Assembly (NCBI GenBank): GCA_009886095.1
Contig: VFJL01000003.1
Coordinates: forward strand, 5,479 to 69,478
Length of the DNA stretch: 64,000 nucleotides
DNA from: Nitrosomonadales bacterium
GTDB taxonomy: Bacteria > Pseudomonadota > Gammaproteobacteria > Burkholderiales > Nitrosomonadaceae
Direction: 5' to 3'
Made by a program: the position numbers and the translations under genes. Under the pieces are notes generated by a model. It made no database searches. It was given only the letters and a program-made list of their open reading frames with translations, and had not been told where the DNA came from. Shown here piece after piece: positions 1-64,000 of this stretch (position 1 is its first letter; each line of letters begins with the position of its first letter).

Positions 1-247
1 TCTCCACCTGCATGCCAGGAAGTATGCTTTTTCATTGATTCATTCACGCGCGCCTCACCACGGAGGGCTCCTTTCGACACCCCCTTGTGGGATACCCATG
101 AATCATCAGTGAATTTATTTGTTTCCGTCATATCCATTCACACGTTCCGTAAAAGACTGGTAATGTGAAAAAACCAAGATTCGGTAACGTTTCTCCACAA
201 ATCCTCGCCAGCTGCTTTTATCCTCACTCCCCTGACTCCAAGGCAAA

Positions 248-1678
248 TCATGCTTTGCCCCCTGCATCTCCATTCTCCCGCGCAATGCTGGACGCCACCC
301 CACCCACCGACCCTGCACCCATCACCAGTACCACATCGCCGTCTTGTGCCACACTGCGGATGGCGGCAGGCAACTCGTCCACGGTCTCGACATAAATCGG
401 TTCCACCTTGCCTTGCACCCTTACTGCTCGCGCTAACGATCTGCTGTCAGCAGCAACGAGAGGCGCTTCACCTGCGGAATAAACTTCCGTTAACAACAGC
501 ACATCGACGGTAGACAGAACCTTGACGAAATCCTCGAACACATCACGCGTACGCGTGTAACGGTGCGGCTGAAACACCAGTACCAGACGGCGACCAGGAA
601 ATGCGCCGCGTGCAGCAGCAATGGTGGCGGCCATTTCCACCGGGTGATGGCCGTAATCATCGACCAATGTGAAACTTCCGCCCCGGCCACTCTTATCACT
701 AGCTAATCTGACTTCGCCATAACGCTGAAAACGCCGCCCCACACCTCTGAATCCAGCCAACGCGTTGATGATGGCCTCATCCGGCACACCCACCTCGTTG
801 CCAACTGCAATTGCTGCAAGCGCATTCTGCACGTTATGTAACCCTGGCAGATTGAGGGTAATGTCGAGCTTGCGGGTCTTGCCGTTTACTCCTATCAGCG
901 CAGTAAAGTGCATTTTTCCCGCGCTATGACGAATATTCTCAGCGCGGATTAACGCCGTATCTGATAAACCGTATGTAGTGATAGGTCTGGCGATGGTGGG
1001 CATGATCGCGCGCACGTTGACATCATCTACACACAATATCGCCATACCGTAAAAAGGCAGGTGCTGCACAAAATCCACAAATGCCTGTTTTAATCTGCCA
1101 AAATCATGTCCGTAGGTTTCCATGTGATCGGCATCTATATTGGTCACTACTGCCAGCACCGGTTGCAGATAGAGAAACGAGGCATCCGATTCATCCGCTT
1201 CCACCACTATGAACTCACCGCTGCCCAGTTTGGCATGAGAACCCACAGCTTCCAGTCTGCCGCCAATGACGAAGGTCGGATCCATTCCCGCTTCTGCCAG
1301 AACGCTGGCGATCAGGCTGGTGGTGGTGGTCTTGCCGTGAGTGCCGGCAACGGCAATACCTTGGCGCAGTCTCAATAATTCCGCCAACATCATGGCGCGT
1401 GGTACCACCGGGATATTACGTTCGCGTGCCGCGACCACTTCCGGGTTGTCCAGCTTCACCGCAGTCGATGTCACTACCGCATCTGCTGACGCCACATGAT
1501 CACTTGCATGGCCGAGATGAATGGTTATACCCAAGCTTTTTAGGCGCTGTGTAGCGGTGTTGTCGGACAAATCCGAACCACTCACCTGGTAACCCAAGTT
1601 GAGCAACACTTCGGCAATGCCACTCATACCCGAGCCGCCAATGCCTACGAAATGAACATGTTTGACTTTATGTTTCAT
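248..1678 (-). CDS. murC: UDP-N-acetylmuramate--L-alanine ligase
   Basis: 476-aa ORF with [18 protein letters not shown]-terminal nucleotide fold and [10 protein letters not shown] Mur-ligase P-loop. Last gene of the colinear dcw cluster seen here. Confidence 0.95.
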
Positions 1679-1778
1679 ATTCCCGGATTCGCGAAACGTA
1701 AAAGAATCGTAACGACTTAAAAAGAGTGCCGGTTTTACTCACCCCCCCACTCCCCACTACCTGGCTTCCACTCCTTAT

Positions 1779-2864
1779 TCATGCCTTTGCCATCTCCATG
1801 CAAGCTTGCGCCACCAGCTGAGTCGCATCGGGTTTCGCCAGTGCGCGCGCCTTTACCGCCATCTCTAATAATCTCACGCGGGTTAACCCCATCAAAAGTT
1901 GTGCCAGAGCTTGTGGAGTCAGTTCGTTTTGGGGCAGCAGCAGTGCTGCATCCTGGTCGCTTAGAAAACTTGCATTGCTGGTCTGATGATCGTCTACGGC
2001 GAACGGGAACGGCACCAGAATGCTCGCCACCCCCGCTGCTGCCAGTTCAGCGATTGTGAGTGCGCCAGCGCGGCAAATCACCAAATCGCAATCAGCATAG
2101 CAAGCCGCCATATCCTCAATGAACGCCACCAGCTCACCTGCTACTTCTGCTTCAAAATAATTTTTTCTTAGCGTATCCAGATGCTTCGCTCCTGCCTGAT
2201 GCATCACCTGCGGACGCCTATTTTCTGGAATCAGTCTCAGCGCCTGCGGTACGATGGCATTCAGCGCATGTGCGCCAAGGCTGCCACCTATTACCAGCAG
2301 TTTCAATTCTCCACTACCGCTTTTGTCACGTGCGGCATACCTTATTTCTGGCGCATCCAATTGGCTTATAGCTTTACGCACCGGATTACCAGAAAATACT
2401 GCTTTTTTATCGCTCCTGGTTACATCCGGAAAACCCAGAAAAACTTTATCTGCAAACTTCGCCAACACTTTGTTGGTGAGGCCAGGTATTGAATTCTGTT
2501 CGTGTATCACCAGCGGCTTGCCGAGTAACGCAGCCATCATGCCACCGGGAAATGCCGGGTAACCACCCATGCCCAACACTACGTCGGGACGCACATGGAA
2601 CATTATCTTGGCGCTTTGCCAGAATGCCAGCAGCAGTCGCAGCGGCAGCGTAAACCAGGTCATGGTATTTTTCCCGCGCAAGCCGGAAAAACGGATAATA
2701 CTTATGTCATATCCTCGTTGCGGTACCAGCATAGTCTCCATTCCTCCCTCGGTTCCCAGCCACACGACGCGCCAACCCTCTGCCTTCATGTAGTCCGCCA
2801 CAGCCAATCCGGGAAACACATGACCACCAGTTCCGCCAGCCATGATCAGGATGGTGCGCGTCAA
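1779..2864 (-). CDS. murG: UDP-N-acetylglucosamine--N-acetylmuramyl-(pentapeptide) pyrophosphoryl-undecaprenol N-acetylglucosamine transferase
   Basis: 361-aa ORF with N-terminal MAGGTGGHVFPGLAVA glycosyltransferase-28 signature. Lies between ftsW and murC. Confidence 0.95.
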   Translation of the reverse strand: MTRTILIMAGGTGGHVFPGLAVADYMKAEGWRVVWLGTEGGMETMLVPQRGYDISIIRFSGLRGKNTMTWFTLPLRLLLAFWQSAKIMFHVRPDVVLGMGGYPAFPGGMMAALLGKPLVIHEQNSIPGLTNKVLAKFADKVFLGFPDVTRSDKKAVFSGNPVRKAISQLDAPEIRYAARDKSGSGELKLLVIGGSLGAHALNAIVPQALRLIPENRRPQVMHQAGAKHLDTLRKNYFEAEVAGELVAFIEDMAACYADCDLVICRAGALTIAELAAAGVASILVPFPFAVDDHQTSNASFLSDQDAALLLPQNELTPQALAQLLMGLTRVRLLEMAVKARALAKPDATQLVAQACMEMAKA

Positions 2865-2903
2865 GTCAAAGCTCCCACATTAATCCTCTCTGTGAGCAGC
2901 AAT

Positions 2904-4067
2904 TCATACAGCGAAACCTCGCATGAGTTGTCGATTTTCCCAATCCACCCGTAGCAACACCGCCAGTGCGACACAATTGGCGACAATACTGCTGCCACCG
3001 AAACTCATCAGCGGCAAAGTCAATCCCTTGGTTGGCAAAACTCCCATATTTACGCCCATATTGATGAAAGCCTGTACCCCCAACCATACGCCAATGCCTT
3101 GTGCCACCAGTGCGGCAAAGTGGCGCTCCCGCATAGCCGCTTGGCGGCCTATTACGAAGGCACGTATCACCAACCCCGAGAATAGCGCCACTACTGTTGC
3201 CACGCCGATGAAACCAAGCTCTTCTGCAATCACTGCAAGCAGAAAATCAGTATGTGCTTCGGGCAGGTAAAAAAGTTTCTCCACACTGGCACCCAAGCCA
3301 ACACCCAGCCATTCTCCGCGCCCGAATGCAATCAAGGCATGACTTAACTGGTAGCCTTTCCCATAAGGATCGATCCACGGATCCATGAACCCCACAATGC
3401 GCTGCATGCGGTAAGGCTCAACCCAGATCAGCGTCAATAGCCCAGCAACCAGAAAACTGATCAGTCCCACGAACAGCTTCAAGTTGACTCCCCCCAGAAA
3501 CAGGGCGGCCATCGCGATGATGGTAATAACAACAAATGCGCCGAAATCCGGTTCACGCAGCAACAACAGACCTATCACCAGCATGGCAATCAGCATGGGG
3601 AGAAAACCTTTGCGAAAACTATCCAGGTGCGCGGTTTTGCGGACGGTGTAATCAGCGGCGTAAATCACCATGAACAATTTCATAAACTCGGATGGCTGTA
3701 AGTTCACTACTAACAGCGATAACCAGCGTCGACTGCCGTTAACCTCACGACCTATCCCGGGAATCAACACCAGCACCAGCAGCAGCATTCCCAGCAGAAA
3801 CAGATGGAATGAATATTTCTGCCATGCTTGCGTCGGTACCTGGAATGCAATCAACCCCACCAGCAGGCCTACCAGCAGATAGGCGCTATGCCGCACAAGA
3901 AAATGGGCCGCATAACCACCGGTATTTCGCCCCGCCTCGGCGATGGCGATAGAAGCGGAATAAACCATCACTAACCCCAGGCTCAACAACAATATCGCAG
4001 ACCAGATCAGAACCCGATCAAAGTCGTGTAGCATTCTCTGGCTGTTGATGTTGGCCTGGTAAATCAT
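2904..4067 (-). CDS. ftsW: SEDS-family cell division protein / peptidoglycan glycosyltransferase FtsW
   Basis: 387-aa polytopic membrane ORF of the FtsW/RodA type. Canonical dcw position between murD and murG, with a 4-nt overlap with the murD stop. Confidence 0.92.
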
Positions 4068-5491
4068 TGGCTGAGACCTTGATGGGTCGTGGCTTGAATT
4101 TTTGTTTCCATATCCCTCACTGCTGCAACGAACACCTCAGCACGGTGAGCGTAATTTCTGAACATATCGAAGCTGGCACAAGCTGGTGACATCAGCACTG
4201 CATCACCTTTCAGTGCCAGCGCAAAGCTTTGTTGTACTGCCTCTTCCATCGTAGCCACCTGATGCAGCGGCACACCGCAACCATCCAGTGCAGCGGCAAT
4301 CTTCTCTGCATCGCGCCCGATCAGCACTACCGCGCGCGCGCATTCTGCAATCGGCTGTCTCAACGGTGAGAAATCCTGCCTCTTGCCATCGCCGCCGGCG
4401 ATCAGTACTACACTTTGTGCCATGCCGCTCAAGGCCGCCACCGTGGCACCCACGTTAGTGCCTTTCGAGTCGTCGTAGAAGGTGACCCCGCTGAACATCG
4501 CCACTTTCTCCATTCGATGCGGCAACCCCTTAAATTCACGCAAGGCCTGCAGCAATGGTTCAAACGGCAATCCCACGGCACGGCATAGCGCTAACGCAGC
4601 CAGCGCATTGGCTGCATTGTGCTGGCCGGCAATGGCGAGCTCACTGGCTTTCATCAGGTGCATGCTCCCCTGTGCCAGCCAAGTATCGCCACCGTCACGC
4701 AGCAAACCAAAATCACTATCGGCAACCGGCGCATTCAGGCCGAAAGTTATCTGTTTTCTCCCCGGCAACGCCATTGCGCACACCAACGGGTCATCACGGT
4801 TAAGAATCTGTACACCACCACCGCTGTCGCCAGCCTCACCCAAAAATATCCTGGCCTTGGCAGCGGCGTAATCCTTCATTCCGGAGTAACGGTCGAAATG
4901 GTCTTCGCATAAATTCAACACTACCGCCGCATCAGGATTAAAACTGCGGGTGGTTTCCAACTGAAAACTGGAAACCTCCAGAACCCATGATTGAGGCAGT
5001 CTTCCGGTATTTTCCCGCTGCATCAATGCATCCAGTGCTGCCGGACCGATATTGCCCGCCACCTCGACATCCCACCCGGCTCTCTTCACCATCGCCCCTA
5101 CCATGGCAGTCACTGTCGTCTTACCGTTGGAACCAGTGATGGCCAGGATTTTTGGTTTTGAACTGCTGATCTGCCTAAGCGCTAAAACGAAAAGCTCAAT
5201 ATCCCCCAGTACCGGTACACCGCGCTTTATTGCCTGCTGCACCAGCGGTTCCGCCAACGGCACACCGGGACTGATAGCGATGAGATCTATTCCGGCGAAG
5301 GCCTCGGCTGCAAACGTACCGGTGAATACCTGCGTCGCGGGTACGACCCGTTTCAACGCATCTAGATTAGGTGGTGCTACACGACTGTCAGCAGCGCGCA
5401 CGTTCGCACCCAGGCACGCCAGCCACTTGGCCATAGACAATCCGGTTTCACCCATTCCCAGTACCAACACAGTCTTATCTCGCAAATTCAT
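4064..5491 (-). CDS. murD: UDP-N-acetylmuramoyl-L-alanine--D-glutamate ligase
   Basis: 475-aa ORF with GMGETGLS N-terminal fold and [11 protein letters not shown]-loop. Canonical dcw position. Confidence 0.95.
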
Positions 5492-5510
5492 AGGGGCACC
5501 TCAGAGTCCT

Positions 5511-6596
5511 CTATCGCAACTTCAACGTAGACAACCCAAACAGCACCAGCATCATGGTGATAATCCAGAAACGCACCACCACCTGATTCTCTTTCCAGCC
5601 CTTCAATTCGTAGTGATGATGTAGCGGTGCCATGCGAAAAATACGCTTCCCCGTCAACTTGAACGAAGCCACTTGTAAAATCACTGATAAGGTTTCCACC
5701 ACGAACACACCACCCATGATGACCAGCACGATCTCCTGGCGCACGATTACCGTCACCACACCCAGCGCAGCGCCAAGCGCAAGCGCACCAACGTCGCCCA
5801 TAAATACTTCGGCTGGATAAGCGTTGAACCACAGAAAGGCAAGTCCGGCACCTGCCAGCGCTCCGCAGAATACGGCTAACTCACCTGCATGCGGGACATA
5901 GGGAATACCGAGATATTTCGCGAATACCGCATGACCCGCCACGTAAGCGAAGATTGCCAGAGCGCTACTGATCATCACGGTCGGCATGATGGCCAGACCA
6001 TCGAGGCCGTCGGTTAGGTTCACCGCATTGCTCGTGCCTACTATGACAAAGTAAGCCAACGCCACGAAACCGAACACGCCCAGTGGTATCGCTACCTGCT
6101 TGAAAAAAGGCACAATTAAACTGGTCTGCGATGGCAGATCAGCAGTGAGAACAAGATACAGCGCCACTGAGATCGCAATCACTGATTGCCAGAAAAATTT
6201 GGACTTAGCGGAAAGCCCCTTTGGATTGCGATACACCACCTTGCGATAATCGTCTACCCAGCCGATCACACCAAAACCCAGGGTAGTCAGCAACACCACC
6301 CATATGTAGCGATTGCTCAAATCTGCCCACAGCAAGGTGGTAATGGTGATGGATACTAGAATCAACGCACCGCCCATGGTCGGCGTGCCCGCTTTGACAA
6401 GGTGGGATTGCGGCCCGTCATCGCGTACCGATTGTCCGATTTTATAGGCGGTTAGCTTGCGTATCATGACCGGACCAACAATGAATGAGATCGCCAAGGC
6501 AGTAAGTGCCGCCAACACCGTGCGCAAAGTAATGTAATTAAGCACATTGAATGCACGGACATCCTTGGCAAGCCATTGGGCAAGCTCTAGCAGCAT
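5511..6596 (-). CDS. mraY: phospho-N-acetylmuramoyl-pentapeptide transferase
   Basis: 361-aa polytopic ORF with the [14 protein letters not shown] MraY signature. Canonical dcw position. Confidence 0.95.
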
Positions 6597-6656
6597 GACA
6601 ATCGCAAAAATAAAATTTGGTTTCTCATAATTACTTCATACTCAAAAATTCAGTAC

Positions 6657-8015
6657 TCATAACTCGATACCCTTGACCACTCGCTCCATTTGCATGAAGC
6701 GCGACCCCTTTACCAGCACTGTGACATCGGCTGCCAGTTGATTCCTGACTTCGATCAACAACTCCTCGATTCGCTCGAAATGTCGTGCCTCTGCACCGAA
6801 TTTCGCCACAGCATATGCGCTCAATTCGCCCATAGTGAACAGCTTGTCTATCCCTGCGCGGCGCGCATCTTCACCGATACACTCGTGAAAAACTACTGCG
6901 CTTCCACCCAACTCGCCCATATCACCCAGCACTAGAATTTTTTTACCTGGAACTGCAGCTAACACCGCCAGCGCGGCTCGCACCGATTCCGGGTTAGCGT
7001 TGTAGCTGTCATCTATCAGCGTCGAATCATGCAAACCGCATTTTTTCTGCATGCGCCCCTTCACCCCACTGAACCCGCTCAGTCCCAATGCGATAGTTTT
7101 CTTGCCAATGCCCATAGCCGTTGTTGCTGCTGCCGCCGCAAGCGCATTACGCACGCTATGTTCACCGGGGACCTGCAATGCCACCTCCTCGACTCCGTCA
7201 GGAAGTGTCAATGTCATTTTGCTGCCGAACAGATTCACTTGATAGTGGGCACTTACCGTTGCGCCTCCACCTAGAGCAAAATCTACCACCCGTCTGCCGC
7301 CTGCGAGCTCGCGCCATAACGGCGCATAAGGGTCATCAGCGTTGATAACCGCCACCCCCGTCTGATCCAGCCCTTCGAAAACCTCACCCTTGGCACGGGC
7401 AACTGCCTCTACCGAACCGAGCCCTTCAACATGTGCTGTGCCTGCATTGGTTATCAGGGCCACGCTGGGCTTGGACAGTCTGGTCAAGTATGAGATCTCA
7501 CCGGTATGATTCATGCCCATTTCGATCACCGCGTAAGCATGCTGTTCGCGCAATCGCAGCAACGTCTGCGGCACACCGATATCATTATTGAGGTTGCCTG
7601 CCGTCGCCAACACCCTATCTGCACCACCCTCTCTCTGACGCAGAATCGATGCAATCATTTCTTTCACCGTGGTCTTGCCGTTGCTACCTGTCACTGCAAC
7701 CAGTGGAATGGTAAAACGCCCGCGCCAGTATGCCGCTAACCGCCCCAATCCCAGCCGTGTATCCTTCACCAGTATCAAGGGGATTCCTGACTCCTGATTT
7801 CCGATCTCTAACCCTTGACACACCATTGCAGCTACCGCGCCTTTCTCCTTTGCTATGGCTACAAACTTATGGCCGTCGAATTTATCCCCTCTCAACGCGA
7901 TAAATAAATCACCGCATTTCACCGTGCGACTATCCGTACTAACCCCGGTAAAGACCACATTTTTACCGTGCCATTCAGCATCCAGGACACGGACCGCCTC
8001 CTGCACTGCCATCAT
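6657..8015 (-). CDS. murF: UDP-N-acetylmuramoyl-tripeptide--D-alanyl-D-alanine ligase
   Basis: The ORF runs to 8063. The ATG at 8015 (MMAVQEAV...) overlaps the murE stop as ATGA and is the likelier start. Carries the [11 protein letters not shown]-loop. Confidence 0.9.
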   Translation of the reverse strand: MMAVQEAVRVLDAEWHGKNVVFTGVSTDSRTVKCGDLFIALRGDKFDGHKFVAIAKEKGAVAAMVCQGLEIGNQESGIPLILVKDTRLGLGRLAAYWRGRFTIPLVAVTGSNGKTTVKEMIASILRQREGGADRVLATAGNLNNDIGVPQTLLRLREQHAYAVIEMGMNHTGEISYLTRLSKPSVALITNAGTAHVEGLGSVEAVARAKGEVFEGLDQTGVAVINADDPYAPLWRELAGGRRVVDFALGGGATVSAHYQVNLFGSKMTLTLPDGVEEVALQVPGEHSVRNALAAAAATTAMGIGKKTIALGLSGFSGVKGRMQKKCGLHDSTLIDDSYNANPESVRAALAVLAAVPGKKILVLGDMGELGGSAVVFHECIGEDARRAGIDKLFTMGELSAYAVAKFGAEARHFERIEELLIEVRNQLAADVTVLVKGSRFMQMERVVKGIEL

Positions 8016-9595
8016 CTTTGCACCTGTATTTTTTGATCTGCCATATCCTGTAGTACCTGGCACGCGACTTCACTGTCACTGAACGGAAATTTATGCTTAC
8101 CGATTTCCTGATGCACCTCATGCCCTTTGCCTGCAATCAGCACCACATCACCCTGACGCGCATCGTGTATTGCCCGGTAAATCGCTGTTGCCCGGTCTTC
8201 CTCGATATGGTAGTTAGCGTCTGCTGCTACTGCGATCTCGTTGATGATGTCGCGAGGGTTTTCGCTACGCGGATTATCGCTGGTGATGATGACTTCATCT
8301 GCCAGTCGCGACGCCACCTGTCCCAGCAGCGGACGCTTGCCGCGATCACGCTCACCACCGCAGCCGAACACACAGACTAGTTTTGAGTTTCTGGTTTTGG
8401 TTTCCTGATTGCTCTCGGAGCTACGAAGAACTTCACGCAGTGTCGTCAGCACCTTCTCCAGAGCATCCGGAGTATGTGCGTAATCCACCACTACGAGCGG
8501 TTGATCGCCACCCCCCAACCGCTCCATCCTGCCTGCTATCGGCCGCACTTGCTGCACAGCTTGCACCGCATCAACCAGCTTGATGCCGCTGGCCAGCAAA
8601 GTAGCCAGCACTGCCAGCAAGTTGGAAGCGTTGAATCTACCCACCACTTCAGTTTTAAATTTTGCCCGTTCGTTCTTAAACGTGATATCGAACTCCAGGC
8701 CACCGATGCTTGACTTGAGATTGCTCCCCTGTACCACGCTGATCTTTCCTGAATCCCCGCTCCTGATCCCCGATTCTTCAAATCCGTAGCCAATAATCTG
8801 CATGGGCATACCTGCAAGCCGCTGCGATAACTCGATACCCATTACATCATCTAGATTGAGTACGGCATATTTGAGCCCGGGCCAGAAGAATAATCGCGCC
8901 TTAACAGCGGCGTACTCCTTCATGCTGCCGTGATAATCAAGATGATCGCGTGACAGATTGGTAAACAATGCCACCGCGAATACCGCACCATTAATACGCT
9001 CTTGCTCAATCCCATGCGACGACACTTCCATGGCCACACATTCGGCGCCATGCTGTAAAAAATCCGCCATTTCCTGCTGCAGCAGAACAGCATCCGGCGT
9101 GGTATTGGTAGTGGATTTAAGCGCACTGGGAAACCCGTTTCCCAAAGTGCCGATGACAGCAGTTTTTCTACCGAGGGCTGTCATGGCTTGTGCGATCCAA
9201 TGGCTGCACGAAGTCTTGCCGTTAGTTCCGGTGATACCGATAAGCCATAACTTTTGCGATGGCTGGCCATATATCTGGCTGGCAATCATTCCTGCCTTGG
9301 CTTTCAGTTTCGCTATCGGCAGATTGGGTATCTGCCATGCCGGGTTCCAGACAAAACCATGCTGCCGCTCCCACAACACCGCATTTGCTCCCGCAGCGAT
9401 AGCTTGGGGAATGAATTCACGGGCATCGGATTTATCTCCGGCATAGGCGAGAAATGTGTCTCCCGACTTCACCATGCGGCTGTCGGTAACAAGATTGTTA
9501 ATCTTGATGCCGAGATCATTGAGAAGATGAGAATCAAACTGTATTTCTGATTTTTTCCTGGGTTCCAAATCCCAGATCCCGAATCCCGTATTCAT
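8012..9595 (-). CDS. murE: UDP-N-acetylmuramoyl-L-alanyl-D-glutamate--2,6-diaminopimelate ligase
   Basis: 527-aa ORF with GITGTNGKTS P-loop and the DNPR motif (TSDNPRSENP) typical of meso-DAP-adding MurE. Confidence 0.93.
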   Translation of the reverse strand: MNTGFGIWDLEPRKKSEIQFDSHLLNDLGIKINNLVTDSRMVKSGDTFLAYAGDKSDAREFIPQAIAAGANAVLWERQHGFVWNPAWQIPNLPIAKLKAKAGMIASQIYGQPSQKLWLIGITGTNGKTSCSHWIAQAMTALGRKTAVIGTLGNGFPSALKSTTNTTPDAVLLQQEMADFLQHGAECVAMEVSSHGIEQERINGAVFAVALFTNLSRDHLDYHGSMKEYAAVKARLFFWPGLKYAVLNLDDVMGIELSQRLAGMPMQIIGYGFEESGIRSGDSGKISVVQGSNLKSSIGGLEFDITFKNERAKFKTEVVGRFNASNLLAVLATLLASGIKLVDAVQAVQQVRPIAGRMERLGGGDQPLVVVDYAHTPDALEKVLTTLREVLRSSESNQETKTRNSKLVCVFGCGGERDRGKRPLLGQVASRLADEVIITSDNPRSENPRDIINEIAVAADANYHIEEDRATAIYRAIHDARQGDVVLIAGKGHEVHQEIGKHKFPFSDSEVACQVLQDMADQKIQVQR

Positions 9596-11316
9596 ACATC
9601 ACCCTGCAACTCAGGTGCTGCCGGGAATGAAACAATATTATTAGTGGGCGCATCATGTGGAACACTCAATATGCGCAGAGCACCAGCCATTACTTGGCTG
9701 AACACCGGGGCTGCCACTATGCCACCAAAATATTGGCCTGCAGATGGCTCATCCAGCATCACTGCGATAACCAGCCGTGGACTGGAAGCTGGTGCATAAC
9801 CGACAAATGTGGCGATATAACGGTTTTTTGCATAACCGTTACCCTCCAGCTTATGAGCGGTGCCGGTCTTGCCTGCTACCCGATAACCGCTAATTTGCGC
9901 ACGCGGTGCAGTGCCGCCCGGTCCCGCCACCATCTCCAGCATTCTGCTCATGGCAAGAGCCGTCTCGCGCGAAATCACCCGCTCACCCACTACGGGTGCA
10001 TCGAGCTTTAGCAGCGACACCGGCTTCAATTCACCTTCTGTAGAAAACAAAGTGTAGGCGCGCGCCAATTGCAACAAGCTCACAGAGATGCCATGGCCAT
10101 ATGACATGGTGGCTTGTTCGATGGGACGCCAGGTATGGTGTGGACGTAACCTGCCATTAACTTCTCCGGGAAATCCAGAACCGGTGGATGTGCCAAAACC
10201 GGAGCGGCTCAGCATTTCCCATAGCGTTTGCGGTGGCAGTGACAATGCAATCTTTGCGGAGCCAACATTACTGGATTTCTGTACCACCTGCGCCACCGTC
10301 AACGGACCTTCCTTGTGAGAATCGCGTATCGTGGCCTTGCCTATGGTAAGAGTACCGGGTGCCGTCTGGAATATCGTGTCAGGCTCAATCACACCCGCTT
10401 CCAATGCTGCCGCTATGGTAAAAGGTTTCAGGGTTGAACCCGGCTCGAATACATCGGTCAAGGCGCGGTTGCGTGCGCGCGCACCGCTTATTCTCGCCCG
10501 GTTGTTAGGGTTGTAGGCTGGCAGATTGGCGAGTGCCAGCACCTCACCGGTTTGCGCATCCAGCACCACGATCCCGCCGGCCTTGGCTTTGCTGGCCTCC
10601 ACTGCCTGCTTCAGTTCCCGGTAGGCGAGATACTGGATTTTGCTGTCTATGGATAGCGCTATGTCTTTTCCCGGCCTGGGCGCACGAATACTCTCCACAT
10701 CCTCGACAATACTTCCTTTTCGATCCTTAATTACTCGACGGCTACCGGGCTTTCCAGAAAGCGTATCCTGCCACGCCAGCTCGATTCCTTCCTGCCCATT
10801 GTCATCCACATCGGTAAAACCGAGCATATGCGCCGTCAACTCACCCGCCGGGTAATATCGGCGAAATTCACGCCGGAGAAATACGCCTGGCATATTGAGT
10901 TCAACCACCCTAGCTGCGATCTCTGGCGGCAAATGCCGTTTCAGGTAAACAAAATCCCGCTGCGATCCACCGATACGCTTGCGAACTTCCTCGACGTCCA
11001 TTTCGATCAGGCCTGCCAGTTTTTTGATTTGCGTGGAAGTTGCATCCATATCCTGTGGACTCGCCCACACCGACTCCACCGGCGTACTGATTGCAAGCGG
11101 TTCGCCGTGCCGGTCTGTAATCATGCCTCGGTGTGCGCTCATTTCAATCACTCGGCTGTAACGCGACTCGCCCTTCTGTTGCAAAAAATCGTTATGCATC
11201 CCTTGCAAATAGGCCGCACGTCCCGCCAATCCGAGCAGCCCCAGCAACAAAACCGCCGCTAGAAAACGTGAGCGCCCTGCGGGCAGAATGCTACACGGTG
11301 CAAAATTTGGCATCAC
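9592..11316 (-). CDS. ftsI: peptidoglycan D,D-transpeptidase FtsI (PBP3)
   Basis: 574-aa ORF with the three penicillin-binding motifs STLKP, SSN and KTGT. N-terminal membrane anchor. Overlaps ftsL and murE by 4 nt each. Confidence 0.93.
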   Translation of the reverse strand: MMPNFAPCSILPAGRSRFLAAVLLLGLLGLAGRAAYLQGMHNDFLQQKGESRYSRVIEMSAHRGMITDRHGEPLAISTPVESVWASPQDMDATSTQIKKLAGLIEMDVEEVRKRIGGSQRDFVYLKRHLPPEIAARVVELNMPGVFLRREFRRYYPAGELTAHMLGFTDVDDNGQEGIELAWQDTLSGKPGSRRVIKDRKGSIVEDVESIRAPRPGKDIALSIDSKIQYLAYRELKQAVEASKAKAGGIVVLDAQTGEVLALANLPAYNPNNRARISGARARNRALTDVFEPGSTLKPFTIAAALEAGVIEPDTIFQTAPGTLTIGKATIRDSHKEGPLTVAQVVQKSSNVGSAKIALSLPPQTLWEMLSRSGFGTSTGSGFPGEVNGRLRPHHTWRPIEQATMSYGHGISVSLLQLARAYTLFSTEGELKPVSLLKLDAPVVGERVISRETALAMSRMLEMVAGPGGTAPRAQISGYRVAGKTGTAHKLEGNGYAKNRYIATFVGYAPASSPRLVIAVMLDEPSAGQYFGGIVAAPVFSQVMAGALRILSVPHDAPTNNIVSFPAAPELQGDV

Positions 11317-11618
11317 GGTTTGGTTGCTCCTGCAATAACATTTGAGTTGACCGAATCCGCCGGCAAAACAATTCGAATACGTGATGCATCCGGCACTCTC
11401 ATGCGAAGTATCCCGCTGGCAATTTTTTCAACACGCGCATGCATTGCCCAAGTACTTAGTTCAAGTTGCAACTGCCCCCACTCCACCGCCAATTGCCTTG
11501 CCAGTTTCTGTTCTGTCTCCAGTTCCACAAAAAGCTTGCGTGCGTTATGCTGTGAAGTCACAACACTCAACGCACAGACAACGAGGATAAGAGTCAGTAG
11601 CAGATTTAGCCTGGTCAT
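11313..11618 (-). CDS. ftsL: cell division protein FtsL
   Basis: 101-aa ORF with a single N-terminal TM helix (LNLLLTLILVVCALSVV) followed by a coiled-coil-like region. Canonical position between rsmH and ftsI. Confidence 0.8.
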   Translation of the reverse strand: MTRLNLLLTLILVVCALSVVTSQHNARKLFVELETEQKLARQLAVEWGQLQLELSTWAMHARVEKIASGILRMRVPDASRIRIVLPADSVNSNVIAGATKP

Positions 11619-11665
11619 ATGTCTGCCTCCGAGTAACGAAGATCACTCCTATTGCCGTCTGCCAG

Positions 11666-12607
11666 TTATGCCGTACCTATCCGTTCTGCCGCCCGCATCA
11701 CTGCGCTTCTAGCCCGCGAATTGGCAACCACTTCCTCTTCACTGGGGCGTATCGCCTTGCCCACCAGACGCAATTTCTGACAAATAAGCCGCTGCACTTC
11801 TATTGCCCGCAAAGGCAGTCCTCGAGGCAGTTTGTCAAAATTCGTCGATTCGCGCATAAAGCGCTTCACTAACCGGTCCTCCAGCGAGTGAAAGCTGATG
11901 ACTACCAGCCGGCCGCCAGGATTCAATATCTCTACACATTGCGGCAGAGTCAGCGACAACTCTTCAAGCTCCTGATTAAGGTAAATCCGTATAGCCTGGA
12001 AGGTACGTGTCGCTGGATTCTGCTTATTTTCCCGTTGCCGTTCGCGCGCACGCACGGTCGCGACCACGATCTTGGCAAGTTGCAGTGTGGTAACGATAGG
12101 CTGCTGCGCTCTTGCTGCAACAATCGCTCTTGCAATCTGTTTAGCAAACCGCTCTTCGCCATAATCTCTTATCACCTCTCCCAGATGCGCCTCTGAAACA
12201 GTGGCGAGCCATTCTGCAGCGGTCTGCCCCTGGCTTGTATCCATGCGCATGTCGAGTGGCCCTTCGAAACGAAAGCTGAATCCGCGTGGCGCCTGTTCAA
12301 TCTGTGGCGAAGACACCCCCAGATCCAGCAATACCCCATCCACCCGCTCCACACCTAGTTCCTGCAATATCTGCCGCATCCGCGAAAATCCGCTATGCAC
12401 CATGCAAAAACGCGCATCCTTGATGGCCTGTCCCGCCATTACCGCAGCCGGATCCTTATCGAGTGCAATCAGCCTGCCATTTTTTCCCAGCTGCTCCAGG
12501 ATCAGACGGCTGTGACCGCCACGGCCGAAAGTCCCATCCACGTAAATCCCATCCGGCTTGACGGCCAGCGCATCCACCGCCTCATGCAGCAGAACCGTGG
12601 TATGCAT
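11666..12607 (-). CDS. rsmH: 16S rRNA (cytosine1402-N4)-methyltransferase
   Basis: 313-aa ORF with [13 protein letters not shown] and [10 protein letters not shown] motifs typical of RsmH/MraW. Confidence 0.95.
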
Positions 12608-12628
12608 AAGAGCGGTGTCACTCCTATG

Positions 12629-13075
12629 TCAAAGTGAGAAACCATCGAGTTCTGGTGGCGTACCGCCATCCTTGAATACGAGGGCATTCTCGATTTGCAG
12701 ACTCCATTTTTCCTCATCCCACAACTCAAATTTCGCACCCTGCCCTACCAGCACCACATCCTTGATCAGGCCTGCGAACTGGCGCAAGGGCGGCGGCACC
12801 AGAATACGTCCGGCACCGTCCATCTCCACATCGCTGGCATTACCAACGAGAAGGCGCTGCAAACTACGGCTTTGGGGATTGAAACTGGAGAGACTGTTGA
12901 GCTTCTGCTCTATAGGTTCCCATGCGGGCTGGGGATAAACCAGCAAGCACTTGGAAGGGTCAGCGGTAACGACCAGATGGCCGGCGCAAAAAGATAGCAA
13001 TCCATCACGGTACTTCGCGGGCACCGCAAGCCTTCCCTTGTTGTCCAGACTGATGGGTGTAACGCCACGAAACAT
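12629..13075 (-). CDS. mraZ: division/cell wall cluster transcriptional regulator MraZ
   Basis: 148-aa ORF starting MFRGVTPISLDNKGRLAVPAKYR, with a second half repeat (GRILVPPPLR). First gene of the dcw cluster. Confidence 0.95.
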   Translation of the reverse strand: MFRGVTPISLDNKGRLAVPAKYRDGLLSFCAGHLVVTADPSKCLLVYPQPAWEPIEQKLNSLSSFNPQSRSLQRLLVGNASDVEMDGAGRILVPPPLRQFAGLIKDVVLVGQGAKFELWDEEKWSLQIENALVFKDGGTPPELDGFSL

Positions 13076-13099
13076 GTTGTCCCCTTATTTTTCAGAAGG

Positions 13100-13126
13100 A
13101 ATTTCAGATTTTTCTAATCTGAAATT
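13100..13126 (-). other. perfect 11-bp stem / 5-nt loop hairpin in the mraZ leader
   Basis: aatttcagatt-tttct-aatctgaaatt. The arms are exact reverse complements. Located between the GTGGG repeats and the mraZ start codon. Confidence 0.5.
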
Positions 13127-13130
13127 TTCT

Positions 13131-13155
13131 CCCACTTTTTCCCACTCCTACCCAC
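13131..13155 (-). promoter_or_regulatory. putative MraZ operator (three direct GTGGG repeats at 10-bp spacing)
   Basis: CCCAC occurs at 13131, 13141 and 13151 on the plus strand. This reads GTGGG-N5-GTGGG-N5-GTGGG on the mraZ strand, 56-80 nt upstream of the mraZ ATG. It matches the TGGGN direct-repeat operator architecture described for E. coli MraZ. Confidence 0.65.
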
Positions 13156-13587
13156 TGTAGTAAAAAAGAATGGGCTAGTCAAGTGAAAAATAGGGGATTT
13201 CTGTTTATACGACAAAGACTTAAAGAAAAAACCGGGGAAATTTTCTGGGGCAGATAAATATATTATAGAAATAAAGGGGATAGATAGAAAACTGAATGTA
13301 ACTTATCACTTTATGAAGCATTGTGGGTGAAACTGGGTGACGACAGGAAAAGGAAAGTAAGCGATGAAGTTTCTTGAGCAGCGCCGTATCACAACGAAAT
13401 GGGGTAAACAAACAGTCCGCAAAGTGGATGTGCACAAATTTGGATTCTTAGAAGTGCCCTCATACTTCGCTACTGCAATCGCGAGCTAAACAAAGCACCA
13501 GGAAATAGGGGCGGCAAATAATGCATCCTTTATAGACCTGTCTCATGACTGTTGGTGTGGGGAATGGATCCATTTGTATAAACAATG

Positions 13588-13616
13588 TTGACACATGCCA
13601 CCCACGCATCTAAACT
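13588..13616 (+). promoter_or_regulatory. sigma70-like promoter upstream of mazEF
   Basis: TTGACA (13588-13593), a 17-nt spacer, then TAAACT (13611-13616), about 35 nt upstream of the mazE ATG. An imperfect palindrome tgcattc...gaatgca follows. Confidence 0.45.
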
Positions 13617-13649
13617 ACCTGCATTCAATTTGCACGGAATGCACATATC

Positions 13650-13892
13650 ATGGAAGTCATTATAAAAAAATGGGGCAACAGCGCGGCGGTGCGCATTCCG
13701 ACATCCGTTATGGCGGCGGCGCATGTCGCTCTGAACCAGCCGGTTGAAGTGCGCGAGGAACAGGGGCGCATCGTTATCGAACCAGTACGCCGCAAGGAAT
13801 ATAAGCTGGATGAATTGCTGGGCGGCATCACCGCAAAGAATCGGCACGAGCCTGTTGATACCGGCGCGCCGGTCGGCAAGGAAGTCTGGTAA
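13650..13892 (+). CDS. mazE: type II antitoxin MazE (AbrB/SpoVT fold)
   Basis: 80-aa ORF. KKWGNSAAVRIPTSVM ... IEPVRR ... GAPVGKEVW lines up closely with E. coli MazE (VKRWGNSPAVRIPATLM ... IEPVRK ... KDKEVW). Confidence 0.9.
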   Translation: MEVIIKKWGNSAAVRIPTSVMAAAHVALNQPVEVREEQGRIVIEPVRRKEYKLDELLGGITAKNRHEPVDTGAPVGKEVW

Positions 13893-14245
13893 TGGCACGT
13901 CGCTTCGTGCCGGAGACGGGGGATATAGTCTGGCTCGAATTCTCGCCTCAAGCCGGGCATAAGCAGGCAAGACACCGCCCCGCGCTGGTGCTCAGCCCCG
14001 CCGCCTACAACAGCAAAACCGGCACAATGCTGTGCTGCCCGATGACCACGCAAATAAAAGGTTACCCGTTCGAAGTTATCATTCGTGCAGAAGGTGTCAG
14101 CGGTGCGGTGCTGTCCGATCAAGTCAAAAATCTCGACTGGCGCGTGCGCAAAGCCACACCCAAAGGAAAAGCGTCTGCCGACGAACTGGATGAAGTGCGC
14201 GCCAAAATTTCCTCGCTGTTGGGTTTGTCCAGGATTTCTGCATAA
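13892..14245 (+). CDS. mazF: type II toxin MazF/PemK family endoribonuclease
   Basis: 117-aa ORF. FVPETGDIVWLEFSPQAGHKQARHRPALVLSP ... TTQIKGYPFEV ... LSDQVKNLDWR parallels E. coli MazF. TAATG overlap with mazE. Confidence 0.9.
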   Translation: MARRFVPETGDIVWLEFSPQAGHKQARHRPALVLSPAAYNSKTGTMLCCPMTTQIKGYPFEVIIRAEGVSGAVLSDQVKNLDWRVRKATPKGKASADELDEVRAKISSLLGLSRISA

Positions 14246-14432
14246 GGACGGCAGAAAATCTCAGGGGCCAAGCCTAGCTTTGTAGCATAATAAAACCCCG
14301 GGCTTTATTACATCCATCATATTTCGTTCCAAACGTATAGAGTCTCATGATGTATAGGAATAATTCGAGTCTGATCGTTCGCAGTAACAGCAGTAAATCT
14401 AGCGGGTTAAAATCCCGTCTGTGGAGTTGTCC

Positions 14433-14760
14433 GTGCGCCACAGTAGTATGAGGAAGCTGCGTCGTGGCAACAACGGGGTCGTAGTTTCCAAACAGCAAGA
14501 GCGCAGGCCGTAACGCAAGTGGGCCTAGATGTAGCCTCGTAGACGAATTGGAGAAGCCGACCCTGTGGTCAGAAGGGGAAGGCCGTTGGATGGATGCTGA
14601 AATAACGGAAGTAGCATCCATCGACTTCCGGGGTAGCAGGGTCGGCATGTTATCGAAGATTTATTGCCCAGTGCTGGAGACCCGTTGCGGTGGTGGAGAG
14701 GCCATCGACTGATGCGTAAAGGAAACGAAAGCGCAACAGGCCGTAGCGGGAGTCGGAGGG
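14433..14760 (+). mobile_element. probable group II intron 5' fragment (domain I only, no RT ORF, no domain V seen)
   Basis: Starts with the GTGCG consensus 5' end (gtgcgccacagtagtatgaggaagctg...). It is rich in nested complementary segments and contains ggaaacgaaagcg, resembling the GGAACGAAACGAAAGCG segment I recall in Ll.LtrB. It stops abruptly at the IS remnant. Confidence 0.45.
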
Positions 14761-14761
14761 G

Positions 14762-15262
14762 TTAAAAGTACCGTTTGAGGCCGATGGACAACATAACCAC
14801 TGTCAAACAGCTTGACTGGCCGCTCTTGCCATCGCCAACGCGATGGCCCCCTCGATTCCAGCCGCTCCCCGATCCTTGGTACCCAGTGTCTTCGGTAGTA
14901 TGACTGGCAATCGCTGGCGCGCGTCGCAGTAGGAACCGGTGTTGAGTGCGCTCACCGATTTGCTCAGACAAGCGACGGCCCACCACGTCTTGGCAGGCAG
15001 TCAGCCGAAGGACTTGACCAACAAACAAGCGTAGCGTATCCAATGGGGGATAGATACACTCACGGTGTGGTGTCTCCAGTTCGCTCATGATCGTTGCAAT
15101 CTCTTGGTTGCCAATGGCTTGGTCAAATATGCCAGTGTCGCTTTGTAAAAACTGCTGTTTCAGCATCATAGCTTGCTGCCGAAATCGCTCAACTTTGCTA
15201 TCCTTCATTTGGGCTGACCTCCTAAGATTGGTGACTTTCGTGTCGCAACAAAAGCTTACCAT
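14762..15262 (-). pseudogene. IS4-family transposase remnant (N-terminal part, frameshifted and truncated)
   Basis: The first ~95 aa (…ECIYPPLDTLRLFVGQVL..TACQDVVGRRLSE…) resemble the IS4-type transposase N-terminal domain. Downstream, the similarity continues only in other frames (LNTGSYCDARQRLP; RWRWQERPVKLFDSG). No DDE core is present. Confidence 0.55.
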
Positions 15263-15577
15263 CAGAAGTGCTCAGCCCACCGTTTTTAGGGGCGTCAAAA
15301 CCTTAACCGAGTGCCATGAGAGTCTGACCTCCATCAATCTTTGTGGAGGACTATAAATACATCAAGCTGAAATCTAACAGTATTATCTTCCCACTACCAG
15401 AAGAAAAATATCTTTTCATTCTGTTGTCATTGCGTCTCGAATGACTGCTTGTCATCGGGAACCAATCATCGCCACCGGCAGAACCGTGCCGTTTCCAGAA
15501 ATTGATTCTGACACTGCTTGTCAGACCAAGCCGAAACTTCTACAAATAAATTGCCGGGATGAATTGTGCGCTGCGGC

Positions 15578-16432
15578 TCAGCGCTTGCTTAATACGGTAA
15601 AATCTTTTGCGTAACCATGCAGCTTCTGGGTTAAATGCAGGCGTTGTTTCGGCGTCAGCATGGCATCAAGCTCCAATATCAGTTGCCGCAACTGCTTTAC
15701 CCACTGCACCCAAACTCGTTCATGTTCGGCGGTGCGGCCATTCCCCCAATCGGTCAACCATTGCCTGAGGCCCTCTTCCAGCTTGTCTTTCGGTAGCTTG
15801 GCTTCGAGCAATTCACGCAGCATTTTTTGCCGGGTGGCGCGGTGCATATAGCGATGCTCCGCGCTCTGCGGAAAAGCTTTCACCATCGCAGCGATGCGCT
15901 CTTTCTGATTTGATTCAAGCGTTCCGACCCAGTCTTCGATACGCTCCAGTGATTTCTTCACGCGTTTCTTTTCCAGCGTTTCGGGAGTGCCGTCAAGATG
16001 CTCCTTACGGAACTTTGCATTTTCTTTGGCGAATTTCGTGTCCATGACGCCGAACTGGGCTGGCTCCATTGTTCCCAGCACACTGGCTAAATCACCTGCG
16101 GCATAATGCATCAGTGCTTCTCTACGGGCCTCCATAGCGTTATCCATCCAATCCAGATCAGCCGATTTGAGTCCGGCTTCGATACGCCTGGCAGTCTCGG
16201 TACATAGCATGGCGTATTTTGGCAGCTCTTCCCTGCGGTGCCAGGCATGCACACGCTGCAAATCCAGATTAAATTGCGCCTGCTGGCGAGTGTTGAAATC
16301 GAAATAATCATCAAACAGCCAGCGTATTGCTATATCGACATTGTTGTAGGCGACATTGATGACGCTGCACCCGCTCAGCAGCAGGGGCAAGAACAGGCAC
16401 AACAGCGGTAGTAAGGGTTTGTGCAAACGCAT
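15578..16432 (-). CDS. lipoprotein of unknown function (DUF6279-like)
   Basis: The ORF runs to 16456 (GTG). The ATG at 16432 gives MRLHKPLLPLLCLFLPLLLSGC, a classic lipobox signal. Family name is from memory of the LSGCS..AYNN...W pattern. Confidence 0.65.
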   Translation of the reverse strand: MRLHKPLLPLLCLFLPLLLSGCSVINVAYNNVDIAIRWLFDDYFDFNTRQQAQFNLDLQRVHAWHRREELPKYAMLCTETARRIEAGLKSADLDWMDNAMEARREALMHYAAGDLASVLGTMEPAQFGVMDTKFAKENAKFRKEHLDGTPETLEKKRVKKSLERIEDWVGTLESNQKERIAAMVKAFPQSAEHRYMHRATRQKMLRELLEAKLPKDKLEEGLRQWLTDWGNGRTAEHERVWVQWVKQLRQLILELDAMLTPKQRLHLTQKLHGYAKDFTVLSKR

Positions 16433-16648
16433 TATGGCAATTGGAGGATACGTCACAGATTATTTTAAGAGCACCTCAAATCAATCATCACTTCTCATCC
16501 ACTGAAAAAGTAAGATCACCCCCAGAATAAACCCCAGACCCAGGATAGCCTTTGCAAATTCTTTGACGAACCAGAACAGCATAGACTCATATAAATCCAA
16601 TTAGTCATCTCCTCTGTAGAAAGGATACCTGTAAAGCATTTCCAGCAC

Positions 16649-16852
16649 TCACTTCCGTGACCACCACCATAGCAGCAGCGACAGCAATGCCGACACCAGC
16701 AGACCGGTCGTCAACGGAAAATAGAAACTGAAGTTCTCCCGTTCGATGGTGATATCCCCCGGCAGCCGCCCAAGGGGGAGCTTCGACAGCCAGGGCCATG
16801 CCAACCCTGCCAGTAACAACAGTAGGCCAAACAGAATAAGCAGACGTTGCAT
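16649..16852 (-). CDS. DUF2905 family small membrane protein
   Basis: 67-aa ORF with two TM segments and the LPGDI..ERENFSFYFPL motif typical of DUF2905. Confidence 0.75.
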   Translation of the reverse strand: MQRLLILFGLLLLLAGLAWPWLSKLPLGRLPGDITIERENFSFYFPLTTGLLVSALLSLLLWWWSRK

Positions 16853-16854
16853 AA

Positions 16855-17092
16855 TCCTAAATCCGGCAGTTGACCGCTCATTTATCAGTTTAACAACAGG
16901 ATTTATAGCAACTTTTTGTAGTTTTTGATCTTCACCTTTTGGGTGAGTTCGCTACGGGGAAGATTACACGGTTTTTGCGGTACATGGCTGCGTTGCAACT
17001 TCTTGGAATGGAATGACCATTCCGCGTCATTGCGCCTTGCCCTGCACCCCAAAAGCCGTACACTCTACCCCGTCCAACTGCCGGATTTAGGA
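16855..17092. repeat. 238-bp MITE-like element with 18-bp perfect terminal inverted repeats
   Basis: TCCTAAATCCGGCAGTTG at 16855-16872 is the exact reverse complement of 17075-17092. The interior folds into a long imperfect hairpin (ggggaagattacacggtttttgcggtac / gcaccccaaaagccgtacactctacccc). No ORF. Confidence 0.6.
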
Positions 17093-17094
17093 TG

Positions 17095-17219
17095 ATTCCA
17101 ACTCCATCTCATCAGTGACACTTCGTTGATATCCTCACTCGTACTTGGCCGTACTGTTCGCGCTATCTGCGGCGTTCGCTCGTCATTGCCTCGTTTCACT
17201 TTCGAACTAAAATTGGAAT
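17095..17219 (+). repeat. dispersed intergenic repeat family A, copy 1
   Basis: attccaa.tc.at.tcatcagtgacacttcgttgata ... cgtttcacttt.gaa...aaattggaat. Alignable by eye to 18536-18686 and, in reverse complement, to 28497-28648. Confidence 0.8.
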
Positions 17220-17269
17220 AAGGGTTTCCAGGTTGCAGCATCACGGCAGTAAGACTATGCCTTTTCTTC

Positions 17270-17731
17270 CTACCTGGGATTCTTCAGTAACTTCTCAGGC
17301 AGAAGACGCGTGTCTTCAAATCCGAGTATCGGAAAAATCCCACGGTTCTCGTCATCAATGGAGAGCTGTGCCTGCCAGATTCGACCACTGTCTTGATCCA
17401 CCATCAGGAAGTTCCACATATTATCGGTCGGGTACAAGGTAAAACGTCCGTTCTTACCATCGGCTGCCAGAGCTTCTGCATTGATGGGGGTTCGTGTCCG
17501 ATTGACATCGTTGTCCACACTGAACTGCACCTGCCAAAGGCGGCCAGTCTGAGTATCGAGTTCCAGGAAATTCCACATGTTTCCTGTCTTGAACAGACGG
17601 TAACGCACCTCCAGTCGCTGTGGTGGATCAGTTTCAAATCTCACTTTATCGGCTGCATGTACGGCGAAGGTGCTGCCGTATCCAAGCCATGCGGCCAGAA
17701 TAATAATAAGGTAAGTGTGGGCAAATCTCAT
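17270..17731 (-). CDS. secreted protein of unknown function with an internal duplication
   Basis: 153-aa ORF with a signal peptide (…GYGSTFAVHA). It has two copies of a T(G/D)NMWNFL..D...GR.WQ.Q.S.D module. Confidence 0.7.
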   Translation of the reverse strand: MRFAHTYLIIILAAWLGYGSTFAVHAADKVRFETDPPQRLEVRYRLFKTGNMWNFLELDTQTGRLWQVQFSVDNDVNRTRTPINAEALAADGKNGRFTLYPTDNMWNFLMVDQDSGRIWQAQLSIDDENRGIFPILGFEDTRLLPEKLLKNPR

Positions 17732-17884
17732 AAGTTGTTTGGTAGAAAGTGATTCAATGCGGAATGAGTCAGTTTAACTCACTTGGTGTCGATCAAAGAG
17801 AGCCCTTAACCACCCCTGTGCTTAACATGCACGGGTGAGATTGGGCGCTGACTGTAACGAAATCAATCAGCAGGTTGTCGATGT

Positions 17885-18523
17885 TCAAAACCGGCATGAA
17901 TCGAGCACGATACGCCGGAGAATATGTAGCCGACCATGAAAGAAATGTTCTGCACCGGGAATAACCACTACAGGCAATTCCTGTGGTGCAGCCCAGTCCA
18001 GCACGGATTTCAGCGGAACCACGTCATCCCGGTCGCCGTGGATAATCACTGTACTGGCAGCGTGGCCAGCAACGGGCGGTGCCTTCAGCCTCTCAACCGA
18101 GGGCGCCACCATTACCAGTTTCTGCGGATTGAGCCGTTGCGCCACGTGTGCCTGGATTGCGCCACCGAAAGAAAATCCTGCCAGTAGCAACGGCAGATTA
18201 TCAAATCGGGTAGCGAATTGGCTGCGGATAGCCCCAGTCACTGCCAGCACGTCCTCGACTTCTCCCACGCCCATATCGTAGGTGCCATCACTCTTCCCAA
18301 CACCACGAAAATTGAATCTGACGGTGGCAAATCCCAATTCCAAAAAAGCCTTGAACAGGGTATGCACTATTTTGTTGTCCATGGCGCCGCCGTATAGCGG
18401 ATGGGGATGAGCGATGATAGCTATACCCGCAATACCGCCGGGGTAAGCAGAATCTGGCTCGGCCAAAACCGTTTCCAGCCTACCTGTCGGACCGTCAATG
18501 AAGAATTTCTGGGGATCAGACAT
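17885..18523 (-). CDS. alpha/beta hydrolase (COG2945-like)
   Basis: 212-aa ORF. AHPHPLYGGAMDNKIV ... FNFRGVGKSDG ... GFSFGG nucleophile elbow. Confidence 0.8.
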   Translation of the reverse strand: MSDPQKFFIDGPTGRLETVLAEPDSAYPGGIAGIAIIAHPHPLYGGAMDNKIVHTLFKAFLELGFATVRFNFRGVGKSDGTYDMGVGEVEDVLAVTGAIRSQFATRFDNLPLLLAGFSFGGAIQAHVAQRLNPQKLVMVAPSVERLKAPPVAGHAASTVIIHGDRDDVVPLKSVLDWAAPQELPVVVIPGAEHFFHGRLHILRRIVLDSCRF

Positions 18524-18535
18524 GGACCATCTCTA

Positions 18536-18686
18536 ATTCCAATTCTATTTCATCAGTGACACTTCGTTGATATTCTCACTCGCGCTTGGCCGTACTATGC
18601 ACCAAAAGGAAGTCCTCTTAAGGGGCGTACTGTCTGCGGTATTCGTTCGTCATCGTTTCGATTCACTTTTGAAGTGAAATTGGAAT
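18536..18686 (+). repeat. dispersed intergenic repeat family A, copy 2 (longest)
   Basis: Same termini as copy 1, plus a central ~30-nt segment shared with copy 3. Its last base is the first base of the ferredoxin stop codon (plus-strand coordinates). Confidence 0.8.
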
Positions 18687-18997
18687 CAGATCCTAAGCCG
18701 CTCGACCACGCGTCCATTTTTCAGATGTTCCTCGATGATCTCGTCGATGTCTTCCTTGTCCACATAGGTATACCAGACCTCTTCCGGATAAATCACGATT
18801 ACCGGACCTTCATTGCACCGGTCGAGACACCCTGCCATGTTGATCCGTACCCGCTTGCTTTTGCTATCGAGTTTGAGTGCCTTGATGCGCTCCTTGGCAT
18901 AATCACGCATTGCCTGGGCGCCATGATCGTTGCAGCATAATGCACCTGCTTCACGCTGGTTGATGCAGAAGAATGCATGGTAACGGTAGTAGCTCAT
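18686..18997 (-). CDS. thioredoxin-like [2Fe-2S] ferredoxin
   Basis: 103-aa ORF with Cys pattern FFC…CC…GCLDRC and the GPVIVIYPE..WY motif. Confidence 0.85.
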   Translation of the reverse strand: MSYYRYHAFFCINQREAGALCCNDHGAQAMRDYAKERIKALKLDSKSKRVRINMAGCLDRCNEGPVIVIYPEEVWYTYVDKEDIDEIIEEHLKNGRVVERLRI

Positions 18998-19052
18998 GAG
19001 AGTATTCGAGGAAATAGTGGAATAAAGATTATACCCAAATCAGAACGAGGCA

Positions 19053-19667
19053 TTACCCGCCAAGTGTCTGATCCTGATTCTTGAACCAGGCAAGCGCATG
19101 CTCAAAATGCTGCAGATCAAAGTCTGGCCAGTATTCATCCCTGATATAGAAATCTGCGTAAACCGATTGCACCGGGAGAAAACCACTCAATCGGCGCCCT
19201 CCTCCCCAGCGTACTATCAAATCCAGACGTGAAACTTCATCTGAACGCAGGCCACCGTTTTTAAGACCAGCCAGATCCCACTCCCAGCCATAGTTAACGA
19301 GTAGATTCACTTTCATTCCGACACCCTGTCGCTGGCGAAATTCCGTTAGCTCCTTGGGAAATTGCTTCGAGGTCTCATCGCCGACAACAAGCAGCGCTGC
19401 TCCACGGCGTGCAATCTCGAAAGCGAATGCAACGGAGGCCTGGCTGAATGCCTGTTTTTGAATAGAAGGCCGTCTGGTATTGTCCTGGGTAAAACAGTAG
19501 ATGGAAGCTTCCTTGATACCGCATGCTTTACATTTCTCGTACAGCAGCAACCCCGGTTCAATACCATGAGCATATCCGGATTCTTTGGGCAAGCCGTGAT
19601 CCATGGCCCAGCGGCGATTTCCATCGGGAATGAAGCCGACGTGATGCGGAATATTATTTTTCGCCAT
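19053..19667 (-). CDS. undecaprenyl-diphosphate-synthase-family cis-prenyltransferase (short paralogue)
   Basis: HHVGFIPDGNRRWA matches the UppS HVAIIMDGNGRWA motif, and RWGGGRRLSGFLP matches the C-terminal motif. The ORF runs to 19700, but the ATG at 19667 has an AGGGG Shine-Dalgarno sequence. Confidence 0.75.
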   Translation of the reverse strand: MAKNNIPHHVGFIPDGNRRWAMDHGLPKESGYAHGIEPGLLLYEKCKACGIKEASIYCFTQDNTRRPSIQKQAFSQASVAFAFEIARRGAALLVVGDETSKQFPKELTEFRQRQGVGMKVNLLVNYGWEWDLAGLKNGGLRSDEVSRLDLIVRWGGGRRLSGFLPVQSVYADFYIRDEYWPDFDLQHFEHALAWFKNQDQTLGG

Positions 19668-19816
19668 TGCAACCCCTATGCCAGCATAAAGTAGAGTCAT
19701 CCAATACGAAGATTATCATTAAATGTGCGGATCACATCTGTTATTGAAGCGACAATCAAATGGTGGGCACCAGATTTTCATTTGCGAGTGGCGCTGCCTT
19801 ATTGCCTTTCCCCCAT

Positions 19817-20860
19817 TTAATTCCTGCGGTAAAGTACCAGAAGATACGGCAGTGTCAGAATCGCCCATAGTTCGGCCAGCAACCGGGTCAGGCCATTAAA
19901 ATTCAGCAGGTGGCCATGTCTCCAGTCGAACAGCCGCAACACTGTCGCAGACAATCCGCTTCCCATATTCAACATGGTTAGTATAATCCCCGCAATCAGA
20001 CAGGCCGTTGCCAGCCAGATCCGGGTGCGTAGTTGCAGCCGCAATACCAGCATCAGCAAGATGGCGGCGTAGCCGACCCCGGCCAGAGATTCGATAGACA
20101 ACCACTGGGATAGGGCCTCCGGCTTCAGCAGCGCCTGTGCGGCCAACCACTTAATAACAACACAGACGCTGAAGGAGATCAACGCTACGACCAGCAGTGG
20201 CCTGGCTGGCTGCAGAATTGTCGATAGCAGCACACCAAATGCAAGAGTATTGAGCAGGGTTGCGACCGTTAGTACCATATCAAAATATGCTGGACTGCTA
20301 GAAAATATTTGCCCTGACCAGACACTCATCAACGGTAGCGAAGGGTTGGCCTGGATAAACAGCCATAGTCCCAGTAGAACCAGTCCCCAATCGGCGATAC
20401 GGCCTGACAGGAACCAGTGATTTCTCCATAGCACAAGTTTCTGGATGAGGTGGGAACTGCTGCCCAGAGAATGTGCCAACACAGCGCCCGCCAGACTACC
20501 TGCCGCGTTGGTGAGCAGGTCGGGAATCGAAGCAATACGCCCAGGTACAAATACTTGCAGCGTTTCCATGCCAACACTGACAACTGCGCCAACACCGGTG
20601 GCGGCCAGTATCAGCGCTCCACCGTGTAAGCGGCGCAGGGAGAGCGCCGCCAGAAAGCCAAGAGGAAGGTAGGCGAGGATATTGATGAGGACATCAAAGC
20701 GCGTAATGTACCGCGGCCATACGGTAAGGAAATGAAACATATTGCCTTCCGGTATGCGCCAACCGGTGAAAGGCGACAGGCTAGCGTAGATGATAAGCAG
20801 CACATAGACCGGGAAGATATAAGTGTTAAGCTCGTAGCGGTCTGGCTTGGTCGATTTCAT
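19817..20860 (-). CDS. VanZ-like polytopic membrane protein
   Basis: 347-aa ORF with about 10 hydrophobic segments. The N-terminal third resembles the VanZ family (IIYASLSPF…, …SIPDLLTNAAG). Confidence 0.6.
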   Translation of the reverse strand: MKSTKPDRYELNTYIFPVYVLLIIYASLSPFTGWRIPEGNMFHFLTVWPRYITRFDVLINILAYLPLGFLAALSLRRLHGGALILAATGVGAVVSVGMETLQVFVPGRIASIPDLLTNAAGSLAGAVLAHSLGSSSHLIQKLVLWRNHWFLSGRIADWGLVLLGLWLFIQANPSLPLMSVWSGQIFSSSPAYFDMVLTVATLLNTLAFGVLLSTILQPARPLLVVALISFSVCVVIKWLAAQALLKPEALSQWLSIESLAGVGYAAILLMLVLRLQLRTRIWLATACLIAGIILTMLNMGSGLSATVLRLFDWRHGHLLNFNGLTRLLAELWAILTLPYLLVLYRRN

Positions 20861-20941
20861 GTTGGCTTCATTACGCGACAGTGCAACAGCGCCATTCTAT
20901 GACATATTTACAGCTGGTACGGAGTGACGGCGATGGGGCTA

Positions 20942-22033
20942 TCAGAGATTCCTGAGTTTTATTTCAGTCCATAATCGGCTTAATAGTCGTCGCTGCTTGC
21001 GGTCAAAGTCTTGCAGCATTTCCAGCCGGATGAGCGATTCCCCGTCGGGGAAGATCGCTTTGTTGCCGGCGATTTCCGGGTGAATGAACTGGATTGCATT
21101 CATGTTTGGATTGCCGGAGCCGATCAGGTTGGTGAGTTCTGCAGAGTTTTTCCCGTCCAACATGAAATTGATGAATTGATGGGCAAGATCCGGGCGCATT
21201 CCGCTTTGATGCAGCACCATGCTGTCAAGCGACAGCACGGCACCTTCTTTTGGTGTCGAGTAGCCGATGCTGAATTTACGCCCGGTCTTTCTGGCATCAA
21301 GTGCCGCCTGAAACATGTCGTTGGAATAGCCATGCGCCACCCACAGATTGCCCACCGCTAATTCCTTGACATAACTGGTATTGCTGAAAGCTGCCCAGTA
21401 AGGTTTAGCACGCAGGATCAAGTCTCTAGCCTGTTGCCAGTGCTCCTCGTTGGCATCGTTGACAGAGTAGCCGAGGTACTTGAGCGCAGCCGCCATCAGT
21501 TCGCGCTGGCTGTCGAGTACGGTCACGCGTCCTTTGATTTTTTCCAGATATTTCGGCTCGAAAATAATCGCCCAGCTATCGGTGGGCAGCCCGAGCTCCT
21601 TTACTTTCTCCTGATTAAAACCAAGTAGTGTAAGGGTATAAGCATAAGGGGCGGAATACTTGTTGCCCGGGTCGAATGCGCTGTTGAGGTACGCTGGGTT
21701 AATATTTTTGAGGTTGGGCAGAAGAGATTTATCCAGCGACTTCAGTACGCCTTGACGGATCAAGGTGTCCATGGCGTTGCCGGTGGGTACGATGAGATCA
21801 TAACCGATTGCGCCTGCTGCCAACTTTGCCAGCATTTCCTCATTGTCGGAATAATAGTCCCGCGCGAGCTTGCAGTTACAGGATTGTTCGAAGCGTTTAA
21901 CTGTCTCCGGCGCAATGTAGTTATTCCAATTGAATAGATGCAGAATATTTTCTCCTGCGGCGACGGAAACAATATGCTCTTCCTGCCTGCTACAGCCTGC
22001 GATGAGCAGCGCTGACAAGATCAGCATGGCCAT
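20942..22033 (-). CDS. potD: polyamine (spermidine/putrescine) ABC transporter substrate-binding protein
   Basis: PotD/PotF-like (…LHLFNWNNYIAPE…). The ORF runs to 22129, but the Met at 22033 gives a lipoprotein-type signal MAMLILSALLIAGCS. Confidence 0.8.
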   Translation of the reverse strand: MAMLILSALLIAGCSRQEEHIVSVAAGENILHLFNWNNYIAPETVKRFEQSCNCKLARDYYSDNEEMLAKLAAGAIGYDLIVPTGNAMDTLIRQGVLKSLDKSLLPNLKNINPAYLNSAFDPGNKYSAPYAYTLTLLGFNQEKVKELGLPTDSWAIIFEPKYLEKIKGRVTVLDSQRELMAAALKYLGYSVNDANEEHWQQARDLILRAKPYWAAFSNTSYVKELAVGNLWVAHGYSNDMFQAALDARKTGRKFSIGYSTPKEGAVLSLDSMVLHQSGMRPDLAHQFINFMLDGKNSAELTNLIGSGNPNMNAIQFIHPEIAGNKAIFPDGESLIRLEMLQDFDRKQRRLLSRLWTEIKLRNL

Positions 22034-22163
22034 GAGTCTGGCTACCACATAAAAAGTACGGCAGCCCGCACGGCACTTATTCAGAAATTGCTTAAAATAG
22101 GGGTTGTGTGTCATTCCATTACGACACATTTACAGGGTGCGGTATAGAGCATCCTGGCATCTA

Positions 22164-22946
22164 TCACTTTGTTCCTCTTCGCAGCACACTCGAATCCAGT
22201 TTGGAGGCAATGATGATCATGGTCAATGTGAGCAACATCAACAGAGTGGAGATGGCATTTACTTCTGGCGTCACCGCGACCTTGATCATGGTGTAAATCT
22301 GAATCGGCAAAATCGGTTCGCCCACACCTTTGGTGAAGAAGGTAATAACAAAATCGTCGATGGACAGGGTGAACGACATCAGTCCACCTGCAACCACTGC
22401 CGGCATAATCAGAGGCAGCGTGATCAGGCGGAAGGTTTGCCAAGGGGACGCGCCCAGATCACGGGCTGCTTCAAAGATGCTTTCATCCATGCCTTGCAAC
22501 CGTGCCCTCACTATGATGGCGGCAAACCCGATACAGAATGTGGTATGCGCGATGATGATAGAGATCATGCCAAGTGTCAGATTGAGTACCTGCAAAAAAA
22601 ATAATAGCAACGCCACCCCCAGCAGAATTTCAGGCATCGCTACTGGCGTGAATACCAGCACCGGCAGAAATTTAAGCTTGTACCGGTGTATCGCCAAGCC
22701 AGCCATAGTGCCAAGTATCGTGGCACAAAAACTCGCACTGACAGCTATGATCAGTGAATTGCGCGCGGCGGTGAGCATTTCATGGTTGTTGAACAGCGCT
22801 TTATACCAGGATAGCGTAAAACCCACCCACTCGGCGTTCAGCTTGGAGTCGTTAAATGAATACACCACCACGATAACCAGCGGGATGTAAAGAAAAGCAT
22901 AGACCGGCACTGCTGCAAACCATAGCCAGATATTGCTACGCCGCAT
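22164..22946 (-). CDS. potC: polyamine ABC transporter permease
   Basis: 6-TM permease with an EAARDLGAS EAA loop. The ORF runs to a GTG at 22988. The ATG at 22946 is preceded by GGAGA. Confidence 0.8.
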   Translation of the reverse strand: MRRSNIWLWFAAVPVYAFLYIPLVIVVVYSFNDSKLNAEWVGFTLSWYKALFNNHEMLTAARNSLIIAVSASFCATILGTMAGLAIHRYKLKFLPVLVFTPVAMPEILLGVALLLFFLQVLNLTLGMISIIIAHTTFCIGFAAIIVRARLQGMDESIFEAARDLGASPWQTFRLITLPLIMPAVVAGGLMSFTLSIDDFVITFFTKGVGEPILPIQIYTMIKVAVTPEVNAISTLLMLLTLTMIIIASKLDSSVLRRGTK

Positions 22947-23027
22947 GCTTTGTCTCTCCAGAATGGCATGTAGACTCGTTGCTGCCACAAGCAGCCGATT
23001 GTGAGAAGCATGTCTGTTCCCTCAATT

Positions 23028-23975
23028 TCACTCTGTCTCCGTTACGCTACGCTGCCTGGTGGCTAGTTGTGCAAACCATGCGGCTAATCCGGTAATGGCC
23101 AATACCGCCAGCGTCAGCATGATCGATAGCGCCGAACCAAAAGGCCAGTCACGAGTGCCGAGAAATTGATCTTTAATCAGATTGCCGACGAGAATGTCGC
23201 CGGTACCGCCGAGTATGTCTGGTACCGCGAACATACCCAGTACCGGGATGAATACCAGCGCCGAACCTGAAAACACGCCCGGCAGCGACAGTGGCCAGGT
23301 GACGTGCCAGAAACGTTGCCATGCGTCAGCACCCAGATCCTGTGCTGCATCCAGCAGCGCTGGATCGTGTTTCTCCAGATTCGTATAGAGCGGCAGCACC
23401 ATGAATGGCAGATGCACATAAACCATGCCCACCAGAACTGCGAACGGCGAGAATAACAATGTCACCGGGGCGATCCCGAACGCACCCAAAACCGTATTGA
23501 TAAAATGACTGAGTACTGATTCGGGGCCAAGAATAATCATCCAGGCATAAATGCGGATGAGAAAATTACTGGCAAACGGCAGCACTACCAGCAGCACCAT
23601 CAAGTTGCGGAAACGTTTTTCGCTACGCGCGATCAGCAGTGCCAGCGGATAAGCCATGATAAGACAGATAAGCGTGCTGACTGCAGCGACACCAAAGGAT
23701 TTGAGGAAGATTTCAGCGTACAGAATATCGCTAAAAAAGAACTGGTAGGTCTCCAGTGTCAGGCCATACTCGCCGCTGACCGCTTCCGCAGGCGCTGTGA
23801 TCGGTGCCAACCCACCAAATTCGCCTGGAAAGCGGAGCGAGGTGAAGAGCATAATTATGCTGGGAGCGACAAAAAATACCAGCAGGAATAGCAGCGGCGG
23901 TCCGCTTACCAGCCATTTTGCGGCATGGTTTGCTTTGGTGCTATTTTTAATCATTGAGAAAAATGCCCGCATCAT
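23028..23975 (-). CDS. potB: polyamine ABC transporter permease
   Basis: 315-aa permease with a DAAQDLGAD EAA loop. The start may be an internal Met at 23954, just after the potA stop. Confidence 0.8.
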   Translation of the reverse strand: MMRAFFSMIKNSTKANHAAKWLVSGPPLLFLLVFFVAPSIIMLFTSLRFPGEFGGLAPITAPAEAVSGEYGLTLETYQFFFSDILYAEIFLKSFGVAAVSTLICLIMAYPLALLIARSEKRFRNLMVLLVVLPFASNFLIRIYAWMIILGPESVLSHFINTVLGAFGIAPVTLLFSPFAVLVGMVYVHLPFMVLPLYTNLEKHDPALLDAAQDLGADAWQRFWHVTWPLSLPGVFSGSALVFIPVLGMFAVPDILGGTGDILVGNLIKDQFLGTRDWPFGSALSIMLTLAVLAITGLAAWFAQLATRQRSVTETE

Positions 23976-25032
23976 GTCGCCAGGAGACCGCTACCGGATC
24001 ACCCGCTTCAAAAAACTTGGCTCGTCCCGGTGCAGAATTGGGCAGCAGAGCCTCGATGCTGGCACCGTTGGAGAGTTCCACGATATAAGTGGTGACATCA
24101 CCCACGTAGAGGAAGCCCTGCACCTTGCCGAGGAAATGGTTTTTTAGTTCCGTTTCCTCCGCATGATGTGAGATTCGTACCTGCTCTGGACGAATCGCCA
24201 TCACCCCTGTATCACCTACTCTGACACCTTCCTTGCTGGGGGCGGTTACTTCACCGAGTCCAGCCACCATGAGCTTCAAATGCGATGGGGCGGCCTCCAG
24301 TACTTGCGCGTTTATCATGCTGATCTTGCCGATAAAGTCGGCAACAAAACGATTTCTGGGAAAACCGTAGATTCTGGATGGCTCGTCAAGTTGCTCGATA
24401 TTGCCCTGATTCATCACTGCGATGCGGTGCGACAGTGCCAGCGCCTCATTCTGGGCATGGGTGATGAACACGAATGTAACTCCCATGTCTTTTTGCAGAT
24501 TAATCAGCTCGATCTGCATCTCCTCCCGCAACTTTGCATCCAATGCGCCCAGCGGCTCATCCAGTAGCAGCAGGCGTGGACGATTGACCAGTCCCCGGGC
24601 GAATGCTACGCGTTGCTTCTGTCCACCTGACAACTCCTCCGGGAAACGGTTACCAAAATTTGACAGACGCACATCGTCCAATGCCTCTCTGACTCTGGAT
24701 TTTATTTCATCAGGTGTTTTACCGGCCATCCTGAGAGGAAAAGCGATATTGTCTGCTACGGTCATGTGCGGAAACAGCGCATAACTCTGAAACACGGTAT
24801 GAATGGGACGTTTTTCCGAGGGGGTGTTAACCATATCCTTGCCATCCAGCAAGATCTGGCCGGAGTCAGGCAGATCGAAACCGGCAATCATGCGCAGTAA
24901 TGTGGTTTTGCCGCAACCGGAAGGTCCTAGCAGAGTGAAGAATTCACCTGCCTCGATACTAATGCTGACGTTATCTACTGCGATGAAATCGCCAAAGCGT
25001 CGTGTCACATTACGGATTTCAAGCAGCGCCAT
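23947..25032 (-). CDS. potA: polyamine ABC transporter ATP-binding protein
   Basis: 361-aa ORF with Walker A GPSGCGKTT, signature LSGGQKQR, Walker B LLLLDEP and a C-terminal TOBE-like domain. Confidence 0.9.
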   Translation of the reverse strand: MALLEIRNVTRRFGDFIAVDNVSISIEAGEFFTLLGPSGCGKTTLLRMIAGFDLPDSGQILLDGKDMVNTPSEKRPIHTVFQSYALFPHMTVADNIAFPLRMAGKTPDEIKSRVREALDDVRLSNFGNRFPEELSGGQKQRVAFARGLVNRPRLLLLDEPLGALDAKLREEMQIELINLQKDMGVTFVFITHAQNEALALSHRIAVMNQGNIEQLDEPSRIYGFPRNRFVADFIGKISMINAQVLEAAPSHLKLMVAGLGEVTAPSKEGVRVGDTGVMAIRPEQVRISHHAEETELKNHFLGKVQGFLYVGDVTTYIVELSNGASIEALLPNSAPGRAKFFEAGDPVAVSWRHDAGIFLND

Positions 25033-25345
25033 AGTTCAGCCTGGATACTTCATCAGACCAGCCAAGAAATTATTGTGCGCGGTATGAATAATGACATTTG
25101 GCAAATGGAACTGAAATTCGGCTTGCATCGTCGGCCTCCGCAGGTGCTGACTGGCATCTTGCAGTATCTTTGTACCCTTCTGCTTCGCGCCAATAGACTC
25201 GACTACTGGCTTGGCACAGAATGTGTAAATAGACTCGCAAACCACTTCACTATCATCCTGCAATCCGGTGAGTTATTCGGGTAAGCCGTTTAATAACCCA
25301 GGATTCTACCAAAATATATCTGTGAATTAACCTGGCCTATCCCTG

Positions 25346-26857
25346 TTACCACATATGCCAAAGCAGTAATGCCGCCAGCAACAGCACGAGGACGAATAAC
25401 AAACGGCTTTGGCGTTTTTCTTCCATGAGTAATTCGGCCATTCTCTCCTCCAGCATCTGCGCGCGATTGTCGCTCAGGGCATGGTGCAACAGACGCGGAA
25501 ACTGTGGCAACAGCACTGCCCAATTAGGTATTTCCTTGCCCAAGCGACGCACCAGTCCACGCCAGCCGATTTGCTCCGACATCCAGTTTTCCAGGTATGG
25601 TTTAGCAGTTGTCCACAAATCGAGATCAGGATCGAGATCACGCCCTAGTCCCTCGATATTCAGCAGTGTTTTTTGCAACAGCACCAGTTGCGGCTGGATT
25701 TCCACATTGAAACGACGCGAAGTCTGGAATAGCTGCAACAACACGTGCCCAAAGGAAATCTCCTTCAGTGGCTTGTCAAAGATCGGCTCACACACGGCGC
25801 GGATCGCGGTTTCAAAGTCATCTACCCGTGTATTCTTCGGCGCCCAACCCGCTTCGACATGCGCCTGCGCCACGCGCTTATAGTCGCGACGAAAAAACGC
25901 CAGGAAATTTTGTGCCAGGTAATTCTTATCCTCGTCAGTGAGTGTCCCCATGATGCCGAAATCAACCGCGATGTAGCGGCTATCACTGCCTACAAAAATA
26001 TTACCGGGGTGCATATCAGCATGAAAATAACCGTCGCGGAATACCTGGGTGAAAAAGATTTCCACCCCGACGCGAGCGAGCTTGGGAATGTCTACACCCT
26101 GTTCACGCAGTTTTGCTACATGGCTGATGGGTGTGCCTTTCATGCGCTGCATTACCATAACGTTGGAATGACAGTAATCCCAATAGACTTCTGGCACCAG
26201 TAGCAGCGGCGAGTCAAGAAAATTGCGCCGCAACTGGCTGCAGTTGGCCGCTTCACGCATGAGATCAAGTTCATCATTCAGGTGTCGCGCAAATTCAACC
26301 ACCACTTCGCGTGGTTTCAGGCGTTTGCCATCCGGCCACAAAGCTTCGACCAACCATGCACCAGTTTCCATTAAAGCGACATCATGTGCGATGATCGGAG
26401 CGATGCCAGGTCGTAGTATTTTTACTGCTACTTCCGTGCCATCGTGCAACTCCGCCATATGTACTTGAGCGACTGAGGCGCTAGCTATCGGCTCAGCCTC
26501 AAACTTGTGGAATACTTCGCTGGCAGGTTTGCCATAGACCTGTTCAAGCATGGCGAGGGCGATACTGGAAGCAAATGGCGGAACCTGATCCTGAAGCTTG
26601 GCCAACTCATCAGCAATATCTTCCGGCAGTAAGTCACGGCGGGTGGAAAGCACCTGACCAAACTTGACGAAAAGGGGACCGAGCGCCTCCAATGCCAGAC
26701 GCAGGCGCTCGCCACGCGGCTTCTCCAGTCGTCGCCAGAACGTTACAAGCTTGACCAGTGGCTGCAATGCATGCAATCGTCCTTGGCTGAGAAAAAACTC
26801 ATCGAGGCCAAAACGAAATGCTACAGCGAGTATTTTGAGAAGACGAAAGAAACGCAT
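25346..26857 (-). CDS. ubiB: ubiquinone biosynthesis regulatory protein kinase UbiB
   Basis: 503-aa ABC1/UbiB-family ORF ([22 protein letters not shown]) with a C-terminal TM segment. Confidence 0.93.
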
Positions 26858-26905
26858 TTATTCCAGGAACGGAAATTTATCCGTAGCCAAATATTCTTCC
26901 CAGGT

Positions 26906-27490
26906 TTATAGAGATGCCCGATTGCTTAATTTTTCCACGCGTTTTTCCAACTGTTCCGCATTCTCGTGTAATGCATTCACATCACAAATGAACTTATGTA
27001 CATAAGCGGGTTTGGCGAGCAGCGGCTGCTCCTCCGTCCAGTATTCCGCTAGCGTTTGCGACAGGTTGCGAATAGTTTCAGTGTGCCACTGCACCAGACT
27101 ATCTCCAGCCTGCACCACGCGGTGGGCGAGGATGTCACCCATGACGTGGCTTAAATCCTGTTCCACATCCCAGTGCAGGTTTTTGCCAATATGGAGCAAT
27201 TCTTCAGCAAAATTGCTGTCACCAGAAATCAGGATTTTACGATAGGCATCTTCGTCACGGGCAAGTAAACGTGGCAGTAAACCCGGAACAAAGGTAAGGG
27301 TGGCATCGATTGCAGTAGCCTCCGCCGCAGCCGATATCTCACCGCTAGGCTGCACGACCAAGGAGAAGTCAATGAAGGGTGGAATGCAAAAACGCACGGT
27401 CTTACCAGCGCAGGGCTGCAGTCGTTTGCGCGCCCAGTTTTCTCCACGCAGCAGGTGGTTGAACGGGGCTATCGCGATAGACGCCAGCAT
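26906..27490 (-). CDS. ubiJ: ubiquinone biosynthesis accessory factor UbiJ (SCP2 domain)
   Basis: 194-aa ORF immediately upstream of ubiB. The N-terminal NHLLRGENWARKRLQPCAGKTVRF resembles UbiJ/YigP. The call rests largely on position. Confidence 0.65.
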   Translation of the reverse strand: MLASIAIAPFNHLLRGENWARKRLQPCAGKTVRFCIPPFIDFSLVVQPSGEISAAAEATAIDATLTFVPGLLPRLLARDEDAYRKILISGDSNFAEELLHIGKNLHWDVEQDLSHVMGDILAHRVVQAGDSLVQWHTETIRNLSQTLAEYWTEEQPLLAKPAYVHKFICDVNALHENAEQLEKRVEKLSNRASL

Positions 27491-27502
27491 GGCTTGAAAA
27501 AC

Positions 27503-28357
27503 CTAAGAAACTTGTTGAATTCCGGCCAGCAACCAAACGGATTCAGGATCTTTGAGATTTTTCTGCACATGCCAGATCTCATCAAATGTTTCTGGTGATG
27601 CGCCGGGGGCATCACGCAGCTGGCCATTGAAGTGTACGCTGGCGATAGCCTGATCATCTGTGGTAACTACTTCCAGCAGCTCCGCATTAATAGAGAGTAT
27701 TTCTGTTTTTTGTGGTTCGTCACCACGCTCACTGATTTGCATGCTGATCTCGGCGTACATCTCTGGCGTGGTGTACTCGCGGATATCATTCAAATCACGC
27801 GCATCGTTGGCTGCTTGCAAGCGAATGAAGGAGGTTTTGGCATTGCGCAGAAACGGCTCCACCTGGAAATCCGCAGGAATATTTGCGGCGTGGGGAGTAG
27901 GTGCCACTGCTGCGGCAGTCCCCGTTCCCATTGTTGTAGTTGGTGTCACACCGCTGTCGCCGGTGTTCGCACCCATCCCGGAATACTGTAGCGGACGCGT
28001 CACCTGTTCCTGCCGAGATTTACGCATCATGCGCACGACAAAGAAAACTGCGGCCATCAGTGCGGCCAGCATCAGCACGTCCATCATATTAATGCCCTCA
28101 AATGCGCCGCCCATAAACAGCGCCGCCAGCAAGCCCCCGGCGGCCAGACCAGCCAATGGCCCCGCCCATTTGCTGCCACCGGCTGCTGCTGCAGCCGGTG
28201 CGGTCGCAGTTGGCGATTTGGGAGCGGCTTGCGGGCTGATGGATTGACGTTGCTGACCAATGCTCTTGCCACCACCAAAACGTTTCGCTTCTGCATCAAA
28301 AGCGACCAAGCCGAAGCTAAGGACGGCCAAGGTCAGCAGGGTCAGTATTTTGTTCAT
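27503..28357 (-). CDS. Tim44-like domain protein
   Basis: Signal/TM segment, an Ala/Gly-rich linker, a second TM, and a C-terminal Tim44-like domain (FLRNAKTSFIRLQAANDARDLNDIREYTTPEMY). The ATG at 28357 is preceded by GGAGA. The ORF runs to 28381. Confidence 0.8.
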   Translation of the reverse strand: MNKILTLLTLAVLSFGLVAFDAEAKRFGGGKSIGQQRQSISPQAAPKSPTATAPAAAAAGGSKWAGPLAGLAAGGLLAALFMGGAFEGINMMDVLMLAALMAAVFFVVRMMRKSRQEQVTRPLQYSGMGANTGDSGVTPTTTMGTGTAAAVAPTPHAANIPADFQVEPFLRNAKTSFIRLQAANDARDLNDIREYTTPEMYAEISMQISERGDEPQKTEILSINAELLEVVTTDDQAIASVHFNGQLRDAPGASPETFDEIWHVQKNLKDPESVWLLAGIQQVS

Positions 28358-28496
28358 GAGGGTCTCCAGTGGTACGATCAAAACGGTGAGTATAGCACTA
28401 TCGATTCACCTGGATGTCCCGTAAATTGAGCCTGTAAATCGAATCTGAATCCAGCAGCAGGATGAGATGGAACTGGGCGTTTCTATCCACGCAAGT

Positions 28497-28648
28497 AATT
28501 CCAATTCCAGTTTAAAAGTGAAACGAAGCGATGACGGACGAACGCCGCAGACAGCACCCCCAGGAGGACTTCCTTCGGGGCAGATAGAATAGTATGGTCA
28601 TGCACGAGTGAGGACGTTAACGAAATATCGCTAATGAAATGGGATAAG
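28497..28648 (-). repeat. dispersed intergenic repeat family A, copy 3 (inverted orientation)
   Basis: Its reverse complement aligns along the full length of copy 2, including the central aaggaagtcctc segment. Confidence 0.8.
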
Positions 28649-28762
28649 GTGCAATGATGCAGAATAGGTGCTGTTCTATTCCAGAAAATTGCAACGCAGC
28701 AAGCATTTTATTCTGTCAACAGCGCGCTCCATTGAGTGCTTACCGAGTAGCCGAGTACTTGT

Positions 28763-31435
28763 TCAGAGGTTCCGTTGGTAAATCCATCCCCGCCGCACCA
28801 GCCATTTCTCGATTTCAACGGCAATAAGTACGACACTTGCTGCGCCGACACACAAGGCAAGTTCAGCCATATCAAGCGGCTCGGTTTTGAAAATCGGATT
28901 GAGTGCAGGAAGGTAGATCGTCGCCAGTTGCAGCAGAAAAGTGACGATGATAGCCAGCGTCATCGGTCGATTGGAAAACAGCCCGATGGAGAACAGCGAT
29001 TCCTTCTCCGAGCGGATCGCCAGTACGTGGACGAGCTGAGCTAATGTCAGCACGGTGAATACCATGGTCTGCCAGTGCGCCGAGCCGGAGTGATAGGCCC
29101 AGTCTTGGATCAGCAAGGTGAGTGCGGCCATCAGTAACCCCACCCAGATCATGTGCTGCCACATGCCATGCGTGAAAATACTTTCCTGCGGCGGGCGCGG
29201 CGGGCGACGCATAACGCCGCGCTCCGCCGGTTCGGCGGTGAGCGCCAGTGCGGGCAGGCCGTCGGTGACCAGATTGATCCAGAGAATGTGGATCGGCAGC
29301 AACGGGATGGGCAGGCCCAGGAAAGGTGCCAATAAAATGACCAAGATTTCAGCGGAGTTGGTGGTCACCGCATAGCGGATGAATTTACGAATGTTGTCGT
29401 AGAGACGACGACCTTGGCGTATAGCATGGACGATGGTGACAAAATTGTCATCCAGCAGCACCATATGAGCTGCTTCACGCGCCACATCGGTGCCACCTTT
29501 ACCCATCGCCACCCCGATGTTTGCCGCCTTAAGCGCAGGGGCATCGTTCACACCATCGCCGGTCATGGCGACGATTTCACCTTTATCTTGCAGTGCTTTG
29601 ACGATTTTTATTTTCTGTGCCGGATCAACGCGGGCATAAACCCGGATTTGCTCCACTTCTGTTTCGAATCTCGCTTGATCGAGTTGTGCCAATTCGGCGC
29701 CGGTCATCACGCCTCCTTCGCCGTCGATTAATATACCGAGTTCGCGCGCAATAGCGCGTGCAGTGGCGGGGTGATCGCCAGTAATCATTACCGGTGTAAT
29801 GCCAGCCGATTTGCACAGCGCGATTGCTTCTTTCACTTCGCTGCGAGGTGGATCGATCAAGCCGACGAAGCCGAGAAAAATCAGTTCGCTTTCCAGCTCC
29901 ACCAAGTGGTGGCTAGCAGGCAACACCGGCCAACTACGGCAAGCCAGCGCCAGTACGCGTAAGCCGTCAGCAGCCATGATTTCGGCTGTGCGCAGCAATG
30001 CTGTCTGATCGATGAGTTGTTCGCCGCTTGCGCTGAGCGTGCGATGGCACTGCGGCACTACCGCCTCCGGTGAGCCTTTGGTGAAAGCCAGCACCGTTTC
30101 GCCTGTGCGGTGGAAAGTGCTCATGCGCTTGCGTTCGGAGTCAAAAGGCAGCTCCTTGAGCCGCGGCATTTCTTGTTCCAGCACCGCCTTGTCAAACCCT
30201 GCTGCTTGCGCGGCATTTAACAAGGCCGCTTCGGTCGGTTCACCATGCGCTTTGCCGTGCCTATCCAAGTGAGCATCGTTGCTCAGAGCTAATGCACAGA
30301 ACAGGGTGGTCCAAGGCTCAACACGTTGAGATAATTGCAGATCAGTTTTCAGATGACCATCGGCATAGATAGTAGTCACCTGCATTTTGTTCTGGGTGAG
30401 GGTACCGGTTTTATCGGAGCAAATAAAAGTCACCGAACCCAGCGTTTCCACTGCAGGCAGATGGCGAATCAAGGCATGTTGCCTGACCATTTTGCGCGCG
30501 CCAAGCGCAAGCGAAATCGTCACCACCGCCGGTAACGCTTCGGGAATGGCAGCGACCGCCAGACTTACGGCGGTCATGAACATGAGTAACAGCGGTTCGC
30601 CACGGATGATGCCCAGCACGAACACCACTACGCAAATTGCCAGCGCCGCCAGCGCCAGCCGTTTGCCGAAGTGGGTCAAGCGGTTTTGCATCGGTGTTTT
30701 GGTTTCTCCGGCCTCGCTGATCAGTGCAGCGATTTTGCCCAGCTCGCTTTGCATACCGGTTGCTACTACCAAGCCGCGCCCGCGTCCGTGGACGACAGTG
30801 GTGCCTTTGTATGCCATGCAATGCCGGTCACCCAGCGGCGAATCGGCTGCTTCCACGGCAATAGTCTGTTTTTCCAGCGCGACTGATTCGCCAGTCAAAG
30901 CCGATTCATCTATTTTGATCCGCGCTGTTTCGATGATGCGCAGATCGGCCGGTACCAGATTACCCGCTTCCAGCAGCACGATGTCCCCAGGAACCAGCTC
31001 CGCCGTACTGATGGTTTCCACCCGACCGTCGCGCAACACACTGGCAGCGGCCTCAGCCATACGCCTGAGTGCAACCATCGCGCGTTCTGCACGGTATTCC
31101 TGCACGAAGCCAATGACGGCGTTCAATATCACAATAACGACGATGGCGACGGTATCTTCCAAATCGCCGACCACGCCGGAAATAACCGCCGCCGCAATTA
31201 GTATCAGAATCATGAAATCGGTGAATTGATCCAGAAACATGCGCCACGGCGGGCGACCGCGCTTCTCGTGCAACGCGTTCGGACCGAAGCGCACCAGCCG
31301 TTGGGCTGCTTCGGTGGAGCTTAAACCGGTTTGAGTGTTGGCCTCCAGCTGGTGCGCAGCTTCATCTGCTGACAGCGTGTGCCAGGAAGATTGGTTAGTA
31401 TTCATGCTCAAATAGAGTTCAGATATCGAGGACAT
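28763..31435 (-). CDS. cation-transporting P-type ATPase (type II, Ca2+/Mg2+-like)
   Basis: 890-aa ORF with CSDKTGTLT phosphorylation site, [11 protein letters not shown] hinge and about 10 TM segments. The start may be the internal Met at 31405. Confidence 0.92.
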
Positions 31436-31909
31436 ACAGCAGGAACAGGCCCAGGTTCACCCATATCAGCCTTAACACAGCAGGCCATTAGTGAATGAAA
31501 ACTGGCAATTACCAAGGCGTTCATCGTGGCGGCGGCGAATGGAATGAAGGCATGGCGAAAGTTAAGAAGCCTCTGAATAAGTCCTCCGTGGAACGCCCAG
31601 TTGGTAAATGAACCAGCGAAATTGAGATAGCTCGCGTAGCGTTGCGCCAGCGTATCGATACTATCGTCTGTGTCGCCTACGCTGGTCACGCTCTGAGTAT
31701 TTATGCTCCGGCGCCACACACGCCGTACGCCACAAGTTTCAGCTTAGCTTATGAGACCAAGGCCTGCAACGCAGGAAGTGTCAGATCTTACAGAAGTCGA
31801 TACAGGAAATAACTTTTCGAGCGGCCTGATTTGTAAAACATCAGAGACATCCGGATACTCAAACTTTCCGGGTTTCCATCTAAAAATTTCGGGTTAGTAA
31901 TCACAATAT

Positions 31910-31939
31910 CTTGACCGTTGGGAGCAGCAGGATGTAATG
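31910..31939 (+). promoter_or_regulatory. sigma70-like promoter (conserved block, copy 1)
   Basis: TTGACC (31910-31915), then 16-18 nt, then TGTAATGT (31932-31939). Part of a 37-nt block repeated at 36514-36550. Confidence 0.4.
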
Positions 31940-32008
31940 TTCGCCCTCGGTGGATTGTAGAGTGACTTTTAAAGTCGTATTCTTGGGAAAATGAACTGGA
32001 GCGTAAAA

Positions 32009-32317
32009 ATGAAACAAGTAACTTTACTATTAGCAGCTATTGCAGTGGTAGGTTTGGTTGGCTGCACCAAGACTGATAATTACACGCCGGCGCCAACTGC
32101 CAGCGGGGAAGACATATTCAACCTGAATTGCACCAAATGCCACAAGCCAAATACCGATGGTAGCGTAATACTGGTGAGCGCTGCGATGGCAAATAAAGAC
32201 GCCATCATCAAGAAAGTGCAGACAGGCAGCATGTCCATGGCTGCTTTCCCTAATATCAGTGGTGAGCCAGCGAATCGTTTAGCGGAATACGTATTGGCAA
32301 ACAGCAAGACCAAGTAG
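32009..32317 (+). CDS. small c-type cytochrome lipoprotein
   Basis: CTKCH heme-binding motif and lipobox LVGC. The ATG at 32009 is preceded by GGAG. The ORF opens at 31991. Confidence 0.8.
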   Translation: MKQVTLLLAAIAVVGLVGCTKTDNYTPAPTASGEDIFNLNCTKCHKPNTDGSVILVSAAMANKDAIIKKVQTGSMSMAAFPNISGEPANRLAEYVLANSKTK

Positions 32318-32330
32318 TCTGTTAGTCAGA

Positions 32331-32362
32331 CACCCGCTGCCACCTTGGTGGCAGCGGGTGTT
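32331..32362 (+). terminator. GC-rich stem-loop downstream of the cytochrome c gene
   Basis: cacccgctgccacc / ggtggcagcgggtg form 14-nt complementary arms followed by tt. The T-tract is weak. Confidence 0.5.
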
Positions 32363-32458
32363 CGCATTGCATAGATTTCACCACAAGTGTCGTACTGCCC
32401 ATGCCAGATTCCTGGCAGGAACCAGCATGAATGAGCCCGGCCTGATGCCAGACTGCCG

Positions 32459-32698
32459 CTACGCCTTTGGTTTTCTGCCGGGGGAGATCGGTGGAATATA
32501 TCCCGCTACCCGATAGAGCATACCCTCGCTTTTCTTGCCTTTCTCAAACCGGATCGAGTGGCACATGATCAGCTCGCCGCTAGCAGTCAGGCTTGATACA
32601 TCAAGGCGCACTTTCGCAAGCGGGATGCCTGTGTCATTAGCGATCTCCGAGTCGAGCCGTTCACCGTGTTGTTTCAAGTATTGCAGAATTTCATGCAA
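32459..32698 (-). CDS. small winged-helix-like DNA-binding protein (uncertain)
   Basis: 79-aa ORF. ILQYLKQHGERLDSEIANDTGIPLAKVRLDVSSLTASGELI has a wHTH-like pattern. No family assigned. Confidence 0.5.
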   Translation of the reverse strand: MHEILQYLKQHGERLDSEIANDTGIPLAKVRLDVSSLTASGELIMCHSIRFEKGKKSEGMLYRVAGYIPPISPGRKPKA

Positions 32699-32860
32699 AG
32701 AAAATACTCCTCATAAAGCGCTGTTGAATATAAAAAAGGAAATTCATCGGGCTAAGCCTACGCGCCATGGCACCATTTTACCAGAAGCAGCGGCGAAACT
32801 ACGCCTCCAGTGAATTTGGCGTATCTTGTTCGGCGGTTCGCAGGAAGCGGCCCCTCCGTG

Positions 32861-33226
32861 CTACCTGGCGCCCGCCTTCTTGAGCAGTTGCACCACCTCC
32901 TCGTGGCCATTCTGCGTCGCCGCAATCAATGGTGTGTCGCCATTGCGAGTCTTGATGTTTACATTGGCCTTGGCTGCGAGCAATGCTTGCACTATTGAGT
33001 GGTGACCGTTTTGCGATGCTACCATCAACGCGGTGATGCCACGGCCTGCATCGTCGTTTACATCGACCTTGGCTGCGAGCAGCGCTTTGACCTGGGAAAG
33101 ATCTCCCCGCCCAGCCGCGTTGATGAGAGGATGGTCTCCTCCCGAGTGAGCCCACGTGCTTGCTGGAACACAGCATAAAGCCAGCAGCATAGCCAGAATA
33201 TGCAGGTACTTCTGTAAACCAGTCAC
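32861..33226 (-). CDS. secreted ankyrin-repeat protein
   Basis: Signal peptide followed by three ANK-like repeats (PLINAAGRGDLSQVKALLAAKVDVN; TALMVASQNGHHSIVQALLAAKANVN; TPLIAATQNGHEEVVQLLKKAG). Confidence 0.8.
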   Translation of the reverse strand: MTGLQKYLHILAMLLALCCVPASTWAHSGGDHPLINAAGRGDLSQVKALLAAKVDVNDDAGRGITALMVASQNGHHSIVQALLAAKANVNIKTRNGDTPLIAATQNGHEEVVQLLKKAGAR

Positions 33227-33446
33227 TTCAATTCCCCTTGCATGAATCCATGCCTCTCGTCCACTGGCAAGAAGAAAGGCAAAAGATCAACCATATAACC
33301 CGAAGTATCCTCGGCGTTGGCGTCCCAGTCAAACGTAAGTTTTTGACTCCGTAGTCTATATCGGCCTGTCTTAAAGCGTCGAACCTAGTTAAAGATCCTT
33401 TACAAACCACGCATTCTCTCATAGCCTCCACCAATGAAATTTCAGT

Positions 33447-34637
33447 CTATGCTACAAGAGATTGGAACCGACGTGCCAGGAATGGTTCAATCGAAAACTT
33501 CGGCGTCTGCCCCAGTACACTTGCAGCGACAACTTCGCCTGTAAGCGGTGCTGCCACGATACCGGTGCGAAAACCACCAGTGGCGTGAAAGAAATTCTCA
33601 AGTTCCACAGCGGGTCCGAGGATCGGCAGCTCATCGGGTGTGCCGGGACGTAGTCCTGCCCATGTGCGCTTAACCATTACATTGCGCAGCGCAGGTACAG
33701 CGCGAATCGCACCGGCTGCCAAGTTGCACATATCCTGGTAGCGGACCCCAATATTAAAATCACAGTACTCTGTGGTGCTGCCAATAATGACTTCGCCGTG
33801 TGCTTTCTGCAGGATATAGCAGTCACGTGTGCTTAAGTTCGATCGCAACGTCCCTGGCTGCAACGCTTCAGTACAGACAATTTGTCCGCGCACCGGATGA
33901 ATCGGGATTTCAATGTTGGCAAGCCGGGCGATCTGTGCGCTCCAGGCACCGGCCGCATTGACTACTGCACCGCATGCAATGGTACCCTTATCTGACTCGA
34001 CTGCGACAACACGTCCATTGCTGCATTGGAATGCGCGCACGCGCGCCTCGGCAATGAATCGCGCGCCCTTCGCGCAGGCTCCGCGCTTGAGTGCCTCGGT
34101 CAGAAGCATCGGATTCACCTGATTATCGCCGGGGAAATGTATCGCTCCCCGCAGATCGTAAGTGATCAACGGGTCTCTGTTGTGGATGTGTTGCGGCGTC
34201 CATTTCTCTACGCATCCGTGGTCACTGCCCGCCCATTCGATAATACGATTGGCATGGCGTTCCTGTTCCTCATCGTAGACCAGATACAACAACCCGGTTG
34301 CCGCCTCGGCTTCGATGTCGATTCCGCAAAGTGTTCGCAATTCTGCTGCAAGCGATGGGAACCGCAGATTGCTTTCCCACAGAAAATCCATGAACGTAAG
34401 CGGCAACGGTGCTGGTCCGTCGCCCGCACCCTTTTGTGCGGTATGCAGGATCACACCGCAGCCGAGGCCCAGCGACTCGCCCAGCGACCAGAGTCCGCCA
34501 GCTGAGGCGGAGGTCGCGCGACCGGGAGTCGAGACATCGAGCAACGTGACTGAGGCGCCGTGCCGAGCCAGCGCAAAAGCGACACTCGACCCGATAGCGC
34601 CACCGCCAATGACAACCACGTCCGTAGTGTCTGTCAT
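33447..34637 (-). CDS. FAD-dependent oxidoreductase, DadA/HcnC/opine-oxidase-B type
   Basis: VVVIGGGAIGSSVAFALA dinucleotide fold. The Met at 34637 lies 3 nt after the upstream gene's stop. The ORF runs to 34736. Confidence 0.85.
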   Translation of the reverse strand: MTDTTDVVVIGGGAIGSSVAFALARHGASVTLLDVSTPGRATSASAGGLWSLGESLGLGCGVILHTAQKGAGDGPAPLPLTFMDFLWESNLRFPSLAAELRTLCGIDIEAEAATGLLYLVYDEEQERHANRIIEWAGSDHGCVEKWTPQHIHNRDPLITYDLRGAIHFPGDNQVNPMLLTEALKRGACAKGARFIAEARVRAFQCSNGRVVAVESDKGTIACGAVVNAAGAWSAQIARLANIEIPIHPVRGQIVCTEALQPGTLRSNLSTRDCYILQKAHGEVIIGSTTEYCDFNIGVRYQDMCNLAAGAIRAVPALRNVMVKRTWAGLRPGTPDELPILGPAVELENFFHATGGFRTGIVAAPLTGEVVAASVLGQTPKFSIEPFLARRFQSLVA

Positions 34638-34642
34638 TGTCG

Positions 34643-36037
34643 TTATTTGTCCTGTAGCCCCGAGGCAAGCGCCCCAAGTGTTATCGGCCCCAATGGTGGG
34701 CGTGCGCTCGGTGGGCCGATATCCGCCAGCGGGCATTTTACTTCAGCCGCAACCAAACGTGATAGAAATGGCCAGCAAAAACGTCCCTGACAAGCACCCA
34801 TGCCAGCGCGTGAAGTCATCTTGAGACTACGGTACGTAGTCGACCCGGCACACACCGCCTCGCGTGCTTCGCGCCAAGTCACCTCTTCACAGCGGCAAAC
34901 TATAGTGTCGTCCCGAACAAGCGACATGAGGCCTGGTTGCAGAGCCGATATTTTATCCAGTGCGCTGCGCAGTGGCCGCAGACGTGCAAGCTCATGCTCG
35001 ATTGTATGTCGTGCGGCAGTAAACGTTGCCTCATCAATTGCGCCGAGAAACTGGGTAGCAGCCATTCCTGCAAGCTGTCCTTCGAGCGCTGCAGCAAGGG
35101 AGCCTGCAACACCGGCACCGTCGCCTGCAGCAAAGATACCGGAAACTGTGGTTGCGAGGTTACGGTCACGCACCGGGATCCAGCCACCGATGTCGGGACG
35201 CAATTCAAGATCACATCCGGCCATTTGTGCGAGTTGGACCCTCGGGACAAAACCATAGCCTATGAGCAATGTATCCACTTGCTCAGTCTCGATGTGGTTT
35301 CTTTCGGGAAACCATTCCGCACCGACAGGGGCGTGCTCAACTGCATTGAGTTCAGTCTCACCTGTGGCAGCGACGACGACACGCCCATAGCGAACTGGAA
35401 CATGGGCGCGGGCAAGCTTGGTGAGATAGGCGAGTCCTTCGTCGAGAATTGCCGGAGTGCGAAATCCGTGCAGCGGCAGCGTGAGCCAGGCTGAACGCGG
35501 TGATGCTTCCAGTACCGAGACAACATGAACACCCGCATCGATCAGTTGACACGCGACCGCGAGCAGGAACGGGCCAGTGCCAGCAACCAGCACTCGCTTG
35601 CCGGGAGCAACCCCCATTGTCTTTGTGAGTATCTGTGCTGCGCCCGGCGTCATTACGCCGGGGAGTGTCCAGCCTGGGAACGGCGGCACGAGTTCGTGAG
35701 CACCGGGGGCGAGAATGACCGCCTGCGGCTGGAGCAGTTCGGTGCATTCGTCAGGGGAAGTAATCGCAACGCGCAGCCCATCGAAGATACCCCAAGCGCT
35801 GTCACCGGTCCGCACATTAATATGTTCCCCGAGTCTCGCCACCTCGGCGCGTAGACCCTCTCCGCGCGGATGCGGCGCAGGGGCGCATGCAGGGTTGGTC
35901 GGCTTGCGGTAGATCTGGCCGCCAAGATCAAAACCCTCATCGACGATCGTGCAAGTGAGGCCATGTGTCGCGATGGCAACAGCGGCACTCATTCCAGCGG
36001 GGCCGCCACCAATGATCACAATACCGGGGTAACTCAT
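34643..36037 (-). CDS. FAD/NAD(P)-binding oxidoreductase with BFD-like [2Fe-2S] domain, HcnB/opine-oxidase-A type
   Basis: 464-aa ORF. VIIGGGPAGMSAA and VLVAGTGPFLLAVA folds. CRCEEVTWREAREAV…C..C motif. Confidence 0.85.
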   Translation of the reverse strand: MSYPGIVIIGGGPAGMSAAVAIATHGLTCTIVDEGFDLGGQIYRKPTNPACAPAPHPRGEGLRAEVARLGEHINVRTGDSAWGIFDGLRVAITSPDECTELLQPQAVILAPGAHELVPPFPGWTLPGVMTPGAAQILTKTMGVAPGKRVLVAGTGPFLLAVACQLIDAGVHVVSVLEASPRSAWLTLPLHGFRTPAILDEGLAYLTKLARAHVPVRYGRVVVAATGETELNAVEHAPVGAEWFPERNHIETEQVDTLLIGYGFVPRVQLAQMAGCDLELRPDIGGWIPVRDRNLATTVSGIFAAGDGAGVAGSLAAALEGQLAGMAATQFLGAIDEATFTAARHTIEHELARLRPLRSALDKISALQPGLMSLVRDDTIVCRCEEVTWREAREAVCAGSTTYRSLKMTSRAGMGACQGRFCWPFLSRLVAAEVKCPLADIGPPSARPPLGPITLGALASGLQDK

Positions 36038-36327
36038 GCTTCGAGTGCGACAGTTGCCGCCCCTTGCCCGGAAACAACGCGCATGCCAGGTTGCACCAGT
36101 GTCATGCAGGCACGGATACTTGCGCGCTCATCGATCTGCATCAGGCAATCGCAGCAAACACCGATACCGCAGAAAAGCGAGCGTGGCGCAGCAGTGCGCG
36201 CTGTCATCCGTACACTCCGCCGACCTAGATGGAACATGGCGCCAGCAACGGTAAGCCCCTCTGGGCAGCATACCGTTTGACCATCCAGTGTGAATTCTAT
36301 TTCCATGGTGCGAACATCATTATGCAT
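36034..36327 (-). CDS. small (2Fe-2S)-binding subunit, HcnA type
   Basis: 97-aa ORF with Cys-rich motifs CCPEG and FCGIGVCCDC. 4-nt overlap with the next gene. Confidence 0.8.
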   Translation of the reverse strand: MHNDVRTMEIEFTLDGQTVCCPEGLTVAGAMFHLGRRSVRMTARTAAPRSLFCGIGVCCDCLMQIDERASIRACMTLVQPGMRVVSGQGAATVALEA

Positions 36328-36514
36328 GGCGGAAAGAGAATATGATGTTTAGTCGTATCCATGCATTCCGCAGTCTCATTACGGGTGCGTATTCTACCAG
36401 ACCGCTGACTCGCCCCGGTTGCGTATCAAGCTTTGGCAGGCATTCAGCAAGGCTTTTATTCTGTCAGGCCGGATTTTTTAATCCTTACGCCATTGGTCTA
36501 GCGGTCGCAACACC

Positions 36515-36544
36515 TTGACCATCAGGAGTGGCAAGATGTAATGT
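36515..36544 (+). promoter_or_regulatory. sigma70-like promoter (conserved block, copy 2)
   Basis: TTGACC (36515-36520), then 16-18 nt, then TGTAATGT (36537-36544). Same geometry as copy 1, with a shared 16-mer gatgtaatgttcgccc. Confidence 0.4.
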
Positions 36545-36564
36545 TCGCCCGTCCCGATTAAAAA

Positions 36565-37641
36565 GTGGCTTTGGAACCCCTATCCTTGAATACCGATCCT
36601 GCGACACACGAACTTCTTCACGGCATCCTCAAGCAGGTCTCCCGTTCGTTTTATCTCACGCTCAACGTATTGCCGGCAAACGTGCGCGACCAAATGGGAC
36701 TGTCATATCTGTTTGCGCGTGCGGTTGACACCATCGCCGATACGGATCTGATTGGCCGTGCCCAGCGTCTGGAGTATCTGAACCAGTTTCGAGCACAGTT
36801 CAAGGGCAATGGGATTCAGTGGGATGCCATTCAGGAAATTCAGGCTGCGCTCCTTCCTCATCAGAATAATTCTGCCGAATACGTGTTGCTGCAGCGACTG
36901 GGAGATTGCCTGAAATTGTACGAGCAGTATTCCCCTGATGATCAGGAACGAATCCGCTGGTTGATGGAGGTATTACCCAACGGCATGGAGATGGACCTGA
37001 CCCGATTTCCCGGCGAATCAGCCGAGGATCTCACCGCATTAGCCACGCTGGACGAATTGGATCGGTACACCTACTATGTCGCAGGTTGTGTTGGAGAATT
37101 CTGGACCAGAATGGTGTGTGCGCACCGCCCGGCGATGGCACAGTGGAACATCGCCCGGATGTCGGCCATCGGCGTGCGCTTCGGCAAGGGTTTGCAACTT
37201 ACCAACATCGTCAAGGATATCGCCCGTGATCTCCATCACGGGCGCTGCTATGTGCCAGAATCGCTTCTGCAGGAAGCCGGGCTGAAGCCAGCCGACCTGT
37301 TGAACGAAGACAGCCTGCCAAAATTCAGACCAGTGTTGCATCGGCTCATCGCACTTGCGATGGAACATCTGGATCAGGGGTGGAGCTATACTATGGCGAT
37401 TCCCTCTTCTGAAATCCGCCAACGGCTGGCATGTATGTGGCCAATTCTGCTGGCTGGCGAAACCTTGCAGCGCGTTGCATTTGCCCCTGGGCTGCTTAAT
37501 CCCGCCGTCAATGTGAAGGTTCCACGCAACGTTGTTTACCGCGTGATGGCAATGACAATTCTCACTGGTGCCAGTGGGCAGGTGGGTACTGCCTACTGGA
37601 ATCGCCTCAGAGATTCCCTAAAATTTGTAACCCCGGTGTAG
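36565..37641 (+). CDS. squalene/phytoene synthase family protein, probably squalene synthase
   Basis: 358-aa ORF with a GTG start. SRSFYLT…, [13 protein letters not shown] (first Asp-rich region) and [22 protein letters not shown] (second region). The length fits SQS rather than HpnC/HpnD. The exact start is uncertain. Confidence 0.8.
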
Positions 37642-38352
37642 CGCAACTACGCCAGCGGCCAGATTAAAATATTCCACCCGTTCGAAACCGGCTTGCTGCA
37701 TCAGTTGTTTTAATTCTTCCTGGGACGGATGCACGCGGATGGATTCGGCCAGGTAACGGTAGCTGTTCTCATCCTTGGCAATGAGCTTGCCCATTGCCGG
37801 CAGCACCTTGAATGAGTAGGTGTCATAGACAGGTTGCAGCGGTTTCCACACCTTGGAGAATTCCAGCACAATGACGCAGCCACCAGGGCGAAGTACACGC
37901 AGCATTTCCTTCAGCGCCGCATCCTTGTGGGTCATGTTCCTAAGACCGAAAGCTACGCTCACGCAATCGAAATAATCAGCGGGGAAAGGCAGTTTTTCCG
38001 CATCGCACTGCGCCACTGATGCGGCTCTGCTCTGGTCCAGCAGTCGGTCACGACCTATTGTAAGCATGGAGTTATTGATGTCGGTAAGCCAGACCTCGCC
38101 ACTCTCGCCGACGTGTTCAACGAACAGCGCGCTCAAATCAGCGGTGCCGCCAGCAATGTCGAGCACCCGGCCACCCGCTCTGATCCCGCTGGCTTCCACC
38201 GCAAATCGTTTCCACCAGCGGTGCATACCCACCGACATGAGGTCGTTCATCAGATTGTAGCGCGCTGCTACCGAATCGAACACGACCGCCACCTTGCGGG
38301 CTTTTTCTGTTTCAGGAACGGTATTGAAGCCGAAATGAGTAGTTTTGGTCAT
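37618..38352 (-). CDS. ubiE: demethylmenaquinone/ubiquinone C-methyltransferase
   Basis: 244-aa ORF. THFGF..V…KV..VF..VA..YDLMND-type N-terminus and [14 protein letters not shown] motif. Confidence 0.93.
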
Positions 38353-38377
38353 AAGTGTTCAGTTTGCCACGTAGGGC

Positions 38378-38514
38378 ACCTCTAAAAATCCAGATTCCGT
38401 CACAATATTTTATTACTCACAAAAAACGTTCCCTTACATATCACTCATATGCCGCGCCTACATTTTTTGTTCTCGCCTTATTTTGTTCATAACTTTGAAT
38501 TCTTAGAGCTGCCC
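38378..38514. repeat. dispersed repeat family B, copy 1
   Basis: acctctaaaaatccagattccgtcacaata … ttacatatca … ttagagctgccc. Alignable over about 137 nt with 61672-61808. Confidence 0.75.
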
Positions 38515-38906
38515 TGTAGGGGGTTCGCAGCTTGGGATTCACGGCTCGCGCCAACCTGCTCCATCCGCTGCAGGTAGTGTTGCCACATTTTTTCCTGATG
38601 CAGTCCGTAATCGTAAAGCAAATCCCACGAATAAAGACCGGTATTGTGGCCATCGGAAAAATTCAATTGAATCGCATAACTACCCACCGGCTCGATGTGA
38701 TTGATATTCACATCCTTCTTGCCGGTTTGCAGCACTTCCTGGCCGGGACTATGTCCGCGCACTTCCGCCGAAGGCGAATAGACCCGCAGAAATTCGCACG
38801 GAATCTGGAAGGTTTTGCCATCCGCAAAAGAGATTTGCAATACCCTAGATTGCCGGTGCAGTTTTATTTCAGTGGCTTTGGGAGTATCTTTACTCAGTCC
38901 TGCCAT
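38487..38906 (-). CDS. DUF971 (gamma-butyrobetaine hydroxylase-like N-terminal domain) protein
   Basis: 139-aa ORF. LQISFADGKTFQIPCEFLRVYSPSAEV … YAIQLNFSDGHNTGLYSWDLLY. The last ~9 codons lie inside repeat B. Confidence 0.8.
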   Translation of the reverse strand: MAGLSKDTPKATEIKLHRQSRVLQISFADGKTFQIPCEFLRVYSPSAEVRGHSPGQEVLQTGKKDVNINHIEPVGSYAIQLNFSDGHNTGLYSWDLLYDYGLHQEKMWQHYLQRMEQVGASRESQAANPLQGSSKNSKL

Positions 38907-39005
38907 GGAGACATACCCTCAACGTATAACCATGCATGATAAACCAGCAGAAGCAAAACTAAAACTTTATTGCAGCAAGGCGGCTTATTCCAATTCACTG
39001 CTGCC

Positions 39006-39034
39006 TTGACATTCAGGCCTGATCCGACTAGAGT
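39006..39034 (+). promoter_or_regulatory. sigma70-like promoter upstream of the metal-efflux cluster
   Basis: TTGACA (39006-39011), a 17-nt spacer, then TAGAGT (39029-39034), 27 nt upstream of the 39061 ATG. Confidence 0.45.
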
Positions 39035-39060
39035 TTTTAAAGATTTCTATTGATGGAAAC

Positions 39061-39552
39061 ATGATTATGTGCCGTTCCTTCAAACAACTGGTTTGTCGTG
39101 TATTGACCGGTATGCTGCTGTTCTCGCAGTTGGCCGTCGCCGCCTATGCATGTCCGGGGATACCTGCATCAGCAACTTTTGATTGGAATAAAAACCAAAC
39201 CCTTTCTGCTACGGCAATCACTACTGAGGATGCCGGGGAGTTTGCCGCTGTCTCATCTGATAATCACAATGCTCAGGCAAGTGGCACCACCCCGAGCTGT
39301 GACCAGATGGATCGGGCCGTACAAACTGATCGCACCACACAGAATCTCTGCACTGAGCACTGCAAGTATGGGCAACAAAGTGCAGATCGCGCCTCGGTGC
39401 CAGTTCTGCCAGCAGTGTTACTTGCTACGCTCTACACCACACCACTGCTACAAGAGGCTGCCGCTCACGCCCGACCTCTTGCTGCGTTAGAGACTCACCC
39501 CTCCGCAGCTTCTCCGTCGCATACTATCCTGCACTGCTGCTTCCGAATCTGA
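39061..39552 (+). CDS. secreted Cys-containing protein of unknown function
   Basis: 163-aa ORF with a signal-like N-terminus (LLFSQLAVAAYA), conserved-looking C…LCTEHC pair and C-terminal HCC. First gene of the cus-like cluster. No family assigned. Confidence 0.5.
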   Translation: MIMCRSFKQLVCRVLTGMLLFSQLAVAAYACPGIPASATFDWNKNQTLSATAITTEDAGEFAAVSSDNHNAQASGTTPSCDQMDRAVQTDRTTQNLCTEHCKYGQQSADRASVPVLPAVLLATLYTTPLLQEAAAHARPLAALETHPSAASPSHTILHCCFRI

Positions 39553-39685
39553 TCGTCCCGCTGATGCCTGTGCCGACAGCCTAACTGGTTGCTCAGCACA
39601 TCGGCCTGTTCGTCCGTGTCTGTGCGCTCCAGCGCGCATGTCCGGCAACCTACCGGCTTATTTCTATTTGTCATCGGGAGATCTT

Positions 39686-40999
39686 ATGTTTAGTGATTAC
39701 TTCTATCCCGCACAGCGGGGCGCCCCACAGCTACGCAAGTCTGTCAGCAGCATCATCTTGGTACTGCTGCTGAGTACCGGTATGCATCACGCTCACGCGG
39801 GGCATACCCTGACCTTCGATCAGGCTCTGCATCTTGCCCAGGAACGATCACGGCAACTGGTCGCGCAAGAAGCGGTTGCCGATACCGCGCGTAATCTGGC
39901 GGTTGCCGCCGGGCGGCTGCCCGACCCGACCCTGCAACTGGGCATCAATAATCTGCCGATCAGCGGGGTGGATCAGTTCAGCATCGGTCGTGATTTCATG
40001 ACCATGCGTTCATATGGCGTGGCACAGGAATTCGTGCGGCCAGAAAAGCGCCAGGCGCGTGCCGCGCGCTTCGAACGTGAAGCGGAAGGTGCCGAAGTGG
40101 GCCGGGAACTGGCGCTGGCCAATTTGCAACGTGACACAGCGTTGGCATGGCTGGAACGCTACTATCAAGAGGCGATCCGTGAACTGTTGGTACGCCAGCG
40201 TGACGAAGCAAAATTGCAGATCAATGCGGCAGAAGCCGCTTATCGCAGCAGCCGTGGCGCGCAAGTCGACGTGTTCATTGCGCGCTCGGCGGTTGCCCAG
40301 ATTGAAGATCAGATTGCACAGCTCGACCGGCAGGTTGCAATCGCCAAGACGATGCTCGCACGCTGGGTCGGTGGTATAGCCGAAGCTCCCTTGGGAGAAA
40401 AACCGACAACTGAACTTGCCCGTCTCAAGGATGCGGATTTCAACACCGAGCTCAATCATCACCCGGTATTGGCTGTACTGGCAAAACAGGAAGAAGTTGC
40501 CAGCGCCGATGCCGAAGTTGCACGCGCCAATAAAAAAACCGACTGGAGTGTTGTGATGGCCTACAACCAGCGCGGCTCAATTTACAGCGACATGGTAACG
40601 GTCGGCATCTCCATTCCGCTGCAATGGGATCAGAAAAACCGGCAGGATCGTGAACTGGCTGCCAGGCTCGCAGTGGTTGAACGGGTGCGCGCACAGCGCG
40701 AGGAAGCAGTACGCACGCACGTTGCCGAAGTACGTTCCATGCTGCAGGAGTGGCAAAGCAATCGTGAGCGCTTCATCCGCTATGACGAAACTCTGATTCC
40801 GCTGGCGCGCGAACGCACCCAAGCGGCGCTGGCCGCCTATCGTGGCGGCACCGGCACACTTACTGCCGTGCTCGACGCGCGCCGCAACGAAATCACTACC
40901 CGCACAGAACGGCTCAGGCTGGAGCTGGAAACCGCACGCTTGTGGGCGCGGCTCAATTTCCAGGTTCCGCTAGAGCACTCTGCATCTGCAACGCATTAG
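39686..40999 (+). CDS. cusC: TolC-family outer membrane efflux protein (CusC/CzcC type)
   Basis: Two-repeat OMF architecture. The ATG at 39686 is preceded by GGGAGA. The ORF opens at 39638. Confidence 0.8.
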   Translation: MFSDYFYPAQRGAPQLRKSVSSIILVLLLSTGMHHAHAGHTLTFDQALHLAQERSRQLVAQEAVADTARNLAVAAGRLPDPTLQLGINNLPISGVDQFSIGRDFMTMRSYGVAQEFVRPEKRQARAARFEREAEGAEVGRELALANLQRDTALAWLERYYQEAIRELLVRQRDEAKLQINAAEAAYRSSRGAQVDVFIARSAVAQIEDQIAQLDRQVAIAKTMLARWVGGIAEAPLGEKPTTELARLKDADFNTELNHHPVLAVLAKQEEVASADAEVARANKKTDWSVVMAYNQRGSIYSDMVTVGISIPLQWDQKNRQDRELAARLAVVERVRAQREEAVRTHVAEVRSMLQEWQSNRERFIRYDETLIPLARERTQAALAAYRGGTGTLTAVLDARRNEITTRTERLRLELETARLWARLNFQVPLEHSASATH

Positions 41000-41012
41000 T
41001 GAAAGGGATAAT

Positions 41013-42611
41013 ATGAAACTCAAACCAATCGTGCTTGCTCTGGCTGTCGCTGCGGTGCTCGGGGCGGGTGGCTATGGCATCTACTCTCTGGGAATGAACC
41101 GTGGCATTGCCTTGAGCGGAAGCAACGCTTCCTCTCCGGCTACAACGGGGGAAGCGCTGGACGGCATCGCGGCCGGCGAAGAGGCGACCCGCCGTCACCT
41201 CAAGCAAGGTATCAAGGCAGGAGACGTGGATCCGGTGACCGGCAAGGCGATACTTTTTTACCAAGATCCAATGGTGCCGGGTAAGAGATTCGATTCGCCG
41301 GGGAAATCGCCGTTCATGGACATGATGCTGGTACCAGTCTACGCAGGTGGCGATGTGGACCAGGGCACGGTGACAGTCAGCCCTCGCATTCAGCAGAACC
41401 TTGGAATACGCACTGCAGAAGTGGTCAGCGGTTCGCTGACACCCAGGGTCGAAGCAGTCGGCGCAATTGCCTACAACGAACGCGCTCAGGTGCTTGTCCA
41501 GGCGCGTGCCACAGGTTATGTCGAACAGTTGCATGTTCGCGCCACCCTCGATCATGTGCGCAAAGGCCAACCTTTGGTCGATCTGTATGTACCAGATTGG
41601 GTGGCCGCACAGGAGGAGTACCTGTCAGTGCGCCACATGCAAGGCAGCGACTTGGCTGGGCTAATCGACGGCGCCCGTAGCCGCATGCGCCAGGCTGGTA
41701 TGAGTGAAGACCAGATCCAGTTGATCGAAACCAGCGGCAAAATACATCCGCGCATCACCCTCACCGCCCCGGTGAATGGCGTGATCGCCGAATTGACGGC
41801 GCGTGAAGGCATGACCGTAATTCAGGGGGCCGCCTTGTTTCGCCTGAACGGACTGGATACCGTGTGGGCCAATGCTGAGGTGCCAGAAAGCCAGCTTGGC
41901 TCGGTGCATCCCAGCAGCATGGTCGAGGCACGGTTACCTGCTGTTCCGGAAACAGTATTCAAGGGACGGGTACAGGCCATCCTGCCCGAGGTGAACCCTG
42001 GTACCCGCACCATCAAAGCCAGGGTAGAACTTGTTAATCAGAACGGTGCACTATCACCTGGCATGTTCGTCAACATGACATTTGTCACAGCGGGTGGCCG
42101 GGAGGCTCTGCTGATACCGAGTGAAGCAGTGATCCGTACCGGCAAACGCAACGTCGTGATAGTCGCGGAAGCCGATGGAAAATTCCATCAGATCGATGTG
42201 GAAACTGGGCTCGATAACAGTGGTCAGATCGAAATCAGGCGTGGACTGGAAGCGGGTCAGAGAGTGGTGATCTCAGGCCAGTTCCTGATCGACTCCGAGG
42301 CCAGTCTCACCGCTACCGCAACTCGCCTGGGAAGCGCCCCGGTATCGTCTACTGCTGCCATGCAGCAGCATGCAGGCAGAGCACGCATTGAAGCCATCCA
42401 CCAGGACACGGTGACCCTGTCGCACGATCCGATCATCTCAATGGATTGGGGCGCGATGACGATGGATTTCAAACTACCCAAGACTGGCTTGCCCCGCAGC
42501 ATCAAAGCAGGCGACCAGGTACGGTTTGTATTTGTCATGAACAGTGAAGGTCCACAACTCGTATCGGTTACGCCGACCATGCCGGAGACAATCACCGGGG
42601 ATAAGAAATGA
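41013..42611 (+). CDS. cusB: RND efflux periplasmic adaptor (CusB type) with C-terminal CusF-like domain
   Basis: The [30 protein letters not shown]-terminal metal site matches E. coli CusB. The extra ~110 aa at the C-terminus ([30 protein letters not shown]) resemble CusF. Confidence 0.88.
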
Positions 42612-45600
42612 TTGCCAAAATCATTCTCTGGTCGATCACCAATCGCTTTCTGGTACTGATCGCGGCGCTGATACTCACCGGTTGGGGCATATGGTCAGTC
42701 GCCAGGACACCGCTCGATGCACTGCCCGATTTGTCCGATGTCCAGGTCATCATCCGCACTACCTATCCGGGCCAGGCACCGCAAATTGTCGAGAACCAGG
42801 TCACTTATCCGCTTACTACGGCGATGCTGTCGGTGCCGGGAGCAAAGACGGTGCGCGGCTTTTCTGCCTTCGGCGATTCCTTTGTCTATGTCCTGTTCGA
42901 AGACGGTACCGATCCCTATTGGGCGCGTTCGCGCGTACTGGAGTATCTGAATCAGGTGCAGTCGCGCCTGCCGCCGCAAGCGCGTACTAGCCTCGGCCCC
43001 GACGCTACCGGTGTCGGTTGGGTGTACGAGTACGCACTCGTCGACCGTAGCGGCAAAACGGATCTGTCGCAACTACGTGCACTGCAGGATTGGTTTCTCA
43101 GATACGAGTTGAAAACGGTACCCAACGTCTCCGAGGTAGCCAGTGTCGGCGGCATGGTGCGGCAGTACCAGATTGTGCTTGATCCAGCCCGATTGCGTGC
43201 CTACAACATTTCCCACGCGCAAGTCATCGCTGCCGTACGCCGGGCGAACCAGGAGACCGGTGGTTCGGTACTCGAACTGGGCGAGGCGGAATATATGGTG
43301 CGTGCTTCGGGTTACCTGCAATCGCTTGATGATTTTCACCGAATTCCGTTGAAGGTTACCGATACCGGCGTTTCCGTGCGTCTGGGTGATGTAGCGCGAG
43401 TGCAGATTGGTCCCGAACTACGGCGTGGCATCACCGAACTCAACGGCGAAGGTGAAGTCGCTGGCGGTGTGATCGTGATGCGCTACGGCAAGAACGCACT
43501 GGAAACTATCGAGGCGGTCAAGGCGAAACTGAAAGCGCTGCAATCCGGCCTGCCGCCTGGCGTGGAAATCGTGCCAACCTATGACCGCTCGGGCTTGATT
43601 TTGCGTGCGGTGAATAACCTCAAAGAAAAGCTGATCGAGGAATTTATCGTCGTCGCCCTGGTCTGCGTACTGTTCCTATTCCATCTGCGCTCAGCTTTCG
43701 TCGCCATCGTCTCGCTACCGCTGGGCGTACTTGCAGCTTTCATCGTCATGCATTATCAGGGCATCAATGCCAATATCATGTCGCTCGGTGGTATCGCCAT
43801 CGCCATCGGCGCCATGGTCGATGCCGCTGTGGTCATGATTGAGAATGCCCACAAACACCTGGAGGAATGGGGTCATGCCCATCCCGGCGAGACGCTCAGC
43901 AGCGCACAGCGCTGGACGGTGATCGGTGAAGCTGCCACCGAGGTGGGGCCAACACTGTTTTTCTGTCTACTGATTATTACTTTATCGTTCATCCCGGTAT
44001 TCACGCTGGAGGCACAGGAAGGACGTTTGTTCTCTCCACTGGCTTACACCAAGACCTATGCAATGGCGGCAGCAGCCGGATTGTCGATCACCCTCGTACC
44101 GGTGCTGATGGGTTACCTTATTCGCGGACGTATTCCCGCAGAACAAAGCAATCCGCTCACCCGCAACCTGATCGCGCTGTACCGGCCACTACTCGAACGC
44201 GTACTGCGCTTTCCAAAAACCACGCTGGCAACCGCCACCCTGGTTCTGGCCGCAACCGCATGGCCGATGACGCAACTCGGGGGTGAATTCATGCCGCCGC
44301 TCGACGAAGGCGATCTGCTCTACATGCCGTCGGCATTACCCGGACTTTCCGCCGGCAAAGTCGCGCAACTGCTGCAGCAGACCGATCGGCTGATCAAGAC
44401 GGTGCCTGAAGTCGCAAGCGTATTCGGCAAAGCAGGACGAGCCGAGACTGCCACCGATCCCGCACCACTGGAGATGTTCGAAACCACGATCCAGTTCAAG
44501 CCACGCGAGCAGTGGCGGCCCGGTATGACCCAGGACAAACTGGTGGCGGAACTGGATCACATCGTCAAGGTGCCTGGCCTTACCAACATCTGGGTACCGC
44601 CGATTCGCAACCGCATCGATATGCTGGCCACGGGGATCAAAAGTCCCGTTGGGGTGAAGGTAGCTGGCACCAGCTTGGCCGAGATTGATCGCATCACCGC
44701 CGAGATTGAACATGCAGTGAAGAAGGTGCCTGGCGTGTCTTCCGCCCTGGCCGATCGGCTGACCGGTGGTCGCTACATCGACGTGAGGATAGACCGGGAT
44801 GCGGCAGCGCGCTTCGGTATGAACATCGCCGACGTTCAATCGGTGGTGGCTTCCGCGATTGGCGGGGAAAACATCGGTGAGACGGTCGAGGGTCTGGAAC
44901 GTTATCCGATCAATCTGCGCTATCCGCGCGAACTACGCGACTCGCTGGAAAAGCTGCGACAGCTTCCGATAGTAACCGAGCGTGGTGCTCAAATCGTACT
45001 ATCCGACGTAGCGGAACTGGTCATCATCGATGGGCCAACCATGCTCAAGTCAGAAAATTCACGTCTGTCTGGCTGGGTGTACGTGGACATTCGCGGGCGT
45101 GATCTACGCTCAGCGGTGATCGAGATGCAGCGCGCGGTAGCAGCAGAAGTAACCATCCCGCCCGGTTATTCAATTTCCTGGTCGGGGCAGTTCGAATTTC
45201 TCGAACGCGCTACCGCCAAACTGATGCTGGTGGTGCCGCTCACGCTGTTTATCATCCTGGCGCTGTTGTACCTGGCCTTTCAGCGTTTCGATGAAGCCTT
45301 GCTGATCATGGCAGCGTTACCATTCTCGTTGGTGGGGGGATTCTGGTTGCTGTATCTGCTGGGGCACAACTTGTCGATTGCAGGAGCGGTGGGGTTTATT
45401 GCGCTAGCGGGAGTGTCGGCGGAGTTCGGCGTGATCATGCTGTTCTACCTCAAACACGCCTGGGATAAACAGTTGATCGAGGGCAAGACCAGCGCCGCCG
45501 ATCTGCTCGACGCGATCCGTGAGGGCGCGGTACTGCGGGTACGGCCCAAGGCGATGACGGTCGCAGTCATCCTCGGGGGACTCCTACCGATCATGTTCGG

Positions 45601-45730
45601 TTCGGGTACCGGTTCGGAAGTCATGCAGCGGATTGCGGCACCAATGATCGGTGGCATGATTACCGCGCCGCTACTGTCGATGTTCGTGATTCCGGCAGTG
45701 TATCTGCTGCTGCGCCGCCCGCCACACTAA
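42608..45730 (+). CDS. cusA: CusA/CzcA-family heavy-metal RND efflux pump
   Basis: 1040-aa 12-TM RND protein. 4-nt overlap with cusB. Confidence 0.93.
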
Positions 45731-46314
45731 TTCGCAATCAACGTCGCTTCGATTTCAGCAAAGGTCTTGGCAACTTCGGTGGATGAGATGGCAGCACCGA
45801 GTTGCTTTTCGATCTGCGTTAACGAAAAAATACCGCACACTACTGGCTTGCCTGCGGCATTTCTTTCCATCACCAGGGTATGCTGTCGCCCAGTATCACG
45901 CAAGCTGGCGATCACATGCCCGACCTTGGCATGCTGCACTTCTGCGACAGGAATTGCTTCGAGACGACCGAGCGGGGTCATGATATCCGAGACCAGGATC
46001 TCATTGTGCTTCACACCTCGCTCCCGAATAAAACGCAGTGGCTTTTCGCCGAGAATATCCGTTGCGGTGATAATGCCGCCAAGGGCACGATCCTGATCCA
46101 GCACCAGCAACGAGCGCACACCGCGCTGTATCATAAACGCATTAGCCGATTCCATAGTCACGTGCGGCTCGATTACAGCGGCATAAACTTGCCGCAGATC
46201 GGTCAGCACATCAAGGGCCGGTGATTCCAGAGTGACAGACTTGGGCGGAGCGGGGCGGGAAATCTGCACAGCCCCCGTCAAGCGTTGTGCAGGAAGAACG
46301 TGATAGTCGGACAT
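45727..46314 (-). CDS. CBS domain pair protein
   Basis: Tandem CBS-like repeats (…[11 protein letters not shown]…, …[10 protein letters not shown]…). The ATG at 46314 is preceded by GGAGG. The ORF runs to 46425. Confidence 0.75.
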
Positions 46315-46533
46315 GGTGTAAACCTCCAGCGTTGGTGGATGGGATGCACTTGTGAAAGGATGGAAATCAGACCCCCTTCTGAGAAGAACTCTACGCTCAA
46401 CAGAATGATGGGTCAATGCAATCATGATATAGAAATCAGATTCCTGACCTGCGCTACCAGAAGCTCACGCGCGCGCCCGCTCAGGCCGGAACTGAAAGTT
46501 TGATAGAATACGTTCAGATTGCTGACGGCGGCG

Positions 46534-46564
46534 CGAAGTGTCACTAATGAAATAGGATTGGAAT
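46534..46564 (-). repeat. repeat family A, terminal fragment (copy 4)
   Basis: cgaagtgtcactaatgaaataggattggaat is the reverse complement of the left end of family A. Only ~31 nt are recognisable. Confidence 0.6.
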
Positions 46565-46606
46565 AAAAATCCCGCATCAGTGCTCTTTCTGAATTCTTTT
46601 ATTTGG

Positions 46607-47644
46607 ATGATTATGTATCTGCTTCAGAGAAGTATCGGTTCGATCTGCCTGCCAACACTGCTGGCCGCTTTGGGGCTACTTGCAGCCGGCTGGAGTTCCC
46701 CGCTTATGGCAACACAACTGCGTCCGGAAGTGGACGCGTTTATCGGTGAGATGATCGAGCGGCATGGGTTCGAGCAGGCTGAACTTGCACAAATATTTAG
46801 AACGGCACAATTTCAGCCGGCTATCATCCAGGCAATTTCGCAGCTGGTCACAGCCCGGCCATGGCATGAATACCGTCCTTTGTTTGTCAATACCCGGCGC
46901 ATTGTGGGTGGAGCTGCCTTCTGGAACAGGCATGCTGCGACTCTGGAGCAAGCAAGGAAGGAGCATGGTATCCCCGAGGAAATCGTTGCTGCAGTGATTG
47001 GGGTGGAAACCCTATACGGCGCGCAGACCGGCAGGCATCGTGTACTGGATGCGCTGGTTACACTGGCGTTCGATTACCCCCGGCGCGCCGAATTTTTCCG
47101 CAGTGAACTGGAGCAATATCTGTTGCTGACACGCGAGCAGGGCGTTGATGCATTAAATCTCAGAGGCTCCTACGCAGGTGCAATCGGCATTCCGCAATTT
47201 ATGCCCAGCAGCTATCGGCGTTATGCGGTCGATTTCGATGGCGATGGCAGGAAGGAATTATCACTGAGCGCTGCGGACGCGATCGGCAGCGTTGCCAATT
47301 ATCTCAAGGTCTTTGGCTGGGAAATGGGACAGGTAGTGACGGCACGTGCACAGGTCAGCGGGGAAGGCTATCAGGAAGCGCTGGCTGCGGGAATCAAGCC
47401 CCTGCTTACAATGGCAGAAATGAAACAGCTGGGGGTTACGCCACTGGTGGAGTCAACAGATATTGCCAGCGACAAGTTGGCGGCGCTGTTAGTGCTGGAG
47501 GGCAAGGATGGCCCTGAGTACTGGTTTGGCTTCAATAATTTCTATGTCATCACTCGCTATAACCGCAGCACCTATTACGCCATGTCGGTGCTACAGTTAG
47601 CCGAAGAAATCCGCGTAGCAAAAAATGCAAACAATGGGCTTTAA
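46607..47644 (+). CDS. mltB: lytic murein transglycosylase B
   Basis: MltB/SltB family (…VIGVETLYG…, …GSYAGAIGIPQFMPSSY…, …NRSTYYA…). The ORF opens at a GTG at 46580. The ATG at 46607 is taken as the start. Confidence 0.85.
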   Translation: MIMYLLQRSIGSICLPTLLAALGLLAAGWSSPLMATQLRPEVDAFIGEMIERHGFEQAELAQIFRTAQFQPAIIQAISQLVTARPWHEYRPLFVNTRRIVGGAAFWNRHAATLEQARKEHGIPEEIVAAVIGVETLYGAQTGRHRVLDALVTLAFDYPRRAEFFRSELEQYLLLTREQGVDALNLRGSYAGAIGIPQFMPSSYRRYAVDFDGDGRKELSLSAADAIGSVANYLKVFGWEMGQVVTARAQVSGEGYQEALAAGIKPLLTMAEMKQLGVTPLVESTDIASDKLAALLVLEGKDGPEYWFGFNNFYVITRYNRSTYYAMSVLQLAEEIRVAKNANNGL

Positions 47645-47663
47645 CGTCGACCGCAGGAATATT

Positions 47664-48743
47664 TTATTTCTCATTGGAGGACTGGTCAAACGCCACCACA
47701 TGATCCACTTCCAGTCTGATGCCGATTTTCTCGCCGATGGCGTGATTGTGGTGGCTGGGTACCAGCGATAGCGCAGTCGCACCGCTGGGCAGATGCAGCG
47801 TATACAGAATATCGGCGCCGCGAAAAGCCTTGTGCAGCACCACCGCCTGTAGAGAGCTGGTGTCATCATGCACGATGTCGTCCGGGCGCAGCAGCACGTC
47901 GACATGGCAGCCCTCGCCGCATACCTGAGCATCTGGCGCGCATTGGTGCGGAATGTCTGCAGTAAGAATCCCCAGCTCGATTTCCACCCGGCGCAGATCC
48001 AGCACCTTGCCGGGCAGGAACACGCCCTGGCCGATAAAGTCCGCGACGAAACGATTGGCGGGGCGATGATAGAGGTTGTAGGCGCTATCCCATTGTTGGA
48101 TTTCGCCACGATGCATAACGCCGATCTCATCGGCAATAGTGAAAGCCTCATTCTGATCGTGTGTCACCAGAATAGCAGTGGCATTCTGGCTCTTGAGAAT
48201 GTCGCGCACTTCCAGGCTCAAACGTTCACGCAGACTCACATCCAGATTGGAGAAAGGCTCATCCAGCAGCAGCAGATCTGGCCGTGGTGCCAGCGCGCGC
48301 GCCAATGCCACGCGCTGCTGCTGGCCGCCAGATAGTTCGTGCGGGTACTTGTTGGCCGTATCGGCGAGGCCCACAATCTGCAGCAATTCTGCAACGCGCG
48401 GCACGCGCTCGCTTTTCGGCAGGCGATGCAGACCGAAGCCGATGTTGGCGGTAACGGTAAGGTGCGGAAATAGCGCGTAGTCCTGAAACACCATGCCAAT
48501 GTGTCGTTGTTCCGGTGGCAGGGAAAACCCGCTGCCGCTAACCTTTACGCCATTCAGCAAAATCTCTCCTGCTGCTACCGGCTCGAACCCGGCAATACAG
48601 CGCAATACCGTGGTTTTGCCGCAGCCGCTCGGCCCCAGCAGACAGCCGATCTGACCTTTCTCCAGCGTCAACGACAAATCGTTCACTACCAGTTGCTGGC
48701 CATAAGCGTGCCGGATATTTTTCAGTTCGAGCAGTGCGTGCAT
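47664..48743 (-). CDS. fbpC: Fe(3+)-type ABC transporter ATP-binding protein
   Basis: Walker A GPSGCGKTT and signature LSGGQQQRVALARAL. The Met at 48743 lies 5 nt after the permease stop. The ORF runs to 48836. Confidence 0.88.
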   Translation of the reverse strand: MHALLELKNIRHAYGQQLVVNDLSLTLEKGQIGCLLGPSGCGKTTVLRCIAGFEPVAAGEILLNGVKVSGSGFSLPPEQRHIGMVFQDYALFPHLTVTANIGFGLHRLPKSERVPRVAELLQIVGLADTANKYPHELSGGQQQRVALARALAPRPDLLLLDEPFSNLDVSLRERLSLEVRDILKSQNATAILVTHDQNEAFTIADEIGVMHRGEIQQWDSAYNLYHRPANRFVADFIGQGVFLPGKVLDLRRVEIELGILTADIPHQCAPDAQVCGEGCHVDVLLRPDDIVHDDTSSLQAVVLHKAFRGADILYTLHLPSGATALSLVPSHHNHAIGEKIGIRLEVDHVVAFDQSSNEK

Positions 48744-48748
48744 GAAGG

Positions 48749-50431
48749 TTATTTTTCCGTTTGCCGCATAAACAAAATAATCGGCACCAAGCCTGCCAGC
48801 ACCAGCGCCACCGCCGGTAGTGCGGCCTGCTCCCATTCACCTTCCGAAGTCATTTCGAAAATCCGTACCGCCAGCGTATCCCAACCGAACGGTCGGGTCA
48901 TCAGGGTAATGGGCATTTCTTTCATCACGTCGACGAATACCAGGGTGGCGGCGGTAAAGATGCCACTTTTCAGAATGGGCAAGTGTACGCGCCGCAGCAT
49001 CGCCCAGCCGTTCAGACCAAGCCCCATCGCAGCTTCGTCGATGCTGCTGGTGATGCGCTGCATCGCGCTGTCGATGGGGCTATGACTCACCGCAAGAAAG
49101 CGCGTCATGTAGGCAAACAGCATAATAACGAGCGTGCCCTGAATCAATAATCCGGTCTCGATCTGGAATAATTGCAGTGCCATCTCCCCCAGCCAGTTAT
49201 CCAGCCAGGCCAGCGGCACAAATATTCCTACTGCCAGCACCGTGCCGGGCAAGGCATAGCCGAGGGTGGCAATGCGTACTGCATTACGCGTGGCGGGATC
49301 GGGATGGCGGCGCGCTGCATACACTAACAGCAGCGCCACCCCACAGGTAAGCAGTGCGGCGAGTGCGGACAGCAGCAGCGAATGCCAGAGGAAATCCAGA
49401 TAGCGCGAGTCGAAATCCTGCACGAAAGTGCCGGCTGCCCAGATACCTAGTTGCGCGACCGGTAGCAGAAAGGCGAAAAACAGGGTACCCGTGGCCAGGG
49501 TGGTGGCGGCCCCAGCGCGCCAATCACTAAGTGCAATGCGGTCACCGCGCGCACTCTGCTTGGTCTCGGCATAGCGCATGCGTACACGAATTTGCTGCTC
49601 CACCACGATCAGGGCAAACACGATCACGATTAGCAGCGAAGCCAATTGCGAAGCTGCCGACAGCGAGAACATGCCAAACCAGGCTTTGTAGATGGCGGTG
49701 GTGAAAGTGTCATAATTGAATACCGATACTGTGCCGAAATCCGCCAGAGTTTCCATCAGCGCCAGCATTACCCCGCCCGCGATCCATGGCCGCGCCATCG
49801 GTAGCGCCACTTTGAAGAAACCCTGCGTGCGGTTAAAGCCCAGCGATTGCGCGGCTTCCAGCGAACGCTTGCCCTGCGTGAGGAAAGCGTTGCGCGCGAG
49901 CAAATAGACATACGGATAAAATGCCAGGATCATGACCGTGATGACCCCCAGCCGACCGCGCACCTCCGGAAACCAGGACTCCGGCCCCAGCCAGGAACGC
50001 AAGGCAGTCTGCAGCGGGCCGGTGTAATCGAACAGCCCCAGCATCACGAATGCGGTAACGTAGGCGGGAACCGCGAGCGGCAACAATAGCGCCCAGGAAA
50101 AGAATTTGCGCCCCGGAAATTCGCATACTGCAGTGAGCCAGGCGAGGCTGACTCCCAGCAACGCGGTACCAATAACCACGCCCAACGCCAGCCAGAAAGT
50201 ATTGATCAGCAGACCAGGCAGAGTGGTTTCGACCAAGTGCTGCCAGATATCACTGGCAGGGTCAAAGAATGACGAAAGGACAGTACCGATCGGAATCAGC
50301 ACCAGTGCAGCGACCAGAAACGGGATCAGGCACCAGCCAGACGCAGTGCGGTGGGCCGAAGGCGTGAAGCGGGAAAAACCGGTTAGCGTATTTCCATTTC
50401 GCACCGTGGCACTAAGCGTCTCATCCTTCAC
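48749..50431 (-). CDS. fbpB: iron ABC transporter permease (fused two-domain)
   Basis: 560-aa 12-TM permease with two EAA-like loops (EAAQSLG, EAAMGLG). Confidence 0.88.
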   Translation of the reverse strand: MKDETLSATVRNGNTLTGFSRFTPSAHRTASGWCLIPFLVAALVLIPIGTVLSSFFDPASDIWQHLVETTLPGLLINTFWLALGVVIGTALLGVSLAWLTAVCEFPGRKFFSWALLLPLAVPAYVTAFVMLGLFDYTGPLQTALRSWLGPESWFPEVRGRLGVITVMILAFYPYVYLLARNAFLTQGKRSLEAAQSLGFNRTQGFFKVALPMARPWIAGGVMLALMETLADFGTVSVFNYDTFTTAIYKAWFGMFSLSAASQLASLLIVIVFALIVVEQQIRVRMRYAETKQSARGDRIALSDWRAGAATTLATGTLFFAFLLPVAQLGIWAAGTFVQDFDSRYLDFLWHSLLLSALAALLTCGVALLLVYAARRHPDPATRNAVRIATLGYALPGTVLAVGIFVPLAWLDNWLGEMALQLFQIETGLLIQGTLVIMLFAYMTRFLAVSHSPIDSAMQRITSSIDEAAMGLGLNGWAMLRRVHLPILKSGIFTAATLVFVDVMKEMPITLMTRPFGWDTLAVRIFEMTSEGEWEQAALPAVALVLAGLVPIILFMRQTEK

Positions 50432-50441
50432 CTGTGCTGCC

Positions 50442-51461
50442 TTAGCGGTAGCCTGCCCGGTCCATCAGCTTTACCGCTGCCGCCTGCAATTCACCGGCAG
50501 TGGCCACATTCATCGGGTTCTGCTTGAAGTTGCCCCACGCTGCGACCACCGGATCAGGTTTGATTCTGGGATTGGCTGGATACTCCATGTTGATGTCGGC
50601 GAACAGGTTTTGCGCTTTCTCCGACGACAGGAATTCCAGCAGCTTGATCGCCGCCTGTTCATTTTTGGCACCCTTGGTGATACCCGCGCCGGAAACGTTG
50701 ATGTGGACGCCGCTACCGGCCTGATTAGGCCAGAAAATCGCCAGCGGCAGCACAGGATTCTTTGTCAATAGACGGCCATAATAATAGGTATTGACCAGCG
50801 TCACGTCGCATTTCCCGGCAGCGACGAACTCCATCGCCCGGGTATCGTCGGACAACGGGTCGGTGGCGAAATTAGCGACCCAGCCTTTCACGATCTGCTC
50901 GGTTTTGGCCTCGCCATGCTCGGCGATCATCATCGCCACCAGCGACTGGTTATACACCTTCTTGGAAGAGCGCAGACACAACCGCCCTTTCCACTTCGGC
51001 TCGGCCAGATCATCGTAACTGGAAAGCTCGGCAGGTTTTACTTTCTGTGTGTTGTAGACCATGGTGCGAGCACGCACTGACAGCCCGAACCATTGTTTCT
51101 GCGGGTCACGCAGGTGTGCGGGAATATTCGCATCCAGCGTCTTCGACTCCACTGGTCTCAGCAGCCCTTCGCGCGCAGCTTCCCACAGATTGCCCGCATC
51201 GACCGTGATCAGCATATCGGCAGGAGTGTTCTTGCCCTCCGCTTTGAGGCGCGCGAGCAAGGCGCCTTCATTATCGGTGACGAATTTCACCGCAATGCCA
51301 GTGTCCTGAGTGAAAGCATCGAACATCGGCTTGATAAGTTGCTCAATGCGCGCCGAATAAACCACTACCTGCTCGGCATAGGCGACATTAGTGCCCAGCA
51401 GCGCAGTGCAGCACAACATTGCGGCAAGATAGCGGCTAAAGCAGAGTCTCAGCATTTCCAT
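50442..51461 (-). CDS. fbpA: Fe(3+) ABC transporter substrate-binding protein
   Basis: 339-aa ORF with a signal peptide. FbpA/AfuA-like (VVVYSARIEQLIKPMFDAF…). Confidence 0.88.
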   Translation of the reverse strand: MEMLRLCFSRYLAAMLCCTALLGTNVAYAEQVVVYSARIEQLIKPMFDAFTQDTGIAVKFVTDNEGALLARLKAEGKNTPADMLITVDAGNLWEAAREGLLRPVESKTLDANIPAHLRDPQKQWFGLSVRARTMVYNTQKVKPAELSSYDDLAEPKWKGRLCLRSSKKVYNQSLVAMMIAEHGEAKTEQIVKGWVANFATDPLSDDTRAMEFVAAGKCDVTLVNTYYYGRLLTKNPVLPLAIFWPNQAGSGVHINVSGAGITKGAKNEQAAIKLLEFLSSEKAQNLFADINMEYPANPRIKPDPVVAAWGNFKQNPMNVATAGELQAAAVKLMDRAGYR

Positions 51462-51519
51462 TTACTCCAGATCGAATGAACAACGAAATTGGCTATACAT
51501 AGCCTGAATTGATTATATA

Positions 51520-51537
51520 TGAATGATAATAGTTATC
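51520..51537. promoter_or_regulatory. putative Fur box upstream of fbpABC
   Basis: tgaatgataatagttatc matches 14 of 18 positions of ATAATGATAATCATTATC by my hand count. Located 59-76 nt upstream of the fbpA ATG. Confidence 0.5.
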
Positions 51538-51743
51538 AACAAAATATCTCATCTGTGACGCTGAACATTGAATACGAACGGGGGAATTTCGAGGAGTTGA
51601 AGCTGTATATGCTAGGATGCTAGGATGCTAAAGATAAAATAAACGAGCCAATGCGAAGAGTTAATTGCACAGATAAAGAGCAAGATGAACCGGAGCATAC
51701 CGGCTAATCAATTGTTTCCGATACGCTGGGCTATATCGTAGTA

Positions 51744-52067
51744 ATGACCAAAAAAATCAAAACTAAAAGCCTAATTTTAGAAGCCGTGCATGAGACGGCC
51801 AGTGATCTGAGCCGTCTGGGTTTTATCGACAAACGCAAAATGCGCAAGTTCGACGTGCTGTGTCTCGACCCGATACCAGCTTACGACAGCGAGAAAATCC
51901 GCGCGCTACGCGACCATCTACAGTTAAGCCAATCGGTGCTTGCCGCAGTGTTGAACACCAGCCTATCGACAGTGCGTAAATGGGAAATCGGCGAGAAGCA
52001 TCCGAGTGGGCCGTCACTGAAGTTGCTCAACCTTTTGGAGCGCAAAGGGCTGGAAGCTGTTCTTTAA
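51744..52067 (+). CDS. Xre/COG2944-type HTH protein (antitoxin-like)
   Basis: 107-aa ORF. The C-terminal LSQSVLAAVLNTSLSTVRKWEIGEKHPSGPSLKLL is a classic Xre HTH. The N-terminal half resembles the antitoxin partner of RelE/HigB-like toxins. Confidence 0.8.
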   Translation: MTKKIKTKSLILEAVHETASDLSRLGFIDKRKMRKFDVLCLDPIPAYDSEKIRALRDHLQLSQSVLAAVLNTSLSTVRKWEIGEKHPSGPSLKLLNLLERKGLEAVL

Positions 52068-52126
52068 GAATGAGCGTAAATCATAAGCGCGAGGGCAGTG
52101 GTGGATTCATTCGACCAGATTTAGAC

Positions 52127-53731
52127 ATGAACATGAAAAAACAAAAACTCGAACTTACATGGATCGGCAAGGAGAACCGGCCCAAGCTGGAGCCGCGCAT
52201 TTTGCTGGAAGACTCGGCGAAGAGTTATCACGCGAAGCATCGGGTGACGGAGAAGGACATTTTCGACAACCAGCTGATCTTCGGCGACAACTTGCTGGCG
52301 TTGAAGGCTTTGGAGGCGGAGTTTGCGGGGAAGGTGAAGTGCGTGTTTATTGATCCGCCGTACAACACCGGCAGTGCGTTCACGCATTATGACGACGGGG
52401 TGGAGCATTCGATCTGGTTGTCGCTGATGCGCGACCGGCTGGAGATTATCCGGCGGCTGTTGTCGGATGATGGTTCGTTGTGGATCACGATTGATGACAA
52501 CGAAGCGCATTATCTGAAGGTGATGTGCGATGAGATTTTTGGGCGGGTGAATTTTGTAGCTAATGTTGTTTGGCAAAAAAAATATTCGCCAGGGAATAAC
52601 CAAAAGGGAATTTCTTCTGATTTGGATCATGTTCTGGTGTTTGCACGCGACAATCAGAAATGGGCTTGGAATTTGCTGCCAAGATCAGAAAAACAGGATG
52701 CAGCATACAAAAATCCTGATAACGATCCACGAGGATTGTGGAAAGCAAGTGACCTGACTCGTGCGGAGCATCGGGACAGAGATTTTTATCCAATTGTTAC
52801 ACCATCAGGGAAAGAGGCTTTGCCAGCAAACGGAAGAAGTTGGAGCCGTCCCCCTGATGAAATTGAACGGCTGCGCAAAGATAACAGGCTGTGGTTCGGG
52901 CCTAACGGAGATGCAAAACCAAGTTTGAAAAGGTTTTTAACGGAAGTGCAAGACGGTATTGTCGCCAAAGCTATTTGGACACGCGACGAAGTTGGCGACA
53001 ACGAGCAGGCAAAGAAGGAAGCGAAGATTTTGGCGAGTGACGACATCTTCGCGACACCCAAGCCAGAGAAGCTCATCCAACGAGTCATTCAAATCGCGAC
53101 CAACCCCAACGACATCGTCCTCGACTCCTTCGCCGGTTCCGGCACCACTGGCGCAGTCGCCCACAAGATGGGCCGACGCTGGATCATGATTGAGCTGGGT
53201 GAGCATTGCCACACGCACATCATCCCGCGCTTGCAAAAGGTGATTGATGGCGAAGATAAGGGCGGCATTTCCGGGTCAGTAAACTGGCAAGGCGGCGGCG
53301 GTTTTCGCTATTACAAACTCGCGCCCAGCCTGTTGCGACAGGATGCTTATGGGCAGTGGGTCATCAACAAGGAATATAACGCAGAGATGCTGGCGCAAGC
53401 CTTGTGCAAGCTGGAGGGCTTCATCTATGCACCAAGTGATGCACATTACTGGATGCACGGGCATTCCACCGAACGGGATTTTATCTACGTCACCACGGCG
53501 AACCTGAACCACGAGCAGTTGCAGCAGCTTTCCGATGAAGTGGGGATGGAGCGCAGCTTGTTGGTGTTGTGTACCGCTTTCCGTGGACAGGGCGAGTATC
53601 CGAATCTCACCGTGAAGAAGATTCCCAAGCAGGTGCTGTCGCGCTGCGAGTGGGGACATGATGATTATTCGTTGCGGGTGGAGAATCTGCCGCAGGCTCC
53701 AGTTAAGTTGGGGCAGCAGGGGTTGTTTTGA
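52127..53731 (+). CDS. mod: Type III restriction-modification methyltransferase (Mod), amino-MTase beta class
   Basis: DPPYNTG (motif IV) precedes FAGSGTTG (motif I). The ATG at 52127 (MNMKKQKLELTWIGKENRP) lies within the ORF opening at 51980. Confidence 0.9.
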   Translation: MNMKKQKLELTWIGKENRPKLEPRILLEDSAKSYHAKHRVTEKDIFDNQLIFGDNLLALKALEAEFAGKVKCVFIDPPYNTGSAFTHYDDGVEHSIWLSLMRDRLEIIRRLLSDDGSLWITIDDNEAHYLKVMCDEIFGRVNFVANVVWQKKYSPGNNQKGISSDLDHVLVFARDNQKWAWNLLPRSEKQDAAYKNPDNDPRGLWKASDLTRAEHRDRDFYPIVTPSGKEALPANGRSWSRPPDEIERLRKDNRLWFGPNGDAKPSLKRFLTEVQDGIVAKAIWTRDEVGDNEQAKKEAKILASDDIFATPKPEKLIQRVIQIATNPNDIVLDSFAGSGTTGAVAHKMGRRWIMIELGEHCHTHIIPRLQKVIDGEDKGGISGSVNWQGGGGFRYYKLAPSLLRQDAYGQWVINKEYNAEMLAQALCKLEGFIYAPSDAHYWMHGHSTERDFIYVTTANLNHEQLQQLSDEVGMERSLLVLCTAFRGQGEYPNLTVKKIPKQVLSRCEWGHDDYSLRVENLPQAPVKLGQQGLF

Positions 53732-53743
53732 AAAAATACTTTT

Positions 53744-53859
53744 CCGCAGATTACGCAGATTCACGCAGATTAAAAACAAACCATTAAGAACACAAACCGG
53801 AAAAATAAATCATGATTTGGTTGTTGGGTTTAATCTGCGGGAATCTGCGTAATCTGCGG
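53744..53859. repeat. 27/28-bp inverted repeat built from three tandem CGCAGATT units per arm
   Basis: The left arm is ccgcagattacgcagattcacgcagatt (53744-53771) and the right arm is aatctgcgggaatctgcgtaatctgcgg (53832-53859). They have one mismatch and a 60-nt loop. The structure starts 13 nt after the mod stop. Confidence 0.85.
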
Positions 53860-53911
53860 AAAAAGGGTTTGCATGAATTCTATGTAAATCTGCGGACGAT
53901 GAAAGGTTTTT

Positions 53912-54325
53912 ATGGGAAGTGATGAGCAAACCTTTGCGATTATTGGCGCGGCGATGGTAGTGCATCGGCAGCTTGGGCATGGGTTTCTTGAAGCAGTTTA
54001 TCAGGAAGCCTTGGCTGTGGAATTCCAGTACCAAGGTATCCCGTTTGCACGGGAATCTGAGTTGCCTGTCCATTATCGAGGCAAGCTTCTGGTGACTGGT
54101 TATCGTGCCGATTTTGTTTGTTTCGGCGAGGTCATCACTGAATTGAAAGCGTTGGATCGGCTGACGGCAAAAGAAGAATCACAGGTCATCAACTACCTGA
54201 AGGCCAGCGGGGAAACACGGGGGTTGCTGCTGAATTTCGGCGCGAGAAGCCTCGAACACAAACGCCTGATCCTTTCAAACAATCTGTGTGAATCTGCGCA
54301 ATCTGTGGATGGTGAAAAAGCATGA
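53912..54325 (+). CDS. GxxExxY family protein
   Basis: 137-aa ORF containing GFLEAVY (the G-x-x-E-x-x-Y motif) and [22 protein letters not shown] Shine-Dalgarno sequence. Confidence 0.85.
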
Positions 54326-55644
54326 GCGTAAAACCAAAGAAATCCGTGCCCGATACGCCGCATTTGTTCGGCCGCGTCCGGGACATTGTCGAATCGGCCC
54401 GCAGTAACATTGCGCGCACGGTCAACTCCACGCAGGTGGTGTCAAATTGGCTGATCGGGCGCGAGATTGTGGAAGAAGAGCAGCAAGGAAAACGACGCGC
54501 TGGTTATGGTGAGGCGTTGCTGGCCGATCTTGCCGAGCGGCTATTGCGTGAATTTGGGAAAGGCTGGTCGGTACGCCAATTGGAATACTGCCGCAATTTC
54601 TATCTTTCCTATCCGCTGCTTCTCGACTTGGAGAATTCGAACGCAGTGCGTTCGAATTCTGACAGCCCGACTGAACACATTACGAACGCAGTGCGTGCGG
54701 AATTGCCCGTGTCGCGGCTATCGAATGAAAATTCCGAGACAGTGCGTCGGAAATTGTGTGCATCGCTGGACGCGCTCGACATTTACCACGCAGCGCGTGG
54801 AGAATCATGGAAGCCGGGGCAATTGAATCCCAACCTTTCGTGGACGCACTATCGCACTTTGCTACGGGTCAGTCGCATTGAGGCGCGCACCTTTTATGAG
54901 ATAGAGGCTGCTGGCAACGCATGGTCTGCACGCGAAATGGAGCGCCAGATCGGCAGCTTGTTATTTGACCGGCTGGCGAAAAGCCGGGACAAGAAAGGGT
55001 TGATGCGCTTGGCGGTTCATGGTCAGGAAGTTGCACAGCCGATAGATGCGCTGAAAGACCCGGTGGTATTGGAGTTTCTTGATCTGCCGGAATCGCCGCG
55101 TTTGGTGGAATCCAAGCTGGAGCAGGCACTGATCGGCAATCTGGAAACCTTCCTATTGGAGCTGGGTAAAGGTTTTGCGTTTGTTTCACGGCAGGAGCGC
55201 ATCACGCTGGATGGCGACCACTTTTACATTGATCTGGTTTTCTACCACACGGTGTTGAAGTGCTTTGTGCTGATTGACCTGAAGGTGGGAAAACTTACTC
55301 ATGCCGATCTTGGGCAGATTCAATTTTACGTCAATTACTACGACCGCGAGCGGCGCACCGAGGGTGACAATCCGACGCTGGGGCTGATCCTGTGCCCAGA
55401 TAAAAATGACGCCGTGGTGAAATACACGCTGGGCGAACAGCAGGAGCGCAATATTTTCACCAGCCGTTACCAACTCCATTTGCCAACCGTCGAGGAACTT
55501 GAAAACGAGCTTCGGCGGGAGCTTCGTTTCCTGACTCCGCCAGAAGGCAAGACAACCATTAAGAAAACCCTAACAGTTGCCCGGAAAGCCTCACCCAGCT
55601 TGAAAAAATCGGCATCAAAAAAGAAAAAGGGGAATACGGAATGA
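54322..55644 (+). CDS. DUF1016/YhcG-type PD-(D/E)XK nuclease-like protein
   Basis: 440-aa ORF. The C-terminal [41 protein letters not shown] is the YhcG nuclease-fold core. ATGA overlap with the upstream gene. Confidence 0.85.
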
Positions 55645-55766
55645 ACTGCTACACCACCGGGGAAGGCGAAGTCACAGTGGATGAGGCAGTTGTTTCCATT
55701 TTGGAAACAACTGCCGATTTCAACCTGAGATTGGCGCGCTACTTGAAGGGTGAGGGAAAACCATGA
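55641..55766 (+). CDS. 41-codon bridging ORF (hypothetical)
   Basis: [41 protein letters not shown]. It has ATGA overlaps at both ends (with the DUF1016 stop and the res start) and an AAGGGG upstream. No homology recognised. Confidence 0.35.
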   Translation: MNCYTTGEGEVTVDEAVVSILETTADFNLRLARYLKGEGKP

Positions 55767-58450
55767 ACCGCCATGTGAATGCCATCGCCGGGCGCTTGAG
55801 TTTGCGTGCGCCGCAGCGCCGCTCACTGGAGATTCTGGATCGCATCATCGAGATCACGCCACCCGGCAAGGATGTTGACCTTGCATCCGTTCTGGAGATT
55901 ATCCGCAGCGAGTTTCCATCAGTCACGGATTTCGAGCGTGAGTTTCCGTCGTTGTGTTTTGCGTTGGCGACGGGTGTGGGCAAGACGCGGTTGATGGGGG
56001 CGTTCATCAGCTATCTGCATCTCGCACACGGCATCAATAATTTCTTCGTGCTGGCACCGAACCTGACCATCTACAACAAGCTAATCGTGGATTTCAGCGA
56101 CCGCACGCATCCGAAGTATGTATTCAAGGGCATCTCTGAATTCGCCATTGACGCGCCTTCCATCATTACCGGCGACAATTACGACCAGCACGACCCGGCC
56201 AGCGGCACGCTATTCGACGGGGTGCGGATCAATATTTTCAATATCTCGAAAATCAATTCCGAGGTGCGCGGCGGCAAGGCACCGCGCATCAAGCGATTAT
56301 CGGAATATATCGGCGAAAGTTACTTCGATTATCTGGCCGGTTTGCCAGACTTGGTGTTGCTGATGGATGAATCGCATCGCTACCGCGCCAGTGCCGGTAT
56401 CAGGGCGATCAATGAGCTGAAGCCGATCCTGGGGCTGGAACTGACAGCGACGCCATTCGTGGAATCTGCCAGGGGAGCGGTGCCGTTCAAGAACGTCATT
56501 CTTGATTACCCGCTGGGCAAAGCGATGGCAGATGGCTTTGTGAAAGAGCCAGCCGTGGTAACGCGCAAGAATTTCAATCCGGCGGGGATGTCGCCCGAAG
56601 AGATTGAGCGCATGAAACTGGAAGACGGTGTGCGTCTGCACGAGAGCGTGAAGGTGGAGCTGGAAACTTATGCCCGCGAAACCAGTAACCCCATCGTTAA
56701 GCCTTTCCTGCTAGTGATCGCGCGCGATACGACTCATGCCGGGCAGTTGCTGGCATTGATCCAGTCGGATGGATTCTTCGAGGGGCGCTATAAGGACAAA
56801 GTCATACAGGTGGATTCGAGCCGGAGTGGTGCGGATGAGGAGGAGATGATCGCCCGGTTGCTGAAGGTGGAGCACACCGAAGAGCCGACCGAGATCGTCA
56901 TTCACGTCAACATGCTCAAAGAAGGCTGGGACGTAACCAACCTCTACACCATCGTACCGCTGCGAGCGGCCAATGCGCGCACTCTGATCGAGCAATCCAT
57001 TGGGCGCGGCCTGCGCCTGCCATATGGCAGGCGCACGGGTGTAACCGCAGTGGACAGACTGAATATAGTCGCGCATGACAAGTTCCAAGAAATCATCGAC
57101 GCGGCGAATCAGCCTGACTCCACCATTCACTTGAAGGCGGTGGTGCTGGATGACGATGACTTCAGCCAAAAAATTGCGACGATTGTTTCGCAGTCGCAGC
57201 TTGCTACCAAACTGGGAATAAAGCCAACCGATACGAGCGGCAGCACGAAGGTAGCAGGGCAAGATGTGCAACCTATCTTCACCAAACCAGAAGAACAGGA
57301 AGTGGCGCAGATCGCCTACAAGGTAATCCGCAAGCTGGAGAATCAACCGGCGACTGTGCCAACGCTGGCGCACCTGAAAAATCCCGAAGTACAGGCAGCC
57401 ATCGTCAAGGCGGTGCAAGAACAGCATCGTCCCTCGCAAATGGAGTTGGCAGGCGTGACCGAGCAGCCGGACTTCGCCGCTGTTGTGGCAAAGACGGTCG
57501 AGTTGGTAACGCAACAGACGATCGATATTCCGCGCATTCTCGTTGTACCCAAGGGTGAGGTGAAAGCCGGATTCAAACCATTCACCCTGAAGTTGGATGC
57601 ACTAAAGTATCCGGCAGTATCCGATGAACTATGGATTCAGCACCTGCGAACCAACCAGCTTGAGGTGGTGGCGTTAAGCAACAGTGGCATTGAGGAGAAA
57701 CGGTTGGAGGATTATGTCGTCAGTGGTTTGGCGAATTTTGACGATGTCTCTTACGACAACCACGCCGATCTGCTCTACGACCTCGCCACCCAGACTGTGC
57801 GGCATTTCCAGACCTATCTTTCCGAGGATGACACCCGCAAAGTACTGCGCTGCTACCAGCGAGACATCGCACGCTTTGTCTACACCCAAATGCAGGATCA
57901 CTGCTGGGAAGACATGATTGGCTATGAGGTGAAAATCAGCAAGGGCTTTACCGAACTGAAGCAGAGCGCTTATACCTGCTCCGCGCAAGAGCCGCCTGTC
58001 GACTACCGGGTTGCACCGGCGGATAAGAGCAATATGGCGAAATATCTGTTTGGTGGATTCAAGCGCTGCCTCTATCCGGTGCAGAAATTTGATTCCGATT
58101 CGGAACGCAAGTTGGCAGTAATTCTGGAACGCGACGCCATCAAGTGGTTCAAGCCTGCCAAGGGCCAGTTCCAAATTTTCTACCGGCAGAGGGCGGATCA
58201 CCTGGAATACCAACCGGACTTCGTTGCAGAAACGATCGACACGGTCTATATGCTTGAACCCAAAATGCGCAAGGAACTGGAAGACCCAATTGTCATCGCC
58301 AAAAAGGAAGCCGCCATCAGATGGTGTACGAATGCCTCAGACCATGCGGCAAATTATGACGGCAAGCCATGGCAATACTTGCTAATCCCGCATGACGAGA
58401 TTGCAGACAACATAACCTTGGCAGGTCTGGCAGCGCGGTTTTCGGTCTGA
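55763..58450 (+). CDS. res: Type III restriction endonuclease subunit (Res), SF2 helicase plus C-terminal nuclease
   Basis: 895-aa ORF with LATGVGKT (motif I), MDESH (motif II) and C-terminal YQPDFV…YMLEPK, a PD-(D/E)XK-like motif. Confidence 0.92.
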   Translation: MNRHVNAIAGRLSLRAPQRRSLEILDRIIEITPPGKDVDLASVLEIIRSEFPSVTDFEREFPSLCFALATGVGKTRLMGAFISYLHLAHGINNFFVLAPNLTIYNKLIVDFSDRTHPKYVFKGISEFAIDAPSIITGDNYDQHDPASGTLFDGVRINIFNISKINSEVRGGKAPRIKRLSEYIGESYFDYLAGLPDLVLLMDESHRYRASAGIRAINELKPILGLELTATPFVESARGAVPFKNVILDYPLGKAMADGFVKEPAVVTRKNFNPAGMSPEEIERMKLEDGVRLHESVKVELETYARETSNPIVKPFLLVIARDTTHAGQLLALIQSDGFFEGRYKDKVIQVDSSRSGADEEEMIARLLKVEHTEEPTEIVIHVNMLKEGWDVTNLYTIVPLRAANARTLIEQSIGRGLRLPYGRRTGVTAVDRLNIVAHDKFQEIIDAANQPDSTIHLKAVVLDDDDFSQKIATIVSQSQLATKLGIKPTDTSGSTKVAGQDVQPIFTKPEEQEVAQIAYKVIRKLENQPATVPTLAHLKNPEVQAAIVKAVQEQHRPSQMELAGVTEQPDFAAVVAKTVELVTQQTIDIPRILVVPKGEVKAGFKPFTLKLDALKYPAVSDELWIQHLRTNQLEVVALSNSGIEEKRLEDYVVSGLANFDDVSYDNHADLLYDLATQTVRHFQTYLSEDDTRKVLRCYQRDIARFVYTQMQDHCWEDMIGYEVKISKGFTELKQSAYTCSAQEPPVDYRVAPADKSNMAKYLFGGFKRCLYPVQKFDSDSERKLAVILERDAIKWFKPAKGQFQIFYRQRADHLEYQPDFVAETIDTVYMLEPKMRKELEDPIVIAKKEAAIRWCTNASDHAANYDGKPWQYLLIPHDEIADNITLAGLAARFSV

Positions 58451-58468
58451 TTATCGGGGAGGAGTCTG

Positions 58469-58660
58469 ATGGCCAAAGCGAGAACATCAGTGCAAGAACT
58501 GGTTGGAATGATCGAGCGCGGCGACTTTTGGATCATCGCCTCAAACAAGCAACTCAACTTCATCCGGTACGTGAAAACCCTGCTCAAGCAAATGGTGAAT
58601 TATTTGAAGGTGGAAACCCGAACCGACAAGGCACCGACCTTATCTGGGAAGCGGCTTTGA
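58469..58660 (+). pseudogene. possible remnant of a DUF262 (GmrSD-type) gene N-terminus
   Basis: A strong GGAGG RBS precedes MAKARTSVQELVGMIERGD, which resembles DUF262 N-termini as I recall them. After about 58526 the resemblance (…G.P…G..LIWE) continues only in the next frame. Call is from memory. Confidence 0.3.
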
Positions 58661-58692
58661 GGGACAAGACGCTCCGTCGCACTACAGGTGCT

Positions 58693-59526
58693 ATGCCGGA
58701 TGTAAATTCGATGGGGCCGCTATTAACCCTGAAGGAACACGAGATATTGCGCGCGGCAGTGCGGGCCGGTGTGCCGAATGTCGAGTGCTCGCTGGATCTG
58801 GATCGATCGACGGTAATCGTTGCGGTGGGCGTTGAAGGTTGGGTCTGGCAAGGCCGATTATTTCCCTACCTCGAAACCTGTAATGACAGAAGCATCTACT
58901 ACTGGGTTGACGAGACGTTTCAGCCAGTGTCACGATACACGATGTCACTGATCAAACTGGTGCCGACGCATTGGGGGCCGCCGACCTTCGAGATCGATGG
59001 CATCAAAATGCTGCCCACCGCACAAACCTCTCCCTATGCGGATGCCGAACGCAAGGTCGCTTTGATTCAACCACGCGACAAGGTGATTTTGGATACCTGT
59101 GGCGGCCTCGGTTATTTTGCCGCATGGTGTGTGCAGGGCCTGGCCAAGCAGGTGTTTTCTTATGAGAAGAATCCCGACGTGATCTGGTTGCGGGGCCTGA
59201 ATCCCTGGTCGCCCAAGGTTGATGATGTTTTGAGTTTAACGCCCGGTGATATTTGCGAGCAGATCGTGTCGCTGCCCAGTAGTTCGGTCGACGCCATTTT
59301 GCACGACCCTCCGCGCTTCGGTATCGCCGGTGAACTCTACTCACAGGTTTTTTATGACCAGCTTGCCAGGGTGTTGAAGCGCAAAGGTAAGCTGTTTCAC
59401 TACACCGGTGCCCCGAATAAGTTAACCAGCGGCCGCGATGTGCCCAATGAAGTGGCGAAACGCTTGCGACGTGCGGGTTTTATCGCGGAGTTGAGCGGTG
59501 ACGGGGTGTTGGCGGTAAAGAATTAA
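58693..59526 (+). CDS. class I SAM-dependent methyltransferase (COG2521-like)
   Basis: ILDTCGGLGY SAM motif and HDPPRF amino-MTase-like motif. The Met at 58693 lies within the ORF opening at 58528. Confidence 0.8.
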   Translation: MPDVNSMGPLLTLKEHEILRAAVRAGVPNVECSLDLDRSTVIVAVGVEGWVWQGRLFPYLETCNDRSIYYWVDETFQPVSRYTMSLIKLVPTHWGPPTFEIDGIKMLPTAQTSPYADAERKVALIQPRDKVILDTCGGLGYFAAWCVQGLAKQVFSYEKNPDVIWLRGLNPWSPKVDDVLSLTPGDICEQIVSLPSSSVDAILHDPPRFGIAGELYSQVFYDQLARVLKRKGKLFHYTGAPNKLTSGRDVPNEVAKRLRRAGFIAELSGDGVLAVKN

Positions 59527-59674
59527 GGTTGATGCTATACGAGGAAAAAACGGGGCGCTTCCCATTTGTCCTTATCGAAGGAAACCCCAGAAATGCAGCC
59601 TAATTAATAGTTTTCCTTGTAAATCGTAAAAGATAGTCTAGTAATACTTGTACGGATCATAAAGGAGAAAGAAC

Positions 59675-60214
59675 ATGTCTATGAGCAAGAAGATTTTGTT
59701 TGTGCTAACAACATCGGCGGTAGCCTTGATTGCTGTCTTTGCGTTGTCAAAAACGGCCGCCGCGAATGTCTGGCCTGTGGCCGAGCGCACGAGTTTGATT
59801 ACGGCTACGTGTTCCTCTGGACAGGAGCAGCGTCCGGAACTTGCTCGCTTGCATAACAAGATCGCGGACGCGAGCAGCATCAATGAGGCGCGCACCCTAG
59901 CGCTAACACCGACGGCCGCAGCGATCGACGCGCTCAGGAATGCGCGCTCCATTGTGCCTTTCAGCAATGACCTGCGTTTGGCCGAAATCAAGCTCACCGA
60001 CATGTACTCACGTATCGAAGCTGCCGATACGCCGCACCGGGTCGCGAACGAGTTCTCCGGCATGATGCTCGCCAAACTCGACGATGACAAAGCTGCATCC
60101 TTACAGGTGGGCAAGACCGGATGCAACTACTCAACAGGGGAAGTAATCGCCATCGTGGTTGGGTTGATCTTGGGCATCATTCCTGGGTTGATCCTGCTCT
60201 TTGTGCTCTGCTGA
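59675..60214 (+). CDS. hypothetical exported, C-terminally anchored protein
   Basis: 179-aa ORF with an N-terminal signal (…ALSKTAAA) and a C-terminal TM (VIAIVVGLILGIIPGLILLFVLC). AAGGAG RBS. Confidence 0.6.
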   Translation: MSMSKKILFVLTTSAVALIAVFALSKTAAANVWPVAERTSLITATCSSGQEQRPELARLHNKIADASSINEARTLALTPTAAAIDALRNARSIVPFSNDLRLAEIKLTDMYSRIEAADTPHRVANEFSGMMLAKLDDDKAASLQVGKTGCNYSTGEVIAIVVGLILGIIPGLILLFVLC

Positions 60215-60282
60215 CAAGCAGCCCGCACCGTTTACTGGCAGTGCACTCCTTACGGAATGTATAACCGTCAGCTAAAACCGGA

Positions 60283-60517
60283 TATTAGGTTTGCACACTG
60301 CTGTTGATGCGCGATCCCAGTTGACCACTCTGCGCGATATCGAGTGACAGGGAACGGGGGAGTTTAAACCTGCTGAAATAACTGTCGAAACCTTCAAGGG
60401 TAAGATTCAGTTAAGCGTACTTCGTCAGCACGCAATCCGATATCCAAAAGGCGGTCGAAATTGCACGCAGTGTTAAGGGTGTGACATCCGTCAAGAATGA
60501 CATGTGGGTTAAGTAAC
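60283..60517 (+). pseudogene. BON-domain gene remnant (in-frame stop plus frameshift)
   Basis: The region reads …DARSQLTTLRDIE*QGTGEFKPAEITVETFKGKIQLS in one frame. It then reads STQSDIQKAVEIARSVKGVTSVKNDMWVK* in another. Together these resemble a single BON domain. Confidence 0.5.
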
Positions 60518-60553
60518 AGCGTAGATCGGCTCGTCTTATTAGGAGTAGCGAAA

Positions 60554-60700
60554 ATGCTCGGAACTATTGCGACTATCTTGATTATCCTTTGGTTGCTTGG
60601 TCTGGTCTCCTCGTACACCATGGGCGGATTTATTCACATTCTCTTGGTTATTGCAATCGTGGTGGTATTAGTGCGTGTCATTCAAGGTCGGCGCCTGTAA
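60554..60700 (+). CDS. lmo0937-family small membrane protein
   Basis: 48 aa: MLGTIATILIILWLLGLVSSYTMGGFIHILLVIAIVVVLVRVIQGRRL. AGGAG RBS. Confidence 0.7.
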   Translation: MLGTIATILIILWLLGLVSSYTMGGFIHILLVIAIVVVLVRVIQGRRL

Positions 60701-60830
60701 CGACCCTGAAAATTTTCTTAGCAGCGAGGTATCGGGTAAAGTGGTTCGGTTATTCGCGGTTTCAGTTTTACCAGGCTTCCCCGTCGCCAATGGCGCGAAT
60801 ACAAGTGCATCATCTACCGGAGAAGATGAG

Positions 60831-61030
60831 ATGAGCACAGTCAAGATTTTAGCAATCGTACTGATCATGATGGGATTAGTATATGATGGTTTCACTTACA
60901 CCAAGGACGCGCATGAGGCCGAGCTAGGCTCGATAGAGCTGTCGGTCAAGGATGCGTAGACAGTAAACGTCTCAGTCTGAACCGGCGTGGGGGAATGCTG
61001 GCGGAGGTGATTTTTTGTACACAAGTAGTG
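60831..61030 (+). pseudogene. small membrane protein gene interrupted by in-frame stops
   Basis: MSTVKILAIVLIMMGLVYDGFTYTKDAHEAELGSIELSVKDA*TVNVSV*TGVGE…. Reading through TAG and TGA continues a plausible second-TM region seen in small stress-cluster proteins. This is from memory. Confidence 0.4.
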
Positions 61031-61133
61031 TTGATGTAATAGCGGCGCAACGGTGACAAGTAACTCATAGTTTTCTTCTCCATCAGAAGCTGCGCTTGCT
61101 TCACTTCGGGCAAATGAAATTCCGCAAGAGCGC

Positions 61134-61583
61134 CTACGGAATATGACGTAACAGATTAGAGACAAGGGTGTGGAAGGTTTTCTGGGGATCCTGGTCTTTA
61201 CCGGAGGCCGGTTCTACTACCGTGCGATGGTCGGCAGATGCCACAGTGTAAAAGAACCGGCAGTAGTTATCCCAATCCTTGTTATAGTCCCGCAGATTCT
61301 CTTGCGGGACATGACGCCTGAAGTCTTCAAAAGCCTCTCTCATTGCAGGCAATCGGGCAAAAAGGTGCGTCTCGATGTCCTTAGGCCAGTTGACAGGCTC
61401 AGGGTACAGGCCAGAGAGCGCCTTGAGGATGGTAGAACGAAAATTATCAGCAGCACTGACCTGGCGTCTGCGGTCGACCACTTCGTAGACTCCAATAACA
61501 ATAACAATCAGGGCGAGCAGAAGCATAGGCCACATGGGCATATGACTGAAATAGGCGGATATCTGGTCAGTAAATTCGTTCAT
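61134..61583 (-). CDS. hypothetical single-TM protein
   Basis: The ORF runs to 61613. The Met at 61583 gives MNEFTDQISAYFSHMPMWPMLLLALIVIVIGV…. No family recognised. Confidence 0.55.
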   Translation of the reverse strand: MNEFTDQISAYFSHMPMWPMLLLALIVIVIGVYEVVDRRRQVSAADNFRSTILKALSGLYPEPVNWPKDIETHLFARLPAMREAFEDFRRHVPQENLRDYNKDWDNYCRFFYTVASADHRTVVEPASGKDQDPQKTFHTLVSNLLRHIP

Positions 61584-61671
61584 ATTCTTCCTGTTCTTCT
61601 GATGGTTCCACAAAATATCGAGTGGAAATGATGGGGATTATAAGCTCTGGTGGGGGCGATCAAGTACGACC

Positions 61672-61808
61672 ACCTCTAAAAGTCCAGATTTCGTCACAAT
61701 ACCTTGCTGCTCACAAATAATGTTTCATTACATATCAGCCGTATGCCACATCTATATTATTTGTACCGGCTTTGCCTTGCTTAGAACTTGGAATTATTAG
61801 AGACGCCC
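61672..61808. repeat. dispersed repeat family B, copy 2
   Basis: acctctaaaagtccagatttcgtcacaata … ttacatatca … ttagagacgccc. Aligns with 38378-38514. Confidence 0.75.
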
Positions 61809-61854
61809 TTATCTACAAAAATTCTAGTCTAATTGTACCGCCATTCGCACCAAC

Positions 61855-62793
61855 TCATCGCACCAGAAGTATCGGTTTTATAGACAGGCTCTGGGCAATC
61901 CTATCAGCTGCCTGTTGCGCCAGCGCCTGATCGGCATAGGGGCCAACATGGACTCTGAACAGGCCGTCTTTCGCGGTGATACCCAGGGTGTTCGTCACTG
62001 AGGAAAGTTCGGCGCGCATATGCGTAAGGAAATTATCTGCGTTGTCGTAGACGCTGAAGGCACCCAACTGCAGATAGACCCCGCTCGTATTATCAATGAT
62101 GACGGTAGCGACAACCACAGGTGCGTTCTCTGCTGCAGTTACGGGCGGCGCTGCTGCAATTTGTATGGCTGGCTCTTTATTGAGAAGAATACTTTCCACT
62201 TCCACCCAGATACTACCGCCGCCCAATGCACCGATCTTGTAAGCGGCAGTATAGGAAAGATCGATCAGGCGGTCGGAATGAAACGGGCCGCGGTCATTGA
62301 CGCGCACCACCACGGATTTGCCGTTCTTGATGTTGGTGACGCGAGCGTAGCTGGGCAGCGGCAGAGTGGTATGGGCCGCGGTCATGGTGTACATGTCGTA
62401 GATTTCACCGGATGCAGTTTTCTGCCCATGGTAACGGCGGCCATACCAGCTGGCGATTCCACGCTCCTTGTATGGCTCCAGTGATGTCATCGGCGTATAG
62501 GATTTGCCCAGCGCGACGTAAGGCCGCATGTTGGCTTTGCGCAAGAGTTCATCCTGAGGAATGGCATCAGGAATGGAAGCAAGATTGGCTGGCGGATTAT
62601 CGCCGGGGCCGTCATCCAGATAGTAGCCACCGCCTCTCTTTGTCGCGCCAGCAGAGGGAGTCTGTTCCCATTTCGGGATGCTGCCACAGCCAGCAAGAAC
62701 CAGGAGAACGGCCAGAACGATAATTCGTATGGTAGTCGCAGCGGCTATTGGCTGATCTGGCACGCTTCTGCATTCTGAATCGCTGTTTATCAT
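61855..62793 (-). CDS. rlpA: septal ring lytic transglycosylase RlpA family lipoprotein (DPBB plus SPOR)
   Basis: Lipobox LAGCGS, DPBB core GIASWYGRRYHGQKTASGEIYD…VRVNDRGPF, and C-terminal SPOR (YLQLGAFSVYDNA…FRVHVGPY). Confidence 0.9.
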   Translation of the reverse strand: MINSDSECRSVPDQPIAAATTIRIIVLAVLLVLAGCGSIPKWEQTPSAGATKRGGGYYLDDGPGDNPPANLASIPDAIPQDELLRKANMRPYVALGKSYTPMTSLEPYKERGIASWYGRRYHGQKTASGEIYDMYTMTAAHTTLPLPSYARVTNIKNGKSVVVRVNDRGPFHSDRLIDLSYTAAYKIGALGGGSIWVEVESILLNKEPAIQIAAAPPVTAAENAPVVVATVIIDNTSGVYLQLGAFSVYDNADNFLTHMRAELSSVTNTLGITAKDGLFRVHVGPYADQALAQQAADRIAQSLSIKPILLVR

Positions 62794-63890
62794 GTCTTCA
62801 CCAGTTTGGGATGCGTCTGTATGCTCATTAAAATACCAAAACCCAGCAGCATTGTCACCATCGAAGTGCCGCCGTAGCTGATCAGTGGCAACGGCACTCC
62901 CACCACTGGCAGAATACCGATGACCATACCTATGTTGACAAAAATATAAGTGAAGAAAGTTAGCGTGATCGAACCAGCGATAAGACGAGTAAACTGGGTC
63001 GAAGCATTGGCAGTGATAACCATGCCGCGACCTATCACCATTAAATATAATAATAATAGCGATGTATTACCAATCAGCCCGAATTCCTCGGAGAACACTG
63101 CAAAGATGAAATCGGTACTTTTCTCAGGCAAAAAATCAAGGTGGGTCTGGGTGCCATTCTGCCAGCCTTTACCAATGACACCGCCAGAACCTATGGCAAT
63201 AGTAGACTGGATAGTATGATAGCCTGCCCCCAACGGATCCTGGCTTGGATCAAGCAGCGTCATGATACGTTGGCGCTGGTAATCGTGCAGCATCGACCAT
63301 AGCACCGGCAGGCTAACCGCCCCAGCAATTAACAGCCCAGCTATGATGCGCCACGACAGCCCGGCGAGAAACAGCACATAGAAACCGCTGGAGGCAATCA
63401 GTAGCGTGGTGCCCAGATCCGGTTGGCGCAGAATCAACAGCAGCGGCAATAACAATAGCAACGTTGCTACCGCATAATCGCGCAACCGCAGGGCGGTCTC
63501 GTGTTTGTCGAAATACCATGCCATCATCAGCGGCACGGCGAGTTTCATTAACTCGGAAGGTTGAATACGAGTCACACCGATATTCAGCCAGCGCCGTGCG
63601 CCATTTTGGATCTCGCCGAACAGCGCCACCCCGATCAGCAGCATGAGACCGATCATATAGAGCGGCACCGCCAAACGCATAATGTGTTGCAAGGGAATGT
63701 TGGCAACCAGCCACATGACGGTGAGCGCCACCAGCATGTTAATCGCCTGGTTGGTGACACGGCTGAGATTCGCGTCGGTAGCGCTATACAACACGACCAG
63801 ACCGATCAGCATCAGCAACAATACTCCGCCCAACAGAAAATTATCTACATAGCGCGTGAGGTAGTGCCACAAGCGTACGAATCTAGTCAT
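62790..63890 (-). CDS. rodA: rod shape-determining SEDS protein RodA
   Basis: Polytopic FtsW/RodA family, next to mrdA. The ATG at 63890 overlaps the mrdA stop. The ORF runs to 63908. Confidence 0.9.
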   Translation of the reverse strand: MTRFVRLWHYLTRYVDNFLLGGVLLLMLIGLVVLYSATDANLSRVTNQAINMLVALTVMWLVANIPLQHIMRLAVPLYMIGLMLLIGVALFGEIQNGARRWLNIGVTRIQPSELMKLAVPLMMAWYFDKHETALRLRDYAVATLLLLLPLLLILRQPDLGTTLLIASSGFYVLFLAGLSWRIIAGLLIAGAVSLPVLWSMLHDYQRQRIMTLLDPSQDPLGAGYHTIQSTIAIGSGGVIGKGWQNGTQTHLDFLPEKSTDFIFAVFSEEFGLIGNTSLLLLYLMVIGRGMVITANASTQFTRLIAGSITLTFFTYIFVNIGMVIGILPVVGVPLPLISYGGTSMVTMLLGFGILMSIQTHPKLVKT

Positions 63891-64000
63891 GCACGTCCTC
63901 TTCGTCATCAGCCGTCTCTACCGCTGCGCCGGTGGGCAACTTACCGAGCAGGAAGTAATCAATCACCAACCGCGCAATCGGCGCAGCGGTAGAGCCGCCA
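63883..64000 (-). CDS. mrdA: penicillin-binding protein 2, C-terminal end (partial, runs off window)
   Basis: The minus-strand frame reads GGSTAAPIARLVIDYFLLGKLPTGAAVETADDEEDVHD*. The GG..AAPIAR..ID motif is typical of PBP2 C-termini, and the gene lies upstream of rodA. Confidence 0.65.
   Translation of the reverse strand, partial: GGSTAAPIARLVIDYFLLGKLPTGAAVETADDEEDVHD

Follow-up and report, generated by a model that had tools for sequence, protein, structure and literature searches.

Accessory genes within restriction-modification operons are already known. PrrC, encoded in the EcoprrI Type IC locus, has been described as a restriction-modification 'guardian' (reviewed in PMC12707154), and for toxin-like genes located inside Type I and Type III loci, 'repeated toxin displacement' has been described (Makarova et al. 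2012, PMC3506569). DUF1016 or RhuM genes are found between Type I hsd genes and beside Type IIG enzymes, and the enrichment of DUF1016 beside restriction-modification genes is likewise established (PMC9881135; PMC3424549). When tested alone, the DUF1016 representative PDC-S02 did not protect E. coli B from T4, T5 or T7 (PMC12881386).

The locus described here lies in a 64,000-nt stretch of DNA from a Nitrosomonadales bacterium (the window, to which all coordinates refer). Like the PrrC and toxin-displacement loci, it carries an accessory effector gene between core subunits, and toxin/nuclease families swap at one position, the mod-res gap. Unlike at the PrrC locus, the host system is Type III, with the mod/res stop-start overlap as the precise site; DUF1016 shows no resemblance to the PrrC anticodon nuclease, and its link to Res is putative. 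The Type I and Type IIG loci with DUF1016 or RhuM (PADLOC candidates PDC-S02 and PDC-S05) show the same families in the same placement between core genes, but the reports of these loci give no junction anatomy, whereas here the overlap with res is 4 nt and a single Type III family was surveyed. In the gap of that family, RhuM and DUF1016 alternate.

A further gene in the gap, encoding a GxxExxY protein, invites comparison with mobile elements. In REP/RAYT (REPIN) systems a nuclease-type gene is flanked by its own palindromic repeats, of which there are many dispersed gene-less copies. GxxExxY similarly sits between inverted cognate repeats, with gene-less hairpins elsewhere and a repeat that changes with the protein clade, but is a PD-(D/E)XK (Cas4/RecB-like) nuclease of putative binding and cleavage activity rather than an HUH Y1 transposase, and each arm of its element is a triple array of 9–10-nt units rather than a single REP. 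A second parallel is in-frame insertion into coding genes, known from Rickettsia palindromic elements and other bacterial MITEs and seen here for a 72-nt hairpin found in one related mod gene (locus L113) and in several GxxExxY tails; we know of no dedicated nuclease gene adjoining such elements, whereas the GxxExxY arrays have an associated gene. Free-standing phage homing endonuclease genes and the ORF-bearing 23S rRNA intervening sequences bounded by inverted repeats provide a third parallel: here too a small nuclease gene lies between or within conserved genes without destroying them, recurs at one site (the ...LF codons of mod) and has a Ks below that of its flanks. To our knowledge, terminal repeat arrays such as those of GxxExxY are not a feature of homing endonuclease genes, and cleavage of the empty mod-res junction by GxxExxY is only putative. 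No description of the GxxExxY element was found in the literature searched.

We put at about 65% the probability that the locus is an intact Type III operon whose mod-res junction has served as the landing site for three separate, stacked events. This reading is built on the anatomy of the locus, a comparative series of relatives, purifying selection and a repeat architecture present in many unrelated contexts.

Anatomy of the Type III operon

The mod gene (52127–53731, + strand) encodes a Type III DNA methyltransferase (PF01555, E 9e-50; PADLOC MTase_III, 751 bits). Its ORF opens at 51980 and contains an alternative ATG at 52070, but the ATG at 52127 agrees with the family N-terminus. The gene ends directly after the conserved ...GQQGLF, with a TGA supplied inside the inserted GxxExxY element; in 31 relatives in which mod and res abut, Mod continues for at least 5, commonly ~6, codons beyond ...LF and overlaps the res ATG. 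The res gene (55763–58450, + strand) encodes the Type III restriction subunit, in which an SF2 helicase is joined to a C-terminal PD-ExK nuclease (PF04851; PADLOC REase_III, 709 bits). Its 895 aa product is full length, with homologues 84–100% identical across 100% of the length, and the C-terminal PD...EPK motif is unchanged in 8 homologues. The operon is intact and belongs to a widely transferred family.

The 2.0-kb gap between the two genes contains, in order, a 180-nt hairpin spacer (53732–53911), the GxxExxY ORF, the DUF1016 ORF and a 41-codon ORF. ATGA overlaps can be read at the GxxExxY/DUF1016 (54322), DUF1016/41-codon ORF (55641) and 41-codon ORF/res (55763) junctions. The sequence-only reading of this DNA had described just such a split operon, with three ORFs in the gap and three ATGA junctions chaining the GxxExxY ORF through to res, and its coordinates and junctions are borne out here. 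Between the operon genes no promoter-like or terminator-like sites were seen above chance level, and we infer co-transcription and translational coupling of the genes.

The 41-codon ORF (55641–55766, + strand) is probably a by-product rather than a gene. It opens at the codon that is the res start in relatives, has no Pfam, NCBIfam or PADLOC match and, in more than 200 loci, has no homologue except on this strain's own contigs. In alignment A1 the junction reads ...GGAATGAAC|CGCCATGTGAAT in three relatives, and only the window strain carries the intervening 122-nt segment (55647–55768), which is flanked by duplicated ATGAAC and contains a perfect 13-bp hairpin, GGCAGTTGTTTCC-ATTTT-GGAAACAACTGCC (55685–55715, unstranded), read from the sequence and also seen as a self-match. 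The open frame that the earlier reading had counted as a cassette member is real but, lacking a homologue outside the strain, not conserved.

Cargo of the mod-res gap

Among 73 distinct related mod-res loci, mod and res abut in 32 (the 31 above and L001, with a frameshifted mod) and the remaining 41 carry cargo in the gap. The occupants identified are DUF1016, RhuM, GxxExxY, Fic, MNT/HepT, PIN-like, Abi_2, DUF433/DUF5615, DUF3368, Bro-N and DUF559 genes, Zeta/AAA_33 accompanied by a ~60-aa partner, and DUF4258 or DUF4160 with DUF2283. Of 40 occupied loci, 21 have a final cargo ORF that shares 4 nt with the start of res. In L002 a 75-aa N-terminal remnant of DUF1016 lies upstream of RhuM, pointing to replacement of cargo, and RhuM fragments are present in L023 and L049. 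On this census the gap in this Type III family is a hot spot for extra genes.

The resident cargo in the window is a 440 aa DUF1016/YhcG-type PD-(D/E)XK nuclease (54322–55644, + strand; PF17761, E 3e-34; PF06250, E 6e-56) corresponding to PADLOC candidate PDC-S02 (445 bits). DUF1016 occupies this place in no fewer than 15 distinct loci, including ten from the genome scan (L003, L011, L012, L024, L029, L032, L035, L042, L044 and L048) and, beyond that scan, L118, L119, L198 and L201. Its nearest homologues (71–77% identical) all lie in a mod-res gap, residues D304, D319 and K321 are invariant, and Ka/Ks is 0.10–0.16: DUF1016 is a long-term gap resident under purifying selection. Structure prediction was unsuccessful (pLDDT 46). 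DUF1016 may serve the defence locus as an accessory toxin or nuclease, its amount tied to that of Res.

In relatives, DUF1016 and GxxExxY each occur in the gap without the other. DUF1016 stands alone in 12 loci; GxxExxY does so in several, and elsewhere its partner is RhuM or a Zeta-toxin pair. The two are seen together in one narrow clade only (Res at least 92% identical), of which L118 and L119 (Res 92% identical) have the order mod-GxxExxY-DUF1016-RhuM-res. The sequence-only reading had proposed a single cassette forming a four-ORF restriction module; this is not supported, given the independent occupation of the gap and the unconserved 41-codon ORF. The refutation which that reading proposed, by close homologues that never carry the cassette and by its presence at unrelated sites, gives a mixed answer: the closest homologues do carry GxxExxY-DUF1016.

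The GxxExxY element and its repeat arrays

The GxxExxY ORF (53912–54325, + strand) encodes a 137 aa PDDEXK_3 nuclease with the motif GFLEAVY (PF13366, E 4e-38; TIGR04256, 137.5 bits where the cut-off is 35, the match spanning residues 6–120). The conserved domain covers residues 5–120, and the catalytic residues E27, D67, E77 and K79 do not vary among 40 homologues. An AlphaFold2 model (pLDDT 87; below 50 for residues 124–137) has Cas4 SSO0001 as its best PDB match, and the predicted fold resembles those of Cas4, lambda exonuclease and MGME1. With Ka/Ks of 0.05–0.24 the gene is under purifying selection. Between the window and L118, Ks is 0.31 for the GxxExxY core as against 0.70–0.94 for the flanking genes.

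The ORF begins inside a 579-bp element inserted into the mod 3' tail (53729–54307, + strand), whose limits were deduced from a comparison with L003 and L011, both mod-DUF1016 loci. The left terminal array, three CGCAGATT units at 9–10 nt spacing (53743–53771, - strand), is an inverted repeat of both the internal array of three AATCTGCG units (53832–53860, + strand) and the right terminal array of three AATCTG(C/T)G units (54281–54309, + strand; repeats D2 and I2), which lies within the 3' end of the ORF. A single additional AATCTGCG unit (53887–53894, + strand) is found 17 nt upstream of the start codon. Left and internal arrays pair to form the spacer hairpin, so that its arms are built of three tandem 9–10-nt units. 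The 180-nt spacer noted previously is thus present, but its stem, given as 27/28 bp, has inverted-repeat arms of 40 nt (I1; 53740–53779 and 53824–53863, 93% complementary). Inverted repeat I2 is 29 nt long and 90% complementary, with its partner 509 nt away. Folding of the 191-nt stretch yields -71.8 kcal/mol, whereas shuffles give -36.3 ± 3.9 (z = -9.2). The window contains 12 copies of the octamer AATCTGCG where 3.5 are expected, 8 of them within 53745–54298; 0 of 100 shuffles reach 12. We rejected the stem-loop as a part of mod: it is made up of the repeats that bound the GxxExxY element.

The final 15 codons of the ORF consist of the right array (NLCESAQSV) and then the old mod tail; NLRESAQSAD-type C-terminal tails are present in most GxxExxY homologues. 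The relic (54308–54325, + strand), GAT GGT GAA AAA GCA TGA or DGEKA*, has a stop that overlaps the DUF1016 ATG and corresponds to the Mod tails LF-DGEA* (L003, L011) and LF-DGDGEP* (L201). In every GxxExxY-bearing locus the mod stop directly follows ...LF or its equivalent. On this comparison the ATGA at 54322 is the inherited ancestral mod/DUF1016 junction; its creation by a cassette was rejected, the ORF reaching the old junction through the right array.

The layout of left, internal and right arrays is repeated in L095, L099, L103, L113 and L108, the last an sdhA-[GxxExxY]-sdhB locus, and other close relatives with the same flanking repeats adjoin SbcD/SbcC-like, YebC/RuvC and CCA/poly(A)-polymerase-family genes. 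In 80 metagenomic GxxExxY loci, with mostly housekeeping neighbours, the right array was present in 57, the left in 53 and both in 42. The unit varies by protein clade (AATCTGCG, TCTTTGTG, TCTTCGCG, GGTTCATC, GTTTCATTT, TTCTGCG or CTTTTCGCG). Gene-less arrays number 35 against ~0.2 expected by chance, one of them the 24-codon in-frame insertion within L113 mod. Specificity of GxxExxY for restriction-modification was rejected, since close relatives with the same repeats lie in housekeeping operons. No target-site duplication could be defined for the element, and no empty/filled site pair was found outside restriction-modification loci. To judge from these comparisons, the GxxExxY unit is a separate insertion element, distinct from DUF1016, and its distribution makes it look like a widespread mobile one. 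The selfish cassette that the earlier reading had offered as an alternative thus fits the GxxExxY gene but not the three ORFs as one cassette; likewise, of a cassette at unrelated sites with its own promoter, only the GxxExxY part is found at such sites, in the orientation of the host operon and not behind its own promoter.

Proposed assembly of the locus

Could GxxExxY and DUF1016 instead be sensor or accessory nucleases working with Res in a genuine four-gene module, with stoichiometry set by the ATGA chain? All four frames are so linked, both proteins retain catalytic residues under purifying selection, their order is kept in the closest relatives L118 and L119, and GxxExxY occupies the same mod position in three clades. 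Their independence in the gap, the RhuM and Zeta partners or solitary state of GxxExxY, its mostly housekeeping contexts, the inherited overlap at 54322 and the restriction of the pair to one narrow clade make such a module improbable. Somewhat more credible, yet still doubtful, is the proposal that all gap cargo, DUF1016 included, is selfish and brings no defence benefit, having accumulated at a well-expressed, often transferred and insertion-tolerant junction. Much of the relatives' cargo is indeed classical toxin-antitoxin (HepT/MNT, Zeta, Fic, PIN-like), turnover is visible in the L002, L023 and L049 remnants, and PDC-S02 alone was not protective (PMC12881386); against this, in several phyla DUF1016 retains both its place and its coupling, at a Ka/Ks of ~0.1, it is enriched near restriction-modification genes (PMC3424549; PMC9881135), and RhuM-domain cargo (PDC-S05) protected in experiments.

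The hairpin might alternatively be a restriction-modification regulator (attenuator, RNase III site or terminator) ensuring methylation before restriction in a new host, with GxxExxY incidental. Delayed res expression is a known requirement of restriction-modification systems, and the structure is very stable and lies exactly between mod and the downstream genes. It could lessen read-through from mod, in which case downstream expression would hang on some undetected factor. We nevertheless consider a regulator very unlikely: the same arrays flank GxxExxY in sdh, SbcD/SbcC-like and YebC/RuvC loci, a plain hairpin needs neither the arm periodicity nor a third copy at the 3' end of the gene, the stem has no following T-run and was not called as a terminator on the + strand, the spacer is absent from 31 relatives, and an Rfam search gave no family at threshold.

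In the stacked-insertion reading that we favour, the DUF1016 gene would have settled directly after mod in an old event common to many relatives. As it ends in an ATGA overlap with res, ribosomes finishing DUF1016 could restart on res, and its product might act as a PrrC-like back-up that becomes active upon restriction failure. The 579-bp self-contained element, a small Cas4/RecB-like nuclease gene between inverted arrays of three 9–10-nt units, would later have entered the last codons of mod and given it a new stop codon; with the ORF running through the right array into the leftover mod tail, the old DUF1016 stop/start overlap would still work. Lastly, the strain-specific 122-nt segment would have entered between DUF1016 and res, so that a meaningless frame of 41 codons now begins at the former res start and closes in another ATGA at the true one.

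The GxxExxY nuclease may recognise its own repeat units, and so the element may spread or maintain itself together with its gene-less hairpin copies, surviving as a selfish passenger because expression of the downstream genes stays unbroken. That elements of three clades share the exact ...LF position of mod could, however, reflect a restriction-modification-linked function rather than pure selfishness.

The Type III locus and the cargo between mod and res

The Type III locus for restriction and modification (R-M) consists of five ORFs on the + strand: mod (52127, its ATG, to 53731), a 137 aa GxxExxY ORF (53912–54325), a 440 aa DUF1016 ORF (54322–55644), a 41-codon ORF (55641–55766) and res (55763–58450). 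This map agrees with the coordinates of the sequence-only reading, which had proposed a Type III operon split by a GxxExxY plus DUF1016 cassette translationally chained to res, and the three ATGA overlaps at the downstream junctions can be read directly in the sequence; the observation is confirmed, and the interpretation is supported in part. In Pfam scans Mod is a PF01555-type N6-adenine/N4-cytosine DNA methyltransferase (E 9e-50) and Res matches PF04851 (E 1e-19), with PADLOC scores of 751 bits for Mod against MTase_III (profile positions 2–559 of 575 covered) and 709 bits for Res against REase_III. Res combines an SF2 helicase domain with a C-terminal PD-(D/E)XK nuclease, whose motif YQPDFVAET...EPK is invariant in eight homologues. 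The assignments of Mod, Res, GxxExxY and DUF1016 to their families are firm. Type III systems carry out ATP-dependent cleavage for which unmethylated, inversely oriented sites are required, with Mod hemimethylating its sites, and their mod and res genes normally abut. Here mod lies 5' of res on the same strand, as in other Type III systems, at a distance of 2.0 kb.

Close by, a 107 aa HTH_3/MqsA-like antitoxin-type ORF (51744–52067, + strand) lies 60 nt 5' of mod with no toxin ORF adjoining it. It was considered as a controller of the Type III family and rejected: it is absent beside mod in all other loci examined and is thus not part of the conserved system. Just 3' of res, 58469–59526 (+ strand) encodes proteins of 63 and 332 aa, the larger with weak SAM-methyltransferase matches (Methyltransf_30, TRM5/TYW2), all under the Pfam cut-offs. 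The G+C content is 0.44–0.48 at 51250–52000 and 53500–54250 against 0.55–0.60 in the flanking iron-transporter genes, which is consistent with an acquired origin of both the R-M locus and the GxxExxY element. In six relatives (L002, L003, L095, L113, L198 and L201) the R-M genes are flanked by SIR2-HerA, SMC/AAA_21 + DUF2130, LmuB_C, GmrSD, HepT/MNT or a Y4kK-type protease, and there the Type III system, as judged from its neighbours, sits in defence islands.

Res homologues of 84–90% identity are abundant in Betaproteobacteria, and the three closest contexts differ: mod and res are joined directly in L001, separated by RhuM in L002 and by DUF1016 in L003–L008. A genome scan with one genome per species added 80 further loci from many phyla (Res 64–85% identical), and in each locus the point where Mod homology stops and the point where res begins were determined. 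Among 73 distinct loci, mod and res abut in 31, the mod stop overlapping the res start or lying no more than 17 nt away (L001, with a frameshifted mod, is also of this kind), and 41 of the 73 carry cargo in the gap. In abutting loci Mod extends beyond the conserved ...GQQxLF by no fewer than 5 codons, about 6 being common; the short-tailed ones have a GGAGG-like motif in the Mod codons that follow ...GQQxLF, and in most loci the stop codon of mod overlaps with the ATG of res. The cargo, assigned by phmmer and Pfam, includes DUF1016 alone (10 loci), RhuM, GxxExxY alone or followed by RhuM, Zeta/AAA_33 with a ~60 aa partner, Fic, MNT/HepT, DUF433/DUF5615, DUF4258 or DUF4160 with DUF2283, and DUF3368, Bro-N, Abi_2 and DUF559. 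A 4-nt overlap between the last cargo ORF and the res start is found in 21/40 occupied loci. Between mod and RhuM in L002 lies a 75 aa remnant of the DUF1016 N-terminus (5716–5943), direct evidence for the replacement of one cargo gene by another. By these comparisons the mod–res gap of this Type III family is a hot spot, and the census of it appears to be new.

Directly 5' of res in several loci is a conserved ~60 aa protein (..KDxDL..SL.AMRRAA..A....T.IVV..) without a Pfam family (L016 5229–5423, L019 6810–7004, L083 6819–6995, L103 4913–5098, L113 5086–5271, L198 6182–6367). It mostly follows a Zeta/AAA_33 gene, follows DUF1016 in L198 and stands alone in L019; it may be an antitoxin.

A repeat-bounded GxxExxY element

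The 180-nt spacer between mod and the GxxExxY ORF contains an inverted repeat with 40-nt arms of 93% complementarity and a predicted fold of -71.8 kcal/mol (z = -9.2 against shuffles). Each arm is made up of three tandem 9–10-nt units, CGCAGATT or its complement AATCTGCG, and these units also build a third array, at 54281–54309, in the 3' end of the GxxExxY ORF. AATCTGCG is enriched in the window (12 copies against 3.5 expected), with 8 of the 12 falling within 554 nt (53745–54298). A fold of this strength might be taken for a regulatory device of the R-M system, a reading that is less well supported. No intrinsic terminator was called on the + strand at 53740–53870, where the stem is followed by GGAAAAAGGG and not, as in such terminators after their G+C-rich stem, by a T-run; no + strand promoter-like site was found within the spacer; and in an Rfam scan of 51400–58800 the hairpin gave only sub-threshold matches to eukaryotic miRNA precursor models, themselves generic long hairpins.

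The arrays are better read as the boundaries of a separate, putatively mobile unit. In every locus with GxxExxY in the gap, mod stops right after ...LF or its equivalent (TTT/TGA, TTT/TAA, TTT/TAG or CTA/TGA). After the right array the window reads GAT GGT GAA AAA GCA TGA, that is DGEKA*, which matches the Mod tails of loci with DUF1016 and no GxxExxY gene (LF-DGEA* in L003 and L011, LF-DGDGEP* in L201), so that LF and the former tail are parted by a 579-bp element (53729–54307). Since the GxxExxY ORF continues through the right array into this former tail, the ATGA at 54322 is the ancestral mod/DUF1016 junction. The three intervening ORFs do not form the one cassette originally proposed: GxxExxY is a separate, self-contained element.

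The closest GxxExxY genes share the three-array architecture and the same units in four arrangements: mod-GxxExxY-res (L095, L099), mod-GxxExxY-Zeta-61aa-res (L103, L113), mod-GxxExxY-DUF1016-RhuM-res (L118 and L119, Res 92% identical) and, in L108, an insertion in a housekeeping operon, sdhA-[GxxExxY]-sdhB. Among 80 metagenomic relatives (55–88% identity) the right array is present in 57, an inverted left array in 53 and both in 42, and of the 53 that have a left array, 39 also have a co-oriented ORF (90 aa or longer) ending no more than 150 nt upstream. Housekeeping genes make up most of the neighbours of these relatives (CCA/poly(A)-polymerase family, SbcD/SbcC-like, YebC/RuvC, PrpF, acyl-CoA dehydrogenase), with methyltransferases, RhuM or DUF1016 in a minority. 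Distant clades keep the architecture with other units (TCTTTGTG, TCTTCGCG, GGTTCATC, GTTTCATTT, TTCTGCG, CTTTTCGCG). In L113 a complete gene-less hairpin of 72 nt (2177–2244, 3 + 3 units) lies in frame in the mod N-terminal region and is translated as ...PQITQISADSNLRNNLRESAKSAD..., and several GxxExxY proteins carry the same peptide strings in their tails. The same locus has a tandem duplication of the mod 3' end plus hairpin (3720–3990).

Synonymous divergence from L118, one of the two closest loci, also sets the element apart. Ks is 0.31 for the GxxExxY core (window 53912–54277 against L118 1493–1900) and 0.70, 0.91 and 0.94 for Res, DUF1016 and Mod of the same pair, so the element appears to be younger than its flanks or to have been exchanged more recently. 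Of the two marks of a transposon or MITE, terminal inverted repeats are present (left array against right array, 29 nt, 90%), and no consistent short target-site duplication was readable at the junctions compared. In L043 and L113 there are longer duplications, imperfect ones, of host sequence beside the element. In L043 the element (395–1075) follows the first ~11 codons of res and is flanked by a diverged ~33-nt copy of the res 5' end (MKHHVDPIANR, MNKHVNSIASR), which suggests that it arrived through recombination with the sequence around it and not by simple transposition.

The protein itself matches TIGR04256 (137.5 bits, cut-off 35) and PF13366 (130.8 bits, cut-off 22), a family for which a survey of PD-(D/E)XK families from 2012 gives the function as 'Unknown'. 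The GxxExxY motif is GFLEAVY (residues 24–30), and E27, D67, E77 and K79 are invariant among homologues, giving the E...D...ExK active-site pattern. The TIGR04256 match shows the conserved domain stopping at residue 120, and residues 124–137 are disordered in the AlphaFold2 model (pLDDT 87). Foldseek with this model finds Cas4 (SSO0001, 4ic1; E 3e-4, TM 0.57), lambda exonuclease and MGME1, which the predicted restriction-endonuclease-like fold resembles; a sequence search of the PDB gave no match at E <= 1, and hence no solved structure detectable by sequence. The arrangement is like that of REP/RAYT systems in that inverted copies of a cognate repeat lie on both sides of the gene, and unlike it in that the protein is a PD-(D/E)XK nuclease and not an HUH (Y1) transposase. 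REP/RAYT systems also have gene-less copies dispersed in the same genomes; the loci compared here contain 35 solo arrays against ~0.2 expected, with none found in the other 63 kb of the window. The repeat-bounded element appears to be new, chiefly so among the present results, and the class may be a previously undescribed one: literature searches by family names, Pfam/TIGRFAM ids and array sequences returned no description of the element or its arrays.

DUF1016 and the 41-codon frame

Both Pfam domains of the DUF1016 ORF score over their gathering thresholds (PF17761, 118.6 bits, cut-off 32.8; PF06250, 189.1, cut-off 32.5), and the ORF matches the PADLOC candidate PDC-S02 at 445 bits. All 36 homologues compared share the catalytic residues D304, D319 and K321 of a PD-(D/E)XK site, a motif class described previously (PMC1189080). 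An AlphaFold2 model built with 36 close homologues was unusable (pLDDT 46), and a sequence search of the PDB gave no match at E <= 1. When expressed alone, a PDC-S02 representative gave E. coli B no protection against the phages T4, T5 and T7; the RhuM-domain candidate PDC-S05 was protective in the same study (PMC12881386). DUF1016 genes adjoining R-M genes have been noted earlier (PMC3424549; PMC9881135). Residues ~67–135 (54520–54725) are a variable stretch of the N-terminal domain: the Pfam alignment puts residues 19–217 on just 137 profile positions, the nucleotides show no similarity to L118 between flanks that are 84% identical, and an alternative frame has repeated TQCVR strings.

Three relatives with differing upstream genes have a common junction before res, ...GGAATGAAC/CGCCATGTGAAT, and alignment with them places a 122-nt segment, found in the window only, between two ATGAAC copies at that point. 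The 41-codon ORF begins at the relatives' res ATG and ends in the ATGA on the present res start. Neither it nor the segment has a homologue outside the strain's own contigs among more than 200 loci compared, and the segment was discarded as a repeated element, there being no other copy in the window or those loci. RhuM occupies exactly this position in L118 and L119, and a RhuM origin is a possibility; as a recognisable RhuM relic the ORF was rejected, its best local match (EGEVTVDEAVVSILETTAD against EGELVRDSVVANYATTAAD) being equalled by 18 of 300 shuffles and hence not significant, and the region shows no nucleotide similarity to the L118 RhuM gene. The 41-codon ORF is, on present comparisons, probably spurious.

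A model for the locus and its wider meaning

As read from the sequence, one transcript would run from upstream of mod; no promoter- or terminator-like site rises above chance within the gene chain, counts in the scan across it being at chance level. Mod would terminate at the TGA inside the GxxExxY element, GxxExxY translation would start from its own ribosome-binding site (GAAAGG), and ribosomes would then pass by stop/start overlap from GxxExxY to DUF1016, the 41-codon frame and Res, which has a GAGGG motif 8 nt 5' of its ATG. GxxExxY would be a selfish element, tolerated because downstream expression is preserved, and DUF1016 would serve the defence locus as an accessory nuclease or toxin, for which a guardian model is the working hypothesis. 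PrrC-type guardians are latent under the R-M complex and are activated upon restriction inhibition. Like them, the window's cargo gene is embedded between R-M core genes; unlike the anticodon nucleases PrrC and RloC, it gives only DUF1016 and PDDEXK families in Pfam, NCBIfam and PADLOC scans.

Two other readings are less well supported. The chain of overlaps would suit a true four-subunit module, but GxxExxY and DUF1016 each occupy the gap without the other in relatives, and GxxExxY also sits in sdhA–sdhB. Purely selfish cargo, DUF1016 included, would fit the replacement of one gap gene by another; yet the closest DUF1016 homologues (71–77% identical) occupy the same position in the same Type III family (mod-DUF1016-61aa-res in L198, mod-DUF1016-res in L201), and Ka/Ks is 0.10–0.16 between the window and L118, L003 and L198. 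DUF1016 is, judging by these relatives, a resident of the mod–res gap, and accessory genes embedded in R-M operons are of a known kind. The turnover of cargo agrees with a published view in which toxin-like genes are interchangeable parts of Type I and Type III systems (PMC3506569), and with the guardian example of PrrC embedded in an R-M locus (PMC12707154).

We give a probability of roughly 40% to a joint reading, that GxxExxY proteins, a very large family, are nucleases of a selfish-element class (a Cas4/RecB-like PD-(D/E)XK gene, inverted arrays of three clade-specific 9–10-nt units and dispersed gene-less hairpins, some in frame in genes) that enters gene 3' ends and operon junctions with downstream translation kept, and that, separately, the mod/res overlap is a site dedicated to the exchange of back-up defence genes. 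The elements may keep downstream translation by supplying their own stop codon and reading through into the host's old stop/start overlap.

In the Type III family, which is widely transferred, the mod/res stop/start overlap is occupied in more than half of sampled loci. The occupants belong to a dozen or more families of toxins, Abi proteins and nucleases and often retain the 4-nt res overlap, so that the idea of PrrC and of 'toxin displacement' is extended beyond Type I systems to Type III. The natural variants (empty, DUF1016, RhuM, Zeta, HepT) form a defined set for asking whether such genes back up restriction. For annotation, recurrent odd protein tails (NLRESAQSAD, PQITQISAD) and the spurious 41-codon ORF find an explanation. 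Both the gap census and the repeat-bounded element can be tested, and the GxxExxY family gains a testable hypothesis, in which the nuclease and repeat arrays of its own form a pair that inserts into operons without polarity.
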